From: a virus
Virus record (IMG/VR): IMGVR_UViG_3300025949_000019
Span: 33,539 to 97,538 of that record
Length of the DNA stretch: 64,000 bases
Reading direction: 5' to 3' (one strand)
Part shown: positions 1 to 64,000 of the stretch, one piece after another
Numbering within the stretch: position 1 is the stretch's first letter
Layout of the letters: each line of letters starts with the position of its first letter
Program-made: the position numbers and the translations under genes
The notes under the pieces: model-generated
Told to the model about the DNA's origin: nothing
Databases searched by the model: none
What the model saw: only the letters and a program-made list of their open reading frames with translations

Positions 1-1
1 A

Positions 2-994
2 GACAGGGTCAATAAGTCATACAAGACAACAAAGCCTGAAGTTGCAATCAAGGACATATTCAAGAACAATTTCTTTTATGATGATGAAGATTCGTTCTTG
101 CAATCGTTCGCAACATGGCCTATGAAATCATCAAATTATGCGTTTTCATTTCAAATACCAAACTTGAAGCCATTTGAAGCAATTCAGTTTCTATCTTCAA
201 TGGCTAGGAATAAGAACAACATAAATGACTATATCTTCTTTGAAAACAATAGAGGTTATGTATTCGATAGTCTCTCAGAGATGTTTGTTGCAGACCCAAT
301 TCTAACCATCGAATATAGGGTAAAGAACATCGTGACAGATACGGTTGATTCTACTGACCCATATGTTAACTCTCTGTCACCATTGGGTATTCAAAATGAT
401 GTTCTGTTTGATTACTTAAAGAGTCTAGACCATGGAGAATTGGGTGTGCAAGCAGACTCTTTCCAGTTGCATAATCAAACATTCATGTCAAATTCTATTT
501 CATATGATACTTTCTTTAGCAAGTACAAGAAAGATTTTAAGCTAAACAAATTCAGCAAGATACCAGACAATGATTGGCGTGAATTGATCACAAGTCAAGA
601 TGCAAGCCGTATTCCATACTATAGGGTATTTTCTGTTATTCCGAAGAAGAATGCAGGTCTATTTACTGATTTCTCTGAGGAAGCAATCGCAACTAGGGTT
701 ATGCAATTCTCGTCAATAACAAATCAGAAGATCAGGCTTCATATGCCAGGAACTCCACTAATGAAGGCTGGTGCAACGATTCAACTTCAATATCCTGCAA
801 TCGAATCTAAATCTACTTCAGACAATGCAGAGGAATTGTTAGATGATTACCTAGCAGCAAAATACTTGATCCTATCTGTGCGTCATGTAATAACACAGAA
901 GGAATGGCATTCCTATGCAGAAATTTCCAAGGACACACTTCCTAAGAAACTACCTATGGAATTCGCCTCAAACTTTACACTAGAAGGTCTATAA
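2..994 (+). CDS. Baseplate hub/tail protein (gp27-like), 5' truncated by window edge
   Basis: The frame is open from nt 2 (DRVNKSYK...), upstream of the TTG called at 98. C-terminal YLILSVRHVI..EISKD resembles T4-like hub proteins, and the gene lies directly before gp5. Confidence 0.6.
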   Translation, partial: DRVNKSYKTTKPEVAIKDIFKNNFFYDDEDSFLQSFATWPMKSSNYAFSFQIPNLKPFEAIQFLSSMARNKNNINDYIFFENNRGYVFDSLSEMFVADPILTIEYRVKNIVTDTVDSTDPYVNSLSPLGIQNDVLFDYLKSLDHGELGVQADSFQLHNQTFMSNSISYDTFFSKYKKDFKLNKFSKIPDNDWRELITSQDASRIPYYRVFSVIPKKNAGLFTDFSEEAIATRVMQFSSITNQKIRLHMPGTPLMKAGATIQLQYPAIESKSTSDNAEELLDDYLAAKYLILSVRHVITQKEWHSYAEISKDTLPKKLPMEFASNFTLEGL

Positions 995-995
995 G

Positions 996-2738
996 ATGGA
1001 AAATTTCTTCTTTGGAAAAGCTGGATTGATTCCTTGGATTGGGATCGTAGAAAGACGAAATAGCGATGATCTAAGGATTGGTCGCTGTAAGGTCAGGGCT
1101 TTCTTTCACCACAGCGGTGACACATCAGAAATGTCAACGGATTCGCTTCCCGATGCATATCCACTAGAACCATTGACAGGAACATTCTGGGCAACAGCGA
1201 AGGAAGGTGATACTGTTTTTGGTTATTTCTTGGACGAAAAGAAACAATCAATGCTAATTGTTGGAAAATTGCCTGTTGCTCTCCAAAATGAAGTCAATCA
1301 TCCAGAAGGTTCTGGTTTCAAGGATGCAAGAACAAGTGCAGAGCTAGCCTCGTTTCCAAGACAGATTTTCAAGACATACAGATATTCACCTAATGGTGTC
1401 GATGCACAGGAACTAGACAAGGCTGCAAAATATCCTCCATATGGCTCAGACAAAGCCTCAATACCATTTTTGTCAAGAGCAGACGAGGCTGCAATTCCAT
1501 CCCAGATTTCTCCAGATTCTAGAAAAGCCCAAGCCTCCGGAACTAGATACAACACAGCCGATGGTAAGACATGGTTTGAATTGCCAACTGTCTGGTCTGC
1601 GAAGTATCCTTTCAATCATGCATACGAATCAGAATCACTTCATGTCATGGAGTTCGATGATTCGCCTGGCTCCGAGAGAGTTTCCCTGCACCACAGAATA
1701 GGCTCTGGTTTTGAGTTTTTCCCTGATGGTTCTGTTGTCTATAAAAATATGAAGGACGGTTATGAGGTGACATTGGGGAACAAGAAAATCGGTATCTCTG
1801 GTGATTGTGATGTTCACATCAAAGGTAACAGGACATTGCTGATAGATGGTAACCTGACACAACACGTTTCTGGTGACTATTTTCTATCGGTTGACGGTCA
1901 GATGAAGACACTTATTAGAGGAAATGAGACAAGAAACATAGGTGCAGACAGCAAGACTTCTATTCAGGGAGATTTTGTCAACAAGGTGGCTGGTCAGCTA
2001 TGGTTGCAGGGAAGCAAGATACAGGAAAATTCTTCATCTACACCAGACGTAGATGAAATCCATGACTTTGATCTACCGTCGTTACCAGCAAACACAATTG
2101 AAAACACATCGAAATTGATTTCTATTACAGGCACAGAAGTTGCAGCACACGATGATACATTCAAGGTTGCAGGAGGCGGTTCAGGTGAAGTTGTGACCAC
2201 AAACAAGCTAACACCAGCGCCAACGACATGTCCTGTCGTGAAGGATTCAACGACTGCATTTACTGATGGCGATTCACGTTACAGAATGCAGCTTTCGAAA
2301 TATTACCAATTGGCTGATTTGACAATTCGCCCACCATATCCTCATGCAATTGCAGATCAAAATGGCTTGAGTCAGGCTGATATAATTTGCAACCTAGCAG
2401 CACTTTCATTGCAGATCATAGATCCAATCTCCGCTCAATTTCCCGGTTCTCAGATCAATTCAGGATTCAGGGCTTTAACTGATGGTAAGTCACAACACGA
2501 ATCGGGTGAGGCTGTTGATTTGCAATGGCCATCAATAACTGCTGGTTCATTGTCTAAATACCTAGAGATTGCAAACTGGATAAAAGACAATCTACCATTT
2601 GATCAATTGATTCTAGAGCATGGAACAACATGCTGGATTCACGTCTCAATGTCTAGAACAAAGACAAATAGAAAAGTAACCTTGACTCAGATAAATGGAA
2701 CATACTATCCAGGTCTTTCAATGTTTGGGAGGATATAA
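996..2738 (+). CDS. gp5: Baseplate central spike gp5 with C-terminal M15-type Zn peptidase
   Basis: N-terminal OB-fold motif (WIGIVE..IGRCKVR..H), KYPFNH..ESLHVMEFDDSPGSERV motif and beta-helix repeats (V/IxGD/N). C-terminal SGFR..SQHESGEAVD..WIHVS is a peptidase M15 signature. Confidence 0.9.
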   Translation: MENFFFGKAGLIPWIGIVERRNSDDLRIGRCKVRAFFHHSGDTSEMSTDSLPDAYPLEPLTGTFWATAKEGDTVFGYFLDEKKQSMLIVGKLPVALQNEVNHPEGSGFKDARTSAELASFPRQIFKTYRYSPNGVDAQELDKAAKYPPYGSDKASIPFLSRADEAAIPSQISPDSRKAQASGTRYNTADGKTWFELPTVWSAKYPFNHAYESESLHVMEFDDSPGSERVSLHHRIGSGFEFFPDGSVVYKNMKDGYEVTLGNKKIGISGDCDVHIKGNRTLLIDGNLTQHVSGDYFLSVDGQMKTLIRGNETRNIGADSKTSIQGDFVNKVAGQLWLQGSKIQENSSSTPDVDEIHDFDLPSLPANTIENTSKLISITGTEVAAHDDTFKVAGGGSGEVVTTNKLTPAPTTCPVVKDSTTAFTDGDSRYRMQLSKYYQLADLTIRPPYPHAIADQNGLSQADIICNLAALSLQIIDPISAQFPGSQINSGFRALTDGKSQHESGEAVDLQWPSITAGSLSKYLEIANWIKDNLPFDQLILEHGTTCWIHVSMSRTKTNRKVTLTQINGTYYPGLSMFGRI

Positions 2739-2743
2739 GATAT

Positions 2744-3382
2744 ATGCCAGGAGCAGCACGAACGTACAAAAATTACATGATCAAATTTCCCAATGAAAAA
2801 GTTTATGTGGGCTATACTTCAACCAGTATGGAAGATAGGCGTAAAGCTCACAAGAGGGATATGAAGTTAAATAGACCCGTATCAAATGCTCTCAAGAAGT
2901 ATGGATTTGAAAATGTAAATTGGCAAATCATTGCGGAGTTTGATAATGAGCATGATGCTCTAGAAAATGAAAAGAAGTTAATTGAAGAATACAATTCTAG
3001 AGACATAAATTTTGGATATAATGTGTCTGTTGGAGGTGAAACTTTTCCAACCGGTTTTAATGGATCATATTGGATGGAAGGAAAAACTGAAGCTGAAATT
3101 AAATCGATTAATAAGAAGAAGGGAAAACCAGGCGAAACAAATCCATTTTACGGTAAGAAACATTCAAAAGAGTCTATGGATAAGATGGTAGCTAAAAGAC
3201 GAGCTAGTGGTTCTTATGATATCCCATCTTGCTCCATCCCTATAATTTATGACGGAATAGAATATAAAACTAAGAGTCATATGAGGCGTGCTACCGGTAT
3301 AAGTAGAAATAAACAAAACAAATTAATATCAGAAGGAATTGCTACATTGAAAGCTCAGATCAATGGTAAGGAGGTTAACTAA
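2744..3382 (+). mobile_element. Free-standing GIY-YIG homing endonuclease with NUMOD3 motif
   Basis: xNY..KVYVGYT, catalytic R (EDRRKAH), E (ALENEKKLI), GYN, and NUMOD3 GETNPFYGKKHSKES. AT-richer than neighbours and inserted between gp5 and gp5.4. Confidence 0.88.
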
Positions 3383-3676
3383 TGCCCGGGGCATCTCGTT
3401 TTGGCGATCTTTGCTCTGGGCATTAGTTGCCATGGTTGTTATCCGTCACGTCCAAACATCTCCGCATCAGATGATGTGTTTGTAAATGATATTGGTTCTC
3501 ACAGGGTTTCTGACCAGTGGGACGTTCATTGTTGCAAGCTTTGTCACGGCGGGTCCACGATAGAGGGTTCGCCAGATGTGTTTGTGAATGACCTGCCAAA
3601 GGCACGCATTGGTGATGCAGTTGATTGTGGTTCAATGATTCTAGAAGGTTCCGATGACGTATTGGTGAATGAATGA
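3382..3676 (+). CDS. gp5.4: PAAR spike-tip protein gp5.4, split into two frames by a 10-nt insertion (recoded gene or pseudogene)
   Basis: SD AAGGAGG at 3368-3374; ATG 3382 reads MPGASRFGDLCSGH then TAG at 3424. The +1 frame continues HGCYPSRP..DVFVN..H..C..H..GSPDVFVNDLPKARIGDAVDCGS. Confidence 0.85.
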
Positions 3677-5355
3677 TTCCTAATTTCCTAACAGATACAT
3701 TTTCTTCAGTAGCCGGTGAGTTTGCAAACTCCTCGGGTCCATTTATTGAAGGGCTTGACTTTGATGCAAGCCAGTTTCCATCAGATTTGGTTAATCTACC
3801 ATCTGAATTGAATATTCAGAAGTTAAATCCATTCCAGTCTGACATGGTTAAGACCATCCTAACAGAGAATGGCCGTGCTGAATTGTTCACAAATCCTCAC
3901 ACGCAAGATATTCTTGCAGTCAGGACACGATTAAACAATCTTCTAAATTCGCCTGGTGCGAATGCAACTGGTGTCGATCTATCAATTTCACTAGGACCGT
4001 CCGTGACTGATCTTCTAGAGACAATAGATCACTTCGAATCTCACACCGATAGACTGTCTGGAGTCATTGAGCCAGACACAAAAACAGCAGCATTACCAAC
4101 ACTAGAGCGAGCCTTGGCTGTTGGCAGCAGCATCAATCACATTCACAAGGTTCTAGATATAGACCTAAAGCCAACAAATTCACCAGTCCTGTCATTGTTT
4201 GGATCGCTGTTTGCAGGGAAAACTCATTTTGATAATCTGAAGACAATCCTCGCAAAGCCCGACTCCGATATCCTACCAGAAGATTTGAATGGCATTTCCC
4301 AATCGTTGACTACCTTGGCTGAAAACGATGTTAAAAACTACACCGTTGCTGTCAAGAAACTAAAGAGAATTGGTGTTGCAAACATGGTCTTCGGCATGAA
4401 GGACAAGCCAGTAGAGGCTAATATCATTTCATTGGTCACGACTTCGTTTTCGAAAGGTTTGTTCCAGAATGATACGACAAAAAGGGATGCGGATCAGGTT
4501 GCAACAACACAGAAACGTCTTGAGATTCAGGCTGCATCCAGAGCAAATACTGTCTCGTACAACCAGGAATTCAAGGAAATTCCAGACTTATTCAGGGCTC
4601 ATGGCTTATTTGAGGGAATTCCTATTACGTGGGATATCTATAAGAAAATCACAGACCAATACCCATCAGACCAGCCAGGCTTGTTCAATTCATATCTGTC
4701 AACAGAAAGACTAACATCACCAGATCAACTCAGCATTTATTTCAATGCCCCATTTAAGTTTAAAAAAGGCAAGTTCTTATTGGCTATCTTCCAAGACTAT
4801 GTAAGCCGCCAGGCTAAAAGTAACATCATTGGTCATGCGGACTGGTACTTTGGTGGCGTTCTGAAGTTTGGTTCGATATCTAAGATTCTACTAGACGAAG
4901 GTTGGTTTAATGGCTCAATAACAAATTCCCTAGGCGGTACAGTCGATGACAAGATAGAACCACAGACATATGATAATGGCAATTGGAGGAGGGCGACCAC
5001 AGATGAGGAAGCAAAACTGAAGGATTTCGTCGTGAACTACCCAAATGGTAATGTAAATGGCGTGAATGATGATTTGCTTCGCAGGATGAGATTCTATGTC
5101 TACGGGGCTCCATTTGACCTATATAACTGGATTGGTTCTAGATACTTGATTCCAGCAGACCCAACACTAACACCGCCAGGTCAGATTTACCAAGGTGGTA
5201 TTTGGATTCCACCGCAGCCACCGAAGCCATGGCCACCGGGTGTTATCAATTACGTCCTATTCACTGGCGGACCAAACGGAGCCCATTGGGACCCACAGTA
5301 TGCTGCCTCTTGGACTGGTCACAGAGACCCATCAGACGCAATCCAACCATCATAA
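3673..5355 (+). CDS. Hypothetical protein, probably virion/baseplate associated; Pro/Trp/Gly-rich C-terminus
   Basis: 560-aa ORF coupled (ATGA) to gp5.4 and lying before gp25; no recognisable motif. Confidence 0.6.
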   Translation: MIPNFLTDTFSSVAGEFANSSGPFIEGLDFDASQFPSDLVNLPSELNIQKLNPFQSDMVKTILTENGRAELFTNPHTQDILAVRTRLNNLLNSPGANATGVDLSISLGPSVTDLLETIDHFESHTDRLSGVIEPDTKTAALPTLERALAVGSSINHIHKVLDIDLKPTNSPVLSLFGSLFAGKTHFDNLKTILAKPDSDILPEDLNGISQSLTTLAENDVKNYTVAVKKLKRIGVANMVFGMKDKPVEANIISLVTTSFSKGLFQNDTTKRDADQVATTQKRLEIQAASRANTVSYNQEFKEIPDLFRAHGLFEGIPITWDIYKKITDQYPSDQPGLFNSYLSTERLTSPDQLSIYFNAPFKFKKGKFLLAIFQDYVSRQAKSNIIGHADWYFGGVLKFGSISKILLDEGWFNGSITNSLGGTVDDKIEPQTYDNGNWRRATTDEEAKLKDFVVNYPNGNVNGVNDDLLRRMRFYVYGAPFDLYNWIGSRYLIPADPTLTPPGQIYQGGIWIPPQPPKPWPPGVINYVLFTGGPNGAHWDPQYAASWTGHRDPSDAIQPS

Positions 5356-5358
5356 ATA
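5351..5358 (+). promoter_or_regulatory. T4-type late promoter (CATAAATA)
   Basis: One mismatch to TATAAATA, 14 nt upstream of the gp25 start. Confidence 0.6.
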
Positions 5359-5372
5359 CAAGATAAACCATC

Positions 5373-5762
5373 ATGGCACAACCAACTTATAAAGATATCG
5401 ATCTAAACTTCCTAGTTCATCCGGTCAAGAAAGATATCAACACGTTAACTGATGCAGATGCCATCGTCGCTTCTGTAAGAAATCTGGTCCTAACCAACAG
5501 GTTTGAGACGCCATTCAATCCAGACGAAGGCTCCGACCTCAGAAGAATGCTTTTTGAGAACTGGTCGCCAGCCTTGGATGCTGTCATTGCACAGTTGATT
5601 GGCCAGGTTGTTCAGATTTATGAGCCGAGGGTGACACTTACTGAAATTGATGTAACCTTTGATGAAGATGCAGGTGGCTACTTCATTGACATTAGATTCC
5701 TAATCAACACAATACCAAACAAAGTATTTCAAGGCTCGTTCTTTCTAGATAAAGCAAGGTAA
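5373..5762 (+). CDS. gp25: Baseplate wedge protein gp25
   Basis: YKDIDLNF..HPV..D..AIVASVRNLVLTN..E.PFNP..GS..YEPRV motifs. Confidence 0.92.
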   Translation: MAQPTYKDIDLNFLVHPVKKDINTLTDADAIVASVRNLVLTNRFETPFNPDEGSDLRRMLFENWSPALDAVIAQLIGQVVQIYEPRVTLTEIDVTFDEDAGGYFIDIRFLINTIPNKVFQGSFFLDKAR

Positions 5763-5764
5763 AA

Positions 5765-7822
5765 ATGACAACAAACGTCCTAAGAATAACAGAAATAGAC
5801 TTCGATACCATCCTTGGTAATCTGAGAACATGGTTCCAATCCCAAGATCAGTTCAAGGACTATGACTTTGAAGGCTCTGGTCTTTCAATTTTATTGAAGA
5901 ACCTAGCGTACAATACACACTATAATGCCTTCTATCTAAACATGGCAGTCAATGAGGCGTTTATTGGTGGCGCTATTGTTGCAAGGAACGTTTATTCTCA
6001 TGCAAAGACATTGAATTATCTACCAGGTTCTAGGATAGCAGCAAAAGCTACTGTAGATGTTACAATCACACCACCACCAAACTATTCATCTTCTGCTTTC
6101 ACGATTCCAAAATACCAACAATTCGTTTCTTCTGCAATCGATGGAGTCTCATATTCATTTGTGACAACAGAATCCCTATTTGGTTCTAGGGTTACCTCGT
6201 TTGGCCAAGAGCCATTCCTATTTTCTGGTGTAATTTTGTCTCAGGGCGAACCAATCACAATAACATATACTGTTGACCAAACAACAAATCCGAAGCTTCG
6301 TTTTGAGATTCCATCTGCAAATGTAGACATAAACACACTATCGGTTCAGACGCAAGAATCAGCATCAAATACATTGATAACAACATGGTCTGTTTCTAGT
6401 GACATTACCGCAATCGATTCTTCTACAAATGCATTCTTCCTAGAACGTGGATCAAACGGAAACTATACTCTGTATTTCGGTGATGGTATCGTTGGTAAGA
6501 AGCCAAATACTGGCAATTTGTTGTTGGTCTCATATTTGGTAACAAATGGCCTAGAAGCAAATAAGGCTCAATTCTTCACGATGCTGCCATTAGATAACGT
6601 AGCCTCTGTCTCTGTCTCTACTGTAGCGGCTGCGGCTGGTGGTGATGATGAGGAATCAATCGATTCTATCAAAGCATCTGCGCCTATTTTCTATTCTACG
6701 CAAGGTCGAGCAGTCACGAAGGGAGACTTTGAAGTTACCATTAAGAAAGATTTCCCGGCTGTAGGTTCTGTTTCTGTCTGGGGTGGTGAGGAAAACAACC
6801 CACCTATTTACGGCAAAGTCTTTGTTGCACTTGCACCAAAGGAAGGATTCTTGATTTCTCAAGCCCAGAAGGACAGTATCGTTAAGAAATTAGTAGAGGA
6901 AAGAGTAACCGTCTCTATCAACCCAGAAATCAAGGACCCAGACTATACTTACGTCAGGTTGAAATCAACTGTGCAGTATGACAAACAAAAGACAAATCTA
7001 ACAAAAGGCGTCCTTACGGATGCAATTAGAAATGCAATCATAGATTACAACGAAACCAATCTAAGAACATTCGATTCTAATTTTATCACATCTAAACTGG
7101 CAACCGCAATTGACGATTCGAACCCAGCTATTCTTGGTAATGACACTAGGGTTTTCCTAGAGAAAAGGTTTCTTCCTGTCATTGGTAGAAGTGGTACATA
7201 CACCCTAAACTTCAATACAGAACTAAAGCGTGGAACTGTCATTGATAAACTAGGTTCAACAGTCTTCCAAATGTTAGACCCAAACGGTATTGAACAGAGC
7301 GTTTATTTCGAAGAAAAGCCATTGTCCTTTACTGGTATCGATGATATTGTTGTTACAAATCCGGGATCGCAATATCTTTCACCACCAGATGTTGTAATCA
7401 CAGGTGATGGACAGGGTGCAACCGCGAGCGCAAGCATTGTGAATGGTATGGTCAAATCCATCAAGGTCACAAACAAGGGCGACTCTTACACGACCGCACT
7501 CGTCACATTGAATTCTGACACAGGGCTCGGAGCAACTGCGAAACCAGTCATTGCAGCACGCTATGGGCAGCTAAGAATCTTCTATTACAATGATCTACAG
7601 CAAAAGGTGATTCTAGTTGAAAATGCAGGAACAATCGATTATCTTCTAGGCCAGATTGTGATCACTTCATTCAATCCATCTAATTTCAGTCGTTATATTG
7701 CACTGTGGTTACAGACAGAGGAACCCATCATTCAATCAGTTAGAGGAAGCATTTTGATCATAGACACCTCTGATATTTCATCAATCAACATTAACTTGCA
7801 AGAATCGTCAGCATCTTCATGA
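5765..7822 (+). CDS. gp6: Baseplate wedge protein gp6
   Basis: DFDTI..FKDYDFEGSGLSILL..LAYNTHY, YFGDG..GKKP, QGRAVT..DF and WGGEEN.PP.YGKVF motifs. Confidence 0.93.
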   Translation: MTTNVLRITEIDFDTILGNLRTWFQSQDQFKDYDFEGSGLSILLKNLAYNTHYNAFYLNMAVNEAFIGGAIVARNVYSHAKTLNYLPGSRIAAKATVDVTITPPPNYSSSAFTIPKYQQFVSSAIDGVSYSFVTTESLFGSRVTSFGQEPFLFSGVILSQGEPITITYTVDQTTNPKLRFEIPSANVDINTLSVQTQESASNTLITTWSVSSDITAIDSSTNAFFLERGSNGNYTLYFGDGIVGKKPNTGNLLLVSYLVTNGLEANKAQFFTMLPLDNVASVSVSTVAAAAGGDDEESIDSIKASAPIFYSTQGRAVTKGDFEVTIKKDFPAVGSVSVWGGEENNPPIYGKVFVALAPKEGFLISQAQKDSIVKKLVEERVTVSINPEIKDPDYTYVRLKSTVQYDKQKTNLTKGVLTDAIRNAIIDYNETNLRTFDSNFITSKLATAIDDSNPAILGNDTRVFLEKRFLPVIGRSGTYTLNFNTELKRGTVIDKLGSTVFQMLDPNGIEQSVYFEEKPLSFTGIDDIVVTNPGSQYLSPPDVVITGDGQGATASASIVNGMVKSIKVTNKGDSYTTALVTLNSDTGLGATAKPVIAARYGQLRIFYYNDLQQKVILVENAGTIDYLLGQIVITSFNPSNFSRYIALWLQTEEPIIQSVRGSILIIDTSDISSININLQESSASS

Positions 7823-10158
7823 TTTCATCGAATAATAAAGTCTCGCTGGTAGCACCGTCTCAGTTGCCAGCATTCGTTCAGGACGATTACCAGACATTCA
7901 TCGCTTTTCTAGAAGCTTATTATGAGTTTTTAGAGCAAGATGGTGGTGTGAACTGGGGTCTAGACAAACTGAATTCAGCTTTTGATGTTGATGCAGCAAT
8001 TGACCAATTCCTAGATCGCTTCAAGGATCAGTATCTAAATGGCTGGCCAGACGATATGCTAGCCGACAAAGCACTTGTCATAAAGAATATTAAGCAGTTT
8101 TATCTTTCTAAGGGAACTGAGAAGTCCATCAAATTTTTATTCAGGGCTCTTTTTGGTGAAGATATTACAATTTTCTACCCAAACAGATCAATCCTGAAGG
8201 TCTCTGATGGAAAGTGGGTTAAGGAACAAGCACTCAGGATTACTGGTAACATCTTGAATATCTATACTGGTGATGGTAATACAGCATCATACATCATATC
8301 AGACACGGTAAATTCAAAGGCTAATTTGCATGTCTTCATCAATGAAACTGAGATTACACAGAACAACTTCACATTGTCAGGTAGAACGGTAACATTGAGC
8401 CAAAATGTAGCAAACAATGACACACTAACAATCGACATTGAGGGTGCAGATTATAACAGGTTCGTCGGTCAACAAATCTTCGGCTCTCTATCGGAAGCAA
8501 CAGCAATCGTAGAAAAATACAAGCAAGTCTTTGACAAGGGACAATTCTATAATGAACTAACTGTTACTGACTTAGCAAAAGCTTTTGTTATTGGTGAGAA
8601 TGCGTATACATTCTTTATAGACGATGAAAATAACATCTCAATCAAAATAGCAGTTCCAATTACATCGTCTGTTATTGACGTTGAAATTGTTTCCGGTGGA
8701 ACCTTCTATAATGTTGGTGACCCTCTTGTCTTCACATCTAATGTTGGTTCTGGTGCGGAAGCCTTCGTGGCTAGCATCTTCCGATCAGGTATCCGATCAT
8801 TAGAAGTCCTTGCGAAAGGTGCTGGATTTGAACCTGGTGTTTTCTTTAACATAACAGGCGGTGGTGGAACTGGTGCTGTTATTCAATTAAATGGTGTCGA
8901 TTCTAGTGGCTTCACACATCCAAACACATACAATGTCACGACTGATATCATTCACACATATGCAAACACACCGATTAATTCAAACACATATGGATTCCCA
9001 GCCTTTGCAAACGCAAACCTAAACACTTTGCTTTCTCAGTCATTCCAATACCAACAATATGGTCTTTGTGGTCCAGTTGATCCTACGCAAGTCCTGATTA
9101 TAACTGAGGGACAAGATTATAGTGCACCACCTACGATTAAGCTACCAGTGCCAATCTTTGAAGTAAACGTAGCAGGAAATACAGCTAACGTTGCAATGAC
9201 AGACTTTGGCATTCTAGGATCATTAAAGATCATAAATGGTGGTTCTGGATATGCAGTAGGTGACGAAGTTATCTTCACAAACCAACCAGGATCATCTGGA
9301 CAGGATGCAGCGGCGGCTGTCACTTCAGTCTCCGCGACGGGTGGTATTGCAAAGATTGATTTTCAACCACCAAGAATAAGCGGAACAGCAAATATATCTG
9401 CTGGTTCTAACGTAGTCTTGGGAATTGGTACTGCATTTTCAAATGCAATAACAGCTAATGCTAAGATCATGATCAACAATGAAAGTCAGATAGTCAAGAC
9501 CGTTGTCAACGCAAATTCAATTATTATCTTCGGCACTTGGGCTAACTCTGCAAACAATAAGAAAATTGGCGTCTATGGGAGGAATTTCATTGGCGGCTCT
9601 GGTTATCACATGGGTGAATTGCCAACTATTTCTCTTTCATCTGTTGGCGGCGTAGATGCAAATGTGGTCTGTGATGCAGTCATTGGTGACGGTGATGATG
9701 TTCGTGTTTCATCCCTACAACCTGTTGGTAAGATAAGGACAATCAAAGTAAGTCAAGGTGGTAGAGGCTATCTTGAACCACCTCTGGTTGACCTAACAAT
9801 GAGCGGTGACGGAACGGCTAATGTCATTGCAGAAATTGCCGGAGGAATGTTCCAATATCCGGGAAGATACAAAAATGAAGACGGTTTGCTGTCTGGCACA
9901 AATAAGATTCATGATCGTGATTTTTACCAATTGTATTCCTATGTCATTCAATCCAAGAATACACTAGACAAGTATGAAAAAATTCTGAAACAACTAGCTC
10001 ACCCTCTTGGTATGAAGCAATTTGCAGAGGTTGAAGTCGGCTTCGCGGAAGTGTCGCCAACCGATTCCACCAACGTATTCTCATACGGTGCTGTAACCGA
10101 AAACAAGTTCTTGAAATTGTCAATTAGCGGCAAGGCTAACACTCATAAGACTCCATAA
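7819..10158 (+). CDS. Baseplate wedge initiator (gp7-like)
   Basis: QLPAFV..F.AFLEAYYEFLE, IKQFYLSKGTEKSIKFLFRALF, and C-terminal D.DFYQ.YSYVI..HPLGMK.F; lies between gp6 and gp8. Confidence 0.8.
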   Translation: MISSNNKVSLVAPSQLPAFVQDDYQTFIAFLEAYYEFLEQDGGVNWGLDKLNSAFDVDAAIDQFLDRFKDQYLNGWPDDMLADKALVIKNIKQFYLSKGTEKSIKFLFRALFGEDITIFYPNRSILKVSDGKWVKEQALRITGNILNIYTGDGNTASYIISDTVNSKANLHVFINETEITQNNFTLSGRTVTLSQNVANNDTLTIDIEGADYNRFVGQQIFGSLSEATAIVEKYKQVFDKGQFYNELTVTDLAKAFVIGENAYTFFIDDENNISIKIAVPITSSVIDVEIVSGGTFYNVGDPLVFTSNVGSGAEAFVASIFRSGIRSLEVLAKGAGFEPGVFFNITGGGGTGAVIQLNGVDSSGFTHPNTYNVTTDIIHTYANTPINSNTYGFPAFANANLNTLLSQSFQYQQYGLCGPVDPTQVLIITEGQDYSAPPTIKLPVPIFEVNVAGNTANVAMTDFGILGSLKIINGGSGYAVGDEVIFTNQPGSSGQDAAAAVTSVSATGGIAKIDFQPPRISGTANISAGSNVVLGIGTAFSNAITANAKIMINNESQIVKTVVNANSIIIFGTWANSANNKKIGVYGRNFIGGSGYHMGELPTISLSSVGGVDANVVCDAVIGDGDDVRVSSLQPVGKIRTIKVSQGGRGYLEPPLVDLTMSGDGTANVIAEIAGGMFQYPGRYKNEDGLLSGTNKIHDRDFYQLYSYVIQSKNTLDKYEKILKQLAHPLGMKQFAEVEVGFAEVSPTDSTNVFSYGAVTENKFLKLSISGKANTHKTP

Positions 10159-10161
10159 ATA
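10154..10161 (+). promoter_or_regulatory. T4-type late promoter (CATAAATA)
   Basis: 7 nt upstream of the gp8 ATG. Confidence 0.65.
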
Positions 10162-10168
10162 AACTGAT

Positions 10169-11500
10169 ATGTCAAACTCAATCTTAACACCAAATTATCG
10201 CTTCACGATTGCATCCGAGTTCTTGGATTCGTTTGCCAGGGAAGACGTTTCTTACTATCTTTTCATCGGAAAAATCCTTCCTTGGGCAAATGAAGCCTCA
10301 CCAAACGTTGGTGATACATCAATTGTAACTCAGAAGGACGCATGGAATTCCATGATTTCAGCAAAGCGCCTTCGCGGTGATTCTGTCAGGCTTGTCATTC
10401 CAAGAACAGCTTGGACGGCCAATGTCATCTATACACCATATGATGATAATAACCCAACATACTACACAAATACTTCAAACAAAATCTATGTTGTTACTGC
10501 TAATAATGAGGTCTATAAGTGTATTGACAATGCAAACACAGCAAATTCTACAATAGAGCCTATTGGTAACAACAATAACAGCGGCTTTGTTAAGATGCAA
10601 GACGGTTACCTCTGGAAATATATGTTCACCGTTGCTTCTGAAGTAAATGATTCTGCATTTGTGACTTCAGATTATATTCCTGTACCATTGACTCAAGTCG
10701 GAACAACAGCCGTCGTTCCGGGGACAATCGACAGAATTATTGTCACCGATCCGGGGTTTGGTTATAATGGCGCAAATGCCGGTATTGATCTAGCAATCGT
10801 GACAATTACCGGAGATGGTTCTGGTGCTACCGCAGTTGCAAACGTGGGCTTAACTGGCAATATTTCATCTGTTACTGTCACTTCCCAAGGAACGGGCTAC
10901 ACATATGCAAATGTGACATTTGCTGGTGGTGTTGGAGCAACAGCAAGAGCAATCATCTCGCCGGTTAATGGACACGGTTTCGCACCAGCAGAGGAATTGA
11001 ACGCAAAGCAAGTCTTGTTGGCTGGGCGTATTGGAAGACCAGATTCGACCGAAGGTGGTACATTTACTATTCAAAATGACTTCAGACAGTTCGGTATAAT
11101 AAAAAATCCATATAAATATAACACTACCGAGATTGCAAACTCAAATTCTGTCAGCCAGACAGTAGATATCACAATCGTAGAAGATAATTCTCCTGATTTT
11201 GCTATCGATGATTTTGTGTTTCAGATTGATGCAAATGGAAGCATCGTTTTCTCTGGGAATGTTGTTGATATTGGCAATCAATCAAACACAGCAATTGTTA
11301 AGGTTACCCAAGCAACTGGTGTGGTTCAAGTAGGAAACCTGATGTTTAACACAAATTCAGTAAAATCTAAGAGGGTTCAATCATTCAGCAATCCTCCACT
11401 AGAACGATATTCTGGACAAGTCTTGTATTTTGAAAATATACTAGCAGTCCAAAGAAACAACAATCAAGCGGAAGTGTTCAAAGTTCTATTTGATTTTTAG
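10169..11500 (+). CDS. gp8: Baseplate wedge protein gp8
   Basis: YLFIGK..PW..E..P, VIPR..W, VYKCIDN, DGYLWKYMFTV, NDFRQFGIIKNP and YSGQVLYFEN motifs. Confidence 0.9.
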   Translation: MSNSILTPNYRFTIASEFLDSFAREDVSYYLFIGKILPWANEASPNVGDTSIVTQKDAWNSMISAKRLRGDSVRLVIPRTAWTANVIYTPYDDNNPTYYTNTSNKIYVVTANNEVYKCIDNANTANSTIEPIGNNNNSGFVKMQDGYLWKYMFTVASEVNDSAFVTSDYIPVPLTQVGTTAVVPGTIDRIIVTDPGFGYNGANAGIDLAIVTITGDGSGATAVANVGLTGNISSVTVTSQGTGYTYANVTFAGGVGATARAIISPVNGHGFAPAEELNAKQVLLAGRIGRPDSTEGGTFTIQNDFRQFGIIKNPYKYNTTEIANSNSVSQTVDITIVEDNSPDFAIDDFVFQIDANGSIVFSGNVVDIGNQSNTAIVKVTQATGVVQVGNLMFNTNSVKSKRVQSFSNPPLERYSGQVLYFENILAVQRNNNQAEVFKVLFDF

Positions 11501-11508
11501 GGAAATAA

Positions 11509-14500
11509 ATGGAAAAAACCAATCTTAATGTTGCACCATATTTTGACGATTTTGATGAATCTAAGAATTTTCATAGAATTCTATTTCGTCCGGGATATGC
11601 AGTTCAAGGTCGTGAGCTAACCCAACTTCAGACAATCCTACAGAATCAGATTGAACGCCTTGGAAATAACATCCTTAAGGATGGTTCGCCCGTTACTGGT
11701 GGACAGACAAACCTCTACACCGATGTTACCTATGTTAAGCTAGAATCAACATTCGGTGGCTTGGTATTAAACGTAGACCAATATGACGGTGCAGAAATTG
11801 TTGACACCGCTGGTCGCGGCGCTAGAGCCAGAATTATTGCAGTTGCACCAGAATCAGCAGACCCACCAACATTCATGATTCGTTATGTCTCCGGCCAGGA
11901 ATTTCTTCCATCGGACACAATCGCGCTTTCGGTTTCTCCATCAGTTGGTATTGCAAAAATTCGTTCTGATTCAGACTCTATTGGTCTCGGCTCTGTTGCT
12001 GCTATTCTCGAAGGTGTATTTTTCGTTCGAGGTTTCTTTGTTCACACTCCACAACAAGTTGTAATTCTAGACAAATATGGTGTCACACCAACATATTCAG
12101 TTGGTCTTGAAATAACAGAATCCATCGTAACAGAACATGATGATGATACTCTGTTAGACCCGGCCTTGGATTCTTCTAACTTCCAAGCACCTGGCGCAGA
12201 TCGTTTCTCTATTACACTAAATTTCAACAAACGAGCACCTAGCTCAATTGATGTTACGGAATTTATTCAATTGATGACAATTGAAAATGGTGTAATAACA
12301 GAATGGGTTAAATATCCAATCTACAATGAAATCGAAAAGACACTAGCAAGAAGAACATACGACCAAGCTGGCAACTATACCGTCCGCGCATTCAGAGCTA
12401 CCGTCTCCGAAGATGATTCAAATAACGCAAACTATATCGTAACCCTAGATGCAGGTAAAGCATATGTCTTTGGTTTTGAATTTGAAACAATCGCACCAAC
12501 AAAGATATCGGTTCCAAAACCAAGAACAAGAACATCGATCAATAACTATGCATTGTCGATGAACTATGGTGATTTTGTTTTTGTTCAAAATGCAAATGGT
12601 TTCTTTGATACATCTCAATTCTCTAGCATTGATCTTCACTGTGTTCCGAGTGGAAACATTGATTTTTCTGTCTCTGCAAACTATGCCAATACAAAGATTG
12701 GTACTGCAAGAATTCGTGATTGGGTTCTAGAATCAACAGGAACAATTTCACTAGCAAACACATACCAATACAGAGCGCATCTATTTGACGTAAACACAAT
12801 TTCTCTAGCTGCAAACTCAGCAGGAACAAACAACACAATCGGCTCTGTTAACCTAGCCTCTGGTTTTTCTTCTGTCTCAAACGCCTATGTTGGCGCAATT
12901 CTGACGGTGACAGCCGGAACATCAGTTGGTGATAGAAGAACAATAACATCATACAACGGTGTGACAAAAATTGCTACTGTAGATGCAAACTTCAGCGTTA
13001 TTCCAGACACAACTTCTGTTATTTCATTAGACTTCCAATTCAAGGACGTTGAATCTCTTGCAATCAGAAATGTGACTGGTGTCAATGCATTTGCTGATAT
13101 TGCGTCATCTTCCAAGGATAGCACAACAACATTTAATGATGCATTTTTGACAGATACCGCATTTGATTCATTGATCTTTGAATTGCCATACCGTTTCGTC
13201 GTAGCGACAGATGCCGCAAATAGCATCACTGGTATTGCAGATGTTTCGTATCAATACCGCAAAGTCTTTACACCAACTCTAACTGCAAACACTGTCATCT
13301 TGAACTTGTCTGGAGCAGAACAATTTATTGGTTCTGCTGGCGTGCAAGGATCATTACAGAAAACTCTAGATTGGTTCATTGAAGTCACAAATCCAGTCAA
13401 TTCAACGTTTGGTAAGGGCGCAGTCGTACCGGTTGGCGATACACCTACTACTATCACATTGACTGGCACCCAGACTGCAAATATCACAATTGCAGGTGGT
13501 GGAAACTCAACAATTGCGGTTGTCGCAATCGTAAACGTAACAAATGGTGGTAGAAAAACAAAAACAAAAGTTCTTGCAAACACAACAACGCTACCAACAT
13601 CATCGGGACAACTTGCATATGACCAGTCTGGTGTTGTCGTGCCAGGTGTCAATGTGTACTCATCAGTTGGTCAAGTTGATTTTGCAAACAACAGCGTTCT
13701 ACCAAAGACACCTGATACTGATCTATCATTGTACATCCCAGACGTTATTTCTTTGGTAAAAGTTGTTCAATCTGCAAATTCATCTACGCCGGTTGCCCTC
13801 GCGGACGTTTCTGATCCAACGAAGGATATAACAACATACTATACTCTAGACACTGGTCAAAAAGATGGCTACTATGGTATGGCGAAGATTCGCCTAAAGT
13901 CTGGATCACCACCACCAACTGGACAAATTCGTGTCTTTGTGAACTACTATGATCACGACCAGAACCAAGGATACTTCTCTGTCGATAGTTATCCAAATGC
14001 AAACAACCAGACTGGTTATGCAGATATTCCACAATACACATCACCATCAGGCAGAGTCTTTTCGCTTCGTGATTGCATCGATTTCAGACCAAGGAAAACA
14101 ATTGGTTTTGCAAATACGTTTACATCACCAACATACATCGCAGCCTCAGAGACTAACTTTACTCTAGACTTTGCATACTATCTTGCAAGAATCGATAACG
14201 TTGTTTTAACCAGAGACAAGCAATTTGACATTGTTCAGGGCATTGATGCGTTAATTCCATCAGCACCAAAACAACGTGACGATGCAATGTTGTTGAATGT
14301 TCTTTCATTGCCACCTTACATCTCTGATGCTGCAAACAGCATTTCGATCAAGAATATCGAAAACAAGCGTTACACAATGAGAGATATCGGTTCTCTAGAG
14401 CAAAGAATTCAAGACTTAGAATACTATACGTCTCTATCGTTGCTAGAACAAGCAACACTAACAAAGACAGACGACACCATCCTAGATGACGCCGGACTAG

Positions 14501-17500
14501 AAAGAACAAAGAACGGTTTTATCGTAGATTCATTTGCAGACTTCTCAGCCGCAGATCACGATTCTATTGATTTTAGAGCATCTATTGATACATTCAATAG
14601 AAGAATGAAGCCAAGCTTCATTTCAGACAACTATGATGTGTTCTTCTATGCAAACGGATCAATTGCTGGTACATACAGCACACGCGGTTCTTTTGTCATG
14701 CTACCATATGATGATAACACATCATTAGTTTACCAAAACCTAGCAAGCAAGATTGAAAATCTAAATCCGTTCAATGTAACAAAATGGGCTGGTTCGGTTG
14801 GTCTTGCACCGCCAAATGATACTTGGATTGACCAACACGTAACTCAGATTGTTACAAATCCAAACGCACAGCTTCCATTGTCAACAACACAAACACTATG
14901 GGAAAACTGGACCTCATTGTACCATGGATATACATGGAGTGCATATTTCCCAGATGCAAAAAGAGCCGCAGTTGCATATGGAGCCTCGTCGATTGGTGTA
15001 AATCCAGACGTTGCAGATAGAATTGGCTTCCCTGTTAATGGTTTCGGTGGTTTGGGTAACGATCCGAACGTTTTTGAATTCTCTATTGGTTACACAACAA
15101 CAGCAATCAGAACAATTCAATACGAAGAAGTAAGGACTGCTCTTGGCACTAGAATCCTGAATACAACTATTATTCCATTTATTCGTTCTAGAGCAGTTAA
15201 TTTCTCGTCTAAGAATGTTCGACCAAGCACAGCATATTATCCATTCTTTGATGGTGTGCCAGTTCTTGACTATGTAAAGAGAGCAAACGTAATCAGATTG
15301 GTTAAGACACCAGTTTCTTCTGGTCAGTTTACAGAGGAAGTTCAGGATACATATGGCTCTCCCGACATGTTGTTTCACTTTGATAACTTCCCACCAGCGA
15401 GCGCAACACAGAAAGGACTTAGTTGCCTATTGACATATGCAGCAAATATTGGTCTAACTGTACCTGTGATAACAACTCAAGGTGTTTCCGATGGTGCAAA
15501 GGCTTCAGCAGTTGTTTATGGTGATGCTGAGATTGCAAACACGACAACAAATGCGATCTACGGTGTTTCGCACCTAGGAAATGGTTTGATTTCTGGTGTA
15601 TGGTTCCAGATTAGCCAGTATGAACATTATTCTGGCAACGTAGTCAGTGCTACATCTTCGACTGTCAGAATTTCAACAAACGCTCATGCTAATGCATATT
15701 TCTTTTCACCATCTATTGGCACAAAGAAATGGTCTGACCTAGCTGCATTCTCATCAGCACAGTGGGCGGCTCTTGGAGATGATGGAGTTGTCAGGATCGT
15801 TGGTGGAACAGGAGCGGGCCAGTCTAGACAAATTCTAAGTTATGCCCTAGCTACAAACACACTTTCTGTCAATACTGCATGGACAACTACTCCAGATTCG
15901 ACTTCGGTCTACTCTATTGGTCTTCCACGTTCCGTAGAAACAGGACATATTGGTGGTGTCTTTAATATTCCAAACACATCTATCATGCAATTTAGAACTG
16001 GTGATAGAGTGTTTAGACTGACAGATTCACCAACAAACAATGATAACCTAGCAACATCTATTGCAATAGGAAAATACTCTGCATCTGGCTCACTGCAGGA
16101 AGTTCAACAAGATGTTCTAGTGACCAGAAGGGTTAAATCTATAACAGATACTACAACACAAGGCGGTATTGTTGCCATTGCAAACGAAGACTTGGTTGCA
16201 TTGACAGACCCATTGGCGCAGAGTTTCATCGTTGATGCAAGAACATATCCAAATGGTGTGTTCTTGAGCAAGCTTCGTTTCTGTTTTGCATCAAAAGATT
16301 TCTTCTTGCCAGTCACACTACAAGTAAGAACAATGGTCAATGGATTCCCAAATTCTAAGGAAGTCATCGACCAAGTTTCATTGAATCCTCAATACGTAAA
16401 AACAACATCGCTGCCGAATTTGAATGATGCAAACAAATACACTGAATTCAAATTCGTGAATCCGATCTTCCTAGCAGCAGGGCAGGAATATGCGTTTGTT
16501 TTGTTGTCTGACAGCAATCAATACAACATCTATGTTTCTGAAGTTGGTGGCATTGATATTGCATCTGGCGCACAGATCACAAAACAGCCAACATTAGGTT
16601 CATTGTTCAAATCTCAAAATTCATCTACTTGGACACCTGTTCAGGAAGAAGACTTGATGTTTGCAATCAATATTTGCAAATTCGACACAACAAAAACAGC
16701 AAACGTCAACTTCAGAATTTCACCATTGGCTGCAAATGCAAACGTAGACGTATTCTATTTCTCGTCTGTTTCTCTATCACCGCCAACTACTGATATTGAT
16801 TTCAAGTTCACATCAGAGTTGATTTCCGGTGGATTGACTGGAAACAAAGCATTCATTCCAAATATAACAACATATTTCGACGATGCTCTAGGTCGTAGAG
16901 TCTTCAAGGCTAACAGCAATACATCATTTACTGTTACAGCAGACATGACAAGCACAAACCAATGGGTTAGCCCTGCAATAGATATTTCTTCTGGTTTGTC
17001 TGTCTTCGGGATTCAGTACCAGATAAACAATGGCGAGTTGTCGAACAACAACATTGTTATCACAAATCAAGGGACTGGATATCTGATTACAGATAACTCA
17101 AACGTTCAGATCACAATCTCTGGCGGTGGTGGTTCTGGTGCGACAGCAAAGGTTAATGCAATCTCTAATGGCGCAATCACAAGTATTGTCTTGACAAATC
17201 CTGGTTCTGGATATTATACAACACCATCTTTGGCTATTAACTTCATTGGTAACACAACAATGAGAGCCGCAAACACAAACGTAGCTGCAACTATCTTGGG
17301 AGAAACATCAACAAGAGGCGGCAATGCACAAGCAAGATATGTCATGAAAAAAGTAAAACTTGCTGATGGATTTGATTCGTCTGACCTGCGTGTCTACCTA
17401 ACTGCATACAAGCCACAAGGTTCGCAAATCTATGTCTATTACAAAGTCCTATCTGCGGAGGACCCAGATGTGTTTGATAACAAGCCATGGACACAAATGA

Positions 17501-17727
17501 CACAACTAGGAAATACTCTAGTTACATCTCCTGCAAAGGATAACATCATTGAGTTCACGTATGCACCTGGAACAAATGGCGATCCATCAAAGGAAATTAT
17601 CTACAATGGTTACAACACATTCAGATATTTCGCAATCAAGGTCGTTTCATTTGCCACGAACTTGACAGATGTTCCTGAGTTTAGAAATATTCGAGTAATC
17701 GCACTTCCATCTGGTAAGGTAATCTAA
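11509..17727 (+). CDS. Large virion structural protein (VrlC/DUF4815-like)
   Basis: NLNVAPYFDDFDE.KNFHRILFRPGYAVQGRELTQLQ, APGADR, LARRTYD.AGNY, NKRYTMRDIG.LE.RI, DPLAQSF and GSLFKSQN motifs; 2072 aa. Confidence 0.85.
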   Translation: MEKTNLNVAPYFDDFDESKNFHRILFRPGYAVQGRELTQLQTILQNQIERLGNNILKDGSPVTGGQTNLYTDVTYVKLESTFGGLVLNVDQYDGAEIVDTAGRGARARIIAVAPESADPPTFMIRYVSGQEFLPSDTIALSVSPSVGIAKIRSDSDSIGLGSVAAILEGVFFVRGFFVHTPQQVVILDKYGVTPTYSVGLEITESIVTEHDDDTLLDPALDSSNFQAPGADRFSITLNFNKRAPSSIDVTEFIQLMTIENGVITEWVKYPIYNEIEKTLARRTYDQAGNYTVRAFRATVSEDDSNNANYIVTLDAGKAYVFGFEFETIAPTKISVPKPRTRTSINNYALSMNYGDFVFVQNANGFFDTSQFSSIDLHCVPSGNIDFSVSANYANTKIGTARIRDWVLESTGTISLANTYQYRAHLFDVNTISLAANSAGTNNTIGSVNLASGFSSVSNAYVGAILTVTAGTSVGDRRTITSYNGVTKIATVDANFSVIPDTTSVISLDFQFKDVESLAIRNVTGVNAFADIASSSKDSTTTFNDAFLTDTAFDSLIFELPYRFVVATDAANSITGIADVSYQYRKVFTPTLTANTVILNLSGAEQFIGSAGVQGSLQKTLDWFIEVTNPVNSTFGKGAVVPVGDTPTTITLTGTQTANITIAGGGNSTIAVVAIVNVTNGGRKTKTKVLANTTTLPTSSGQLAYDQSGVVVPGVNVYSSVGQVDFANNSVLPKTPDTDLSLYIPDVISLVKVVQSANSSTPVALADVSDPTKDITTYYTLDTGQKDGYYGMAKIRLKSGSPPPTGQIRVFVNYYDHDQNQGYFSVDSYPNANNQTGYADIPQYTSPSGRVFSLRDCIDFRPRKTIGFANTFTSPTYIAASETNFTLDFAYYLARIDNVVLTRDKQFDIVQGIDALIPSAPKQRDDAMLLNVLSLPPYISDAANSISIKNIENKRYTMRDIGSLEQRIQDLEYYTSLSLLEQATLTKTDDTILDDAGLERTKNGFIVDSFADFSAADHDSIDFRASIDTFNRRMKPSFISDNYDVFFYANGSIAGTYSTRGSFVMLPYDDNTSLVYQNLASKIENLNPFNVTKWAGSVGLAPPNDTWIDQHVTQIVTNPNAQLPLSTTQTLWENWTSLYHGYTWSAYFPDAKRAAVAYGASSIGVNPDVADRIGFPVNGFGGLGNDPNVFEFSIGYTTTAIRTIQYEEVRTALGTRILNTTIIPFIRSRAVNFSSKNVRPSTAYYPFFDGVPVLDYVKRANVIRLVKTPVSSGQFTEEVQDTYGSPDMLFHFDNFPPASATQKGLSCLLTYAANIGLTVPVITTQGVSDGAKASAVVYGDAEIANTTTNAIYGVSHLGNGLISGVWFQISQYEHYSGNVVSATSSTVRISTNAHANAYFFSPSIGTKKWSDLAAFSSAQWAALGDDGVVRIVGGTGAGQSRQILSYALATNTLSVNTAWTTTPDSTSVYSIGLPRSVETGHIGGVFNIPNTSIMQFRTGDRVFRLTDSPTNNDNLATSIAIGKYSASGSLQEVQQDVLVTRRVKSITDTTTQGGIVAIANEDLVALTDPLAQSFIVDARTYPNGVFLSKLRFCFASKDFFLPVTLQVRTMVNGFPNSKEVIDQVSLNPQYVKTTSLPNLNDANKYTEFKFVNPIFLAAGQEYAFVLLSDSNQYNIYVSEVGGIDIASGAQITKQPTLGSLFKSQNSSTWTPVQEEDLMFAINICKFDTTKTANVNFRISPLAANANVDVFYFSSVSLSPPTTDIDFKFTSELISGGLTGNKAFIPNITTYFDDALGRRVFKANSNTSFTVTADMTSTNQWVSPAIDISSGLSVFGIQYQINNGELSNNNIVITNQGTGYLITDNSNVQITISGGGGSGATAKVNAISNGAITSIVLTNPGSGYYTTPSLAINFIGNTTMRAANTNVAATILGETSTRGGNAQARYVMKKVKLADGFDSSDLRVYLTAYKPQGSQIYVYYKVLSAEDPDVFDNKPWTQMTQLGNTLVTSPAKDNIIEFTYAPGTNGDPSKEIIYNGYNTFRYFAIKVVSFATNLTDVPEFRNIRVIALPSGKVI

Positions 17728-17730
17728 CAT

Positions 17731-17991
17731 ATGTCAAAAAATAATATCGCAAAGATAACGGACGCGCCTGACTACGGTCGTGACATGGAGAGTGGCGCTG
17801 TTATACTTACAAACAAGAAGCCGTTGGATAAATACATGCTAGAAAAACAAAGGCGTCTTGATGACAAAAGAAAAATCAGTTCACTAGAATCTGAGGTAGA
17901 ATCTCTACGAAAAGAAATTGAGGACATTTCTGTTCTAGTTTACGACCTGAAAAAATACTGCGAAGACCATAACAAAGATTTCATTAAATGA
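17731..17991 (+). CDS. Small coiled-coil hypothetical protein
   Basis: RD.ESGAVI.TN motif plus heptads; such a gene typically follows VrlC-like genes. Confidence 0.65.
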   Translation: MSKNNIAKITDAPDYGRDMESGAVILTNKKPLDKYMLEKQRRLDDKRKISSLESEVESLRKEIEDISVLVYDLKKYCEDHNKDFIK

Positions 17992-19832
17992 TTCCACAGC
18001 TAACCACAGCTAATACCTTCGGGGAATGGCAAAACGACACCCAACAATTGATTGTTTTGATGAATCAATTGACAGATGGTGCTCAATTCAATGCAAATAC
18101 ATTGCTTGTTCTAACCAAACTTCAGGTCGCAAACCTGATTGTTTCTGGTGCAATCATCAATGGTCTGAACACATCTTCCGTCGCTGAAGGAAGCAATCTC
18201 TATTTCACAGCCGCTAGGGTTCGTGCGAATGTATCCAATACGGGTCCAGTAACTTACGATGCCACAAACGGTATTTTTGGTTTTGCAAACAGTGGTGCAA
18301 CTGCTGGATCATATGGCGATGTAACACACCTTCCAGCCATAACAGTAGATAGATATGGTAGAATCACCTCTGTAGCAAACACAACAGTAAAACAACCAGT
18401 CCTAAAAAACAACACATTAATTTCAACTCGCGCCGGACTGAACTTCCAACCCGGTGCAAACATCGTAGTTACAATTTTCGATGATGCTGCAAACGACCAA
18501 GCTAATATTGTCCTAGACGGTGTTTGGGGTGGTGGACCTAACCCTCTTGGATTTACTAACTTCCTGATCAATTCTGTCTCTGTCGCAGCAAACACAAACG
18601 TAGTCAATTTCCTAGCTGGTCCGGGAGTTAACATTACCGGTGCATACAAAGCTGCCGGTGCTGGTGAGACTGATTTGTTCTTCTATTCGAACAATGCATA
18701 CGATACCGCAAATGCAGCCTTCCTAGAAGCAAACAGCGCAGCACTAGCGGCTAACACGGTTGCAACTGCGGCTAAGATCAGGGCTAATGTTTCGAATTCA
18801 GCACCGATCACATACGATGCAACAAACGGTATCTTTGGACTTGCTTCGTCTGGTGTTACTGCAACATCATATGGCAACACCTCGTATGTTGCATCGTTCA
18901 CGGTAGACGCAACTGGTAGAATAACATCTGCATCTAACGTAGCAGTAAACTACACTGGCGCAAGAGCCGTTCTATCTGCGACTGCACCGGTTGTTTACGA
19001 TACATCAAATGGAATCTTCTCGCTTGCTGCTTCAGGTGTCTCAGCTACAACATACGGCGATTCTACCCACGTTGCTTCATTTACTGTAGATGCAACTGGT
19101 AGAATAACAGCAGCGTCAAACGTTTCAGTCAACTACAACGGCGCAAGGTCTGTTTTATCAAATACAGCACCGGTTAATTATGACACGACAAATGGAATAT
19201 TCAGTCATGCAGCCAGCGGCGTCACCGCAAAAGGATATGGAGATTCTGTCGATATTCCAGTTATCGTTGTCGATGCATTCGGTCATTTGACGGCAGTAAC
19301 AAACACCGCAATTCGTTCTGCAAGCACATCACAAACTGGTATTGTACAGCTAAATGACAGCGTAACAAGCAATTCGGTTACATTGGCTGCAACTGCAAAT
19401 GCGGTGCTTACCGTAAACAATAGCATCACCGCGGTGAAAGCTGGATTAGGTACTATGGCTAGCCAGAGTTCCGCATCAGTTTCAATTACTGGCGGTTCAA
19501 TAACATCAACTTCTGTTTCTGCAACAAGAGTTTCTGAAACACTGAATCCAACATACAGTCCGGGAGCAAGTGCTGGTGTGTCAGTTGATTGGGGAAATGG
19601 TGGTTCGACAATAGTAACTAATGGAACAAACGCAATTACATTCATTAATATTCCAGCCGGAGTTGCTGGTCACATTGTCAAGATAGATAACTTCAATAAT
19701 GTAACGTGGCCTGCTGCTGTTGACTTTGGTGTTGGTGGAAAGCCGTCAATTGCTGGTGCTGCATATGTCACATTAACAACAATCAACAGCGGTACTGCAA
19801 TCGCAGCCTCAATTCTATGGCGTGCTGTCTAA
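17988..19832 (+). CDS. Tail fibre-like protein with 61-aa repeats
   Basis: NTFGEW N-terminus, EGSNLYFT..R, four YD.TNGIF..SG...YG...TVD..GRIT repeats and GIVQLND. Confidence 0.75.
   Translation: MIPQLTTANTFGEWQNDTQQLIVLMNQLTDGAQFNANTLLVLTKLQVANLIVSGAIINGLNTSSVAEGSNLYFTAARVRANVSNTGPVTYDATNGIFGFANSGATAGSYGDVTHLPAITVDRYGRITSVANTTVKQPVLKNNTLISTRAGLNFQPGANIVVTIFDDAANDQANIVLDGVWGGGPNPLGFTNFLINSVSVAANTNVVNFLAGPGVNITGAYKAAGAGETDLFFYSNNAYDTANAAFLEANSAALAANTVATAAKIRANVSNSAPITYDATNGIFGLASSGVTATSYGNTSYVASFTVDATGRITSASNVAVNYTGARAVLSATAPVVYDTSNGIFSLAASGVSATTYGDSTHVASFTVDATGRITAASNVSVNYNGARSVLSNTAPVNYDTTNGIFSHAASGVTAKGYGDSVDIPVIVVDAFGHLTAVTNTAIRSASTSQTGIVQLNDSVTSNSVTLAATANAVLTVNNSITAVKAGLGTMASQSSASVSITGGSITSTSVSATRVSETLNPTYSPGASAGVSVDWGNGGSTIVTNGTNAITFINIPAGVAGHIVKIDNFNNVTWPAAVDFGVGGKPSIAGAAYVTLTTINSGTAIAASILWRAV
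18780..19320 (+). repeat. Three tandem 183-nt (61-aa) coding repeats; a fourth copy lies near 18220
   Basis: Units start at 18780, 18963 and 19146 (RANVSNSAP / RAVLSATAP / RSVLSNTAP). Confidence 0.85.
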
Positions 19833-19840
19833 TAAATCTA

Positions 19841-20707
19841 ATGAAAAAACTTAGAAATTGTGTCTTCAAATTTAAGTCAAAAATGGGTGGTTGGTTAGCT
19901 CATAGAGGTGGTGGTGGTCGCCGTTCGATTTCCCTTGTAATTTCAGCCGATCAAACGTCACAATATAACATCTCTACTGCGGCAGGCTCACCAACAAGTG
20001 TTTGTGATATATTACTAACAATAAACAGCGCCGTTGTATTAAAGGCTGGTTTGGTAACTGGAATAATTCCGGCTGGCTCCACATTGAAAATAATAAACAA
20101 TGGAAGTATTATTGGTATAGGTGGTGCCGGAGGTAGTGGTGGTTCTGTTACGTCTTTAGCTGCTCTTGATGGATCGCCCGGCGGCGCGGGTGGAGATGCG
20201 ATTTCTCTAGCAATAAATGTGACAATCGATAATACTAATGGTAGTATATTTGGCGGTGGAGGCGGTGGAGGCGGTGGAGGTGCAGCAGCTTCAACAAACC
20301 CACCCCTAGACAATGCTTCGGCCGGAGGGTGCGGCGCCGGCGGTGGTGCTGGTTGGAATAATGCTTCGGGTGGTAATGGTGGTTCGGGTAGGTTTTCTGA
20401 TGGTGGTGGCACTTTTACTTCCGCACCAGGAACATCTGGAAGTTCTGGTGGAGCGGGTACTGGTGGTTCGGGCGGAAATTTCGATACTTATTTTGATACT
20501 GGCGGTAATGGTGGTAATGGTGGCGATTTTGGCGTTGCTGGTGGTACAGGCGGAGATGGTGTTCCAAATACGTCTGCACACCCAAATACTGTTGCTGGTC
20601 TTGGTGGTATTGGTGGTCCCGCTGGGTTTGCTGTCCGACTAGCTGGTCACACCTGTACATTCTTGGGTGGTAATAATGGCACACAGGTAAAAGGGCTGGT
20701 AGCCTAA
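19841..20707 (+). CDS. Glycine-rich receptor-binding adhesin, gp38-like (start 19841 or 19883)
   Basis: IINNGSIIGIGGAGG, IDNTNGSIFGGGGGGGGGG and alternating polyglycine segments and loops, as in T-even gp38; follows a fibre gene. Confidence 0.65.
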   Translation: MKKLRNCVFKFKSKMGGWLAHRGGGGRRSISLVISADQTSQYNISTAAGSPTSVCDILLTINSAVVLKAGLVTGIIPAGSTLKIINNGSIIGIGGAGGSGGSVTSLAALDGSPGGAGGDAISLAINVTIDNTNGSIFGGGGGGGGGGAAASTNPPLDNASAGGCGAGGGAGWNNASGGNGGSGRFSDGGGTFTSAPGTSGSSGGAGTGGSGGNFDTYFDTGGNGGNGGDFGVAGGTGGDGVPNTSAHPNTVAGLGGIGGPAGFAVRLAGHTCTFLGGNNGTQVKGLVA

Positions 20708-20710
20708 ATA
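20703..20710 (+). promoter_or_regulatory. T4-type late promoter variant (CCTAAATA)
   Basis: TAAATA core at the gene junction, 10 nt before an ATG. Confidence 0.5.
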
Positions 20711-20720
20711 GAGTGTATAT

Positions 20721-21062
20721 ATGTCAACATTTATTGAATACACAGTAGAACAAAATGCCACCTTCAAGACGCAATTGCAACTGAAGGATGATACTGGTGT
20801 TGGTTTGAATTTGGTTTCATACGTAGTTTCATCTCAGGTTAGAAGGTCTTATTCTTCTATGAATGTAGCTACAAATATTGTCTGTACTATGATTGATGCC
20901 CCAAATGGTGTAGTTCAACTGTCAATATCATATGCAAATACAGCAAACATAAAAGCTGGGCGATATGTCTATGATGTTGTAGCACTAAACAATTCAACAA
21001 GCGAAGAACTAAGATTAATAGAAGGTATTATGACAATCACGCCAGCCGTCACACGACCATAA
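20721..21062 (+). CDS. Small virion structural protein
   Basis: EQ.ATF..., GRYVYDV..RLIEG.MTITP.VT, a pattern common in T4-like tail regions. Confidence 0.65.
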   Translation: MSTFIEYTVEQNATFKTQLQLKDDTGVGLNLVSYVVSSQVRRSYSSMNVATNIVCTMIDAPNGVVQLSISYANTANIKAGRYVYDVVALNNSTSEELRLIEGIMTITPAVTRP

Positions 21063-21093
21063 AAGAAAGAAAAAGAAGGGTATATGGCACAAA

Positions 21094-21555
21094 ATGCAAA
21101 CCACAGTACAAAGTATTTGGGATATCACATCGAGAGCAGACAGCATCTCTACGTTGATAACAGGAATCTTGGTTGTTTTATTCGTAGCTGGTAAGCTAGG
21201 CCTTGACTGGTGGAATAAAAAGCAAGCACAGAAAAAACAACAACAAGAACAAATCGCACCAACATATCACTCAGACGAAGAACTAGATTCGATAGAATTA
21301 ATCACTGGTACATACATAGAAATCATAAAGAAACTAAGAACAGAGGTTGATAAATTAAAGGAAGATGTTGCAATCCTAGAGACATTAAGGAAAGACAACG
21401 AGAAATTAGAACAAGAAGTACAGCACTTGAGAGACCAAAACAAGATATTGATAGAAGCTAAGACAAGATTGGAAACAAAGATCAAGAATCTATCAGTAAA
21501 AGTAAAGAAGTTAGAAGCAACAAAAAAACAAAAAACGAAGAACAGGAGTAAATAA
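21094..21555 (+). CDS. Membrane-anchored coiled-coil protein
   Basis: One hydrophobic segment (LITGILVVLFVAG), a long heptad region and a basic tail. Confidence 0.65.
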   Translation: MQTTVQSIWDITSRADSISTLITGILVVLFVAGKLGLDWWNKKQAQKKQQQEQIAPTYHSDEELDSIELITGTYIEIIKKLRTEVDKLKEDVAILETLRKDNEKLEQEVQHLRDQNKILIEAKTRLETKIKNLSVKVKKLEATKKQKTKNRSK

Positions 21556-21557
21556 GA

Positions 21558-21965
21558 ATGGCTCTAAATGCCCCAAACGAAGGCGAAGCAAGGATGCTCA
21601 AGTACATTGTGAACAATGCAACACCTGAGGACCTCTACTTAGTCCTTTTTGGCAACAACATGACACCAGCCGAGAATGATAACGTTACGTTCTATACTGA
21701 AGTCTCTGGTGGTGGATATGCAAACATCTCACTTGCTGGTGCAAACTGGACTGTGACTGCTGGTAACAACTCGTTTGCTACATATGCAGCCCAGACATTT
21801 AACTTCACAGGTGCGACAACTCCAAACACTGTCTATGGATACATGCTCAAGGGAAAAACCTCTAACACAGTAATGTGGTCAGAGAGATTTACCGATGGTC
21901 CATATCCAATCAACAATAACGGAGATGCAATCACAGTCACACCACGTCTTGAACTAGAAGGCTAA
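21558..21965 (+). CDS. Tail-associated structural protein
   Basis: SD AGGAG; PNEGE..L.LF.N..TP..EVSGGGY..VYGY..ERF pattern typical of phage tail accessory proteins. Confidence 0.65.
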   Translation: MALNAPNEGEARMLKYIVNNATPEDLYLVLFGNNMTPAENDNVTFYTEVSGGGYANISLAGANWTVTAGNNSFATYAAQTFNFTGATTPNTVYGYMLKGKTSNTVMWSERFTDGPYPINNNGDAITVTPRLELEG

Positions 21966-21971
21966 TCTATT

Positions 21972-22685
21972 ATGAGGCAGTACATTGATAAACTTTGCGC
22001 TTTGCATGGGTATCTAACACAAGCAAGCGCAGAGGTTGGTGTAACACCGGGCGCCGGCGTCAACGTTGCAACAATGCAGGTTGTTTCTGGCGCAAATACA
22101 GTGCAATATCAAGTTGTCATGGTTGCAGACGAATCTGGACACGTTCAAGATTCCCTTCCGACATACTACTATGTCACGCCATCAATTGGAACTGGTGCAA
22201 ATAAGGTGTGGTTAGATATGTTCAATGCGACTGGTTCAGGTAAGACTATGGATATTCGTGGCTTGTGGATATCACCTAACGCAACCGTCGCTGTCACAGG
22301 AACACTTGGTATTCGCCTTGACTTGTTTAGAAGTAATACTGTCGGAACTGGCGGAACGGCTGCAACCTTCGATGCTGCTGCGGCAGAACAAGCCGGCGGC
22401 AACATTTGGAGAGCGGACGTTAACGATGCAGCAATACCAGCCCAAGTCACAGCTAGAGTTGCACCAACAGGAGGAGCTACGGCAAATTGTTGGTTGTTTT
22501 CTATGCAGTATTTTCCAGAAGAAACAAACGCCGCAATTACCTTAACTCCGGGCATTAACTGGATTCCAACATTAAACTTTGGTAAGAGGATTGTTCTTAG
22601 GGAAGGTTTTGGTCTCAAGATCGTTCAAGGTGCAGTTGCTTCAGTTGGTAATGCTTCTATATTGATAGCTTTTTCACTTCAATAA
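21972..22685 (+). CDS. Hypothetical virion protein
   Basis: 237-aa Ala/Gly/Thr-rich, beta-type ORF in the structural cluster. Confidence 0.55.
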   Translation: MRQYIDKLCALHGYLTQASAEVGVTPGAGVNVATMQVVSGANTVQYQVVMVADESGHVQDSLPTYYYVTPSIGTGANKVWLDMFNATGSGKTMDIRGLWISPNATVAVTGTLGIRLDLFRSNTVGTGGTAATFDAAAAEQAGGNIWRADVNDAAIPAQVTARVAPTGGATANCWLFSMQYFPEETNAAITLTPGINWIPTLNFGKRIVLREGFGLKIVQGAVASVGNASILIAFSLQ

Positions 22686-22708
22686 TTTTCATTTAGGAGG
22701 TATCTGCT

Positions 22709-24301
22709 ATGCTACTTCTTTTGCTAAGAAATAGCAATAGTGCTACCTCCCACGCCTATGTTCCAACCGGTCAGTTAATTACGGTCTCTGGAACCGCTGT
22801 TGCTTCAACAAAATTTGTCTATTCTCCATCAGGCACTATTAAAGTGTCTGGAACCGATGTTGTCTCAAAGAAACTAAAATACGTTCCAACTGGTCAGAGA
22901 TTAAATCTAGCTGGCACTGGCAACTTCAACAAGAAGTTTGTATGGTCTCCATCTGGTCAAATCCTAAAGATTTCTGGTGTTGCAGCAGACAAGAAGACAT
23001 TCAAGTGGACTTCTGCGGGATCAACAATACTAATATCCGGCTCTGCAACAACTTCATTACATCTAGGATCAATTCATTACACATACACACCAACCGGCCA
23101 AATAATCAAGGTCTTTGGTGTCGATACAGTCTCCAAGAAACTAAGATACGTTCCAAGCGGTCAACTGGTTAGAGTAGCTGGAACCGATCTAGCGACCAAG
23201 AAACTATCATACAGTCCAACTGGTGTCATAAGGATTGCCGGCACTGTTTCTGGTGTTATCAAGTTGAAGTATGTCCCAAGTGGCCAACTAATCAAGGTTT
23301 CTGGAACTGATTTAGTAACCAAGAAACTGTCATATGCTGCAACTGGTCTAATCAAAGTTTCTGGCACTGTTATTGCAGGAAACAAATTTGCATACAGTCC
23401 GACAGGTTTGATCAAGGTTGCAGGTGTAGCAACAACCGCAAAGACAACACAATTCCTATATCACCCAGCCGGAGTTATTTCTGTAGCTGGCACCTCTAGA
23501 ATCACGAAGAAACTTGTTTATGCATTCCAAAGTGGTTTGTTGAGAATCGCAGCCTCATCAGTTTCATATTCATTCAAGAAATCAGTCAAACCTACTGGTC
23601 AGCTACTAAAAGTAGCCGGTACTGCGACAACGCGCAAAGCCGCTGCACGAACCTATAGTCCAGTAGGAACTATCAGAATCTCCGGAAATGTCAACACAGC
23701 CACTATCAAGCTGAAATACCAAGCAAGTGGTACAATTTCGGTAGCCGGTGCTGCGGCTCATCATCTAAAAATAATTAGCACCGTTAAAAGCGGCTTACTC
23801 AGACTTTCTGGAACTGGCTCATACAGGAAAACCTTTGCATATCAACCACTTGGACACGCTTTTAGTTTAAGCGGCGGATTGCTGAATAAGAAGATATCTT
23901 TAGTTTGGCAGGCTTCTGGCGCCGTGATTCTGTCTGGGCAAAGTACCATTTCGAAGAAAATCACGTTCAAATCAGACGGTTTGTTGATCAATCTTTCGAA
24001 CTCAATAAAAAACTATGGCTCATTCATCGGCAGTAAGCATAGTTACGTAGCCTCAGGTGGTTTGTTTGTCTATGACGATGCTAAGAATGATGAAGGTTGG
24101 CATGGTTCGCCATTGATGTATTCCGTGTTCTATAAGCGTGGATCATATGGTTATACGACAAAAACTAGCTCTCGTTCTGATAAATTTACAGGTAACAATG
24201 AAGTTCATTTGGTTGGTTCATCCAATGAAAACAGGGTTCATAACACGGGTACTGTGTCTAGCAGTATTCGACGTGATACCGTTATCATAAGAAAACGATA
24301 A
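22709..24301 (+). CDS. Basic repeat protein (about 20 repeats of 20-21 aa)
   Basis: SD AGGAGG; repeat consensus KKLxYxP(S/T)GQxIKVxGT. Confidence 0.75.
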   Translation: MLLLLLRNSNSATSHAYVPTGQLITVSGTAVASTKFVYSPSGTIKVSGTDVVSKKLKYVPTGQRLNLAGTGNFNKKFVWSPSGQILKISGVAADKKTFKWTSAGSTILISGSATTSLHLGSIHYTYTPTGQIIKVFGVDTVSKKLRYVPSGQLVRVAGTDLATKKLSYSPTGVIRIAGTVSGVIKLKYVPSGQLIKVSGTDLVTKKLSYAATGLIKVSGTVIAGNKFAYSPTGLIKVAGVATTAKTTQFLYHPAGVISVAGTSRITKKLVYAFQSGLLRIAASSVSYSFKKSVKPTGQLLKVAGTATTRKAAARTYSPVGTIRISGNVNTATIKLKYQASGTISVAGAAAHHLKIISTVKSGLLRLSGTGSYRKTFAYQPLGHAFSLSGGLLNKKISLVWQASGAVILSGQSTISKKITFKSDGLLINLSNSIKNYGSFIGSKHSYVASGGLFVYDDAKNDEGWHGSPLMYSVFYKRGSYGYTTKTSSRSDKFTGNNEVHLVGSSNENRVHNTGTVSSSIRRDTVIIRKR

Positions 24302-24304
24302 ATA
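24297..24304 (+). promoter_or_regulatory. T4-type late promoter variant (GATAAATA)
   Basis: Upstream of the gp13 SD (AGGAG) and start. Confidence 0.55.
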
Positions 24305-24330
24305 GGTAAAATACACAGGAGAGAAAATAG

Positions 24331-25083
24331 ATGGCGTTTCCAACAACCAGAGACCAATTTACCGATCGTTGCTTAAGAGCCCTTGGTGCGCCTGTCATTG
24401 AGATTAACGTAGATGAAGATCAGGTAGCAGACAGAATTGACGATGCATTGAACAAATATTGGGACTATCACCATGACGGTATCGAGCATATGTACCTAAA
24501 ATACCAAATAACGGCTGGTGACGTTGCCAACACATATATTCCAATTCCAGATAACGTCCGTGGTGTAACGCGCATTCTTCCATTAGTCGGTGGTGGTCTG
24601 ACTTCCGGTGCTATCAATATGTTTGATGTTAGATATCAGTACATGCTGAATAATCTACCAAACTTTACTTCACTATCGTATGTTGATTTTGAAATCACGA
24701 TGATGCACATCGAAATGTTGAACATGTTTTTCAACGGACTTCCCGGAATTCGCTTTAACGTAAAGACAAATAGACTATGGCTTGATATTGATTGGAAAGT
24801 GGATACACTTCCGGGACAGTGGGTTATCATTGAGGCTTCCACAATTGTTGATCCAGATGCATATCCAAAGACATGGAGTGATGATTGGTTGTTTAGATAT
24901 TCTACATGTCTGATCAAACGCCAGTGGGGTGCGAATTTAAAAAAATTCAATGCAGTTCAATTACCCGGTGGAATCATGCTAGATGGTCAGACGATCTACA
25001 ATGAAGCTGAGGCTGATAGAGTTGCACTAGAATTAGAACTTCGTGATGTTCATGAGGAACCACCAGCCTTCATAATGGGCTAA
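24331..25083 (+). CDS. gp13: Neck protein gp13
   Basis: CLRALGAPVIEINVDEDQV.DRID.AL, KRQWG.NLKKF..QLPGG..LDG. Confidence 0.93.
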   Translation: MAFPTTRDQFTDRCLRALGAPVIEINVDEDQVADRIDDALNKYWDYHHDGIEHMYLKYQITAGDVANTYIPIPDNVRGVTRILPLVGGGLTSGAINMFDVRYQYMLNNLPNFTSLSYVDFEITMMHIEMLNMFFNGLPGIRFNVKTNRLWLDIDWKVDTLPGQWVIIEASTIVDPDAYPKTWSDDWLFRYSTCLIKRQWGANLKKFNAVQLPGGIMLDGQTIYNEAEADRVALELELRDVHEEPPAFIMG

Positions 25084-25089
25084 AGAAAA

Positions 25090-25992
25090 ATGTCATCGAC
25101 ATATATCAATTCTCAAGCATTACTAGGTGTCTCAGGTGAACAATATATAATTGAAGACCTGATGAATGAGGTCATTCATAATTTTGGCATCGATGCATAT
25201 TTGATCCCAAGAGATGAAAATACTCCATTTGATATGGTCTATGGTGAGGACCCACTAAAGACATTCAAGAAAAATTTCGGCATTGAAGTCTACATCAACA
25301 ACCCGACTCAATGGGATGGTGTTGGTGATTTCTTTTCTAAGTTTGGTCTTGAATTTAGGGATGATAGTAATATCATTGTAACTCGAAGAATGTTCATGAG
25401 AAGGGTGCCCACGATTTACAACCAACAAGGTGGCGGACCAAGAGAAGGCGATCTAATTTGGATTCCACTGACAAATGCACTTGTTGAAATCAAGAACACA
25501 AACGAAGAAAAAAGCTTCTACATGCTAGGTAGAAAAGTCCCATATTTCTATGAAATGAGATGTGAACGCTTCCGTTACTCGAACGAGAAATTTACTACTG
25601 GATTGGATGACGTGGACAGCCAACTTATCGATCATGGATATTTGATTCAATTCAATCTGTCCACAACGGGGAATGGATTCTATACAAAGTACGAGACTGT
25701 CTATCAGTCACCAACACCATTGCCACTAGACCAGATCGCACTTGTAAACGCAACTGCTGTCGTAGAAGAATATGATTCATCTAGAGCAATCTTGAACGTT
25801 GCTCACACGAAAGGCGTCTTTACTGCAAACATCCCAATTTGGGGTGCAAACAGCAATGCTTCTTATGTCTTGATTAGCTACGATGATATGATGGATGTTC
25901 GTGAGGATACAATCATTGATAACAGACGTTTGGAAATCGAAGGTAATAACATCATCGACTTCACAGTTCAAAACCCATTCGGAACACCATAA
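25090..25992 (+). CDS. gp14: Neck protein gp14
   Basis: FG..AYLIPR, FFSKFGLE..D, PREGDLIW.P, FY.LG, C-terminal NPFG. Confidence 0.92.
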   Translation: MSSTYINSQALLGVSGEQYIIEDLMNEVIHNFGIDAYLIPRDENTPFDMVYGEDPLKTFKKNFGIEVYINNPTQWDGVGDFFSKFGLEFRDDSNIIVTRRMFMRRVPTIYNQQGGGPREGDLIWIPLTNALVEIKNTNEEKSFYMLGRKVPYFYEMRCERFRYSNEKFTTGLDDVDSQLIDHGYLIQFNLSTTGNGFYTKYETVYQSPTPLPLDQIALVNATAVVEEYDSSRAILNVAHTKGVFTANIPIWGANSNASYVLISYDDMMDVREDTIIDNRRLEIEGNNIIDFTVQNPFGTP

Positions 25993-25995
25993 AAT

Positions 25996-26322
25996 ATGAG
26001 TAAGGTGAAGACATTTAAAGAATTGATGGTAGATTTGAGAAGGGGATACGATCCAGCCAGAGGTTGGGCCGAGGTTCACTTAAAAGGCGTCTATCGAATT
26101 CCATTAAAACATATCAGGTCGACAGCAAATCCTCAATTTTATGGAAATGTCAAGAAATATGCAAGATGGCTCAAAAAAGGAAGAGCCAAAACAGTACCAC
26201 CTATCGTAGTTTATCGTGGAGAGAGCAACAAGCATTTTTACGTCTATGATGGACTCCATAGATTAAAAGCACATAGATTAGTAAAAAGAAAATCAATTAA
26301 GGCAAAGGTAGACGCATTCTAA
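25996..26322 (+). CDS. Small basic ParB/Sulfiredoxin-like domain protein with capsid-targeting-like N-terminus
   Basis: PPIVV..YVYDGLHRLKA motif; N-terminal KTFKELMVD. Confidence 0.7.
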   Translation: MSKVKTFKELMVDLRRGYDPARGWAEVHLKGVYRIPLKHIRSTANPQFYGNVKKYARWLKKGRAKTVPPIVVYRGESNKHFYVYDGLHRLKAHRLVKRKSIKAKVDAF

Positions 26323-26323
26323 A

Positions 26324-27349
26324 ATGCTTCAGGGACATTTTTATCACAAGACACTTAGGAAGATCGTTGCTGCATTCGGCACGATGTTCAATTCCATCAT
26401 ATTGGTAAAGTATGATGCGAACATGGTTGAGCAAGAACGCCTAAAAGTCCCATTGACATATGCACAGAAAGAAAAGTTCATCTATGCATTGATTACAGAG
26501 AATGTTCCAAAGAAGATAACACAGATCGAACTCCCAAGAATGTCCTTTGAAATGACAGGTCTTGCATATGACGCACAGAGAAAACTGCCGTCATTGAACA
26601 GAAACTTCAATAGAAACACATCCAACAATTCATTGCTAGTCCAGAATTACACGCCAGTTCCATATGATTTCTCATTTGAATTGAACATTTATACTCGAAA
26701 CATTGAAGACATGAGCCAGATCATCGAGCAGATTGTTCCGTATTTCACACCAGATTATACTGTAACAATTTCATTAGTGAATGAAAATGGGGTTGCAATC
26801 AACAGGGACATTCCAATAACGCTCCAAGGAATCATTCCACAGGTTGAATTTGACTCGGATGGTATAACTCCTAGAGTCGTGATATATACAATGTCATTCA
26901 CGATGAAAGCCTATCTATTTGGACCATTAACGAACTCTGCAATCATCAGAAAAGCCTTTGCTTCGATCTATGACACACTAGCTGAAGATACAGAGGAAAC
27001 AATCGTTATGCAAGCTGGCGGAATTGGAAACTATAGATTTGAAGAAGAAGTCTATGCAGGTAACAACTGGATCAATGCAGATTGGACCGGTCGTGTTATC
27101 AATTGGGATTTGTCTAGAAGAACACTGTATATCTATCAAGTTCAAGGAAAGAACCTGCCCACAAACGGAGACATTGTGACTGGATTTGAATCTGGTGCTC
27201 GTTGGAATATAGCAACTGCATCTCGTTCGTTCTTGAAACACGCACAGATCGTCGCAGAACCATTCCCAACGACAGCAAACGTTGGAGATGCAAATGTCAT
27301 CTTTACTGCTAATACAACAGAATTCCCTAACACCGCACCTGGACCTTAA
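26324..27349 (+). CDS. gp15: Tail sheath stabiliser/terminator gp15
   Basis: FYHKTLRK...AFGTMFN, KVPLTYA.KEKF, LPRMSFEM, PVPY.F.FEL and QIIEQIVPYF.P motifs. Confidence 0.93.
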   Translation: MLQGHFYHKTLRKIVAAFGTMFNSIILVKYDANMVEQERLKVPLTYAQKEKFIYALITENVPKKITQIELPRMSFEMTGLAYDAQRKLPSLNRNFNRNTSNNSLLVQNYTPVPYDFSFELNIYTRNIEDMSQIIEQIVPYFTPDYTVTISLVNENGVAINRDIPITLQGIIPQVEFDSDGITPRVVIYTMSFTMKAYLFGPLTNSAIIRKAFASIYDTLAEDTEETIVMQAGGIGNYRFEEEVYAGNNWINADWTGRVINWDLSRRTLYIYQVQGKNLPTNGDIVTGFESGARWNIATASRSFLKHAQIVAEPFPTTANVGDANVIFTANTTEFPNTAPGP

Positions 27350-27939
27350 TGCATATGCCTAAGATTCCATTCAAACAACTGAAGGTGCTGTTAACAAAGG
27401 GGAAAACCGCAGCAAAGAAAGCCGTGAAAGTTAAGAAAAAATTTGTAGGCATTGATGCTGAATCTAGAAAATATCTAAATGCAGTTTCTCCATATTGGCA
27501 ACGATTGGGTCAAACATACGGCGTAGCTATAGAGCATAAGCTACCGGAGAAGAATGTAAATATAAAAGCTGAGATAGAAAAAATGATTGATCATTTCAAC
27601 AAAGATTATAATTGCCGCTTGGAGTTAATAAACACAGGCCATTGTGCTGAATTTGCAGATGAATTAATAGAAAAAACTGGAGGCCTTGTTGTCGGAAATG
27701 ATCATCCACACTTGCTGAAGCGAAGAAAATTACCTGGCGGTGGTATGGCGTGGAGCCAACCAGATATGCCAGGTCATGTATGGATTTTCTGGAAGGGGAA
27801 ACATTATGATGCCATGACGCGCGATGGTGTTAAAGACTGGCGCGATTTGGATATTTTTAAATCACAAGGTGTATTTGAGCCAGAAAAGAAAAAAATTAAT
27901 CCTTATACAGGACTAGAGGAAGATTATGAAACAATCTGA
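27349..27939 (+). CDS. Hypothetical protein with possible Cys-His-Asp (papain/transglutaminase-like) triad
   Basis: INTGHCAEFA...GHVWIFWKGKHYDA; basic N-terminus. Confidence 0.55.
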   Translation: MHMPKIPFKQLKVLLTKGKTAAKKAVKVKKKFVGIDAESRKYLNAVSPYWQRLGQTYGVAIEHKLPEKNVNIKAEIEKMIDHFNKDYNCRLELINTGHCAEFADELIEKTGGLVVGNDHPHLLKRRKLPGGGMAWSQPDMPGHVWIFWKGKHYDAMTRDGVKDWRDLDIFKSQGVFEPEKKKINPYTGLEEDYETI

Positions 27940-28489
27940 GATTATCAACATCAAAATTGCAGAAACGCTTGGTATCGAACCAACAAAGACGACAACTGAT
28001 CTACCAGCAAAGGTTGATGTAGAACCATTGCCAGTTCCAGCAGAGAAAACAAAATTAGAAATCCTTCGAGACAAACCATTAGAAGAAGTCATCATAGATG
28101 AAGACTTTAATGATGCGCGAGATAATCTGAAGGATATCATCGAAAAGACAAACGATGCAATAACAAAACTCTCAATGATTGCAGAGGAATCGGAATCACC
28201 AAGAGCCTTCGAGGTCTTGGAAAAACTTCTTCGCCAAGCCACGGACGCAAACGATAAACTATTGAATCTATCAAAGCAAAGAAAAGAATTAACAAAAGGT
28301 TTGCCGATTCAACAGAAACCGCGTGGACATGAAGACTCAAACCAGCCTCCTGTCGTTCACCAAAACATTGAGAATGCAGTCTTCGTCGGTAACAGCACCG
28401 ACCTAGACAAGATGTTATCAGAGAGAAGAAATAAACAAAAGGAACAGAATGTTCAATTACCAACCGGTACCGTACAGGATCAAGAGTAG
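27926..28489 (+). CDS. gp16: Terminase small subunit gp16
   Basis: DF..AR.NL..IIE...A.ESESPRAFEV, N.KLL.L and NAVFVG.STDL.KML motifs. Confidence 0.9.
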   Translation: MKQSEIINIKIAETLGIEPTKTTTDLPAKVDVEPLPVPAEKTKLEILRDKPLEEVIIDEDFNDARDNLKDIIEKTNDAITKLSMIAEESESPRAFEVLEKLLRQATDANDKLLNLSKQRKELTKGLPIQQKPRGHEDSNQPPVVHQNIENAVFVGNSTDLDKMLSERRNKQKEQNVQLPTGTVQDQE

Positions 28490-30251
28490 TCATAAAGGCA
28501 AGCTACCAGTCGGGTTCAAAAACAATCCAAAGCTGTTACCAGCAAACGTAACAATCGAGTGGGACATAGAACAATTAGATGAATATGAAAAGTGTTCACA
28601 AGACCCACTTTACTTCATTGATACCTACTGCCAGATCAGAACCCTAGACAAAGGTCTTCAGCCTTTTAGATTGTATCCAAGACAAAAGGAAATGATAACG
28701 CTTTTCCATGAGGAAAGGTTTATCATAGTAAGAGCCGCACGTCAGGTCGGAAAATCAGAATCAGCCGCAGCTTACATGCTCTGGTATGCACTATTCAATC
28801 CACAGAAGTTCGTCGCAATCCTAGCAAACAAAGAAAAAACCGCGAAGGAAATCCTGCTAAAAGCAAAGAGAGCATTCATGGAATTGCCATTTTGGCTTCA
28901 GAAGGGCGTAACCTCTTGGAACCAAAACGACATTGAATTTGAAAATGGTTCTCGTCTTATGGCAGCCTCTACTGCATCGGACGCAATTCGTGGATACACG
29001 ATTAACCTTCTGTTTCTTGACGAATTCGCGCACGTTGAGACAAACCAAGCAGAAGAATTCTTCCAAGCTGTTTTCCCGACAATTTCATCTGGAGAAACCT
29101 CCAAGATCATAATCGTATCGACACCAAAAGGTTACAACCTGTTTTGGAAGCTTTGGGACGAATCCTGCAAGATCATCAAAGAAACAGGCAAATCAAAGAA
29201 CGGTTTCAAGAACTTCTTCTTCCACTATGCAGAAGTTCCTGGTAGGGATGAAGCGTGGGTTCAGGCTCAGCTTCATGCACTAGGTCCAGTTGGTTTCAGA
29301 AGTGAGGTCCTTTGTGACTTCATGGGTTCTAGCATGACGTTGATTTCGCCGGATGCAATGAACAGAATGACACCGGACGATCCAATCAACACAGAAGGTC
29401 GCTCTGACGATGTTGGGGCTGTTCACCATGGTTTGGATATCTACAAACTGCCAGAACCAGATCATTCCTATGTCATTGTCGTTGATACATCTAGAGGGCA
29501 CCATTTGGACTATTCTGCATTTGTTGTCTTTGATATCACACAGATGCCATATAGAATAGTGGCTAAATATAGAAGAAACGACATATCGACATTGGTTTAT
29601 CCAACAATCATTTCTGACGTTGGTAAGAGATACAACGATGCATATGCACTGGTCGAAATCAACGATGCAGGACAACAGGTTGCAGACTTAATGGTTACAG
29701 AGTGTGAGTACGAAAATATGTTCTATACATCAAAGAGCCGTTCACCTGCAAATCAGCCAGAATTCATCGGCAATCCAAAGACAATTTCATTCCCGGGTAT
29801 CAGAACAACGAAACCCGTAAAGAGAATCGGATGTAATGCATTTAAGACATTGGTAGAATTAGATCACCTGATCATAAATGACTATCACCTGATCTTTGAA
29901 ATTTCAACTTTTGTTATGACAAAAGATTCATTCGAAGCGGAAGAAGGCAAGAACGATGACTTGGTTATGTGTTGTGTTTTGTTCTCTTGGTTGACAACCC
30001 AGAACTTCTTCAAGGACCTGACTAACATTGATGTTAGGAAGAAAGTCTTGGAGAATTTTAGGCAAGAACGCGATGAAATGATGTTGCCAATCGTCGTCAT
30101 AAACATGGACGATACTGAAACCGGCACTGATCCGAGGGAGAAAAACACTCCATTGGTCGTGAAGGAAGACGGTGATTTGTGGTTTAGAGGGAATGCAACG
30201 ATGGATAATGTCTATGACTATCTTGGCATACCAAAATCCCCAAAGTTCTAA
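28449..30251 (+). CDS. gp17: Terminase large subunit gp17
   Basis: RQVGKS Walker A, LFLDEFAH Walker B, VSTPKG, VDTSRG...DYS and DDLVM nuclease motifs. Confidence 0.96.
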   Translation: MFNYQPVPYRIKSSHKGKLPVGFKNNPKLLPANVTIEWDIEQLDEYEKCSQDPLYFIDTYCQIRTLDKGLQPFRLYPRQKEMITLFHEERFIIVRAARQVGKSESAAAYMLWYALFNPQKFVAILANKEKTAKEILLKAKRAFMELPFWLQKGVTSWNQNDIEFENGSRLMAASTASDAIRGYTINLLFLDEFAHVETNQAEEFFQAVFPTISSGETSKIIIVSTPKGYNLFWKLWDESCKIIKETGKSKNGFKNFFFHYAEVPGRDEAWVQAQLHALGPVGFRSEVLCDFMGSSMTLISPDAMNRMTPDDPINTEGRSDDVGAVHHGLDIYKLPEPDHSYVIVVDTSRGHHLDYSAFVVFDITQMPYRIVAKYRRNDISTLVYPTIISDVGKRYNDAYALVEINDAGQQVADLMVTECEYENMFYTSKSRSPANQPEFIGNPKTISFPGIRTTKPVKRIGCNAFKTLVELDHLIINDYHLIFEISTFVMTKDSFEAEEGKNDDLVMCCVLFSWLTTQNFFKDLTNIDVRKKVLENFRQERDEMMLPIVVINMDDTETGTDPREKNTPLVVKEDGDLWFRGNATMDNVYDYLGIPKSPKF

Positions 30252-30254
30252 ATA
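30247..30254 (+). promoter_or_regulatory. T4-type late promoter variant (TCTAAATA)
   Basis: Overlaps the gp17 stop, upstream of the gp18 SD (AAGGAG). Confidence 0.5.
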
Positions 30255-30311
30255 GTTGAAGATGAAAATAGCAGCAAAATAATATAGAAAAAAGAACAAG
30301 GAGATACACTA

Positions 30312-32198
30312 ATGAGCTTCCAGTTAAGTCCCGGCGTAGCGGTCTCAGAAATTGACCTAACAACTATCGTACCAAGCGTTGCCTCAACGGGTGGTGCATA
30401 TGCAGGATTTTTTGCATGGGGTCCTATTGGATTGCCAGTATTGATCCCAAATCAAGATCAACTAGTAACCATTTTCGGAAAACCCGACAACAACACATTT
30501 ACACACTTCTTCACCTGCTCAAACTTCCTAGATTACGGTTCAAACCTAAAGGTTGTTCGTGCTAGTGCAGCAAACAGCAAAAACTCTACTGCAAACGGCA
30601 ATGGTCTTCTGATCAAAAACCGTGACGATTACGATGCAAACTATTCTTCTGGCGGAAATGCAGAAGGACCTTGGGCTGCTCGTTATGCTGGTGCACTTGG
30701 AAACAGCCTTAAAGTGTCTGTTTGCCCATCTGCAAACGCATTCTCGTCAAACCTAACTTCCCAATTTGCAGTTACCGCAAACGTTTCAAATAACAGCACA
30801 ATCGTAACCTTCTCTGGTCCAATCGCAAACAGCGTTGTCGTTGGCGATTATGTCAAGATCGGTTCAAACCCATACATCAAAGTTGCAACAGTCGGTGCAA
30901 ACCTAGTTTCACTTGTTTCTGCACCAACAGTAAATGCAAACGTAGCAGTCGCACTTCGTAAATGGGAGTTCGCAGACAAGTTCATCGGTGCACCTGGCAC
31001 ATCAAGTCAAATTGGTGCAGAAAATGGTGTCAATGATGAATTGCACGCCGTTGTCGTGGACGAAGATGGAAAATTCACTGGTGTTCCTGGCACATTGCTA
31101 GAGAAATACCAATTCCTATCCAAGGCTACCGACGCAAAGACAGACGATGGCAGCAGCAACTACTATGTAAATTGGGTCAACAATAACTCTGCATTCGTCT
31201 GGTGGCTTGCATTCCCAGCCCTTGCAGTCAATTGGGGAACTGCTGGTCTCAATACAACATACACAGATATCTACAAGCCACAGACATTCTCCCTTAACGG
31301 TGGTGTCGATGCAGCACCAACAGATGCAGATATCATCAATGGTTATGACTTGTTTGCAGACCCAGACAGCATCGATGTTTCATTGATCCTTGGTGGTCCA
31401 TGCAGCAGCACTGTCGCGGCTCACATTATTCAAGACGTTGCAGAACTAAGAAAAGATGCGGTCGCATTCATTTCACCACTTCGCCAGAACGTTGTTCAAA
31501 ACTCTGGAAACGAACTAAGTGACGTTACTGCGCTTCGCGATGTTTTGCCATCTTCTAGCTATGCATTCATGGATAACAACTGGAAATACCAGTTCGACAA
31601 GTACAATGACGTATACCGTTGGGTTCCATTGAACGGAGACATTGCTGGACTGTGCGTAAGAACAGATAACGACAGAGACCCATGGTGGTCACCTGGCGGA
31701 TTCAACCGTGGTCAGATCAAGAACGTTGTCAAGCTTGCTTGGAACGCATCTAGAGCCGACAGGGATGAGCTATACAAAGCATCCGTCAACCCAGTTGTAT
31801 CGTTCCCAGGCGAAGGAACTGTTCTATTTGGAGACAAGACACTTCTTGCAAAACCATCTGCATTCGATAGAATTAACGTTCGTCGTTTGTTCATCATCCT
31901 AGAGAAGTCAATCTCGATTGCAGCTAAGTTTAGCTTGTTCGAGTTTAACGACAGCTTCACAAGAGCCCAATTCGTAGCATTGGTTGAACCATTCCTACGT
32001 TTGGTCCAAGGACGCCGTGGTATTATTGACTTCAAAGTAGTTTGTGACGAAACAAACAACCCAGGCGAAATCATCGATAGAAACGAATTCGTTGGAGATA
32101 TCTACATCAAGGCTGCTAGAAGCATCAACTTCATCCAGCTTAACTTCGTTGCTACAAGAAGCGATGTTGCATTCTCTGAAATCGTCGGTAAGTTCTAA
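30312..32198 (+). CDS. gp18: Tail sheath protein gp18
   Basis: MSFQLSPGVAVSEIDLT, WWSPGGFNRG, FGDKT...SAFDRINVRRLF. Confidence 0.97.
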   Translation: MSFQLSPGVAVSEIDLTTIVPSVASTGGAYAGFFAWGPIGLPVLIPNQDQLVTIFGKPDNNTFTHFFTCSNFLDYGSNLKVVRASAANSKNSTANGNGLLIKNRDDYDANYSSGGNAEGPWAARYAGALGNSLKVSVCPSANAFSSNLTSQFAVTANVSNNSTIVTFSGPIANSVVVGDYVKIGSNPYIKVATVGANLVSLVSAPTVNANVAVALRKWEFADKFIGAPGTSSQIGAENGVNDELHAVVVDEDGKFTGVPGTLLEKYQFLSKATDAKTDDGSSNYYVNWVNNNSAFVWWLAFPALAVNWGTAGLNTTYTDIYKPQTFSLNGGVDAAPTDADIINGYDLFADPDSIDVSLILGGPCSSTVAAHIIQDVAELRKDAVAFISPLRQNVVQNSGNELSDVTALRDVLPSSSYAFMDNNWKYQFDKYNDVYRWVPLNGDIAGLCVRTDNDRDPWWSPGGFNRGQIKNVVKLAWNASRADRDELYKASVNPVVSFPGEGTVLFGDKTLLAKPSAFDRINVRRLFIILEKSISIAAKFSLFEFNDSFTRAQFVALVEPFLRLVQGRRGIIDFKVVCDETNNPGEIIDRNEFVGDIYIKAARSINFIQLNFVATRSDVAFSEIVGKF

Positions 32199-32212
32199 AA
32201 GAAGCTAGAAAT

Positions 32213-32413
32213 ATGTCACATCTATTTCTAACATTGCTTGGAGTCGGCGGATTCATCGTTGCATTTCTTGGTCTTGGATATGCAGTCGTAGCAGGAGCCG
32301 ATCCAGAAGGGCGTGGCGGAAGCGACGCCCTTCTAGGTCTTCTTGTTGCACTACTTGGCACAACAACATTTTTCACATCGATCGGTTTGTCAATTTGGCA
32401 ATATTTCCACTAA
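32213..32413 (+). CDS. Small two-TM membrane protein
   Basis: 66 aa with two hydrophobic segments; fills the gap after gp18. Confidence 0.65.
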   Translation: MSHLFLTLLGVGGFIVAFLGLGYAVVAGADPEGRGGSDALLGLLVALLGTTTFFTSIGLSIWQYFH

Positions 32414-32416
32414 ATA
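32409..32416 (+). promoter_or_regulatory. T4-type late promoter variant (ACTAAATA)
   Basis: 6 nt before ATG 32423. Confidence 0.55.
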
Positions 32417-32422
32417 TATCAT

Positions 32423-32656
32423 ATGAAAACATACAAACAGTTGATTTCGGAGTTGAGCCTAACAACACTGACAAGATATCGCCATGCAGCAAGAAAATCA
32501 ATCCCTGCTCTTAGGGATGCATCTAAAAAAACTAGCTATATTGATGCAAATATCTTGGATAAGGCTTTTAATAGAGAAGATGGCGTAAGGCTCGCAACCA
32601 AGAAAATCAACCGTAAGATGGCTGTACAGAAATTAGCAAAACCATTAGAAAAATAA
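32423..32656 (+). CDS. Putative internal head protein (capsid-targeting leader)
   Basis: MKTYKQLISE resembles the T4 IP leader MKTYQEFIAE; basic protein. Confidence 0.7.
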   Translation: MKTYKQLISELSLTTLTRYRHAARKSIPALRDASKKTSYIDANILDKAFNREDGVRLATKKINRKMAVQKLAKPLEK

Positions 32657-32673
32657 TAGGAGTATAGACAAAA

Positions 32674-33216
32674 ATGCCATTCAATATTTCAGAATTCCGT
32701 TCTCAGATGACCCGTGATGGTGCTCGTCCTAACCTCTTTGAGGTTCAGATGAATTTCCCAAATTTCTCTGATCCAACTGCCTCACAGAAGTTGACGTTTA
32801 TGTGCAAGACCTCACAACTTCCGGGAACCACAGTCAACCCAATTCCAGTCTATTACTTTGGACGTGAAATCAAACTAGCTGGCAATCGTCAGTTTCCTGA
32901 ATGGACAATTTCAGTTCTGAACGATGAGGATTTCCAAGTCAGAACAGCATTCGAGAAATGGCTGAATGGTATCAACAGCCACCGTGGAAACCTACGTGAT
33001 GCATCAGCAGGATTTCCAGAAGGATATACACAGGATGCATCAGTTATCCATTATGGAAAAACAGGCGATGTTATCAAGACATACAAGTTTATTGGAATGT
33101 TCCCAAATGACGTAAGCCCAATCGATCTAGACTGGTCGCAGAACGATACAATTGAAGAATTTGCAGTCACACTTTCGTACCAGTGGTGGGAAATCGTCGA
33201 AGACGGCATTCTTTAA
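32674..33216 (+). CDS. gp19: Tail tube protein gp19
   Basis: GARPNLFEV, LPG....I.V.YFGREIKLAG.R.F.EWTI..NDEDF, IEEF.VT..YQWW. Confidence 0.96.
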   Translation: MPFNISEFRSQMTRDGARPNLFEVQMNFPNFSDPTASQKLTFMCKTSQLPGTTVNPIPVYYFGREIKLAGNRQFPEWTISVLNDEDFQVRTAFEKWLNGINSHRGNLRDASAGFPEGYTQDASVIHYGKTGDVIKTYKFIGMFPNDVSPIDLDWSQNDTIEEFAVTLSYQWWEIVEDGIL

Positions 33217-33252
33217 TCTTTTGCGTCTGCTACATATAATTGAACGACTGAT

Positions 33253-33279
33253 AATGAGGGTTGTGAAAGACCCTCATTT
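33253..33279 (+). terminator. Hairpin after gp19, probable intrinsic terminator
   Basis: AATGAGGGTT-GTGAAA-GACCCTCATT followed by a short T-rich tract. Confidence 0.6.
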
Positions 33280-33312
33280 CATTCATAATAACGTGAGGAA
33301 ATAGAAAGTTTC

Positions 33313-35310
33313 ATGTCAGAATTCTTAAGGTTGTTAGGTTTTAATTTTGGTCCTAACACGTCTATCACAAAGGAAGTTCCAAAAGAGGAACGTTCTCCAA
33401 TCACCCCAGTCAATGAAGATGGGGCAGTCACCATTCAGTCTACGCCATACTATGGCACCTACATCGACCTAGAAGGTTCGGTCAGAAACGAAGTAGAGTT
33501 AATCACGAAATATCGCTCAATGTCAATTCAACCCGAGTTGGAAAGAGCAATCGATGAAGTCGTAAACGAAGCAATTCAAAAGGACGAAGAAGGTGATATC
33601 GTTGAACTTGACCTAGATGACTTGAAGGTCTCTGAGGGAACAAAGGAACGAGTCATTGAAGAATTCGAAGAAGTCCTGAAATTATTGAACTTCAACACAA
33701 CACCAGATGAAATCTTCAGAAGATGGTACATAGATGGTAGAATTTACTATCACATCATCGTAAACGAAATTGATCCATCAACCGGCATACGAGAACTACG
33801 CTATGTCGATCCTCGTAGAATCAGAAAAATCCGTGAGATTCAGAAGAAAAAGGACCCATTGACTGGTGCAGATGTTATTGTCAAGATCAATGAGTATTTT
33901 CTATATTCTGAGAAAGTCACGCTCTCACAGACAGTCTCTACAAACCTAGGTCTAAAGATCGCGCCAGATTCAATCATCTATGTCAATTCGTCTTTGATGG
34001 ATGAGAAGGGTTTGATGGTTCTTTCCTATCTACACAAAGCAATCAAACCCCTAAACAATCTAAGAATGGTAGAAGATGCATTGGTCATCTACCGACTTTC
34101 TAGGGCTCCAGAACGTAGAGTGTTTTACATTGACGTTGGTAATATGCCGAAGCAAAAAGCAGACCAATATCTGTATGACATTATGATGAAGTACAGAAAC
34201 AAATTGGTTTATGATGCCTCGACAGGTGAGGTTCGTGACGATAGAAAACACTTGAATATGATGGAGGACTTCTGGATTCCACGTCGCGGAGAAGGAAAGT
34301 CAACAGAAATCTCTACACTTCAATCTGGACAAAACCTGTCTAGAATCGAAGATGCTGAATTCTTCAAGAAGAAGCTATACGAATCGCTTGGAATCCCGGT
34401 TGGTCGTCTAAACCTTGATGGAAATGCTCCCTCAATCGTCGGTGTTGGTCGTTCTACTGAGGTCACAAGGGAAGAACTTAAGTTTGCCAAATTCATTGAT
34501 CGTCTTCGTAACAAATTTTCAAATGTCTTCTTGAATGCACTTGGCACCCAACTTCGCCTAAAGAATGTCTGTAATGAAGAAGAATGGAATGTTCTAAAGC
34601 AAGACATTAAATTCAAGTGGTTAAAATCAAACAACTTCGATGAACTCCTAGAAGGCGAACTTCTACGCGAGAGACTGATCACCCTTCAAGCAATCGATCC
34701 ATATGTTGGTCGTTATTTCTCGACAGAGTGGGTCAAAAAGAACGTCCTTCATATGAATGATGAAGAAATCTTGGAGATGGATGCACAGATCGAATCTGAG
34801 AATGAAGTCGGAACGCCTGCAATGGAAGGATCACCACTTCAAGTCCAACAGCAACAGCTTGACCAACAAGACCAGATGCAAACAATGGCACTTCAACAAC
34901 ACGATGCAGCCCTAGATCAACAAGATGCAGTCACGGGCGCAATCAAGGATGGCGGTGCTCAGATTGCAATTCAAGGCGCAATGATGCCTCCGGGACAAGG
35001 TGGTGGAGCAATCAACACATTCGGTAAGGCTGGCAAGAAACCGGGGCAACCTGGTCAAGGCAGCCCATTCGGAGGAACACCATCGGGTGCAGTTCCGGGT
35101 GATGGAGTCGGTGGCGGCGCTGGTTCTGGCGTAACGATGGGCGCAGGAACAGGTGGAGACATGAACATGGCTGGTGGCCAACAACAAAACGGACCAGTCG
35201 CACAACCCAAGATCGGAAATGCTCCCGGATCAGGGAAGAAGATTGCATCGAAGATGAAGAAGAAGGGTGCAGCAAACAGCAAAAAGAGGTTGAGTGGCGG
35301 TCTTCAATAG
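33313..35310 (+). CDS. gp20: Portal protein gp20 with long low-complexity C-terminal extension
   Basis: FRRWYIDGR, YLHKAIKPLNNLRMVEDALVIYRLSRAPERRVFYIDVGNMPK, EDFWIPRRG. Confidence 0.97.
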   Translation: MSEFLRLLGFNFGPNTSITKEVPKEERSPITPVNEDGAVTIQSTPYYGTYIDLEGSVRNEVELITKYRSMSIQPELERAIDEVVNEAIQKDEEGDIVELDLDDLKVSEGTKERVIEEFEEVLKLLNFNTTPDEIFRRWYIDGRIYYHIIVNEIDPSTGIRELRYVDPRRIRKIREIQKKKDPLTGADVIVKINEYFLYSEKVTLSQTVSTNLGLKIAPDSIIYVNSSLMDEKGLMVLSYLHKAIKPLNNLRMVEDALVIYRLSRAPERRVFYIDVGNMPKQKADQYLYDIMMKYRNKLVYDASTGEVRDDRKHLNMMEDFWIPRRGEGKSTEISTLQSGQNLSRIEDAEFFKKKLYESLGIPVGRLNLDGNAPSIVGVGRSTEVTREELKFAKFIDRLRNKFSNVFLNALGTQLRLKNVCNEEEWNVLKQDIKFKWLKSNNFDELLEGELLRERLITLQAIDPYVGRYFSTEWVKKNVLHMNDEEILEMDAQIESENEVGTPAMEGSPLQVQQQQLDQQDQMQTMALQQHDAALDQQDAVTGAIKDGGAQIAIQGAMMPPGQGGGAINTFGKAGKKPGQPGQGSPFGGTPSGAVPGDGVGGGAGSGVTMGAGTGGDMNMAGGQQQNGPVAQPKIGNAPGSGKKIASKMKKKGAANSKKRLSGGLQ

Positions 35311-35318
35311 CCTAAATA
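35311..35318 (+). promoter_or_regulatory. T4-type late promoter variant (CCTAAATA)
   Basis: 4 nt before ATG 35323. Confidence 0.55.
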
Positions 35319-35322
35319 ATAT

Positions 35323-35793
35323 ATGGTAAAGAAGACAAAAACAACATACTATCACAAGAAACTCGGACCTGTTTCTAAGCTAGAACGTCGCTTGGAAAAA
35401 ACAAAAGCAGCCGATGTTCTTGGTAAGTTTGGTGACCACACAAAGGACAGAGTAAAGACGGTTGCGACTGTCTCTACTGGAGCCGCTGCAATCGGAACAC
35501 TAGGAGCAGCCGCAGCATTGGCGGCTCATTTTGCCGGCGGACCGTCTAATGCAGTTGCACCGACATTTCATGATTCTTATTTCTTTCATCCAGACCCAAT
35601 TCCACTAACGAGTGAGGAAGTTGATATGAACACGAAGAACAAAATAGAAGAACTTGTTGATCTTGTTTCCGTTGGTGTGGCTGAAAATTTACTGGACGAA
35701 GTTGCAAACCAAGTCCTCGGAGATAAGATAAGTGACCTATTGTATCAAAGAAGATTGCAGATAGCAGAGACATTATTTAAGGATAAAGACTAA
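35323..35793 (+). CDS. Prohead core gp67-like domain fused to N-terminal basic/Gly-Ala zipper segment
   Basis: C-terminal LGDKISDLL..RR..IA..LF; sits in the gp67 position after the portal. Confidence 0.6.
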   Translation: MVKKTKTTYYHKKLGPVSKLERRLEKTKAADVLGKFGDHTKDRVKTVATVSTGAAAIGTLGAAAALAAHFAGGPSNAVAPTFHDSYFFHPDPIPLTSEEVDMNTKNKIEELVDLVSVGVAENLLDEVANQVLGDKISDLLYQRRLQIAETLFKDKD

Positions 35794-35794
35794 C

Positions 35795-36406
35795 ATGGCT
35801 AAACATCATAAAAAAACCCACAAGCACTCTCACTATCATATCGGTCTTCCACCAAGGGAAGACAAGAGATACAAGAAAAACTTCATCTCAAAGCACCTGA
35901 AAGGTGTGACACAAGAAGAAACAGAGAACCTACAGGAATTGGGTTTGGCTGATGTTGCTAATCCAGTAGGTGCAATTGGTCGTGCTGGTGCAACAGTCGC
36001 AGGTAGATTGCAAGCTCGTCAGAGAAATGACAGAAGTAGAGCAGAAAAAAGTTCTGAGAGAACATCATCGGCTGTTAAGACAGGTTTGGCTGGTGCAGCA
36101 TTAGGGTCTGCTGCTGGATTGCCTGGTGCTGCAATTGGTGGAGCCGCTGGTGCAGTAGGTGGTTATTTGGGAGCAAGATCAGATCAAGCGAAGGATAAAA
36201 TGAAAGCAAAAGAACCATTACTAAGCACAGAAGAAATCGAATTAGTTGGCGCTGCAATTGACAGAATCTCAGCAGACGCAAATCAAGATGAAGCAAGGGA
36301 ATTCATTGCACAGGCTCTTGGCAACAAGATTCTTACAAACCTAGAATACAGAAAAGCAGAACTAGCACAGGCTATTTTCGGAACACATCAAGGAAATGAC
36401 GAATAA
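35795..36406 (+). CDS. Second gp67-like protein with His/Lys-rich N-terminus and glycine zipper
   Basis: C-terminal ALGNKILTNLEYRKAELAQAIF resembles that of the preceding gene; GLAGAALGSAAGLPGAAIGGAAGAVGG zipper. Confidence 0.6.
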   Translation: MAKHHKKTHKHSHYHIGLPPREDKRYKKNFISKHLKGVTQEETENLQELGLADVANPVGAIGRAGATVAGRLQARQRNDRSRAEKSSERTSSAVKTGLAGAALGSAAGLPGAAIGGAAGAVGGYLGARSDQAKDKMKAKEPLLSTEEIELVGAAIDRISADANQDEAREFIAQALGNKILTNLEYRKAELAQAIFGTHQGNDE

Positions 36407-38897
36407 CACTAGCAGCAATACAGAGATGTTTGTCGTAGAAGGTTTGGCTGACTCAATCAGGAGTTCGGCTGCGAAACTTTCTGGGCGTGCGTTTGTCAGA
36501 AATGCTTCACGCCATATGGGACAAGCAGTTGGCTCTGTTAGCAGCTATGTTGTTCATGGAACCGAGACGGCTGGTGAGGGAACTGCACACTATGTTATTC
36601 ATAAGAGTATACATGGTGAACATGAACACAAAAAGAACAAAAAACACAAAGTTGTTCATGAGGCTACTGGTTCGCAAATCAGAACAGCCGTCGTTGCTGG
36701 TGCATTGACTGGTGGTGTCGCAGCACACTATCTAAGAAAACACTATGACAAGAAGAAACATGTAAGAAGAAAGCACGTCAGAGAAAGTATTGGTGAATTA
36801 ATAGCTGGTGCGGCTGATGATATCGGAGTTGTTGCATACAAACATTTAACCAGAAAAGATAAGCCTAATAACAATATTGTTGCAGCTAATACTGTAAAGC
36901 CAAAGATGATGGTCAAAAAAGTAATCAAGAAACTCCCAGAGGGGTTTGCATCTTCGGCTGCAAGAATAGGTAAAAAAGCAATCGGAAACAAATGGGTTCG
37001 TGGCGGCGGAGCATTTCTAGCGGCTGCTGGCATTTCATCTGCGGTTTCTGACGTTGCTCAATCGGCAACTGAGAAATACTTAAAGAATAAAGATAAAGTT
37101 GCAGCTAGAAAATCACCCAAATCTTCGGAGGAAGTTCCTCAAGCATCTCAGGGAATGCAATATGAAGGTGTGATCGGTGCGGCGGCTGGTATCGCATCGA
37201 AGGCTGGGAAGTTTATTGCACAGCGCAAGAATCAAATCAAATCAACTGGCAAATTTGTTGCTGGCCAGAGCATTGGTGGTGCCGCAATTGGTGCGACAAT
37301 TCCGATTGTAGATCGTTATCTTGCAAAGAAAGAAAAAGAAACTGCTGCAAAGCAAGCTGGTCAACCAGTCTCAGAAGCACTTCATAAGGAACCACCAGTT
37401 GTTCTGATCTTGAAAAGAAAATCAATCAGACTGTTTCCACAGGGAGACAAAGTTGCTCTCTATAAGAACGACAAGACCGGCATTTCATTTGCGGTTCCAT
37501 ACGATGATCCAGAAGATGCAGTGAAATCAAACAACGAAATTATTGGCGCTGTCTCTGAAGGTGTCTTCAGGGATGTTGGTTCTGCTGCATGGAGAGAATT
37601 TAGAAGAACAATGGCAGCTAGAAAGAAAAGCGGACCGTTCACATATGATGCAAAGGAAGCGGAAGAAGCTGCAAAGCGCCATGCAGAGGCAGAAAAAGCA
37701 TACGAGAAATTGCATAAATCAATTCCAGGTCTTGACAAATTACCAAAAGGATCAGGACGTGCGGCTGCATGGGGTGTTTCTGCTGCTGTTGGCACGGGAT
37801 ATGTTGTTGACAAAGGAACAAGACACATAGAAAAGATCATTGACAACCCAGATAGGTCTAGGAGAGTTAATGGTCGCCCTGTCTATACTAACGAAGCTGC
37901 AAAATCACCGGGTGCACACCTTGGCAGACCATCCGTAAGCGGAGCCTTAAAGAATGGTGCTGCAATTGGTGGTGGATTAATTCTTGCAAAAGCAGCATAT
38001 GATACCGGAAAAAAGTATCTGGAAACAAAATCTAGTCGTGAAAAACAAGATAATTTCGAAAAACTTCAGAGACAAAATATGAAATACGTCAAGAAGATAA
38101 GGATGAGGAAGGAAGAAGTAGAACAACTAGATGAATTTTTACCAGCATTGATGGCGGCTGCAAGAGCCGCACCTGCTGTCATAAGAGCCGCCGCAGCAAG
38201 TCCACTAGGACGTTATGCTGGAAAAGCAATTGGTGTTGGTTCTACTGTTGGTGGTCTAGTCGGTCTTGGTAGTGCTACGATCAAGAAAAAGAAGAAACAA
38301 ACTTCAGTTGATCCAGATGATAGAAGCGATTCTTCACCAGATGCAGAACCAAATCCATCTGTGTCGGAGGCAACATCACACCACCAGATGACGCCCATCA
38401 AAGCAAAGGTCAATAAGTTTATTTCTAAGGATGTTAGAAAACATATTGCGATTGCCGCTGCTGGTGCACTTGGAGCAAAGCTTGTTGATATAGGGTATGA
38501 TGCATACAGGGATCATGCAGACATAAAGAAAGCTGAAAAAGAAGAAAAAGCAAAAGCAAGAGCCCAAAAGGAAGTCGCACCGAAAAAGATCATCATTCAG
38601 AAAAAGACGAACCCAAAGACAGGCACGACCACAGTCAAGAAAGAAATCAAAGAAGCAAAAGAAGAAGTGCGTGGTTATGGTGCTATCGTAGAATCAACAA
38701 GAAGTGGCTCTGACGGATATGTTCATCACAATGACGGAACTAGAAGCAAAGTAGATGTATATACTGCTCACATGATTCAGAATATCCATGAATCACTTAG
38801 CATCGAGAACCAACAGAAGCTAAGAGAAATGGTTGCAAGGGATAGAAGTAACTTCAACAAGATCGTTGATTTCGCACACAAACAACACAACAAATAG
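36396..38897 (+). CDS. Modular putative internal head polyprotein (about 12 segments bounded by hydrophobic-X-Glu sites)
   Basis: 833 aa; repeating site / amphipathic / Gly-Ala zipper / basic architecture; lies between portal and prohead protease. Confidence 0.65.
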   Translation: MTNNTSSNTEMFVVEGLADSIRSSAAKLSGRAFVRNASRHMGQAVGSVSSYVVHGTETAGEGTAHYVIHKSIHGEHEHKKNKKHKVVHEATGSQIRTAVVAGALTGGVAAHYLRKHYDKKKHVRRKHVRESIGELIAGAADDIGVVAYKHLTRKDKPNNNIVAANTVKPKMMVKKVIKKLPEGFASSAARIGKKAIGNKWVRGGGAFLAAAGISSAVSDVAQSATEKYLKNKDKVAARKSPKSSEEVPQASQGMQYEGVIGAAAGIASKAGKFIAQRKNQIKSTGKFVAGQSIGGAAIGATIPIVDRYLAKKEKETAAKQAGQPVSEALHKEPPVVLILKRKSIRLFPQGDKVALYKNDKTGISFAVPYDDPEDAVKSNNEIIGAVSEGVFRDVGSAAWREFRRTMAARKKSGPFTYDAKEAEEAAKRHAEAEKAYEKLHKSIPGLDKLPKGSGRAAAWGVSAAVGTGYVVDKGTRHIEKIIDNPDRSRRVNGRPVYTNEAAKSPGAHLGRPSVSGALKNGAAIGGGLILAKAAYDTGKKYLETKSSREKQDNFEKLQRQNMKYVKKIRMRKEEVEQLDEFLPALMAAARAAPAVIRAAAASPLGRYAGKAIGVGSTVGGLVGLGSATIKKKKKQTSVDPDDRSDSSPDAEPNPSVSEATSHHQMTPIKAKVNKFISKDVRKHIAIAAAGALGAKLVDIGYDAYRDHADIKKAEKEEKAKARAQKEVAPKKIIIQKKTNPKTGTTTVKKEIKEAKEEVRGYGAIVESTRSGSDGYVHHNDGTRSKVDVYTAHMIQNIHESLSIENQQKLREMVARDRSNFNKIVDFAHKQHNK

Positions 38898-38910
38898 GAA
38901 GATATAGAAA

Positions 38911-39450
38911 ATGGCTTCATTTACAAAACAAGTCCTGAAGGACACAACAACCGAAACAGTCGTTAAATTCATCGGCTTCATTGATGCGGCTGCTAACTTG
39001 CCACAAACACTAGACCAAGCGAACAGCACACTTGCAATGGCATCGCTTCGCGGTGCTTATGACACAAACAATGCACTTCGCTCCGTGACTGGTAATGCTG
39101 CTCTATCTTTCTATGGAACAAACATTAGAAAAGTTAACTGGACAATTGCCGCAACACCAGCAAACGCTGCAATTCAACTTTCTTGGAGAGGTGGTGGATC
39201 GAATGCAAACGTTGTTGCATTCAACTTCTGCGGTGGTGCAGGAGAACTAGACTTCACCGACGGAACGACAGCCGCGGTTGCAATCACAGACCCGGGAGTT
39301 GGTTTGGGCGCAAACTCTGGCGATTTGATCGTTACTGCAACACCTGGTTTAACAGCAGCAACATATACAATCATTGTCGCATTGAAGAAAGACCCGAAAT
39401 ACTTTGACCGTGGTGCATTGGTCGACAAGGCTTACTTCCAGAACCCATAA
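38911..39450 (+). CDS. Hypothetical head-region structural protein
   Basis: 179-aa Ala/Thr-rich ORF with late-gene codon style. Confidence 0.65.
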   Translation: MASFTKQVLKDTTTETVVKFIGFIDAAANLPQTLDQANSTLAMASLRGAYDTNNALRSVTGNAALSFYGTNIRKVNWTIAATPANAAIQLSWRGGGSNANVVAFNFCGGAGELDFTDGTTAAVAITDPGVGLGANSGDLIVTATPGLTAATYTIIVALKKDPKYFDRGALVDKAYFQNP

Positions 39451-39454
39451 TAAC

Positions 39455-39898
39455 ATGAAGGGTCTTGATCTTGTCCATTACATTGCAAAGGGAGATTTAG
39501 AGGAAGCCTATGATGTTTTCCTTAGAAATCTTTCAGAGATTGTTTTGGTCAAGGTAAACGAAAGAAAACAGGACATTGCAGGGGAATTACTGGTAATTGG
39601 CGAAGTTCATAAATATCCAAAAGTTGTTAGAAGAATCGGGCGTTTGAATTTTGTCAGGATCAGGGTCAGACACGGAAAGATTCAACGAAATAGACGAGTC
39701 TCTGCGGTAAAGGGTTATACATTTAGGCATGGTCATCTGATTAGAATGAGACCGTCCGAGAGACTTCACAGAAGGCTTGCAGCAAGACGAGCAAAGATTA
39801 AGAGGCGTGCAAAGAGGTCCCAAACAAGAAGACACTTGATCATTGCAATGAGAAGAAGAAAATCACTAGGATTGTCATACAGGCCATTTGGAAGATGA
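39455..39898 (+). CDS. Prohead core protein, gp68-like (Arg-rich)
   Basis: RIRVRHGKIQR....GY....G.L.RM..SER..R..AARRAK..R; ATG 39455 preferred over 39404; lies upstream of gp21. Confidence 0.7.
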   Translation: MKGLDLVHYIAKGDLEEAYDVFLRNLSEIVLVKVNERKQDIAGELLVIGEVHKYPKVVRRIGRLNFVRIRVRHGKIQRNRRVSAVKGYTFRHGHLIRMRPSERLHRRLAARRAKIKRRAKRSQTRRHLIIAMRRRKSLGLSYRPFGR

Positions 39899-40236
39899 TG
39901 ATGATGAAAACATTCTTAGAATTCTTAGAAGAAAGCAGCAAGGTCATCGATATTGCAAATGTGCTGGTTCATAGATTGATAAAGCATCACCACAACATGC
40001 TAAGTCCAAAGGGATATGTTCATTCTGTAGTTCAAAAGGGTATCAGAACAACATATGCATGGAGAAAAGGTGACCACCACTTTGAGATTATGCATAAGAG
40101 TACAGACCCAAACTGGTATCAGTGGGGTCATGCGAAAGTAGGGAAAAACGGAAAACTAGATTTTTACAACTCAGGACAAGAACCACTTCGCGGTGATCCA
40201 GCAACGGGCGCACCAGACTTTAGGAGAATTAAATGA
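39895..40236 (+). CDS. Putative internal head protein (capsid-targeting leader)
   Basis: MKTFLEFLEE leader; His-rich and basic. Confidence 0.68.
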   Translation: MMMMKTFLEFLEESSKVIDIANVLVHRLIKHHHNMLSPKGYVHSVVQKGIRTTYAWRKGDHHFEIMHKSTDPNWYQWGHAKVGKNGKLDFYNSGQEPLRGDPATGAPDFRRIK

Positions 40237-40820
40237 AGACATTTAAACAATTCATAACAGAAAGAATGATGGGTCATGGTAGGAGCGGCGAACACTCAAA
40301 ACACTATGCTCATCCAATGCATCTTCATCTAAAGAAGGGCGCATTTCATCGCTGGCTTGGGAAGTCGGAAGGTGAGCCTATCACAGCCGCAGACATTCAA
40401 AAAGGTCTAGCTGCTGGTGGACATGCTGCTAAGATGGCAAACTTTGCAAGGAACGCAAAACATTTCCATCATGAGGAATACAGTCTACAAAACGAAAACG
40501 TTGCGAGAGACCATCCATATACAACTGCTGCCGCAGTCGGTGCTCCGATTGGAGCCGTTGGTGGTGCACTACATGGAGCAGGTTCTGGTTATAGTGTAGC
40601 AACCCAATTAGGTTTTAAGCGATCAGCAGCAAAAAGTATAATAAAAGCAGGACTTAAGGCTGGTGGTGTAGTTGGTGCTGCAACTGGAGCGGGTGCTGCT
40701 GCACTGGCAACATATGGATATAAAATCAGAAATAAACACCCAACTGTCGGAGGATACCTATCTGGTGGTGTTAAGGGTGCAATAGGAAGTAAAATCGACT
40801 CATATAAGGCGAAAAAATGA
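40233..40820 (+). CDS. Putative internal head protein with His-rich module and glycine-zipper module
   Basis: MKTFKQFITE leader; internal SLQNE site followed by GxxxG repeats. Confidence 0.72.
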   Translation: MKTFKQFITERMMGHGRSGEHSKHYAHPMHLHLKKGAFHRWLGKSEGEPITAADIQKGLAAGGHAAKMANFARNAKHFHHEEYSLQNENVARDHPYTTAAAVGAPIGAVGGALHGAGSGYSVATQLGFKRSAAKSIIKAGLKAGGVVGAATGAGAAALATYGYKIRNKHPTVGGYLSGGVKGAIGSKIDSYKAKK

Positions 40821-41485
40821 AATTACTCAAAGAGATAGTCGAAGACATTCAAGTTACAATACTAGAAGAAAAAGAAGGTGGCAAGAAAGCCTACTTCATT
40901 GAAGGTATCTGGCTTCAATCTGAATTGAAGAACAGAAACGGAAGAATGTATCCAATGCCAGTCTTGGAACGTGAAGTAAAGAGATATTCTGAGCAATACA
41001 TCGACAAGAAAAGAGCATTCGGTGAGCTAGGGCACCCAGATAGTCCCACTATTAACCTGGATCGTGTAAGCCACTCTATTGTTGAGCTACATAGAGATGG
41101 GAACAACTTTATGGGCAAAGCTAAGATTCTAGAGACCCCAAACGGCAAGATCGTAAAGACATTTCTAGACGAAGGCTTAACAATCGGTGTCTCCTCAAGA
41201 GGTCTTGGATCATTGAAGACAACCTCGGAAGGTGTGAACATCGTTCAGGATGACTTCTACCTTGCAACCGCTGGAGATATCGTTGCAGACCCGTCAGCAC
41301 CCGATGCATTTGTTCAAGGGATCATGGAAGACAAGGAATGGTTGTTTATTGATGGACAAGGATGGATTCCGCAGTTTTTGGATGAAACCAAGAGAGATAT
41401 TAAGAAAATGACTGCAAAGGAAATCAATGAAAAGAAGATGGCGATTTTCGAAGCATTCATGAAGAACTTAGGTGGACAGAAATAA
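40817..41485 (+). CDS. gp21: Prohead core protease gp21
   Basis: IEGIWLQSE.KNRNGR.Y, AFGELGHP, GVSSRGLGS, DIVADPSAPDAFV. Confidence 0.96.
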   Translation: MKLLKEIVEDIQVTILEEKEGGKKAYFIEGIWLQSELKNRNGRMYPMPVLEREVKRYSEQYIDKKRAFGELGHPDSPTINLDRVSHSIVELHRDGNNFMGKAKILETPNGKIVKTFLDEGLTIGVSSRGLGSLKTTSEGVNIVQDDFYLATAGDIVADPSAPDAFVQGIMEDKEWLFIDGQGWIPQFLDETKRDIKKMTAKEINEKKMAIFEAFMKNLGGQK

Positions 41486-41512
41486 GTAACATTTACCACA
41501 AATTTTCCGATT

Positions 41513-41520
41513 TATAAATA
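41513..41520 (+). promoter_or_regulatory. T4 late promoter (perfect TATAAATA)
   Basis: Exact consensus, upstream of the gp22 SD (AAGGAG). Confidence 0.85.
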
Positions 41521-41552
41521 TCAATTAGATGAAACCAAGGAGAAGTTAAAAC

Positions 41553-42965
41553 ATGGCTAAAAAGACATTAACCGAAGCAGCAGCAGAAATTTTGAATCAA
41601 AGCCGCTCGTCTGCACCCGGTCAACCACAGCAAAAACTGGAATCTGATCCAGGTTTTGATTCTGCTGTTCAAGGCGGAAAGAGCGAAGAAGACCTTGGTG
41701 GAGACACACCTAAAGTCGTCGCAGCAAACAATCCAGACCCAACTCGTCCAATCGGCAAAGCAAAAGAGCCAGGCGCAACTCCTCCAATTGGTAAGGAAAA
41801 TGACGCAAGGACAAAGAGCCTAAAAGGCAACAACTCTACTGAAGATGACCTTCAATCCAGAGGACCAAATAAAGTGAAATATCAAACATCCGGTGATGGT
41901 AACCCCGCTGCACGTGGTGGTACTGAAGATGCAGAACTAGAACACCAAGAAGACGAATTCTGTGAAGAACAAGTCCTCTATGTTGATGAAGAAGGTAATG
42001 TCCTAGATGAAGAAGGCAATATCCTTTCAGACGAAGAACTAGCAAATTACGAACTAGTCGAAGAAATCGAAGAAGACGACGACACCAACAACGATGAAAA
42101 TGAAGTCATCGAAGAAGGCGAAGAAGAAAGCGTTCTTCTATTCGACAGAGAAGCAATCTATGAATCGTTTAGACAAGACCTCGAAGCTGACCTTGGTAAT
42201 CTTCTTGATGATGATACAACTCTCTCAGAAGAATTCAAAGGGAAAGCAAAGACAATCTTTGAAGCAGCAGTCATGGCTCGCGTAGACCAAATGGCTGATG
42301 CACTAGAAGCCGCATTCGTAGAAACACTAGAAGAAGCCATTGATGAAATCAAGGGTGACCTGACAGAAAAGACAAACGACTACCTATCCTATGTTGCAGA
42401 ACAATGGATGCAAGAGAATGAACTTGCAGTCGAAAAAGCACTGAAGTCAGAACTAACAGAAGATTTCATTAACGGACTAAAAGAACTATTTGTTGAGCAC
42501 TATATCAATATCCCTGAAGATAAGGTTGATGTTGTTGAAGAACTCGCAGAAGAAGTCGCACAAGTCGAAGAAAGACTGAACGAAGAAATTCAGAAAAACA
42601 TCGACCTGAGCAAGGAAGTAAAGTCTTATCAAGCCGCAGAAGCTTTTGCCACAGTGTGCGAAGGTCTAACAGACGTGCAAGTTGATAAGATGCAAACTCT
42701 AGCAGAAGGACTTGAATTCGGCACTGTTGCAGAATTCACAGAAAAACTTGAAATGTTGCGCGACAACTATTTCTCGACTGCTGGAGATGGCAGCAAATCA
42801 GCACCTAAGACAAAGGAAGTAGGACAAACCAGTGATGGTGGATTGAACGAAACCATCGAGATTGAAGAAACCGGCACTAAGAAGTTCATTACTGCTGATG
42901 GATCGGTCTCTGCATTTACAAAAGCACTAGATAAAGCTTCTGCAAATCAACTGCCAAAATCCTAA
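41553..42965 (+). CDS. gp22: Prohead core scaffold gp22
   Basis: Acidic protein; LSEEFK.KAKTIFEAAV, YL.YVAEQWM.EN.LAVE, F.EHYI.IPE.KVDVV. Confidence 0.93.
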   Translation: MAKKTLTEAAAEILNQSRSSAPGQPQQKLESDPGFDSAVQGGKSEEDLGGDTPKVVAANNPDPTRPIGKAKEPGATPPIGKENDARTKSLKGNNSTEDDLQSRGPNKVKYQTSGDGNPAARGGTEDAELEHQEDEFCEEQVLYVDEEGNVLDEEGNILSDEELANYELVEEIEEDDDTNNDENEVIEEGEEESVLLFDREAIYESFRQDLEADLGNLLDDDTTLSEEFKGKAKTIFEAAVMARVDQMADALEAAFVETLEEAIDEIKGDLTEKTNDYLSYVAEQWMQENELAVEKALKSELTEDFINGLKELFVEHYINIPEDKVDVVEELAEEVAQVEERLNEEIQKNIDLSKEVKSYQAAEAFATVCEGLTDVQVDKMQTLAEGLEFGTVAEFTEKLEMLRDNYFSTAGDGSKSAPKTKEVGQTSDGGLNETIEIEETGTKKFITADGSVSAFTKALDKASANQLPKS

Positions 42966-42968
42966 TTT

Positions 42969-42976
42969 CATAAATA
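42969..42976 (+). promoter_or_regulatory. T4-type late promoter (CATAAATA)
   Basis: Intergenic, upstream of gp23. Confidence 0.75.
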
Positions 42977-43014
42977 GACTTACACACATTTAGAACAAAA
43001 AGGAAAGAAGAAAA

Positions 43015-44337
43015 ATGGATAATGTAATTCCTATCAACACTCTCGTAGAAAAATGGAAGCCCGTCCTAGACCACGAAGGCTACAATCCTATTAAGGATGA
43101 CGCCCGCAGGAAGGCTACCGCTGTTGTTCTTGAGAACACATCGAAAGCCCTACAAACAGAAGGCGCAGTTCATAACCTTCTAACAGAAAACGCACCTACA
43201 AACCACATTGGTGGTTCTGGTGTCGCAACATTTGACCCTGTTCTTATTTCCTTGATTCGCCGTGCAATGCCTAAGTTGATTGCATATGACGTTGTTGGCG
43301 TTCAACCAATGACAGGACCAACTGGACTGATCTTTGCAATGAGAAGCCGTTATGCTTCACAAGTTGGAACAGAAGCTTTGTTCAACGAAGCAAACACAGC
43401 ATGGACAGGACTTGGTAACCAAGTTAACACAGACCCAACATTTGCACTTTCAACAAACACATCGTATACAGTAGGTACACCAATGTCTACAGCAACCGCT
43501 GAAGGACTTGGAACTTCTGGAAACGCTGCATTCGCTGAAATGGCATTCAGCATCGAGAAAATCACTGTCACAGCCCAAAGCCGTGCATTGAAAGCAGAAT
43601 ACTCGATGGAACTTGCACAAGACCTTAAAGCAATTCATGGTCTAGATGCAGAAGGAGAATTGAGCAACATTCTTTCAGCAGAACTATTGACTGAAATTAA
43701 CCGTGAAGTCATCCGTAGAATCTACATGTCAGCAACAATCGGTGCTCAGTGGGCAGTTACCACAACGGGAACATTCGACTTGGATACTGACGCAAACGGA
43801 CGTTGGTCAGTTGAAAAATTCAAGGGACTTGTTTTCCAAATTGAAAAAGAAGCAAACGCAATTGCACGTACAACTCGTAGAGGCAAGGGTAACATTATGA
43901 TTGTCTCCGCTGACGTTGCATCTGCACTAGCAATGGCAGGAGTCCTATCATACACACCAGCCCTACAAGCAAGTGTAAACCTAGAAGTAGATGAAACAGG
44001 AAACACATTTGCAGGAACAATGAGCGGTGGACGTGTTAAAGTCTTTATCGATCCATACTTCGGAGGCGCATCAGCCGGAAACGAGCTAGTTGTCGTTGGA
44101 TACAAGGGAGCAAACATCTATGACGCAGGTATCTTCTACTGCCCATACGTTCCTCTACAAATGGTCCGTGCTGTTGATCCTAACAGCTTCCAACCAAAAA
44201 TTGGATTCAAGACACGTTATGGAATGGTAGCAAACCCATTTGCAACATCAAACGCAGATGGAGTCGTAGGAGACCGTGGAGTAGCAGGACAAGCGAATAT
44301 TTACTACAGAATCTTCCGCGTCGTCAACTTGATGTAA
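43015..44337 (+). CDS. gp23: Major capsid protein gp23
   Basis: DPVLISLIRRAMP..GVQPMTGPTGLIFAMR, SRALKAEYSMELAQDLKAIHGLDAE, FQPKIGFKTRYG; likely maturation site LLTE/N. Confidence 0.98.
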   Translation: MDNVIPINTLVEKWKPVLDHEGYNPIKDDARRKATAVVLENTSKALQTEGAVHNLLTENAPTNHIGGSGVATFDPVLISLIRRAMPKLIAYDVVGVQPMTGPTGLIFAMRSRYASQVGTEALFNEANTAWTGLGNQVNTDPTFALSTNTSYTVGTPMSTATAEGLGTSGNAAFAEMAFSIEKITVTAQSRALKAEYSMELAQDLKAIHGLDAEGELSNILSAELLTEINREVIRRIYMSATIGAQWAVTTTGTFDLDTDANGRWSVEKFKGLVFQIEKEANAIARTTRRGKGNIMIVSADVASALAMAGVLSYTPALQASVNLEVDETGNTFAGTMSGGRVKVFIDPYFGGASAGNELVVVGYKGANIYDAGIFYCPYVPLQMVRAVDPNSFQPKIGFKTRYGMVANPFATSNADGVVGDRGVAGQANIYYRIFRVVNLM

Positions 44338-44384
44338 GTTTTATATTTGCTACGCAAAACAGGAATAATAAAGTAGCGAAGCCT

Positions 44385-44416
44385 AGAGGGAGCCTTAAAA
44401 AAGCTCCCTCTTTTTT
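44385..44416 (+). terminator. Rho-independent terminator after gp23
   Basis: AGAGGGAGC-loop-GCTCCCTCT followed by a T run; a weaker hairpin (TTGCTAC..GTAGCGA) lies upstream at ~44346-44380. Confidence 0.85.
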
Positions 44417-44423
44417 GGCTTTG

Positions 44424-44431
44424 CATAAATA
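44424..44431 (+). promoter_or_regulatory. T4-type late promoter (CATAAATA)
   Basis: Immediately after the terminator, 8 nt before ATG 44440. Confidence 0.7.
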
Positions 44432-44439
44432 TAACACAT

Positions 44440-45186
44440 ATGAAAACATACCATCAATTCATAACGGAAATCAGGCTATTACCAAAACTATTCAAGAGGC
44501 ACACTCTTGGATTAAGAACACAAACATATGGATTAGGTAGTTACTTCAAACAAATTGTTAAACAACAACACACGCAAGAATTGCTACATGTAGATAAATT
44601 GAAATCGGGGCATAAAATTTACCATCATGTTAAAACTCATCTACCCAGCGAAAAAATCTATCGTGTAGTAAACAAGCATAGCGGTAAAATATCAACAGTC
44701 TTAGTCACAACACCAAATAGTGGTGGTGTTGAGACAATTGATAGAGTTGCAACAACAAGATCAATGAGAAAGAACAAAAATCGTCTAAAGTTGGTTGACC
44801 TCTACCATCATCTAATAACAAAACATAATGTAATCCTAGCTACGGACGACCAATCTGTTGGTGGTATGAAAACATGGCAAGAACTTTCTAGGAAGAAGGG
44901 CATCAATATTCACGGATGGGACAAAGAAACAGGCAAACCAATCAATACACCTAGCATATTGACACCCGATAATGCACATGAAACGCATTACAAGGATATC
45001 GGAATGAATGATTTTGTTACACCCGAAACCAAAAGAACAAGATTAAAGGTGAAACACAAAAATCCAGAATATGTAGACCAAATAAGAGACATTAGACATA
45101 GAGACCATCTAGATGCATATGATGATGTTACAGATAATCGTTTTCATATTGGCAGAATGAGACTTGTAGCTCATAAGAAAGATTAA
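44440..45186 (+). CDS. Putative internal head protein, possibly GNAT-like fold
   Basis: MKTYHQFITE leader; LYHHLI...ILATDDQSVGGMKTWQEL. Confidence 0.65.
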   Translation: MKTYHQFITEIRLLPKLFKRHTLGLRTQTYGLGSYFKQIVKQQHTQELLHVDKLKSGHKIYHHVKTHLPSEKIYRVVNKHSGKISTVLVTTPNSGGVETIDRVATTRSMRKNKNRLKLVDLYHHLITKHNVILATDDQSVGGMKTWQELSRKKGINIHGWDKETGKPINTPSILTPDNAHETHYKDIGMNDFVTPETKRTRLKVKHKNPEYVDQIRDIRHRDHLDAYDDVTDNRFHIGRMRLVAHKKD

Positions 45187-45188
45187 TT

Positions 45189-45776
45189 GTGTCAGACAAA
45201 ATCAAATATCACACCGACTTTCAGCCTAGATCGGAGTTAGGTAAACTAGCTGCAAAGTTGACCTTTGGTGACATATATCACCAGAAGGGTAAATGGTTTC
45301 GTGTGAATGGTCATAGAATTTCAGAACTAGGAACAAACTTCTTTTCATTGGTTGACGATGTTTATCGCCCTCTATATGGTGGACATTCTGCGCTTGCATC
45401 ACCACAGGATGTAACTGCATCTAATTTCTGGACAGCAATAAACCTACATCCCAAATCTGGACATGCAAATGCGGTTATATTTGCTAGAAAGACAAATGGT
45501 GGATACAAGATTCGTGGTATTGGTCACGATGGAAGCAAGGAAGCAAAGTCTGCTGTCATTGCACATCTTCTATATCTTTTAAACAAAGATGGCTATTGGA
45601 TTGAGGCTTCGGATAGACTTGGAGAGATTCTATTAGCAAAAAGAACTCCAATCGTGACTGATGTAAAGACAATAGAAAAACTGTTTCCGGGACAGAAGAT
45701 CGAGATTCAAAAGGACGGAAGCTATATCAGGCAGAATAAATACAGGGAAACTCTATTCGGAAAGCCAAAGCTGTGA
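45189..45776 (+). CDS. Hypothetical protein
   Basis: 195-aa ORF with GTG start, tightly packed; GIGHDGS..AK, WIEAS. Confidence 0.65.
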   Translation: MSDKIKYHTDFQPRSELGKLAAKLTFGDIYHQKGKWFRVNGHRISELGTNFFSLVDDVYRPLYGGHSALASPQDVTASNFWTAINLHPKSGHANAVIFARKTNGGYKIRGIGHDGSKEAKSAVIAHLLYLLNKDGYWIEASDRLGEILLAKRTPIVTDVKTIEKLFPGQKIEIQKDGSYIRQNKYRETLFGKPKL

Positions 45777-47386
45777 AAACATATCAACAAATGATGGTCG
45801 AAATATCAACAAAGGTCCTAGCTCCATATATCGAAAAGGCTGGGCAATCGATCAAGAATATGGTTTCATCTTCAGATAAACAAAAACTTCTGCCTAAGAT
45901 TATCAAACGTTCTGGTGGTATCAAGGCTGCAAAGGCTAGACCATTACCATTCTATAAGGATTCTTCTTCTTCTTCTGATGTTGTTGGTGGATTTGTATTG
46001 TCCCATAAGCAAAAATTCGTCTTGAATCAATATAGAGATAAATTGATTCAGGCTATAAGCAAGGATAACAGTAGGTTTAGAAATCCATCGTATGTTTCTC
46101 CAGAAGGCTTAATTGCTGGTTTTGCTAGGCATGATCCATCAGGTAAACATGAAGATTACTTGAATTTCATGGCTAGAATGTACTCAGCAGAAAAATTCAA
46201 AATTGAAGATATACCAAGAATAGAGAATGAGCTAGATAAGTTTACCAAGATTAAACACCAACTACCAAACAAGGATATTGATTCGTATAAGGATTTGGAA
46301 CAATTGTATGATGCAGTAGATTCTGTTGAACCAAAATTATCTAAGAACATGTCAATGGAATTGGCTAAGAAAGCTGGTACAGTTGTTCTTGTTAATGAAC
46401 CAGACTTCAAACTACTTCAATTGAAAAACATGGGAGCCGTTAAACAATATTGCTCAGGCACGCGCTGGTGTTTTTCGTCTGACTATGATACATTCAAGGA
46501 ATATTCCGGTGGTCTTTATTTGATTCTTGCGCGCATCAACGGAGAGGTCAGAAAACTGGCTTTTCATAGAAGTTCTGGTCAATTTATGAATGAAAAGGAT
46601 ATCCATATCATTGAAAGAGCAGAAGAAGGTTCTAAACCATTCAAGCAACTAGTAAATGAATTAGCAAAATTTCCGGGATTCCAGAAAGCGTTACAGTTAT
46701 ATTTTGGCAAGGGCATTGATGCACAACTCAGAATAAAGAACCTGCTTCGCATTTCTGGTGATATACACACTAGGGATAAAGAATTAGAAGACCTATTCGC
46801 AAAACAATTAAATTTGGTAAACACCGGTAAGAGTGATGAAGACGATATTTTGGATGATATTCTATTCAGTTACGTACAAGATACAAAACAACCAGTTTCG
46901 TCGGCATTAGAAAACGAAATGTACAAATGGGCTACAAAAAATCAACATGCTGGTTATCTTCTACAATATGCAGTATTTGCCAAAAAGAAATTACCCCTAG
47001 ACATGGAAAAGATGTTACTTAATGATGGCGGCTGGGATTTTATGAAATACGTTGACGGAGTTGTGAAGGGCCCGGTACCAGAACTTGAACATATAATATT
47101 TGATAAAGACTCTAACTATTGGCCAAACAGGCGTGTAAATGGACATGAATACGCCTTTGCTATTGATTTGAGAGAAACTTTGAAATATTTACTAAAGTGG
47201 GCAAAGAAAAGAGCGCCGACAGATTTTGAGCCATTTCTCTTTACCAAAATTCCACCATCATCTATGACACCAGAAACAAGAACAGAACTTAGAAACTACA
47301 GGATAGCTTATGCAAAGAAGTACCTTAGGCAAGACACAAGAACTTGGGCTAGAAATTGGATAGCTAACCACAAGAGATATTTCTAA
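45773..47386 (+). CDS. Putative large internal head protein
   Basis: (M)KTYQQMMVE leader; DI.SYK..EQL and YCSGTRWC motifs; helical repeats in the C-terminal half. Confidence 0.65.
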   Translation: MKTYQQMMVEISTKVLAPYIEKAGQSIKNMVSSSDKQKLLPKIIKRSGGIKAAKARPLPFYKDSSSSSDVVGGFVLSHKQKFVLNQYRDKLIQAISKDNSRFRNPSYVSPEGLIAGFARHDPSGKHEDYLNFMARMYSAEKFKIEDIPRIENELDKFTKIKHQLPNKDIDSYKDLEQLYDAVDSVEPKLSKNMSMELAKKAGTVVLVNEPDFKLLQLKNMGAVKQYCSGTRWCFSSDYDTFKEYSGGLYLILARINGEVRKLAFHRSSGQFMNEKDIHIIERAEEGSKPFKQLVNELAKFPGFQKALQLYFGKGIDAQLRIKNLLRISGDIHTRDKELEDLFAKQLNLVNTGKSDEDDILDDILFSYVQDTKQPVSSALENEMYKWATKNQHAGYLLQYAVFAKKKLPLDMEKMLLNDGGWDFMKYVDGVVKGPVPELEHIIFDKDSNYWPNRRVNGHEYAFAIDLRETLKYLLKWAKKRAPTDFEPFLFTKIPPSSMTPETRTELRNYRIAYAKKYLRQDTRTWARNWIANHKRYF

Positions 47387-47391
47387 AAGAA

Positions 47392-49086
47392 ATGCCAGTT
47401 CAAACACCTCTAATTGATGCAAACACACTCTACCAGTTGCTATATGTTGATCTAGCAACAAAGGAAGATGTGGCCAATCTGTATCAGACTTCTACGTTCA
47501 CGATTGATCAATATCTAACAAAGTATCAGTTCGATCCTCCATTCGACAATGTAACACCCATGTTTGCATATGTTCATGCAAACGCTGCATATGCAAAGGC
47601 TAATGCAGTCGCGTCCGATCCAAACGTCGCATCATCGATCTATGCAAATACAATCATTTTTGGTACTGCAAATGCCGCCTTCAATGCTGCTAATTCTGCG
47701 GCTGCAAATTCTGGTGTAATTAGTATTTTTAGTAGAAAAGGTGTCGTGACAATGACTGCAAATGATGTTGCAAACTCATTGTCATATGTACCATTTTCGA
47801 CAACACCTGTGGGTGGTGTTGATATGTTGGTTTGGTCTGCAAACGTAACTGGTTTCGGACCTCCTACACTAACAACAAGATCAGTAGGAACAAGACAAGT
47901 CTATTGGCCATCAATCAGCGGCACAAACACTGATTATGCAGTAGGTATTGATTCCGAGACGTTATGGTGGTCCGTTCCCGATACTGGTGCAGGTTATAAG
48001 TGGTATAAAATAAACAGTGTTGTCATGAGTCTTTCATCTGGCGGTTTGTTGACAGTTTCACAAGGCGTTAGTTCGACTCAGTTTCAATCCACTGTTGGCG
48101 CCGGCTTTGCACCATTAATTGTGGCAAGCAACACCGCAGTTGCAAACCTTAATGCAGATATGGTTGATGGACAACATGCAATAGAATTTGCGAACACAGG
48201 ATTTGCTCAATCTGCATTCAATCAAGCCAATACTGCAAACACAGAAGCATTGGCCGCATTTAGTCAAGCTAATACCGCAAACGTAACGGCGCAGGCTGCA
48301 TTTAATAAAGCCAATACTGGTGTTAACTTAACAGGACCAATTACATCGGTTGGTGTTGCAACGGCTGTTGGTTCACAAACAGGAACCGGTAACACATTCG
48401 TTATGAATGCAAGTCCTACACTAACAGGTACGACTACTGCTAATTCAACGAGCGCGGGCGCTGAAACAACACCACTTCAAATTCAGAACGCGGACTCCGG
48501 CTCCCAAAACACAGCGGTATCACTTGGATTCTTTGCTCACGCAACAGCGAAAACGGGAACGATTAAAAACCAACGTGTTAATCAAGCTAGCTCTCTGTAT
48601 GACATGATCTTTTCAACATTTAACGGTAGTGCCGTTACAGAGATGATGCGTATTACTGGAACTGGAATATTAAGCTTACCAAAAGGACAAATATCTTTTC
48701 CGGCAACTCAGAACCCTAGCAGCGATGTAAATACACTAGACGATTATGAAGAAGGAACATGGACACCAACTGATGCATCTGGTGCCGGCTTGACGTTCAC
48801 TGTGAATTCAGCTACATATGTAAAGATAGGGCGTGCTGTTTTCTTTCAGTGTTATATTATTTTTCCTGCTACTGGTAGCGGTTTGGGAATTGCTATTGGC
48901 GGGATACCATTTACATCAAGTTCAATTCAAACAGCGCCGGTTTATTCTTCTGGAACAAACGCATATACATTCGTAGCCCAGATGACGGGTAGTAGTTTTA
49001 ACATATTCAGCCAAGCTGGCGCCCAACAAACAAACGCCCAAATGTCCGGAGCCTTTATGATTATTACTGGAATGTACAACACATGA
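47392..49086 (+). CDS. Tail fibre-like protein
   Basis: AFNxANT heptad-like repeats, LNADMVDG, NTLDDYEEGTWTP and YVKIGR.V C-terminal fibre module. Confidence 0.75.
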   Translation: MPVQTPLIDANTLYQLLYVDLATKEDVANLYQTSTFTIDQYLTKYQFDPPFDNVTPMFAYVHANAAYAKANAVASDPNVASSIYANTIIFGTANAAFNAANSAAANSGVISIFSRKGVVTMTANDVANSLSYVPFSTTPVGGVDMLVWSANVTGFGPPTLTTRSVGTRQVYWPSISGTNTDYAVGIDSETLWWSVPDTGAGYKWYKINSVVMSLSSGGLLTVSQGVSSTQFQSTVGAGFAPLIVASNTAVANLNADMVDGQHAIEFANTGFAQSAFNQANTANTEALAAFSQANTANVTAQAAFNKANTGVNLTGPITSVGVATAVGSQTGTGNTFVMNASPTLTGTTTANSTSAGAETTPLQIQNADSGSQNTAVSLGFFAHATAKTGTIKNQRVNQASSLYDMIFSTFNGSAVTEMMRITGTGILSLPKGQISFPATQNPSSDVNTLDDYEEGTWTPTDASGAGLTFTVNSATYVKIGRAVFFQCYIIFPATGSGLGIAIGGIPFTSSSIQTAPVYSSGTNAYTFVAQMTGSSFNIFSQAGAQQTNAQMSGAFMIITGMYNT

Positions 49087-49562
49087 GCACATTTAATTCA
49101 TTTATTGATATTATCAATCCAACCACTAATGGCATCATTGAAGTTCGCCGTGTCGACCAGACATTGGATGATAGCAACAATGTTATTTCACAAGCTTTCG
49201 TTCGCTGGACACTGTTTCCGGGACAAGATGTGACAAACCAATGGCCTGCGGTTCAGGCCGTTTGTGCAAACACATGGACACCTGCTGTCATTGCAGCCTA
49301 TCAGGCTTCATTTCCACCAACACCTCCGAGACCAACACAAATTTCAAAGAGAGATTTTCTAAATCGTTTCTCTGTTGGTGAGAGAATTGCGATACGCCAA
49401 GCCGCAAAGACAACTGATGTAATTGCAGAGGATTTCATTCATCTATTAGATATTTCAGATACAGTCACGTTGACTGACAAACAAACTGTTGATGGTTTGA
49501 ACTATTGCGTACAGATGGGATATGTGTCTGCTGCTAATGCAAATACAATCTTAACTCCATAA
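49083..49562 (+). CDS. Fibre-associated protein / assembly chaperone-like
   Basis: Coupled (ATGA) to the fibre gene; VQAVC...WT..VIAAY and ISK.DFL.RF...ER.AI modules. Confidence 0.55.
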   Translation: MSTFNSFIDIINPTTNGIIEVRRVDQTLDDSNNVISQAFVRWTLFPGQDVTNQWPAVQAVCANTWTPAVIAAYQASFPPTPPRPTQISKRDFLNRFSVGERIAIRQAAKTTDVIAEDFIHLLDISDTVTLTDKQTVDGLNYCVQMGYVSAANANTILTP

Positions 49563-49565
49563 ATA
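49558..49565 (+). promoter_or_regulatory. T4-type late promoter (CATAAATA)
   Basis: 5 nt before the gp3 ATG. Confidence 0.65.
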
Positions 49566-49570
49566 GACAT

Positions 49571-50128
49571 ATGACAACTCCTGCATTCAAATCACAACCG
49601 GACAATCAAAACAACTCGCAACCAACGCGATTTAAGATGATTTTTCCTCGCGGTCCGAACTTCACGTTCTGGTGCCAGTCTGTGATTTTGCCGTCCTTAA
49701 CAATGTCCTACTATACGTCACCTACGCCATTTGTAGACCAAAAGGTTCCGGGTGATAAACTTGTCTATGACGATTTGCTTGCGACTATTCTGGTTGACGA
49801 AGATTTGCAGACATGGAGAGAAATCCACAATTGGATACGTGGTATGACATTTCCAACCGATTTTGCGGAATATAGAAACTTAAACAAACTCTCAGAAGTG
49901 CTGAAACATAGTTCTACTGCACGTCCGCAGTATGCAGATATGCACATCATAATCTACAATAACAACTGGCAACCAATTCTGCTTTGGAAATTCATTGATG
50001 CATTTCCGATCATGCTAGGCCAATTGTCATACTCTGCATCGGACGGTCCAGATAGCACAATGATTACTGATGTGACGTTTGCGTATCAGTATTTTGATGT
50101 TGAGATAATGGATCAGAGCGTTGCATAA
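49571..50128 (+). CDS. gp3: Tail completion / tube terminator gp3
   Basis: F.CQSV.LP, PGDKL.YD.L...LVDEDL..W.EIHNWI, F.DAFP..L, F.YQYF. Confidence 0.85.
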   Translation: MTTPAFKSQPDNQNNSQPTRFKMIFPRGPNFTFWCQSVILPSLTMSYYTSPTPFVDQKVPGDKLVYDDLLATILVDEDLQTWREIHNWIRGMTFPTDFAEYRNLNKLSEVLKHSSTARPQYADMHIIIYNNNWQPILLWKFIDAFPIMLGQLSYSASDGPDSTMITDVTFAYQYFDVEIMDQSVA

Positions 50129-50582
50129 TGCAGCAGTAGCCGGTTTCTTTTCCTAGTCTGTGGTTTATGATTGTTTTTATTACATCCCAATTTCCACCTC
50201 CCAAGCCAGACCCTATTGCTGGAAAATAGATATTAAGATATTCCAAACCCTTTCCAATTCGCCATTGCATGAATCTTTCAAAGCACTTATCAATGGCGTC
50301 ATATGACACATACTTCCGACCGTCGCGCCCATAGTTTTCTTGAACATAAGCATGAACAACATATAATTCCGGCGCAACTTCAACAACTATACAACGTCCC
50401 AATAGTTCTGCTGGCTTTCCTAGATGATTTAGTGTTTCGTTTCTGTATGGATCGAAGATCATTGGAAATTTATCTCTCAATGCTTGAGCAACACCAGCGC
50501 CCATTACACCTTGGCAATTGACACCGTGAACTATGATGCCTCTACTAATACTTGTTATATCACATTCTTTGTACTCAATCAT
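50064..50582 (-). CDS. Macrodomain (Appr-1-p processing / ADP-ribose) protein, T4 Tk.4-like
   Basis: DI...IIVHGVNCQGVMGAGVA..L, FPAIGSGLGGGNW. Confidence 0.9.
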   Translation of the reverse strand: MIEYKECDITSISRGIIVHGVNCQGVMGAGVAQALRDKFPMIFDPYRNETLNHLGKPAELLGRCIVVEVAPELYVVHAYVQENYGRDGRKYVSYDAIDKCFERFMQWRIGKGLEYLNIYFPAIGSGLGGGNWDVIKTIINHRLGKETGYCCIMQRSDPLSQHQNTDTQTSHQ

Positions 50583-50731
50583 TGTCCAAATCCCAATAAA
50601 ATAAATGCAGCTAGTGAAAAAATAAGTGATAACATGAACAGAATGAACGATTGGTCGCTGTCACTTTTTTGACTGAAGAAGCTAATCACAAAAATGATTG
50701 CAAAGACAGCGGACATTGTAGACGATTTCAT
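50579..50731 (-). CDS. 50-aa two-TM membrane protein (not in ORF track)
   Basis: MKSSTMSAVFAIIFVISFFSQKSDSDQSFILFMLSLIFSLAAFILLGFGQ; TAATG overlap with the ligase stop and ATGA overlap with the macrodomain start. Confidence 0.7.
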   Translation of the reverse strand: MKSSTMSAVFAIIFVISFFSQKSDSDQSFILFMLSLIFSLAAFILLGFGQ

Positions 50732-51375
50732 TATGACTTGTCCCACCTGATATGCTTGAATGATGCATGTCTGAAGACACCACTCTCTGTCAACCTATTG
50801 CATTCTACTTCAATAATCACTCCATGGGGTTTGTTCTGCCAGAACCAATCGCGTTCTTCATTACTGAATCCTGTTCCAACGAGACCCAGTGGAGTTTCAA
50901 TTTTTCCAAGTGTGTTGGAAAATTTCCCCGTACCAATATGAAATTCAATACAAGGTACATCGAAGGTTTCATGTGCTTTTACTTTCCACCATCTGTCGCC
51001 TTGTTTTAGAACAATCCCTTCCATTCCTTTTAGGATCGCACTTTGATAGAGGCAAACAATTTCAGCTTCGCTAGGATCATCATAGAATCCAATAAACAGT
51101 CTAGGATCAACTGGATCAAATGAATAGATGTTTTCTTGTTTGACTTCCTTCACTTCTTTTCTGGTTCTAACAGCTTCAATAGTTGTTTTAAAATCACCCA
51201 GAAAAACTTCAGCATCAGTGAAAGTATGAGCTAGGTGATCTAGATTGTACAAAGGCTTGCCATTTCTAGAGATAACTGTCTTACCATCTGAAGATGCACG
51301 AACACCATCTATCTTATATGTTGCTTCCCATCGTCCTTTTAATCCTTCGTTCTTCCAGAGTTTGCACTTAATCAT
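50731..51375 (-). CDS. Minimal ATP-dependent DNA ligase
   Basis: Motif I KIDGVR, SRNGK, motif IV EGIVLK, motif V WWKVK, OB-fold VGTGFS..ER and T..G.FRH..F...R.DK. Confidence 0.82.
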   Translation of the reverse strand: MIKCKLWKNEGLKGRWEATYKIDGVRASSDGKTVISRNGKPLYNLDHLAHTFTDAEVFLGDFKTTIEAVRTRKEVKEVKQENIYSFDPVDPRLFIGFYDDPSEAEIVCLYQSAILKGMEGIVLKQGDRWWKVKAHETFDVPCIEFHIGTGKFSNTLGKIETPLGLVGTGFSNEERDWFWQNKPHGVIIEVECNRLTESGVFRHASFKHIRWDKS

Positions 51376-51384
51376 AATAAATTC

Positions 51385-53049
51385 CTATGGTTTGTAGAAC
51401 ACGAAGATGGGTTCGTATTTGACCATCTTACCGTTTAGCTTGCATGAATTCTTCGTGTATGTCGTGAAGATTTTCTCTTTCTTCGTGACAACACCATCTA
51501 GTGTATTTTCTTCTATTTCCTCATAGTCTCCAGTATCAATTAGACGATTTGCTCCCGGCATCTGTGCAAGAGCCATCTTTACTACACCTTTGTATTGCAT
51601 TCCAAGCCCTTCAAGAATGTCTCTGCTGTCTTTCTCAAGAGGGAGTCTAACTCCATCGAATTCAACATCAGCAATGTTCCATAACAGGTAGCGATCATTA
51701 GCCAACCATTGTACTGCTGTTTCAAGAGTGGGTCTGAGAAAACCTTCTCTCCAAGCATCATAAGATGTTCCGAATTTGTGGCAGGATTGTTCTGGGTCAT
51801 CAGAGTAAACCTCTTTCGCAAAATATGGTGGAGATGTAAAGACTAGATCGATCTTTCCTTTGTGTTTTTGGAAATTTAGATCGTTGCCAATTTCTTCAGA
51901 GCCATGTTGATGGATTTCGTAACTGTTCTGGTGAGTGAAAAACTTGTTCGCCCTGCTCGTTTTTGTATTAAAAAAGTCAGCGACCTCGTGATATTTGGTT
52001 CTACCAGGTGTTGTATTGTGATCTGTATTGGGATCAGTTCCAATGTAGTGAATTTTTCTATCGTCACGGACCGACATTGCTCCCAAAATTCTTCCAGCCC
52101 AACCCGCAGATGGGTCGTAGATATTGATCGTTTGTGTCTTATCCAAATGATCTGTGTATTTTTCATACAAAGCCTTTGCAATAAGCGGTGGAAAATTGAC
52201 AGCAATTTGCTTACCATATGCGATCCTAAAGACTTTCATTCCGAGCGGGAACATGCGCTGTTGCTTTTTGAAGAACCTTATTTCAAATAGATCGGACACA
52301 TTCCAATCGTTTGTATCTGCAAAGTGAGCATTGATATCAAACTGAAAAGAAGAACTCAATGAGAATCCCATCAGTTGTTCTTTTGTCAGCCATAGATATT
52401 CTGCATCAAACAGTTCTTTCTTGAATCCAGAATATGCTTTATTCTTGATTGGATTCAACCAAAAATCGTATTCTCCTATCTTTCTGTAGCTCCTGTAGAA
52501 TTCCTTGACCCATTCAACCGGATCGTCAGTAAGCGGTTGCTCTGCGGAGTTTCTTGTCTTGTCTCTCTTTTGAATGGACTGAGAATAATGGTAGAAAGAG
52601 TCGTGTTTGAAGTTTCTGATTGCGGATTTATAGAACGACTCGAATTTGGTTTTGTCTGCGAGTGCGTCATAGATTGATTCTCCGGGCTTCTTCATCGATG
52701 TTCTGATTGGTGCTTTGTACATCGTCGGGAACCATTGATTCACCGCAGAACCAAGAAAATATTTGTTCCTGATTACATTTCTCTCACCGGTCAATTCATC
52801 TACATCCCAAAGTAGATCAGAATTGAATCCAGACATTTTATCGAATTGCTCGATTATATCGTCTTCGTTAACGCCCACGACTGGTGGTGTATCATATTTG
52901 TCCCAACACTCCAACAGAAGATCAATAGTCTTCCTGAGCCAGACTCTAAATTCAGAGTCCGACATTGCAAGAACTTCCTCGAAGAAAACATTAGTCTCGA
53001 AGTTGTTTAGGAAGCGATCATTTCGCGCGTAAAACCATTTTTTAGTCAT
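51385..53049 (-). CDS. DNA amino-methyltransferase-like protein with long N-terminal region
   Basis: SAM-binding YDPSAGWAGR, YIGTDPN and catalytic FTSPPYF motifs. Confidence 0.78.
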   Translation of the reverse strand: MTKKWFYARNDRFLNNFETNVFFEEVLAMSDSEFRVWLRKTIDLLLECWDKYDTPPVVGVNEDDIIEQFDKMSGFNSDLLWDVDELTGERNVIRNKYFLGSAVNQWFPTMYKAPIRTSMKKPGESIYDALADKTKFESFYKSAIRNFKHDSFYHYSQSIQKRDKTRNSAEQPLTDDPVEWVKEFYRSYRKIGEYDFWLNPIKNKAYSGFKKELFDAEYLWLTKEQLMGFSLSSSFQFDINAHFADTNDWNVSDLFEIRFFKKQQRMFPLGMKVFRIAYGKQIAVNFPPLIAKALYEKYTDHLDKTQTINIYDPSAGWAGRILGAMSVRDDRKIHYIGTDPNTDHNTTPGRTKYHEVADFFNTKTSRANKFFTHQNSYEIHQHGSEEIGNDLNFQKHKGKIDLVFTSPPYFAKEVYSDDPEQSCHKFGTSYDAWREGFLRPTLETAVQWLANDRYLLWNIADVEFDGVRLPLEKDSRDILEGLGMQYKGVVKMALAQMPGANRLIDTGDYEEIEENTLDGVVTKKEKIFTTYTKNSCKLNGKMVKYEPIFVFYKP

Positions 53050-53073
53050 AACGAATTATATCACCTTTACCAG

Positions 53074-53727
53074 TTATTTTCCGGCAAAGACGTTGTAGAA
53101 TTTCTTGTATTTTTTCAACAACTTCCTTTGTTTGCCACGTTCCCAATCCAAGACTTCGCGTTTGACTTTCGTTGTGAATAGAATTCCATTCAAGTGATCT
53201 AGTTCGTGCTGGAAAACCTTGGCATCCATGTCTGTCAATTCTAGGACGATTTCGTTTTCTTCTTCATCATAGAATTGAACCTTGACTGATTTTGGTCGTT
53301 TGATCTGAAGTGCAAGACCCGGGAAGGATAAACATCCCTCACGTTTTGCAGTTACTTCATCGGAAGCTTCAATGATCTTCGGGTTGTAGCAAACCAACGT
53401 TTCTGTTCTCTTTGCTGCTGCAACATCGATTCTATCCATGACAAACATTCTTGTCTTATAACCAACTTGACATGCAGATAGACCAACACCACCTGTTCCG
53501 CGCATTGTATCTGTCATTGCATCTGCAAAGGCTTTTCTATCTTCGTATGACTCACAACCGAAATCATATTCTGGCAAGACTTCTTTCAAGACAGGATGAA
53601 AATCTGCTACCAATGAAAGTTTTGGTTTTGGTTTGACCTCGGTTACAGCCGAAGGTGTAAAGACTAATTCATCTTCTTCTACTTCGGGTGTTAGAACTGC
53701 TGATTGTTGATTTGCTGGTGTTTGCAT
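53074..53727 (-). CDS. def: Peptide deformylase
   Basis: GVGLSACQVG, EGCLS and QHELDHLNG motifs. Confidence 0.95.
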   Translation of the reverse strand: MQTPANQQSAVLTPEVEEDELVFTPSAVTEVKPKPKLSLVADFHPVLKEVLPEYDFGCESYEDRKAFADAMTDTMRGTGGVGLSACQVGYKTRMFVMDRIDVAAAKRTETLVCYNPKIIEASDEVTAKREGCLSFPGLALQIKRPKSVKVQFYDEEENEIVLELTDMDAKVFQHELDHLNGILFTTKVKREVLDWERGKQRKLLKKYKKFYNVFAGK

Positions 53728-55440
53728 TTATATAATCCTCGAATAGTTACCAACGCGCTCAAATTTTACTACTGACTTGAATTTGTCCTGCAAGATATCA
53801 CCTCTATGCGATATCACAAACAAATTGCATTTCTCCAATGAGTGTAGAAGTTTCGTTAGATATTCTACGCCCTGTGCATCCAAAGAGGAATCGAAGATTT
53901 CATCGAGTATCAGTATGTTGGTCGCTACGCTATTTTTCAATTTAGCGATTTCGCGCCATGTGAGCATTAAACTCATGTCGATTTTCTGCTTCTCTCCCTC
54001 AGAAAAATTCTCGTAGGAAAATTCATCCCTATAACGAGATTTAATAACTTCCTTGAATGTTTCATCTAGTTCAAAATTAACAAAGAAGTCTTGTTCTGCA
54101 AGATACTTATTCACCAATTTATTGATGATCGGTAGATATTGTTTAATGATTCTAGACTTGATTCCGTTGTCTTTTAGTAATTGACCAACGATATCATAGT
54201 GTGCTTTTGAGTTTAGCAATTCTTCCCTAGATTCTTCCAACAGGACTAATTTCTCCTGTAGATCAGCTAATTCGGTTGAGATAGCATCTAGATCACCTTT
54301 TGCCTTTGTTAGCTGATTCTTCTTTTTCTCATAATCAAGCAAGACTTTGGTCAGGACTCCGACCTCAGATAACATCAATGAATTTGATGAATTCAATGCC
54401 GCAATCTCTCGTTCTTTTTGTTCGATTGCTTTGATGCTAACTTGCAACATCTTCATCTTGTCTTCCAGCATTTTAAGACCATTTTTATATTGTTGCTGGC
54501 GACGTTCGAAATAATCTAGTTTCTTCTGTTTCTTTTCCTCAGTGATGCTAGCATCGCATGTAGGACATGTCTCGGTGGAAATCCAGAAATTGATATCTGT
54601 ATTAGCCTTATTTAGGTTTGATTCAATTCCAACTAAAAATCCCTCGGACTTTTTCAATTTGTCCGCGTAACCTTGCTTGGCTTGTAGGTCTTCTGACCCC
54701 AACATACTCTTTACCTTTAATTCTTGTATCTTGACCAGTTTTTGTAATTTTTTGATCCGTTCGTTGGTGTCTTCGATCTTTTCTTCAATGTCATCTATTT
54801 CCTTTTGTTTGTTTTTCTGAAGTTCTGCTAGATGCTTTTCTTTGATATCAGATTCCTTTTTCACCAATTGTTCTTCATGCTTGTTTTCAACGATCTTTTG
54901 ATCGACTCCATCAATTCTAGATTTCAGTAGCTTATTCATTGTGGAGAATATCTGAATGTCCAAAATATCCTCGATGATTGCTCTGCGATCAGCGGCCTTC
55001 AATTGCATGAATGGTGTAAAGTTTGCATTGCCCAAAACAACAACCTGCGTGAACGTCTTTCTATTCCAGCGAAGAATGAATGTCTCAAGATATTCCTGAT
55101 AGTCAATCTTGCCCGGCTGATCTATTAACTTGCCATCCTTGTAGATTTCAAACAAAGCAGGCTTCATTCCACGAATGACTTTGTATTTGTTTGTTCCGAT
55201 GACAAACTCCGATTCAGTTACTAAATCCGATCCATTGATCGAATTGACCAATGTCGGAAGATTGATGTTTCTGAATGGCTTGCCAAATAGGTTATAGCAC
55301 AATGCATCCAAGATTGTAGACTTGCCAGCACCGTTCTCACCTATGATTAGCGTGTTGTCTGTTTTGTCTAGTTTAATCTCAGTGAAGGCTGATCCTGTGC
55401 TCAGGAAATTCTTCCATCTGATTGTAGTAAATTTGATCAT
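53728..55440 (-). CDS. gp46: Recombination endonuclease ATPase subunit gp46 (SbcC/Rad50-like)
   Basis: WKNFLSTG, GENGAGKS, CPTC hook, FSEGEK, LILDE..D, ISH; start at 55440. Confidence 0.96.
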   Translation of the reverse strand: MIKFTTIRWKNFLSTGSAFTEIKLDKTDNTLIIGENGAGKSTILDALCYNLFGKPFRNINLPTLVNSINGSDLVTESEFVIGTNKYKVIRGMKPALFEIYKDGKLIDQPGKIDYQEYLETFILRWNRKTFTQVVVLGNANFTPFMQLKAADRRAIIEDILDIQIFSTMNKLLKSRIDGVDQKIVENKHEEQLVKKESDIKEKHLAELQKNKQKEIDDIEEKIEDTNERIKKLQKLVKIQELKVKSMLGSEDLQAKQGYADKLKKSEGFLVGIESNLNKANTDINFWISTETCPTCDASITEEKKQKKLDYFERRQQQYKNGLKMLEDKMKMLQVSIKAIEQKEREIAALNSSNSLMLSEVGVLTKVLLDYEKKKNQLTKAKGDLDAISTELADLQEKLVLLEESREELLNSKAHYDIVGQLLKDNGIKSRIIKQYLPIINKLVNKYLAEQDFFVNFELDETFKEVIKSRYRDEFSYENFSEGEKQKIDMSLMLTWREIAKLKNSVATNILILDEIFDSSLDAQGVEYLTKLLHSLEKCNLFVISHRGDILQDKFKSVVKFERVGNYSRII

Positions 55441-55883
55441 TGTTGTTGATGCTCTTTTAAATAATCTATACACTTATAAAACAAATTAATATCATCCTTT
55501 AAAAGTCCTAAGGCTGTATTGCAATTAGAACACAACAATTTTCTAATTTTGTTTGTTTTATGGTCGTGATCAATATGAGAATAGCCACCATCTTCTTTTT
55601 TACTGTAAAACTTATTTGCGATTGTTTTATGGCAAATATAACAACATCCATTCTGGCTTTCATACATAGAAAGATAGTCGTTTTCCGTTAAGCCTATAAA
55701 TTTTAAATCTTGTAATGCCTTACGTTTTTTAATTGTTCCCTTTGGTAGATTTTTAGCATAAGCTTTCATGCACGAAATACATTTCGTTTGATATTTCCAA
55801 TCCCCATTGGGATTTTGGCTATGGCGCCAAAATTTATCTAATTTCAACCTTTTCTTACAACCACAACATTTCTTCATCATCAT
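55437..55883 (-). mobile_element. Endonuclease VII-type (His-Me) free-standing homing endonuclease
   Basis: Q...C.IC, HIDHDHKT.KIR.LLC.NCN.ALG and N-terminal CxxC pairs; AT-rich; inserted between gp47 and gp46. Confidence 0.85.
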
Positions 55884-56938
55884 GTTAATTCAAGCCCCAA
55901 AGCTTCTGTGTATAATTCTCTGGAGATTTTCTTGATGTGTTCCGGTAGAATATGTTCTGGAAGCGTTAATCCATCAATATACTTAGATATAATCGTTTGG
56001 GTATCTTCAGCCTCATTGACTAATTCTTCGGAGGCTTCGTAAATATTGCCATAATCCTCAGAGATGATAATCTCTACAGGGTTCTCACGATGAATCATGT
56101 CAATCACTCTATCAAACAGGAACGGATTGTTCTTGTTCGTGACAATGACTTTCAAGTAAGAATCTTTGTATTGAGCTAGATTCTGACCTCTCCACCAATT
56201 CAAATCTTGTGTAGTGTCATCGTACCAAACCTTATGAAACATCTTCAATGGATTCGGAATGAATTCCAATTCAAGGCTGCCAGTGTCAAAGACGTGAAAG
56301 CCCTTTTGGTCATTATAATCCGCCCATGTGATTTCATACTGAGTTCCGAGATAAAAGATTGATCCGTCAGTGGATTTTGTATGGAAGTGGCCGGAGATTA
56401 CTTTGTCGAATCTCTCAAATAACTTGCGATCAAGACCTGTGTAGCAGACATTTCCACGATCCATCTCGAAACCAGAAATCTCGAAGTGACCGAATATAAC
56501 CTTTGCTTTCGTGTTTGTAAGGAAGTCAACGCATTCCTGATAATTTCCAGAGTTAATCCACGGAACAATGCCTATTAGCAAGCCATCATATTGTTTTTCA
56601 ATTGGGCTTGTATAGACCGGAAAATTGTATCTGCCTTCGATTAGTTCTGAGATTGCATTAGGTGTGTTTGTGTTTCTGTATGGAACATCATGATTGCCCA
56701 CTAAGAATTCGACGTTAATAAATCTGTCCAAAACTTTCTTGCGCCATGAATGTGCAATGACGTAGTTCATGAATTTACGACGGTCTACGAAATCTCCTAA
56801 TTGAAACACATGGTCAATGTTGTTCTTTTCGCAGTATGGAAAAAAAACTTCCTCAAAAAATCTGAGGAAGTATGAATTGAAGTGAAGGGATTCCTGTCTT
56901 GCGCCTTGGTGATTATCGTTTAGAAAGGCAATTTTCAT
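55880..56938 (-). CDS. gp47: Recombination endonuclease subunit gp47 (SbcD/Mre11-like)
   Basis: D.H.G, LGDFVD, GNHD, GHFE, SGHFH motifs. Confidence 0.95.
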   Translation of the reverse strand: MKIAFLNDNHQGARQESLHFNSYFLRFFEEVFFPYCEKNNIDHVFQLGDFVDRRKFMNYVIAHSWRKKVLDRFINVEFLVGNHDVPYRNTNTPNAISELIEGRYNFPVYTSPIEKQYDGLLIGIVPWINSGNYQECVDFLTNTKAKVIFGHFEISGFEMDRGNVCYTGLDRKLFERFDKVISGHFHTKSTDGSIFYLGTQYEITWADYNDQKGFHVFDTGSLELEFIPNPLKMFHKVWYDDTTQDLNWWRGQNLAQYKDSYLKVIVTNKNNPFLFDRVIDMIHRENPVEIIISEDYGNIYEASEELVNEAEDTQTIISKYIDGLTLPEHILPEHIKKISRELYTEALGLELT

Positions 56939-56941
56939 AAT

Positions 56942-57676
56942 TTAATCTATTATCTTCGCTTGGTTATCTGGATCAGTATTCCAGCTATAATCTCTATGTA
57001 TTCTTTCTACTGCACGTCTGATTGCGTAGAAGCCGTTAACTCCATGGTAATGATGTAAATCACCAGTATCTATCCAATATGGACCTTTACCTGAACAAAC
57101 AACATGCGTTTCATGTTTTCCACTTGCACCTGTATAGGCACCATCTTCTTTTCTAGGATGTTCTTTCCAGAATTCTCGTTGACCATCTACGACTGCAAAA
57201 TGATCTGTTCCGAAATATTTATTTTTTCGTTCTGGTTGAAGATTTACTATCGACTCGTATGACATTTCTATCACTATTATCCATCCGGCTCTTAACCAGT
57301 TGTCAACTCTACGATGCCATTCCATTTCATTTACCTGCCAACCAAAAGAATATGACCACCTATCTTTATCTACTTCTGGGTGAATCACATCAATTTCCCA
57401 ATCCAACCGATAGTCAAGATCGTGAAGATTTTGTAATGCTCTATAAAAGCCTGACCAATGATTCGACAAAAATTTATTACCTTTACCTTTCCGACCGCAA
57501 TCGACTATCCCACAACCGCCAGTTTCATCTTCGAAACAAGAAAATGCATCATCGAAACTGAGTGGTTTTTCTGGGTAGAGGTAATCCACTACAACTTTTA
57601 AGGAACAGGCAAAACAATCACCACCCGGATTTTTGTGGGGATTTGGTTGCATGAACGGTTTTACATTCAATAGCAT
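56942..57676 (-). CDS. Hypothetical protein, possible C39-like cysteine peptidase fold
   Basis: Q...GDCFACSL near the N-terminus and HFAVVDG downstream. Confidence 0.5.
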   Translation of the reverse strand: MLLNVKPFMQPNPHKNPGGDCFACSLKVVVDYLYPEKPLSFDDAFSCFEDETGGCGIVDCGRKGKGNKFLSNHWSGFYRALQNLHDLDYRLDWEIDVIHPEVDKDRWSYSFGWQVNEMEWHRRVDNWLRAGWIIVIEMSYESIVNLQPERKNKYFGTDHFAVVDGQREFWKEHPRKEDGAYTGASGKHETHVVCSGKGPYWIDTGDLHHYHGVNGFYAIRRAVERIHRDYSWNTDPDNQAKIID

Positions 57677-57688
57677 GATATTATCTTC

Positions 57689-58264
57689 CTATTCCATATC
57701 ATTGTCAGGCAATTCTTCTTGTGGTTCAGCTTTCTTTTTACGGCGCTTGTTTCGTTTTTCTTCCACTTTTTCTTCGAAATTATGAATGTATTCTGCCATA
57801 TTGTCATACAGACCATCTTGTGGCATCATTTTGCCTTCTTCGTTTCTGTCTTCCTGAATCTCATGTTCCATTATGCCATGTTGTTCTGTCAGCTTGTATT
57901 TGATATATGACTGTTTCTTTTCCTTTTCTATTCTTCGCACGAATGCATACCATACGATCTGAGTGAAGTAAGAAAATGGATTCTCTGATTTCTTTGGATC
58001 AAAGTTTCTGAAATACATCAATGCATTCTCTACCCCATCCATGATCATTTCGTCTTTGTAGCTATATTGGGCAAAGTTCGGCGCACGGCTTAAGTTTGTG
58101 GCAATCTTTAGAAAACAATCACCGATATATCTTGGAATCGGCGGGTCTGGTTTGTCATTCTTTTTAGCTTCGTCGCACTTTGCAAAGTAATCCAAAAGTT
58201 GCCTCAAGAATTCTTTGTTATCAATATAGTTCACCTTGGGTTTGCCTGTCTTGTTGCTACTCAT
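57689..58264 (-). CDS. gp55: Late-transcription sigma factor gp55
   Basis: YIDNKEF, YIGDCFLKIA..LS..PNF..Y...EMI.DG.EN, NPFSYFTQI...AFVRRI.KEKKQ. Confidence 0.95.
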   Translation of the reverse strand: MSSNKTGKPKVNYIDNKEFLRQLLDYFAKCDEAKKNDKPDPPIPRYIGDCFLKIATNLSRAPNFAQYSYKDEMIMDGVENALMYFRNFDPKKSENPFSYFTQIVWYAFVRRIEKEKKQSYIKYKLTEQHGIMEHEIQEDRNEEGKMMPQDGLYDNMAEYIHNFEEKVEEKRNKRRKKKAEPQEELPDNDME

Positions 58265-58365
58265 TTTGCCCCTTTCACATTTGCCTGACATTTGTCTTGA
58301 CTTTCGATAAAATCTCTGTGTGCCTGGATAAAGGTTAATAAAACCTACCTTGAGTCTACTAAATA

Positions 58366-58860
58366 TTAGTTAAACTTCTTACGGAAGTTAGATAGTTTCC
58401 CCGCTAGTTGTTCTCCAAATTCTTCTGCATTCCTCTCGTCTTCTTCTTCCTCAGTTTCTCGCATATCATTGAAGGTTTTATCACCTTCAAACAACTCACC
58501 TTTTCTAATCAATTCTTCTATACCAACTTTCTTCAGAACAGAAGTTGTGTATGATCGCAGAAATCCTTCATTTACGTCTACCATTGTCAAAATGTCATCC
58601 TGAAGAATGACGCACATTTGTTCTTGAACAATAGAAGATGGCAACCATTCTTCAATCATAAATGGCACTTTAACACCTTTCATTGGTGATCCTTGAAGGT
58701 CTCCATAAACAATCTTGAACGGATTGTATAATGTAACCTCTGATTCAAAATCTCCCTTCCCTAATTCCACCATTGCAACAATAGATTCTCCATTAACCAA
58801 CTTGATCAACTTGATTTTTGGTAGTTCTGATACCTCTACTGGGTTTAATTGTTCATCCAT
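58366..58860 (-). CDS. Conserved T4-like hypothetical protein (Sm-like pattern)
   Basis: IKLVNGESIVA..L.NP..W pattern; lies between uvsW and gp55. Confidence 0.65.
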   Translation of the reverse strand: MDEQLNPVEVSELPKIKLIKLVNGESIVAMVELGKGDFESEVTLYNPFKIVYGDLQGSPMKGVKVPFMIEEWLPSSIVQEQMCVILQDDILTMVDVNEGFLRSYTTSVLKKVGIEELIRKGELFEGDKTFNDMRETEEEEDERNAEEFGEQLAGKLSNFRKKFN

Positions 58861-58862
58861 GG

Positions 58863-60386
58863 TTAATATGACTCTCCCTTGATTTGAATGTTGTAGAATT
58901 TATAATCAAACTTCTCACCTATATAAAATGAAAATCGTTCTTGAAAATGATCTAACGTTGTATTTGTGGCAGACCCAACCGAAAAATCATCAATCAGATC
59001 AAATAATGTACAGTGGTTCTTAAATTCACCCAATCTCAAACCACGACCGATTGATTGCAAAACTCTGATTCTGGATTTAGTGGGTGATGTTAATATGATG
59101 TTGTGGATGTGTCTGATATTTATCCCCATTTGGAATGTTCCATATGATGCAACTATGATTGCATCCTTTTCCTTATCGACAATGGCTCTTATACTTTCTC
59201 GTTGTTCTACTTCGGTGCCACCGTAGACATAAAAACACTTTCTTTCAGGTGTTGCTTTTAGTGCTTCTTCTATTATTTCCTTTAGAATGTTGCCGTGTTT
59301 TTCTACGTATTCAAACAGCAACAATGTATTTCCCTTAAGAGATAGAGCTAAATTCTTAATGAATCTGTTTCTAGCCTTATGGGCAATGATAAACTCGAAT
59401 TCATCATCATATTTTGAATCCAGAACCATCCTTGATGTTTCCAACGGATATGTCAAAAACAGGCATTTGATTGTCAAATCAGCAATCAAACCACGATCCA
59501 TTAGTTTTTTCGTCGTAACTAGATTTCTTACTGTGCCAAATAATCCTTCTAGGATCAATTTATGCGTTGCAGTTCCATTTAATGTGCCCGTACATCCTAT
59601 TCTATAGGATGCATTCTTAGTTTTTGTCATGATGTGGGTGAGGCTCTTTGCTTGAAATATATGAGCTTCGTCACCCAATACAAAATCAAATTGTTCGAAG
59701 TATTCTTTCTCTGGAGGATTCTTGCCGGACGTTAGAGATTGCCATGTCGAAATAATCAGTTTCTTGCTCTGATCGTCCTTAGGTTTGCCCTGATAGACTC
59801 TATGGCATGTCTTCGATACATCATAGCCATTTCCGGTAGAATAATCCTGAAAATCTGTGTACATTTGTTCTACCAGTGATATTGTTGGGACCACTAGCAA
59901 ACCCTTTTTGAAACCCATTTCTTCAGTCAAATATCTAAATAGGCAATAAAGGATCAGAGATTTCCCCGACGCTGTTGGTGACAATAGCAACATTCGTTTA
60001 TCACGAATGCCAAACATGAATGATCCGTACTGATAATCACGAACCTCTAATTTTGTTCCGCCAGAATGAATATGCAGCGAATCAATATACTGTTTTGCTT
60101 CTAGAGCAGACAACTCAGCCTTTATTTCTATGTTCGGATCGTACTCACATTTATACTTGCGCTCGTCCGCGAATGCTTTTATGTATGGCAATAAACCCAC
60201 GTAGATTTGATGTGTTCGCAAATCAAAAAGACGAATCAATCCATCCCAATACTTTTTCCTGTATTGTGGAGAGAATTCTGCACCCGGAACTTTGAATGTA
60301 AAGAAAGAAGATAGTTCTTTTGCAACACTATCTTCGCATTCGATTATTAGGTGAACTTCGTCTTTTTTGTGTATTTTCAATATCAC
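58863..60386 (-). CDS. uvsW: DNA helicase UvsW
   Basis: WDG.IRLF, RDYQ, SPTASGKS, DEAH, TGT and QSIGRGLR motifs. Confidence 0.96.
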   Translation of the reverse strand: MILKIHKKDEVHLIIECEDSVAKELSSFFTFKVPGAEFSPQYRKKYWDGLIRLFDLRTHQIYVGLLPYIKAFADERKYKCEYDPNIEIKAELSALEAKQYIDSLHIHSGGTKLEVRDYQYGSFMFGIRDKRMLLLSPTASGKSLILYCLFRYLTEEMGFKKGLLVVPTISLVEQMYTDFQDYSTGNGYDVSKTCHRVYQGKPKDDQSKKLIISTWQSLTSGKNPPEKEYFEQFDFVLGDEAHIFQAKSLTHIMTKTKNASYRIGCTGTLNGTATHKLILEGLFGTVRNLVTTKKLMDRGLIADLTIKCLFLTYPLETSRMVLDSKYDDEFEFIIAHKARNRFIKNLALSLKGNTLLLFEYVEKHGNILKEIIEEALKATPERKCFYVYGGTEVEQRESIRAIVDKEKDAIIVASYGTFQMGINIRHIHNIILTSPTKSRIRVLQSIGRGLRLGEFKNHCTLFDLIDDFSVGSATNTTLDHFQERFSFYIGEKFDYKFYNIQIKGESY

Positions 60387-60850
60387 GCTGATCTAATCCT
60401 GACTTCCCAATCGATGTAGGCTTTTACTGAGAAGTGTCGTGAATTAATTTCTTTCATGATATATTCACACACTTCTATTATCGTTTCGTAGATTTTCTTT
60501 CGTTTCTGGATTTCCATTAACAAAGGATCAGTTGCTAACATATCTTCCCGTTGTGCGCTGATTCTTGGTGCCTTACCCAAGTAAGGTGTCCAACCCAATT
60601 TGTCTAATTCGGCTTTTGTTAATGTTCCTTCATAATAAGCAATTCTTTTGCCACGCATATCCTTATATTCGTCTTCTGCACGAATCAAGTTTACCTTATT
60701 TCTTGCGAGAATTTTGAGATACTTAGTGTGGTTGTCCTGATTCTTTTTTATGTTGTCATTCGGCATTGTTGTGTCGAAAACAGAATCTTTCTCCCAATCA
60801 CTCAGAATGTTTTCTAGAAGTTGCTCGTCGCTTTCAAATGTTTTAGACAT
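60383..60850 (-). CDS. uvsY: Recombination mediator UvsY
   Basis: W.KDS, H.KYL, YY.G, I..R.F..K..IDW; adjacent to uvsW. Confidence 0.85.
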   Translation of the reverse strand: MSKTFESDEQLLENILSDWEKDSVFDTTMPNDNIKKNQDNHTKYLKILARNKVNLIRAEDEYKDMRGKRIAYYEGTLTKAELDKLGWTPYLGKAPRISAQREDMLATDPLLMEIQKRKKIYETIIEVCEYIMKEINSRHFSVKAYIDWEVRIRSA

Positions 60851-60880
60851 AGTTCTTCCATAGTTTAGATGTGTCTGTCA

Positions 60881-60909
60881 ATAGTACATGAAAAACCCTT
60901 AGGTGTCAA
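60881..60909 (-). promoter_or_regulatory. sigma70-type promoter for the uvsY operon
   Basis: On the - strand: TTGACA (60909-60904), 17 nt, TACTAT (60886-60881). Confidence 0.7.
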
Positions 60910-60936
60910 TAACTTGATTGCACATCTACCAGTTTA

Positions 60937-60965
60937 TTGACATTTGCGGTAAACTCCTATATAAT
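60937..60965 (+). promoter_or_regulatory. Consensus sigma70 early promoter
   Basis: TTGACA-17 nt-TATAAT, perfect consensus. Confidence 0.9.
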
Positions 60966-60994
60966 GTCGGGATAATTGCAATGTGGAGGTATTT

Positions 60995-61246
60995 ATGTGG
61001 ACTGAAGCGGAACTGAATGAGGAACAAGAAATCCAGCGCATTCTCGATCAACAAGATATCGAAGATGCCGCGCTAGCGCATCAACAAGGTCTAGATGAAC
61101 AAGCCGAACGGTTAACAGAAGAAGAACAAAAGGAACTAACCCTCTGGCATCTCGAAATTACGATGAGGGATGCGATTGCTCAATGCGGCAGAGATGCGGT
61201 AAATCTTCTGTTTGTCAAAGTCATGAATGACAAAAATACGCAGTAA
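60995..61246 (+). CDS. Small acidic early protein
   Basis: SD GGAGG at 60985-60989, ATG 60995; first gene behind the early promoter. Confidence 0.75.
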   Translation: MWTEAELNEEQEIQRILDQQDIEDAALAHQQGLDEQAERLTEEEQKELTLWHLEITMRDAIAQCGRDAVNLLFVKVMNDKNTQ

Positions 61247-61267
61247 AATCAAACATTTACGTGGGGC

Positions 61268-61296
61268 TTGCGTTTCTGGTTAGACTCCTGTATAAT
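61268..61296 (+). promoter_or_regulatory. Second sigma70 early promoter
   Basis: TTGCGT-17 nt-TATAAT; shares ACTCCTRTATAATGTCG with the promoter at 60937. Confidence 0.8.
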
Positions 61297-61333
61297 GTCG
61301 TTGTAAATCAATTATCAATCCAGCGTGAAATCA

Positions 61334-64000
61334 ATGGCTGATCAAAAACACACTCTTAACGAAATCCCCGTCGAAAAGACGATGCTCGCAAAACTCTTTG
61401 CGAGAGAAAACATTTCTGTCGTTCATAGCAACGTCAAAACTGCTATGTTCGATACGACCACGCGCACGATGTATCTTCCGTACTGGAAGAACGTTGACCT
61501 CAACATGTACGACATGCTTGTGGCTCACGAAACTGGTCATGCGCTCGAAACTCCGCTTGATGGATTCCACGAAAACAACAAAGTATATAAAGGTTTGATC
61601 CGTCAATATCTGAACATTGTTGAAGATGCTCGTATCGAGAAACTTCAACTTCGTCGTTATCCGGGTCTGAAGAATGCGTTCACTGAAGCGTACAAGTCGC
61701 TCATGGATCGCAACTTCTTCGTCTTGAAGGGCGAACTTCCGCTTGATAAACAAAATCTTGAGGATCGTTTCCTTGGCGACCGAATCAATCTGTATTTCAA
61801 GCTTGGTCGTTGGGGTCACCTGAATGTTCCGTTCAAGAACGACAAAGAACTTGATATTCTGAAACGTGTCTCTCTTGCTGAGACTTTTGATGAAGTTCGC
61901 GCGCTTGCGAAAGAAATCATGGAGTATGACAAGGCGCAATATCAAAAGCAAAAGAAACAACAAGAACAAGATGGTGAAGGCGAAGGCAAGGAAAAAGGCA
62001 AAAACAAACAACAGAAGGGCAAAGGACAAAAAGGAAAAGGACAGAAATCTCCGTCTTCCGATAGTTCGGATGGCGAAGGTGATTCTGACAGCGACTCTGA
62101 AGGCGATGATGGGGAAGAAGGTTCTTCCTCCGGCAAAAAAGGAAAGAATGGAAAGAAAGACGGAAAAGGGAAAGGTCAATCTTCGAAGAAAGAGGCTTCT
62201 GACGCTGACGAAGAATCTGATACTGGAGATGGTTCCGGTGATGATGGTAGCGGCGATGAAGAAGGCAAATCTGGATCGCAAGATGGAGAGGGTGATACCG
62301 AATCCGAAGATGAGAGCAATTCTTCGGGCTCTGGTGACGAAAGTGGTGATTCCGATTCTGAAAACGAGTCAGAAAATAGCAATCAAGATGGTGGTTCGCC
62401 TTCTAACGGCTTTGGTCGGAATCTGAAGGATAGCCCTGTTTCTGACGAAGAATTTCAGAAACATTGCCCCGGAGCTAACGCCTCTGATCGTGCATACCAC
62501 CAAGCCATGGAAGATTTGACTTCTGTCAATAACTTTCAAGACGTGATTATTTGCAATCTTCCGATTGTTGATGAAAAGAAGGTGGTCATTTCCTCGCAGG
62601 AAGTCTTCGAATTGTTTGAAAAATTCATGCTGCACCCTGGCTATGGCGGCATGCCTGCGGCTGCTGCAAAGGAAAAGGCACTGGAAATTTACACGCATTT
62701 CCGTCAGAAATATCTGCATTCTGTCAACTACCTGATTAAGGAATTTGATCTTCGTAAAGCTGCCGACGAACACAAGAGAACGACCACGACTCGCATGGGA
62801 GACTTGAATTTGTCTAAGATTCACTCTTACAAATTCAACGAAGATATCTTCCGCCGCGTTGATCAAGTGCAGGAAGGTAAGTGCCACGCCTTCGTTATGC
62901 TGCTTGATATGTCTGGCTCGATGAGTAGTGTCTTTCACAAGACTATGATTCAACTTTTGATTCTTGTGGAATTCTGCCATCGTTTGAATATCCCGTTCGA
63001 AGTTTACGGATTTGTTGACAATCAATCTGCTATTAGTTACGTGCATCACAAAAACAAGGCTCTTACCATCAAAGAAAACGTGAACGATATCGTTCTGCAT
63101 GGAATCAGCCGTTTTGCGATGATTCGCCTGATTGATAGTTCGATTAAGGATCGTAAGTATCGCCAACTTGTTGGTTATTTGCTTTCTTATTCTTGTGGTG
63201 TCACTGGTGGCACCAAGAAGAAAATGTATCTGAAAGATGATGCTGGCAGAAGCATGCCTCTTGAGGACATTCCCGAGTTTGGACTTTCGGGAACGCCTCT
63301 GATTGAGGCGATGTATGTCATGCCGAATCTGATCAAGAAGTTCAAGGAAAAGAGTGGCGCGCAAATCGTTCACTTCTTCAACCTTACTGATGGAATGGGC
63401 GGATACATCGGCGAATACTACGATATGGTCGCGCAACAATACGGCAACAGCAATCGCTCTGCTGTTTCGCGTCAACCTATTCTTTGCAAAGGATACAATA
63501 ACTTTAATAGCTACAGCGGTTATAACAAACAGAGTACGCGAACCAAAGTGATCTTTAACGATCTTCAGACGAAGAAGATTTACGAATACAAATTCGATGA
63601 AAACCAGAAAAATAACTTGTCTTCGCATACGCAACATATTTCTATGAACTTGCTTTCTCGTAGAATTGCTGCTCTGGGTTGTAACGTTATCAACATCAAT
63701 TTGCTCGGAAGCAATCGCGAAATGCAATCTGCTCTGGAACGTTGTTTCATTGCGAATGAATTCTTCTACACGAAGACGAAGGAAACGAAGGACGCAATCA
63801 AAAAGACGTACATGAAAGAAGGATTTGCCAAGTGTGAAAGTAGCATCTTCACGCACGAATTCTTCATGGCTACGAATACGACCACGTATGTTCCGGAGTA
63901 TTCTGCCGATGGACAAACACAAGGAACAGTGACGCAAATGAAGAACGAGATTATGAAGGAAATGAAGGAAAATCTTAATACTCGCCTTCTTGCTATTGAG
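61334..64000 (+). CDS. CobT-like protein: HExxH metallopeptidase-like domain, acidic linker and VWA domain; 3' truncated, absent from ORF track
   Basis: MADQKHT..LAKLFARENI.V.H...TA.FD...R...LP.W, HETGHAL, NIVEDARIEK...YPGL; MIDAS LLDMSGSM at ~62900, LSGTPL at ~63290; same frame at the window end. Confidence 0.88.
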   Translation, partial: MADQKHTLNEIPVEKTMLAKLFARENISVVHSNVKTAMFDTTTRTMYLPYWKNVDLNMYDMLVAHETGHALETPLDGFHENNKVYKGLIRQYLNIVEDARIEKLQLRRYPGLKNAFTEAYKSLMDRNFFVLKGELPLDKQNLEDRFLGDRINLYFKLGRWGHLNVPFKNDKELDILKRVSLAETFDEVRALAKEIMEYDKAQYQKQKKQQEQDGEGEGKEKGKNKQQKGKGQKGKGQKSPSSDSSDGEGDSDSDSEGDDGEEGSSSGKKGKNGKKDGKGKGQSSKKEASDADEESDTGDGSGDDGSGDEEGKSGSQDGEGDTESEDESNSSGSGDESGDSDSENESENSNQDGGSPSNGFGRNLKDSPVSDEEFQKHCPGANASDRAYHQAMEDLTSVNNFQDVIICNLPIVDEKKVVISSQEVFELFEKFMLHPGYGGMPAAAAKEKALEIYTHFRQKYLHSVNYLIKEFDLRKAADEHKRTTTTRMGDLNLSKIHSYKFNEDIFRRVDQVQEGKCHAFVMLLDMSGSMSSVFHKTMIQLLILVEFCHRLNIPFEVYGFVDNQSAISYVHHKNKALTIKENVNDIVLHGISRFAMIRLIDSSIKDRKYRQLVGYLLSYSCGVTGGTKKKMYLKDDAGRSMPLEDIPEFGLSGTPLIEAMYVMPNLIKKFKEKSGAQIVHFFNLTDGMGGYIGEYYDMVAQQYGNSNRSAVSRQPILCKGYNNFNSYSGYNKQSTRTKVIFNDLQTKKIYEYKFDENQKNNLSSHTQHISMNLLSRRIAALGCNVININLLGSNREMQSALERCFIANEFFYTKTKETKDAIKKTYMKEGFAKCESSIFTHEFFMATNTTTYVPEYSADGQTQGTVTQMKNEIMKEMKENLNTRLLAIE

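Follow-up and report, generated by a model that had tools for sequence, protein, structure and literature searches.

To our knowledge, natural programmed bypassing is very rare and has been described only for gene 60 of phage T4 and its homologues, the byps of yeast mitochondria and, probably, the terminase gene of phage phiHau3. Forward shifts of the ribosome are stimulated by an upstream hairpin that refolds and by a stop codon in the A site, as known from prfB and from studies of upstream hairpins. A laboratory form, the "stop-hop" between matched codons in Escherichia coli, is associated with Weiss et al. 1987 and O'Connor et al. 1989; there, the peptidyl-tRNA reportedly leaves the codon in front of a stop and re-pairs at an identical codon 6 to 9 nt downstream.

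In T4, MobA and gene 60 belong to a single mobile cassette, the gene 60 insert giving protection against MobA, and the known homologues of this bypass are all found in Topo2L (bioRxiv 10.1101/2022.08.31.505936). The cassette was termed unique in the 2022 survey by Manning and Atkins. It has been proposed that forward bypassing is driven by pairing of the mRNA as it exits the ribosome (bioRxiv 10.1101/2024.12.09.627546), and a 10-nt bypass in the phiHau3 terminase gene has the support of a junction peptide (PMC10732093). An earlier note on the DNA studied here, made from the sequence alone, had named both the T4 arrangement, in which insert and nuclease travel together (bioRxiv 10.1101/2022.08.31.505936), and a proposed bypass of ~10 nt in a Streptomyces phage terminase gene; both are borne out, the latter by the 10-nt inserts of phiHau3 (PMC10732093). 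The gene at issue here encodes a PAAR protein related to T4 gp5.4, which is dispensable for assembly and plaque formation; the H14A variant of gp5.4 shows no spike binding, His14 being needed for both folding and binding to the spike (PMC12407873). Within the literature collection that was searched, bypassing with homing endonucleases returned only the T4 gene 60 work, and searches on PAAR and gp5.4 returned nothing on recoding in these genes.

Anatomy of the PAAR locus

The window is the whole stretch of 64,000 nt that was analyzed, positions 33,539 to 97,538 of IMG/VR record IMGVR_UViG_3300025949_000019, a 97.5-kb contig of a soil phage that is ~54% complete by estimate. Its PAAR gene is split by a short insert and stands behind a homing endonuclease gene (Table 1). 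The start of the gene can be read directly as the earlier note had described it: behind the Shine-Dalgarno sequence AAGGAGG, the ATG at 3382 opens the 14 codons of MPGASRFGDLCSGH, the last of these, CAT, is followed at once by TAG, and a second CAT lies in the +1 frame, after which GGT and TGT lead into the PAAR body. The first CAT, the codon of the conserved metal ligand His14, is proposed for take-off and the second for landing; between them there is no CAY triplet in any frame. As had also been claimed, removal of 10 nt gives a full gp5.4-type protein of 94 aa, colinear with the 94-aa relatives P0002-P0009 and without any further lesion.

Table 1. Features of the window's PAAR locus and the interruption sites of three lineages. 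Positions are those of the window; slashes mark the two edges of each gap.
Feature	Position	Strand	Details
Baseplate hub/spike gene, gp5-like, 580 aa	996..2738	+	Pfam Gp5_OB, Gp5_C, Gp5_trimer_C
Left copy of PAAR codons 1-6, ATGCCAGGAGCAGCACGA = MPGAAR, fused to nuclease ORF	2744..2761	+	
GIY-YIG/NUMOD3 homing-endonuclease ORF, free-standing, 212 aa	2744..3382	+	PF01541 3.3e-7, PF07460 1.8e-5 (Pfam)
Shine-Dalgarno AAGGAGG of PAAR start, inside 3' end of nuclease ORF	3368..3374	+	
RNA hairpin, 20 bp, one bulge	3373..3431	+	arms 3373-3393 and 3412-3431
PAAR segment 1, codons 1-14, frame 0	3382..3423	+	last codon CAT 3421-3423
10-nt coding gap, TAGTTGCCAT	3424..3433	+	TAG 3424-3426, TTGC 3427-3430, CAT 3431-3433
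PAAR segment 2, codons 15-94 and TGA stop (3674-3676), +1 frame relative to segment 1	3434..3676	+	
Interruption site, window			CAT/TAG TTGC CAT/GGT; gap 10 nt
Interruption site, L008-10			GGG CAT GGT/TAA CTA GGT/TGT; gap 9 nt
Interruption site, L118			GGG CAT TCG/TAG TCG/TGT; gap 6 nt

The gene meets the criteria for a PAAR-repeat spike tip (~95 aa, His/Cys metal ligands, a position adjoining a gp5-like hub gene). The window protein aligns with 4JIV and 4JIW, His14 included, and the body after the gap matches Pfam PF05488 (E = 2.4e-10). This is the single PAAR match in the 97.5-kb contig; because the contig is only about half complete, a second PAAR gene elsewhere cannot be excluded. The hub carries a C-terminal extension of ~225 aa that is missing in L033, the nearest relative without the nuclease (~70-75% nucleotide identity), whose hub of 358 aa stops where the extension starts and directly precedes an intact 94-aa PAAR gene.

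By its sequence, the nuclease is of the free-standing GIY-YIG homing-endonuclease type, having a catalytic domain plus NUMOD3 and a sporadic distribution (absent in L033, present in 2 of 92 upstream ORFs), and is up to 40% identical to annotated phage homing endonucleases. These homologues align only from residue 11-17 onward, and the nuclease domain proper probably starts at ATG 2777. The first codons of the nuclease ORF repeat the PAAR start (13 of 18 nt identical to 3382-3399), and this left copy is the left edge of the cassette. Together, the MPGAAR copy and the late onset of the alignments indicate that the cassette entered after PAAR codon 6 and took the old start, and that it brought its own Shine-Dalgarno sequence and a rebuilt PAAR 5' end. 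The rebuilt ATG (3382-3384) overlaps the nuclease stop codon as TAATG, and the insert lies ~25 nt 3' of the junction between cassette and PAAR gene.

Recurrence of the insert and integrity of the gene

The contig L032 (Ga0105240_10360379, 1647 nt) matches window positions 2712-4358 at 99.45% identity, differing by 9 SNPs without any gap, and contains the same 10 nt and an identical nuclease; the presence of the insert in this independent contig means that it is no assembly error. The 91-aa ORF of the +1 frame is on record from at least 4 contigs. All 9 SNPs between L032 and the window are synonymous, 4 of them lying in PAAR segment 2, and none falls within 2712-3531, the stretch of nuclease and insert (P = 0.002). 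This SNP-free stretch looks like a recently spread cassette with a co-conversion tract. If the cassette homed into diverged backgrounds, the synonymous SNPs may predate the insert.

Measured against L033, pN is 0.095 in the 14 codons upstream of the gap and 0.093 in the 80 downstream codons, with pS saturated. The equally low values imply that purifying selection acted alike on both halves through most of their history, and the gene is not decayed. The relatives retrieved by protein search (P0002 at 86% identity, P0003-P0009 at 64-78%; all 93-94 aa) without exception read GD.C.GHGC[FYW]P.RPN across this site, as do phages V45v66, Atu_ph07 and ACP17. A megablast search of the region against cultured phages gave no match. 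P0006, which is a 92%-identical relative with a start called internally, may be another interrupted allele.

A different genetic code was considered and rejected, as TAG serves as the stop codon in 24 of 117 long ORFs and table 11 gives a normal coding density; reading TAG as a sense codon would in any case leave the frame wrong. No tRNA genes were found in the window. Nor did a simple tandem duplication account for the origin of the inserts, which copy their flanks by no more than 3-4 nt.

Two further interrupted lineages

An N-terminus check of ~60 distinct PAAR relatives brought up L008, L009 and L010, three contigs of an AT-rich phage whose PAAR protein is ~55-59% identical in amino acid sequence to that of the window, and an IMG/VR pattern scan for non-canonical His14-Cys16 spacing brought up L118. 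In both lineages the gap lies one codon 3' of the window's gap, and all three follow one rule: a stop codon stands immediately 3' of a codon X, the first downstream triplet in any frame that is cognate to the tRNA of X is X itself, and resuming after the second X restores GH(G/S)C. By chance, the 3-nt match has a probability of 1/64 per lineage, and a stop as first inserted codon one of 3/64.

A scan for canonical spacing matched at least 120 contigs. Within the 133 distinct canonical-spacing alleles among the matches listed no frameshift occurred, and the only premature stops were UGAs at Cys positions. The lack of frameshifts and random nonsense argues that damage is confined to one site and bound by a rule. 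All three interrupted alleles use CCC for Pro2, GGG for Gly13 and CAT for His14; among the intact alleles in the matches listed, GGG is found at Gly13 in 18% and CAT at His14 in 47%. A variable-gap pattern run over genome contigs gave one random non-PAAR match only, and a second viral scan (ATGCCC...GGGCAT) gave one random match and no new allele. The site also varies in length in nature: a PAAR subfamily carries one extra residue there (GHPHC, GHPPC and similar), and L123 has a perfect 15-nt duplication (5 residues) at the site, close to the end of its contig. Three extra residues after His14 were not found among 62 distinct N-termini.

The ORF directly upstream of PAAR genes is usually the hub, and in a Pfam comparison of 92 upstream ORFs a GIY-YIG domain was found in this position only in the window and in L118. 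Thus, two of the three interrupted lineages have an upstream GIY-YIG, compared with 0 of 121 intact alleles with enough flank among the matches listed (p = 3.9e-4). The L118 ORF comprises 93 aa; its Pfam match covers the first half of the GIY-YIG domain (1.4e-7), its identity to the window nuclease is 41%, and it has the same K-E-x-x-stop end with embedded AAGGAGG. It is thus a copy in decay from the same family of cassettes, and its half domain parallels the decay of mobA in T4. No nuclease was found within 4 kb of PAAR in L008-10, which either lost it, as Manning and Atkins describe for MobA elements, or carry a resistance allele. As to the co-occurrence of insert and nuclease that the earlier note wished to see checked, L033 lacks both, and among the matches listed an upstream GIY-YIG occurs only in interrupted alleles; L008-10 are interrupted without a nuclease nearby. 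The same slot holds other nucleases beside an intact PAAR gene, namely, an HNH nuclease in Variovorax phage V45v66 and Hef in Campylobacter phage CP81.

A long hairpin from start codon to proposed take-off codon

The mini-hairpin GGCA-TTAGT-TGCC, which the earlier note had placed around the first CAT and the stop, exists but folds no better than chance (29-nt fold z = -0.48, equaled by 61 of 200 shuffles). Its bases belong to a far stronger 20-bp helix (3373-3393:3412-3431), the 5' arm of which comprises the end of the Shine-Dalgarno sequence, the spacer, the AUG and codons 2-4, while the 3' arm runs from codons 11-14 through the stop and the gap up to the landing codon, of which it takes in the first base. 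This helix reaches -35.6 kcal/mol (z = -6.2), and none of 200 shuffles folds as well. A hairpin of the same architecture is found in L008 (-30.5 kcal/mol, z = -5.65) and a weaker one in L118 (-20.2 kcal/mol, z = -2.76); the corresponding z values of intact L033, V45v66 and ACP17 are +0.2, +0.6 and +2.0.

The continuous helix running through the AUG:CAU pairing spans 18 bp in the window, 15 bp in L008-10 and 8 bp in L118. Among the 133 intact alleles in the matches listed, the same helix is missing (0 bp) in 71, measures 3-6 bp in 60 and reaches 7 bp and 14 bp in one allele each. When most of the insert is excluded, a 60-nt fold still gives z = -6.7 for the window and z = -7.75 for L008, against a mean of +0.56 and a minimum of -2.71 for the same 133 listed alleles. 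A hairpin from start to take-off codon thus co-occurs with the interruption, and its role in hopping is inferred.

Comparison with described systems

The likeness to T4 gene 60 and MobA is extensive. A homing-endonuclease cassette splits or rebuilds a conserved phage gene, and the non-coding insert lies ~20-25 nt from the cassette edge. Take-off and landing codons are identical (CAT in the window, GGT in L008, TCG in L118), a stop stands right after take-off (TAG, TAA and TAG, respectively), a 5' stem-loop is able to refold behind the ribosome, a function that is inferred, and there are relatives in which the nuclease is decayed or lost and the insert is kept. In contrast, the gap is 10 nt (9 and 6 nt in the other lineages) instead of 50, there is no sequence homology, and the elements differ in nuclease (GIY-YIG versus HNH), target gene (PAAR versus topoisomerase) and hop codon (His in the window versus Gly). 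Three elements of gene 60 are not met: the take-off stem-loop in the window is not significant, the 14-aa chain carries no nascent-peptide signal, and the gap lacks an internal Shine-Dalgarno sequence 6 nt ahead of the landing codon (no GAG or GGAG). The window cassette is therefore an independent short-gap analogue of T4 gene 60/MobA, not a homologue. The independent cassette of GIY-YIG nuclease and bypassed insert inferred in the earlier note is supported by every comparative test made here, though by comparison of sequences alone, with translation and nuclease specificity inferred.

The phiHau3 terminase gene (Smith 2013; PMC10732093) has two frame-disrupting inserts of 10 nt, the same gap length as in the window. 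It shares a slow A-site codon that opens the insert on its 5' side, a proposed stimulator in the form of a stem-loop upstream, and insert flanks that are colinear with uninterrupted relatives. It differs in that the A-site codon is a rare sense codon, UUA, proposed to sense the state of the host, whereas the window has a stop, and in that it has no linked homing endonuclease and is known from a single lineage rather than three with different gaps.

The form of the laboratory stop-hops is reproduced exactly by L118 (UCG UAG UCG) and L008 (GGU UAA CUA GGU). Those were reportedly synthetic or mutant constructs with a yield of ~1%, whereas the PAAR cases are natural, recurrent and accompanied by a large hairpin. 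The +1 frameshift of prfB (RF2) likewise uses an A-site stop as a pause and an upstream stimulator that pushes the mRNA forward, but it depends on a P-site codon able to re-pair in the +1 frame (CUU U), together with a Shine-Dalgarno sequence 3 nt upstream. The window site does not qualify as prfB-type, since a move from CAU to AUU gives no pairing with tRNA-His.

Proposed hop and history of the cassette

We favor, with somewhat better than even confidence, the reading that a nuclease cassette has brought with it a short translational hop, which is tolerated at low yield and kept because it disrupts the nuclease target. Protein, ribosome-profiling and RNA data are lacking, and the proposal is drawn from the nucleotide sequence. 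In it, a GIY-YIG cassette would have inserted after PAAR codon 6, so that the nuclease took over the old start MPGAAR, and would have supplied a new Shine-Dalgarno sequence and a rebuilt PAAR 5' end with the 10-nt insert directly after the His14 codon. After 14 codons the ribosome would stall, its peptidyl-tRNA-His sitting on CAU while UAG occupies the A site. A majority of the stalled ribosomes would terminate at UAG; a minority may un-pair, slide 10 nt and pair again on the following CAU, which is the first triplet in any frame that is cognate, and would then resume at GGU to give the canonical 94-aa PAAR protein. The predicted junction peptide is FGDLCSGHGCYPSR. At the stall, the 5' arm of the hairpin would lie outside the ribosome and its partner strand still inside, and refolding of the hairpin behind the ribosome could draw the mRNA onward, a role already suggested for the 5' stem-loop in gene 60.

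Three features limit this proposal: the nascent chain has only 14 residues, there is no peptide signal like that of gene 60, and RF1 would compete at UAG-U. For these reasons the efficiency of hopping may be very low. A low yield would suffice, however, since one PAAR protein caps the spike of each virion.

The insert was probably kept because it breaks or re-spaces the nuclease target in GGNCAYGGNTGYTWYCC, the gene's most conserved stretch, as we infer. Since the cassette regenerates a complete PAAR 5' end, it would also regenerate the target of its own nuclease; protection by the insert is inferred by the logic of MobA. A hop would, we further infer, add no residues beside the metal site. 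Given the role of His14 in folding and spike binding, extra residues beside it would be selected against.

A broader claim extends this reading to all three lineages, namely, that phage PAAR genes hold a natural family of short stop-hops (6, 9 and 10 nt) that arose independently at the metal-ligand His codon as GIY-YIG immunity alleles, each driven by a hairpin, and that form a minimal counterpart of gene 60 within a wider class of nuclease-plus-hop elements. We consider this claim evenly balanced between true and false.

Alternative explanations

The main rivals to a hop are a dead gene and recoding by +1 shift or readthrough. In the first, the gene has lost its function or is losing it, and nothing is translated past the stop; the insert is then a scar, which either error-prone repair left behind after a nuclease cut or a palindrome-extending template switch produced. 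We consider this unlikely, though by no means negligible. The T4 5.4am phage assembles and plates normally (PMC12407873), and as T4 gp5.4 is dispensable, a dead PAAR gene can persist for a time; loss of gp5.4 nevertheless costs ~1.55-fold per growth cycle (PMC12407873). With gp5.4 dispensable yet costly to lose, a null allele could survive for a while. The incompleteness of the contig also leaves room for a dead gene; against it, there is no second lesion, pN is equally low in segments 1 and 2, and neither frameshifts nor random nonsense codons occur elsewhere in the 133 alleles among the matches listed.

The insert itself offers the scar some support. The bases immediately 5' of the AUG, GGU.AACUA, are complementary to the window insert UAGUUGCC, as quasi-palindrome mutation gives, and this complementarity means that a template switch could explain both the site and the hairpin without function; recurrent damage at one site could, moreover, reflect one nuclease cleavage site. 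A scar does not, however, account for three independent lesions in which each stop directly follows a codon that recurs as the first cognate triplet, nor for inner helices of 12 bp that lie in coding sequence outside the inserts and that are found in 0 of the 133 intact alleles among the matches listed.

The second rival is recoding without a hop, which would be a +1 shift in the window, with Ser-tRNA reading AGU to give GH-SCH-GCYP, and readthrough with 2-3 extra residues in L008 and L118. The +1 shift predicts the junction peptide ...CSGHSCHGCYPSR. The gap indeed has no stop in the +1 frame, and forward shifts have known stimulators in upstream hairpins that refold and in stop codons of the A site; tRNA-His is unable, though, to re-pair on AUU. 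Extra residues have precedents in the natural subfamily that is one residue longer and in the 5-residue duplication of L123, and because the loop tolerates at least one extra residue, as in the GHPHC subfamily, residues added by a +1 shift or readthrough are not excluded. None of the 62 distinct N-termini, however, has 3 residues after His14. This rival would also need different mechanisms across the three lineages and leaves the matched codons (1/64 each) unexplained, and in the 10-nt case of phiHau3, mass spectrometry favored bypassing (PMC10732093). We therefore regard recoding without a hop as improbable overall, although neither a +1 shift nor readthrough can be ruled out for any one lineage.

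Initiation at an internal TTG (3401), with the upstream 14 codons as a leader peptide, would yield an N-terminally different PAAR protein of 91 aa. The ORF 3401-3676 exists, and its database version is P0001/P0025, as gene callers report it. The TTG lacks a Shine-Dalgarno sequence, however; a start there would put unrelated residues in place of the first PAAR motif (MPGA.R.GD) and the C-x-G-H spacing, and the true N-terminus stands intact in frame 0 behind a perfect Shine-Dalgarno sequence, which leaves this explanation with very little to recommend it. An assembly or sequencing artefact, conceivable because the record is a metagenome assembly with no reads mapped, is scarcely credible, given that an independent contig differing by 9 SNPs has the same insert, that at least 4 contigs on record contain it and that the L008-type insert is present in three contigs.

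Significance

Within one small gene, PAAR phages thus present three independent sites with the form of short stop-hops, all with a 5' hairpin and two with a homing endonuclease. If the hop proposed here is real, the combination of nuclease and bypass as a solution evolved more than once. It would also offer a minimal system, consisting of ~70 nt of RNA and a 14-aa nascent chain, in which to test sliding driven by the refolding of mRNA. For annotation it would be a warning, as such genes are now called as truncated ORFs or ORFs with an odd N-terminus, for example, the 91-aa P0001. For the biology of these phages, it would mean that recoding of low yield can be tolerated and is tied to proteins needed once per virion.

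Hub extension and variation at the PAAR interruption site

The hub, the gp5-like baseplate spike gene, is extended at its C-terminus by about 225 aa with an SGFR...H..GEAVD-type motif, for which no Pfam match was found and which is possibly a cell-wall peptidase. The extension is present in the hub of L118, an independent interrupted lineage, and absent from the closest relative, L033. The spike encoded in the window continues past its beta-helix, and how PAAR caps such a spike is unexplained.

At the site of the PAAR interruption, another related contig (L123) carries TGCTCAGGCCATGGA two times in direct succession, an exact tandem duplication of 15 nt that reads CSGHG-CSGHG in frame and without a stop. 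Because the contig ends about 100 nt away, the duplication could reflect either real instability of the site or an assembly effect. For a further PAAR relative (P0006, 92% identical, on a Logan contig of 4538 nt) the sole gene call is a 64-aa product beginning at an internal start (MNDIGSHRV), and the 5' part of this gene may therefore be interrupted as well. In Acidovorax phage ACP17 the PAAR gene is intact and annotated only as a 40-aa fragment; the short CDS reflects incomplete annotation rather than damage to the gene. One intact allele alone (L175) has a long helix between the start and His14 (14 bp), either a possible forerunner of the interrupted state or mere chance.

In-frame TGA codons at cysteine positions

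In genomes spanning 25 to 50% GC, four different PAAR alleles have an in-frame TGA exactly at the cysteine position of their relatives (HC[TGA]xxxCH), and one of them (L095) has two (HC*GPP*H versus HCCGPPCH). Each of these genes terminates with TAA, and translation table 11 gives a normal coding density. Hairpins, at most candidate SECIS elements, lie 3' of the UGAs. Judged from sequence alone, the pattern fits selenocysteine, or UGA decoded as cysteine.

Homing endonucleases at the hub-PAAR junction

The slot directly before PAAR also holds other homing endonucleases, with stop/start overlap and PAAR intact. The nuclease of Variovorax phage V45v66 is an HNH_3 type with a NUMOD3-like motif, and that of Fletchervirus, seen in Campylobacter phage CP81, is Hef. 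The hub-PAAR junction is thus a homing endonuclease hot spot. Between the window and L032, a contig with the same insert and GIY-YIG nuclease, all nine SNPs fall in one segment, leaving the nuclease and the opening 150 nt of PAAR free of differences. From the alignment, this clustering resembles the co-conversion tract that homing leaves.

Coordinates of features at and around the hub-PAAR junction
Feature	Locus	Positions
Hub C-terminal extension	window	2050-2738
Region compared with L032	window	2712-4358
Segment containing the SNPs	window	3532-4044
Region with the tandem duplication in PAAR	L123	4471-4551
Intact PAAR, ACP17	L003	2962-3249
Annotated PAAR CDS, ACP17	L003	3133-3255
Region with the slot nuclease, V45v66	L001	2312-2962
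Slot nuclease	L043	
Slot nuclease	L049	
Region with the slot nuclease, Campylobacter phage CP81	L248	1-1478
TGA-bearing PAAR	L061	1319-1606
TGA-bearing PAAR	L095	4962-5246
TGA-bearing PAAR	L108	3389-3676
TGA-bearing PAAR	L191	2578-2865

What the first reader, a model, noticed from the sequence alone, without database searches (positions are those of the whole stretch)
36396..38897. Apparent capsid-packaged polyprotein yielding about 10 cationic glycine-zipper peptides
Seen: the 833-aa ORF parses into segments of roughly 40-110 aa, each ending in a hydrophobic-X-Glu-like site: VVE/GLADS, VHE/ATGSQ, VRE/SIGEL, LPE/GFASS, QYE/GVIGA, VSE/ALHKE, VSE/GVFRD, TNE/AAKSP, LDE/FLPAL (38136), VSE/ATSHH, IKE/A, IVE/S. 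Most segments share one plan: an amphipathic basic helix, a Gly/Ala zipper (e.g. VVAGALTGGVAA, GGGAFLAAAGIS, SIGGAAIGATI, GAAIGGGLILA, IAAAGALGAKL), then Tyr plus a Lys/Arg cluster (HYLRK, KYLKNK, RYLAKK, KYLETK). Only two parts look globular (PPVVLILKRKSIRLFP..; C-terminal HNDG..KVD). Known: T4 gp21 cleaves after (I/L/V)-X-E during head maturation, and gp21 is encoded 2 kb downstream. Inference: head maturation releases a library of diverged peptides resembling antimicrobial peptides or unmodified bacteriocins. They could form the DNA-entry channel, exclude superinfection, disable membrane-bound defences or condense DNA. I know of no description of such an array.
Basis: partly seen in the sequence, partly recalled or inferred. 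Interest (0 to 1): 0.88.

Follow-up and report, generated by a model that had tools for sequence, protein, structure and literature searches.

The report
Protease-jointed basic phage head polyprotein
An uncultured T4-like phage has stretched a normally small head-interior protein into an 833-residue chain of basic, glycine-rich modules. The modules are joined by motifs that match its head protease's cutting site, so the chain is probably cut into about ten peptides inside the capsid, though no cut has been measured.

Summary
The ORF (36396-38897, 833 aa) is real. It lies in a T4-type head module: portal, this gene, a gp67/68-like gene, S77 protease, scaffold, capsid protein.

It is the longest member seen here of an unnamed gene family that always sits just after the portal gene and ranges from 72 to 833 aa. 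Two small folded domains are conserved: A (residues ~330-380) and B (~760-831). The stretch between them is hypervariable.

In this phage the variable parts are nine cationic modules (net +3 to +12) with Gly/Ala tracts.

- **Cut sites:** the count of hydrophobic-x-Glu sites is no higher than chance (13 vs 11). However, 10 of 13 are followed by Gly/Ala/Ser (p = 5e-4), the boundary Glu residues are the best conserved ones in homologues, and the family brackets its domains with this motif. The capsid protein keeps T4's known LTE cut site.
- **Interpretation:** a capsid-loaded polyprotein cut by the protease is well supported by comparison, but untested.
- **Not supported:** the antimicrobial-peptide or bacteriocin reading. 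There is no excess amphipathicity, the tracts are too weakly hydrophobic for classical membrane helices, and there is no Pfam glycine-zipper match.
- **Earlier scan notes:** unchecked notes report similar glycine-zipper head polyproteins in many other phage genomes.

Verdict: a new variant of the T4 internal-protein system.

The parts
36396..38897 (+). 833-aa ORF (P0001), 89.8 kDa, pI 9.95: expanded member of the 'A..B' head-module family
36396..36440 (+). Leader, residues 1-15, ending ..EMFVVE/G. A divergent counterpart of the T4 capsid-targeting sequence ..QEFIAE/A
   Evidence: The resemblance is read by eye, so this is inference.
36441..36662 (+). Module m1 (res 16-89), net +5, His-rich tail, ends VHE/A
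   Evidence: in-register similarity to m4, p = 0.0005
36663..36785 (+). Module m2 (res 90-130), net +8, tract TAVVAGALTGGVAAHYL followed by a Lys/Arg/His cluster, ends VRE/S
36786..36941 (+). Module m3 (res 131-182), net +5, ends LPE/G
   Evidence: site shared by 3 of 5 aligned homologues
36942..37166 (+). Module m4 (res 183-257), net +6, tract GGGAFLAAAGISSAVS. Ends QYE/G, which is not a canonical site.
37167..37376 (+). Module m5 (res 258-327), net +7, two Gly/Ala tracts, ends VSE/A. First module shared with all long homologues.
37377..37559 (+). Domain A (res 328-388): conserved three-stranded beta unit PPVVLILKRKSIRLFP..PYDD, net 0, ends GAVSE/G
   Evidence: site conserved in 6 of 7 homologues
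37560..37895 (+). Module m6 (res 389-500), net +8. Ends ..VYTNE/A, where homologues have VYE.
   Evidence: Glu present in 7 of 7
37896..38135 (+). Module m7 (res 501-580), net +7. Ends in the family-type linker KEEVEQLDE/FLP; Glu580 is invariant.
38136..38369 (+). Module m8 (res 581-658): FLPALMAAARAAP.. plus AIGVGSTVGGLVGLGSATI-KKKKK, net +3, ends VSE/A
   Evidence: the module also occurs in L135
38370..38654 (+). Module m9 (res 659-753), net +12, tract IAIAAAGALGAKLVDIGYD, long Lys-rich helix, ends IKE/A
38655..38894 (+). Domain B (res 754-833): conserved helix, beta-hairpin and three-helix unit; weak match to phrog_4187
40817..41485 (+). Prohead protease, gp21 homologue (Peptidase_S77): the presumed processing enzyme
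33313..35310 (+). Portal protein (gp20 family). The A..B gene follows it in roughly 70 of the ~120 related loci with both flanks visible.
39455..39898 (+). gp67/gp68-like prohead core gene: N-terminal part matches phrog_1064 (the family of T4 gp67); Arg-rich tail ends ..KSLGLS.. like the ..KALGLS end of T4 gp68
43180..43188 (+). Codons for Leu-Thr-Glu58 of the capsid protein. They align with T4 gp23 ..FLTE65/A.
   Evidence: Alignment. That Glu65-Ala66 is the T4 cut site is recalled; one search confirms the L/I-x-E rule and Glu-Ala cleavage.
40233..40820 (+). 195-aa protein with a canonical leader MKTFKQFITE/ followed by about 105 aa of Gly-zipper tracts. Independent evidence that this cargo type is capsid-targeted in this phage.
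35323..36406 (+). Two further small basic proteins with Gly/Ala tracts (156 and 203 aa), between the portal gene and the 833-aa gene

Best explanation
The gene encodes a cargo polyprotein of the prohead core.

HOW IT MOST LIKELY WORKS
1. It is made late with the other head proteins.
2. It joins the scaffolding core, either through its short leader (..EMFVVE) or through the conserved domains A and B.
3. When the shell closes, the gp21-type serine protease cuts it after hydrophobic-x-Glu, before Gly/Ala/Ser or Phe.
4. The products would be a 15-residue leader, domains A and B (each ~7-9 kDa, neutral), and eight to ten basic peptides of 4-21 kDa (pI 9.6-11.1).
5. The acidic scaffold fragments leave the head. 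I infer that the basic peptides stay on the DNA, like the T4 internal proteins, and leave with it at infection.
6. Their Gly-x-x-x-Gly tracts, each followed by Tyr and a Lys/Arg cluster, would let them pack helix to helix. This could happen among themselves in the head or at the host membrane.

SHOWN
- Gene position and family membership.
- Modular anatomy and charge.
- Motif statistics and motif conservation.
- Protease homology.

INFERRED
- Packaging, cleavage, retention, ejection and any activity in the host.
For: CONTEXT
- T4-type head module, with an S77 protease 1.9 kb downstream.
- The capsid protein keeps a Leu-Thr-Glu aligned with T4 gp23's FLTE. T4's protease cuts after L/I-x-E, and core proteins are cut at several sites (PMC9026906).
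- Three neighbouring genes start MKTFKQFITE, MKTYHQFITE and MKTYKQLISE. T4 IPII and IPIII start MKTYQEFIAE. One of these genes carries Gly-zipper tracts.

FAMILY
- An exhaustive HMMER search gave 298 relatives. Domains A and B are conserved, and most N-termini are leader-like.
- Synteny of portal, A..B gene, gp67/68-like gene and protease holds in roughly 70 of the ~120 related loci with both flanks visible. Gene length varies from 72 to 833 aa.
- Family-wide counts: hydrophobic-x-Glu 1052 against 731 +/- 23 expected; E-x-hydrophobic-x-E 252 against 52 +/- 7.
- The motif brackets domain A in 86-95% of members, against 28-47% of random windows.
- One member carries a HicA toxin domain between such sites (Pfam E = 5.9e-10).
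- In relatives, an ADP-ribosyltransferase-like protein (motifs read by eye) with a leader sits next to this gene.

THIS PROTEIN
- P1' is Gly/Ala/Ser at 10 of 13 sites (p = 5.5e-4).
- Glu580 is invariant, and the sites after residues 388, 500 and 658 are kept in 5-7 of 7 homologues.
- Sequences after the sites are similar in register.
- All cargo modules are cationic.
- The AF2 model shows beads on a string, not one fold.
- Gly i,i+4 periodicity has z = 5.5 in pooled tracts.
- Tyr and basic residues mark the C-terminal side of tracts.
Against: - There are no virion proteomics, and no cut has been measured.
- The site count in this protein is at chance level.
- Half the proposed sites have Val at P3, whereas the T4 rule is Leu/Ile. 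Two sites (QYE, TNE) do not fit the motif at all.
- The leader differs from the canonical one used by neighbouring genes.
- Site conservation could instead reflect helix capping or linker composition.
- Only eight long homologues were available. Their contigs could not be fetched, so their context is unknown.
- The AF2 model of the cargo has low confidence from a shallow alignment. 'Disordered' may therefore mean 'not predictable'.
- T4 core fragments mostly leave the head, so retention and ejection of these peptides is an assumption.
Confidence: 0.62

Rival explanations
1. The peptides are membrane-active and injected. After release in the head they leave with the DNA. They then insert into the host cytoplasmic membrane through their glycine-zipper tracts. 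There they would form or line a DNA conduit, depolarise the cell, or block membrane-bound defences or superinfection.
For: - GxxxG periodicity in pooled tracts.
- Tyr plus a Lys/Arg cluster at one end of the tracts, like an interfacial anchor.
- Tracts resemble Gly/Ala-rich, marginally hydrophobic membrane-active segments.
- At least five proteins of this head module carry such tracts.
- Weak, sub-threshold Pfam glycine-zipper hits in two neighbouring genes.
Against: - Tracts are 10-19 residues long, with 19-mer hydropathy of 1.2-1.5, below the usual membrane-helix level.
- No excess amphipathicity.
- No Pfam glycine-zipper match in any of the nine modules.
- Contractile-tail phages are not known to need capsid-borne channel proteins (background knowledge).
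- No experiment bears on this.
Confidence: 0.25
2. The protein is purely an assembly factor: an enlarged prohead-core or scaffold accessory, like T4 gp22, gp67 and gp68. The basic modules pair with the very acidic scaffold, and the glycine zippers bundle the core. After cleavage the fragments leave the head before DNA enters and have no role in the next host.
For: - It sits among core genes: gp67/68-like, protease and scaffold.
- T4 core proteins are cut at several sites and mostly expelled (PMC9026906).
- The scaffold here is long (470 aa) and acidic.
- The gene is conserved in position across relatives.
Against: - The region between A and B is hypervariable in length and content (0 to more than 600 aa). 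It includes a HicA toxin domain and other unrelated inserts, which suits cargo better than a structural core.
- Some relatives have only the 72-90-aa domain A protein, so the cationic modules are dispensable for assembly.
- Basic peptides should bind the incoming DNA rather than leave.
Confidence: 0.2
3. The protein is packaged but not chopped. Only the leader, or nothing, is removed, and the ~88-kDa disordered polycation acts as a DNA-condensing internal protein.
For: - The site count is at chance level in this protein.
- Net charge is about +60 and most of the chain is predicted disordered.
- T4 Alt is cut only near its N-terminus (background knowledge; PMC9026906 Figure 3 legend).
Against: - Small residues at P1' (p = 5.5e-4).
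- The boundary Glu residues are conserved while other Glu residues vary.
- Module starts are similar in register.
- The family-wide linker EEVEQLDE recurs.
Confidence: 0.1
4. The protein is not a virion component. It would be a membrane-associated protein of the infected cell, for example one that helps portal or prohead initiation at the membrane, or one that acts in lysis or exclusion.
For: - Hydrophobic Gly/Ala tracts.
- The gene lies next to the portal gene. T4 prohead assembly starts on the membrane (background knowledge).
Against: - No signal peptide or classical membrane helix.
- Family N-termini look like capsid-targeting leaders.
- Protease-type motifs sit at the domain borders.
- The gene lies within the core-protein cluster.
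Confidence: 0.04

Closest known systems
T4 internal proteins IPI, IPII, IPIII and Alt, with the capsid targeting sequence, processed by prohead protease gp21
   Same: - A T4-type head module with an S77 protease.
- Neighbouring genes carry near-identical leaders (MKTFKQFITE against MKTYQEFIAE).
- The family's N-termini are leader-like.
- The products are basic.
- The presumed cut is after hydrophobic-x-Glu, before a small residue.
   Different: - One 833-aa chain holds about 11 modules, rather than one leader and one protein.
- The leader is divergent.
- The gene has a fixed place between the portal gene and the gp67/68-like gene, whereas T4 ip genes lie elsewhere in the genome (ipII and ipIII at ~65-66 kb, against ~101-106 kb for the portal-to-capsid genes).
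- The Gly-zipper tracts have no T4 counterpart.
- No sequence similarity was seen: the searches returned no IP family, and no direct comparison with the T4 IPs was run.
T4 prohead core proteins gp22, gp67 and gp68
   Same: - Encoded between the portal and capsid genes.
- Cut by gp21 at several L/I-x-E sites (PMC9026906).
   Different: - Those proteins are acidic or small, and their fragments mostly leave the head.
- The true gp67/68 homologue here is a separate gene (39455-39898).
- P0001 matches none of their profiles.
Inner-body and ejection proteins of giant phages phiKZ, 201phi2-1 and SPN3US
   Same: - Many head-interior proteins are cut after Glu at short motifs, often at several redundant sites.
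- Large amounts of protein are packaged with the DNA (PMC9026906, PMC5694885, PMC7411985).
   Different: - Different phage lineage, and a different motif (reported as S/A/G-x-E; recalled, not checked).
- Those are separate paralogous proteins rather than one chain of diverged small modules.
- No homology was tested.
Polyvalent proteins of phages and conjugative elements (Iyer, Burroughs, Anand, de Souza and Aravind 2017; recalled, not read here)
   Same: The idea of one long, modular, fast-evolving protein that is delivered with the DNA and cut into effector units. The family member with a HicA domain fits this idea.
   Different: - Those carry recognisable enzymatic domains and often their own peptidases.
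- They are linked to portal/MuF-type or conjugation genes.
- Here most modules are small non-enzymatic peptides, and the cutter is the head-maturation protease.
Glycine-zipper membrane proteins (Pfam Gly-zipper_YMGG, Gly-zipper_Omp, Gly-zipper_OmpA, Rick_17kDa_Anti, DUF883_C)
   Same: GxxxG-periodic Gly/Ala tracts of similar length, flanked by aromatic and basic residues.
   Different: - None of the nine modules hits these profiles even at E up to 1.
- No lipoprotein or signal sequences.
- The setting is a phage head.
Ejection proteins of short-tailed phages (T7 gp14/15/16, P22 gp7/16/20)
   Same: Capsid-stored proteins that leave with the DNA and enter the host envelope (PMC8954989, abstract seen).
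   Different: - Those are large proteins that refold into a conduit and are not made by multi-site cleavage.
- They serve phages without a contractile tail.
- No similarity was found.

Membership tests
'A..B' head-module family (unnamed; domain B overlaps phrog_4187) | Conserved domain A (PPxxLxLKRKxIRxFPxG..PY) | tested here: met
   Residues 330-380 match roughly 90 of the 150 listed relatives at E down to 1e-17. Invariant P333, P334, R341, R345, P348 and Y356.
'A..B' head-module family (unnamed; domain B overlaps phrog_4187) | Conserved C-terminal domain B (..H.DG...VD..TA.AI..H..L...N..K......F.K..DFA.K) | tested here: met
   Residues 760-831 match many relatives. phrog_4187 E = 6e-4. AF2 pLDDT 96-97.
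'A..B' head-module family (unnamed; domain B overlaps phrog_4187) | Gene lies after the portal gene and before the gp67/68-like and protease genes | tested here: met
   Window order and the same order in related loci.
T4 internal-protein / capsid-targeting-sequence system | N-terminal ~10-residue leader of the MKTYQEFIAE type, ending in L/I-x-E | tested here: inconclusive
   P0001 starts MTNNTSSNTEMFVVE/G; only ..EMFVVE resembles ..QEFIAE. Three neighbouring genes and most family members carry the canonical type.
T4 internal-protein / capsid-targeting-sequence system | gp21-type (Peptidase_S77) prohead protease in the same genome | tested here: met
   PF03420 E = 1.5e-38 and phrog_207 E = 1.5e-77, at 40817-41485.
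T4 internal-protein / capsid-targeting-sequence system | Protein present in virions and cut at the motif | not testable with these tools
   Needs virion mass spectrometry or a co-expression assay.
T4 prohead core proteins gp67 / gp68 / gp22 | Sequence homology to phrog_1064, phrog_3503 or PF25623 | tested here: not met
   P0001 hits none of them. Those profiles hit 39455-39898 and 41553-42965 instead.
Pfam glycine-zipper families | Profile match at or near the gathering score | tested here: not met
   Nine modules scanned at E up to 1 gave no glycine-zipper family. Only the neighbouring genes give weak hits: E 0.0025 for Gly-zipper_YMGG in the 203-aa gene, and E 0.03-0.06 for DUF883_C and Gly-zipper_OmpA in the 195-aa gene.
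Pfam glycine-zipper families | Gly at i, i+4 periodicity in hydrophobic tracts | tested here: inconclusive
   z = 1.1 in P0001 alone. z = 5.5 in 54 pooled tracts from homologues and neighbouring genes, which are not independent sequences.
Cationic antimicrobial peptides / unmodified (class II) bacteriocins | Amphipathic helix with a high hydrophobic moment | tested here: not met
   Maximum moment exceeds shuffles in only 2 of 9 modules.
Cationic antimicrobial peptides / unmodified (class II) bacteriocins | Secretion leader with linked immunity and export genes | tested here: not met
   Every named neighbour on the + strand is a head gene and none matches an export or immunity family; five small neighbours (156, 203, 179, 113 and 195 aa) remain unidentified.
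Classical membrane-spanning proteins | Hydrophobic stretch of ~19 or more residues with Kyte-Doolittle mean of 1.6 or more | tested here: not met
   The best 19-mers score 1.2-1.48.

The most novel reading that the evidence does not exclude
T4-like phages of this uncultured lineage, and by the scan's own unchecked notes many other phages, may use the head-maturation protease as a 'peptide factory'. A fixed carrier gene next to the portal gene would be loaded with fast-evolving modules. The modules would be cut free inside the capsid and injected with the DNA. The cationic glycine-zipper peptides would assemble in the host's inner membrane, either to open the way for the DNA or to disarm the cell. 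This would be a capsid-delivered class of membrane-active phage peptides that no paper I found describes.
Probability: 0.2. Interest if true: 0.85.

Novelty: new variant of a known kind. Interest (0 to 1): 0.6.

Why it matters
T4's internal proteins are the textbook case of proteins that a phage injects with its DNA, but each has one leader and one protein.

This family suggests a second layout. A carrier gene at a fixed place in the head operon has a middle that can be swapped or multiplied, and the head protease's own cutting motif joins the pieces.

If the cuts are real, three things follow:
- It would explain how uncultured T4-like phages diversify their injected cargo. One relative carries a HicA toxin domain in the same slot.
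- It would give a simple sequence rule for finding such cargo in metagenomes.
- It would raise a question that can be tested: what do large amounts of basic glycine-zipper peptides do inside a capsid or a newly infected cell?

If the cuts are not real, the protein is still an unusual disordered polycation in a head operon.

Tried and rejected
SEARCHES THAT FOUND NOTHING USEFUL
- tblastn against 50,697 phage records with P0001, with the minimal member P0011, and with domain B at E up to 5: no match. The family is not visible in cultured phages at BLAST level.
- The nearest isolate by DNA is Pelagibacter phage HTVC008M. It has no domain A gene between its portal and protease genes.
- The word-index protein search found only the query itself.
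- Pfam and PHROGs on the whole protein and on each module: no named family.
- Fold searches with the A+B model: no PDB match by Foldseek (best E = 0.03, TM 0.24) or by VIA-align (best Z = 4.1). BFVD gave only uncharacterised phage proteins, including two from Synechococcus phages.
- ESM Atlas: nothing at or above 0.9.

- Scans of viral and metagenome contigs returned mostly short family members. A few 380-614-aa members did appear (L133, L135-L138, L140-L144), but the contigs of the P0002-P0007/P0025 homologues were not among them, so the genomic context of those closest relatives stays unseen.

OTHER CHECKS
- DNA repeats in 35300-40900: only short Gly/Ala-codon similarities and no recent duplication.
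PHROGs gave no support.

READINGS CONSIDERED AND REJECTED
- Tape-measure or tail protein: wrong operon.
- Collagen-like or fibre protein, such as the 869-aa ORF at the same position in L027: unrelated sequence.

Full report
WHAT IS THERE

The ORF at 36396-38897 is open for 833 codons. The product is 89.8 kDa with pI 9.95. It is rich in Ala (13.6%), Lys (12.1%) and Gly (8.6%).

Its neighbours form a T4-type head module:
- Portal at 33313-35310 (PF07230, E = 6e-164).
- Prohead protease at 40817-41485 (Peptidase_S77, E = 1.5e-38; phrog_207, E = 1.5e-77).
- Scaffold at 41553-42965.
- Major capsid protein at 43015-44337.
- A gene at 39455-39898 whose N-terminal part matches the profile of T4 gp67 (phrog_1064, E = 8.6e-4). 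Its Arg-rich tail ends ..KSLGLS.., like the ..KALGLS end of T4 gp68.

THE T4 CUTTING AND TARGETING SYSTEM IS IN USE HERE

The capsid protein aligns with T4 gp23 at 37% identity. Its ..NLLTE58 lies exactly on T4's ..SFLTE65/A. That this is the T4 cut site is recalled. PMC9026906 confirms that gp21 substrates are cut after L/I-x-E at a Glu-Ala bond.

Three small genes in the window begin MKTFKQFITE (40233), MKTYHQFITE (44440) and MKTYKQLISE (32423). T4 IPII and IPIII, translated from the T4 record, begin MKTYQEFIAE. The first ten residues of IPIII are the capsid targeting sequence (PMC9026906; PMC3012670).

The 40233 gene continues with about 105 residues of Gly-zipper tracts. Cargo of the same type as in the 833-aa protein is therefore attached to a canonical leader in this same phage.

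RELATIVES

The protein is absent from cultured phages at BLAST level, and the word-index search found only the query.

An exhaustive HMMER search of 1.84 billion representative proteins gave 298 hits at E <= 0.001. These reveal the architecture:
- Two short regions are conserved: domain A (residues ~330-380, PPVVLILKRKSIRLFPQGDKVALY..PYDD) and domain B (residues ~760-831).
- Most hits are 110-400-aa proteins with a leader-like N-terminus such as MKSLSEF.., MKTLKEY.., MKSYQEFLE.. or MKTYKDFL... This is followed by A, an acidic linker full of E-x-hydrophobic-x-E, and then B.
- Eight hits (seven of 528-775 aa, P0002-7 and P0025, plus the N-terminally truncated 464-aa P0042) share modules m5-m9 with the window protein. 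The seven aligned in A1 are 27-37% identical to it.

In about 120 related loci fetched through the protease or through domain A, the gene with A sits after the portal gene and before the gp67/68-like gene and the protease. It is often separated from them by a conserved ~175-aa gene, the window's 38911-39450. The gene's length ranges from 72 to 614 aa in those loci.

The 833-aa gene is therefore the positional orthologue of a normally small head-operon gene. It is the longest version seen here.

DOMAINS A AND B

An AF2 model of the minimal 133-aa member, built from 40 sequences, is confident (pLDDT 89.7). Domain A is a three-stranded sheet. Domain B is a helix, a hairpin and three helices.

It matches nothing solved: Foldseek best E = 0.03 and VIA-align best Z = 4.1. 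In BFVD it matches only uncharacterised phage proteins, two of them from Synechococcus phages.

In the full-length model (pLDDT 55, pTM 0.28), only A and B are confident, along with parts of two long helices. The rest is low confidence. The alignment is shallow, so this is weak evidence.

THE CUT SITES

Taken alone, the count is not impressive: 13 [LIVMF]-x-E against 11 expected. Four other lines of evidence carry the case.

1. Ten of the 13 sites are followed by Gly, Ala or Ser, against 6 of 38 other Glu residues (binomial p = 5.5e-4, Fisher p = 1.2e-4). T4 cuts before Ala in gp23, IPII and IPIII.

2. The boundary Glu residues are the conserved ones in the eight-sequence alignment. LDE580/FLP is kept in 7 of 7, and Glu580 is the only invariant Glu. 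VSE388/G is kept in 6 of 7. The Glu near residue 500 is kept in 7 of 7, as VYE in five of them. VSE658/A is kept in 5 of 7. Glu327 is kept in 6 of 7.

3. Across the 150 listed relatives, hydrophobic-x-Glu occurs 1052 times against 731 +/- 23 in shuffles. E-x-hydrophobic-x-E occurs 252 times against 52 +/- 7. At P3, Leu is enriched 1.84-fold, Ile 1.52-fold and Val 1.33-fold. A site lies within 15 residues before domain A in 86% of members (28% of random windows). One lies within 32 residues after A in 95% (47% random), and one lies just before B in 95%. The window's KEEVEQLDE/F is the family's commonest linker type (EQLDE, EQIDE, EQLNE).

4. The 20-mers that follow the proposed cuts resemble each other in register. 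The mean score is -7.8 against -13.9 +/- 2.1 for random starts (p = 0.0025). GLADSIRSSAAKLSGRAFVR (m1) against GFASSAARIGKKAIGNKWVR (m4) scores 25 (p = 0.0005). The parse therefore coincides with the repeat unit.

THE MODULES

Cutting at the sites gives these products:
- A 15-residue leader.
- Nine cargo modules of 41-112 residues, fewer if QYE257 and TNE500 are not cut. All are net cationic (+3 to +12, pI 9.6-11.1).
- The neutral domains A and B.

Pairwise Smith-Waterman scores among cargo modules exceed composition-matched shuffles modestly. The mean z is 1.33 and a quarter of pairs exceed 2. Pairs involving A or B give 0.0. There is no DNA-level duplication. The modules are therefore old, or similar by design rather than by recent copying.

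Tyr sits at the C-terminal end of 56% of tracts, against 22% expected and 22% at the N-terminal end. In homologues the figures are 38% against 20% and 8%. Lys and Arg are enriched after the tracts. Gly at i,i+4 is not significant in this protein alone (z = 1.1). It is significant in 54 pooled tracts from homologues and the three neighbouring genes (49 observed, 26 expected, z = 5.5), though these sequences are related.

Three points count against an antimicrobial-peptide or bacteriocin likeness:
- Hydrophobic moments exceed shuffles in only 2 of 9 modules.
- The best 19-mers reach Kyte-Doolittle 1.2-1.5, below the 1.6 usually taken for a membrane helix.
- No module matches a Pfam glycine-zipper family, even at E up to 1.

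THE SLOT CARRIES CARGO IN OTHER PHAGES

The stretch between A and B varies from almost nothing to more than 600 residues and holds unrelated sequence in different relatives.
- In P0094 it includes a complete HicA toxin domain (PF07927, E = 5.9e-10, above Pfam's threshold). It is bounded by ..LNE/MPE/ and ..VHE/EVE...
- Several independent loci (L133, L135, L136, L137, L142-144) carry basic Gly/Ala-tract inserts. L135 has a clear counterpart of module m8 (..QQVDE/IAPLVGAAVVGAARAAP..).
- In those loci the gene between the portal gene and the A gene starts with a leader (MKKFGDFLSE/) and shows an Arg / Ser-Thr-Ser / Glu-x-Glu pattern like ADP-ribosyltransferases (motifs read by eye). This recalls T4 Alt.

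The portal-to-protease interval therefore looks like a cargo locus. This argues for the polyprotein-carrier reading over a purely structural core role. Some relatives manage with a 72-90-aa domain A protein alone, which points the same way.

MECHANISM AND ITS LIMITS

Best-supported account (confidence 0.62): the protein enters the prohead core and is cut by the S77 protease at the conserved hydrophobic-x-Glu / small-residue joints. It yields eight to ten basic peptides plus A and B.

By analogy with the basic T4 internal proteins, and because the scaffold is acidic, I infer that the peptides stay with the DNA and leave with it. What the Gly-zipper tracts do is open. I rate the options as follows:
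- A membrane role after ejection: about 0.25.
- A pure assembly role with expulsion of the fragments: about 0.2.
- An essentially uncut polycation: about 0.1.
- A non-virion membrane protein: about 0.04.

None of packaging, cleavage, retention or ejection has been measured.

COMPARISON AND NOVELTY

The system works like the T4 leader/gp21 internal-protein system and like the multi-site processing of T4 core proteins and of the giant-phage inner-body proteins (PMC9026906, PMC5694885, PMC7411985).

It is not a member of the gp67, gp68 or gp22 families (tested, not met), nor of the Pfam glycine-zipper families (tested, not met). It is a member of an unnamed A..B family whose only library trace is phrog_4187, of unknown function.

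Full-text searches found no paper that links glycine zippers to phage virion or ejection proteins, and none that describes this family.

The scan's own earlier notes are AI-made and unchecked. They report similar protease-jointed glycine-zipper head polyproteins in at least 61 other genomes, with other cutting motifs. I did not test them. They suggest the theme is widespread rather than unique to this window.

I class this as a new variant of a known kind, with interest 0.6.

Their gene context is therefore unverified.

Noticed in passing
window 32423-32656, 40233-40820, 44440-45186 (also 39895-40236): Genes starting MKTYKQLISE, MKTFKQFITE and MKTYHQFITE (and MMMMKTFLEFLE). These are near-copies of the T4 IPII/IPIII capsid-targeting sequence MKTYQEFIAE, so they are probably packaged internal proteins of unknown function.
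   Followed up: partly
window 39455-39898: This looks like a fusion of a gp67-like N-terminal part (phrog_1064, E = 8.6e-4) with a gp68-like, extremely Arg-rich tail ending ..KSLGLS... T4 has these as two genes. Relatives have 130-350-aa versions with variable middles.
   Followed up: partly
window 34800-35310: The portal protein is 665 aa, against 524 aa for T4 gp20 (1575-nt gene) and 546-575 aa in relatives. It carries a C-terminal tail of about 150 residues rich in Gln, then Gly/Pro, then Lys.
   Followed up: no
window 38911-39450: A 179-aa protein without protease-type motifs, conserved in 62 related loci and often duplicated in tandem there. It sits between the A..B gene and the gp67/68-like gene. 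No family name; possibly a beta-rich head protein.
   Followed up: no
P0094 (family member from another sample), residues 321-372: A complete HicA mRNA-interferase toxin domain (PF07927, E = 5.9e-10) lies between domains A and B, bounded by hydrophobic-x-Glu sites. This would be a candidate capsid-delivered toxin.
   Followed up: partly
L135:8514-9497, L136:4437-5303, L137:1390-2247, L059:5242-6111: In relatives, the gene between the portal gene and the A..B gene has a T4-type leader (MKKFGDFLSE) and an Arg / Ser-Thr-Ser / Glu-x-Glu pattern like ADP-ribosyltransferases (Alt-like). This was read by eye and not profile-tested.
   Followed up: no
L027:5691-8300: An 869-aa ORF with a long collagen-like Gly-x-y region and repeated ..AQAAFNYANTIPLLDQTARN.. 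units sits between the portal gene and the A gene in one relative. It is unrelated to the finding.
   Followed up: no
window 35323-36406: Two small basic proteins (156 and 203 aa) with Gly/Ala tracts and acidic helical C-terminal parts.
   Followed up: partly
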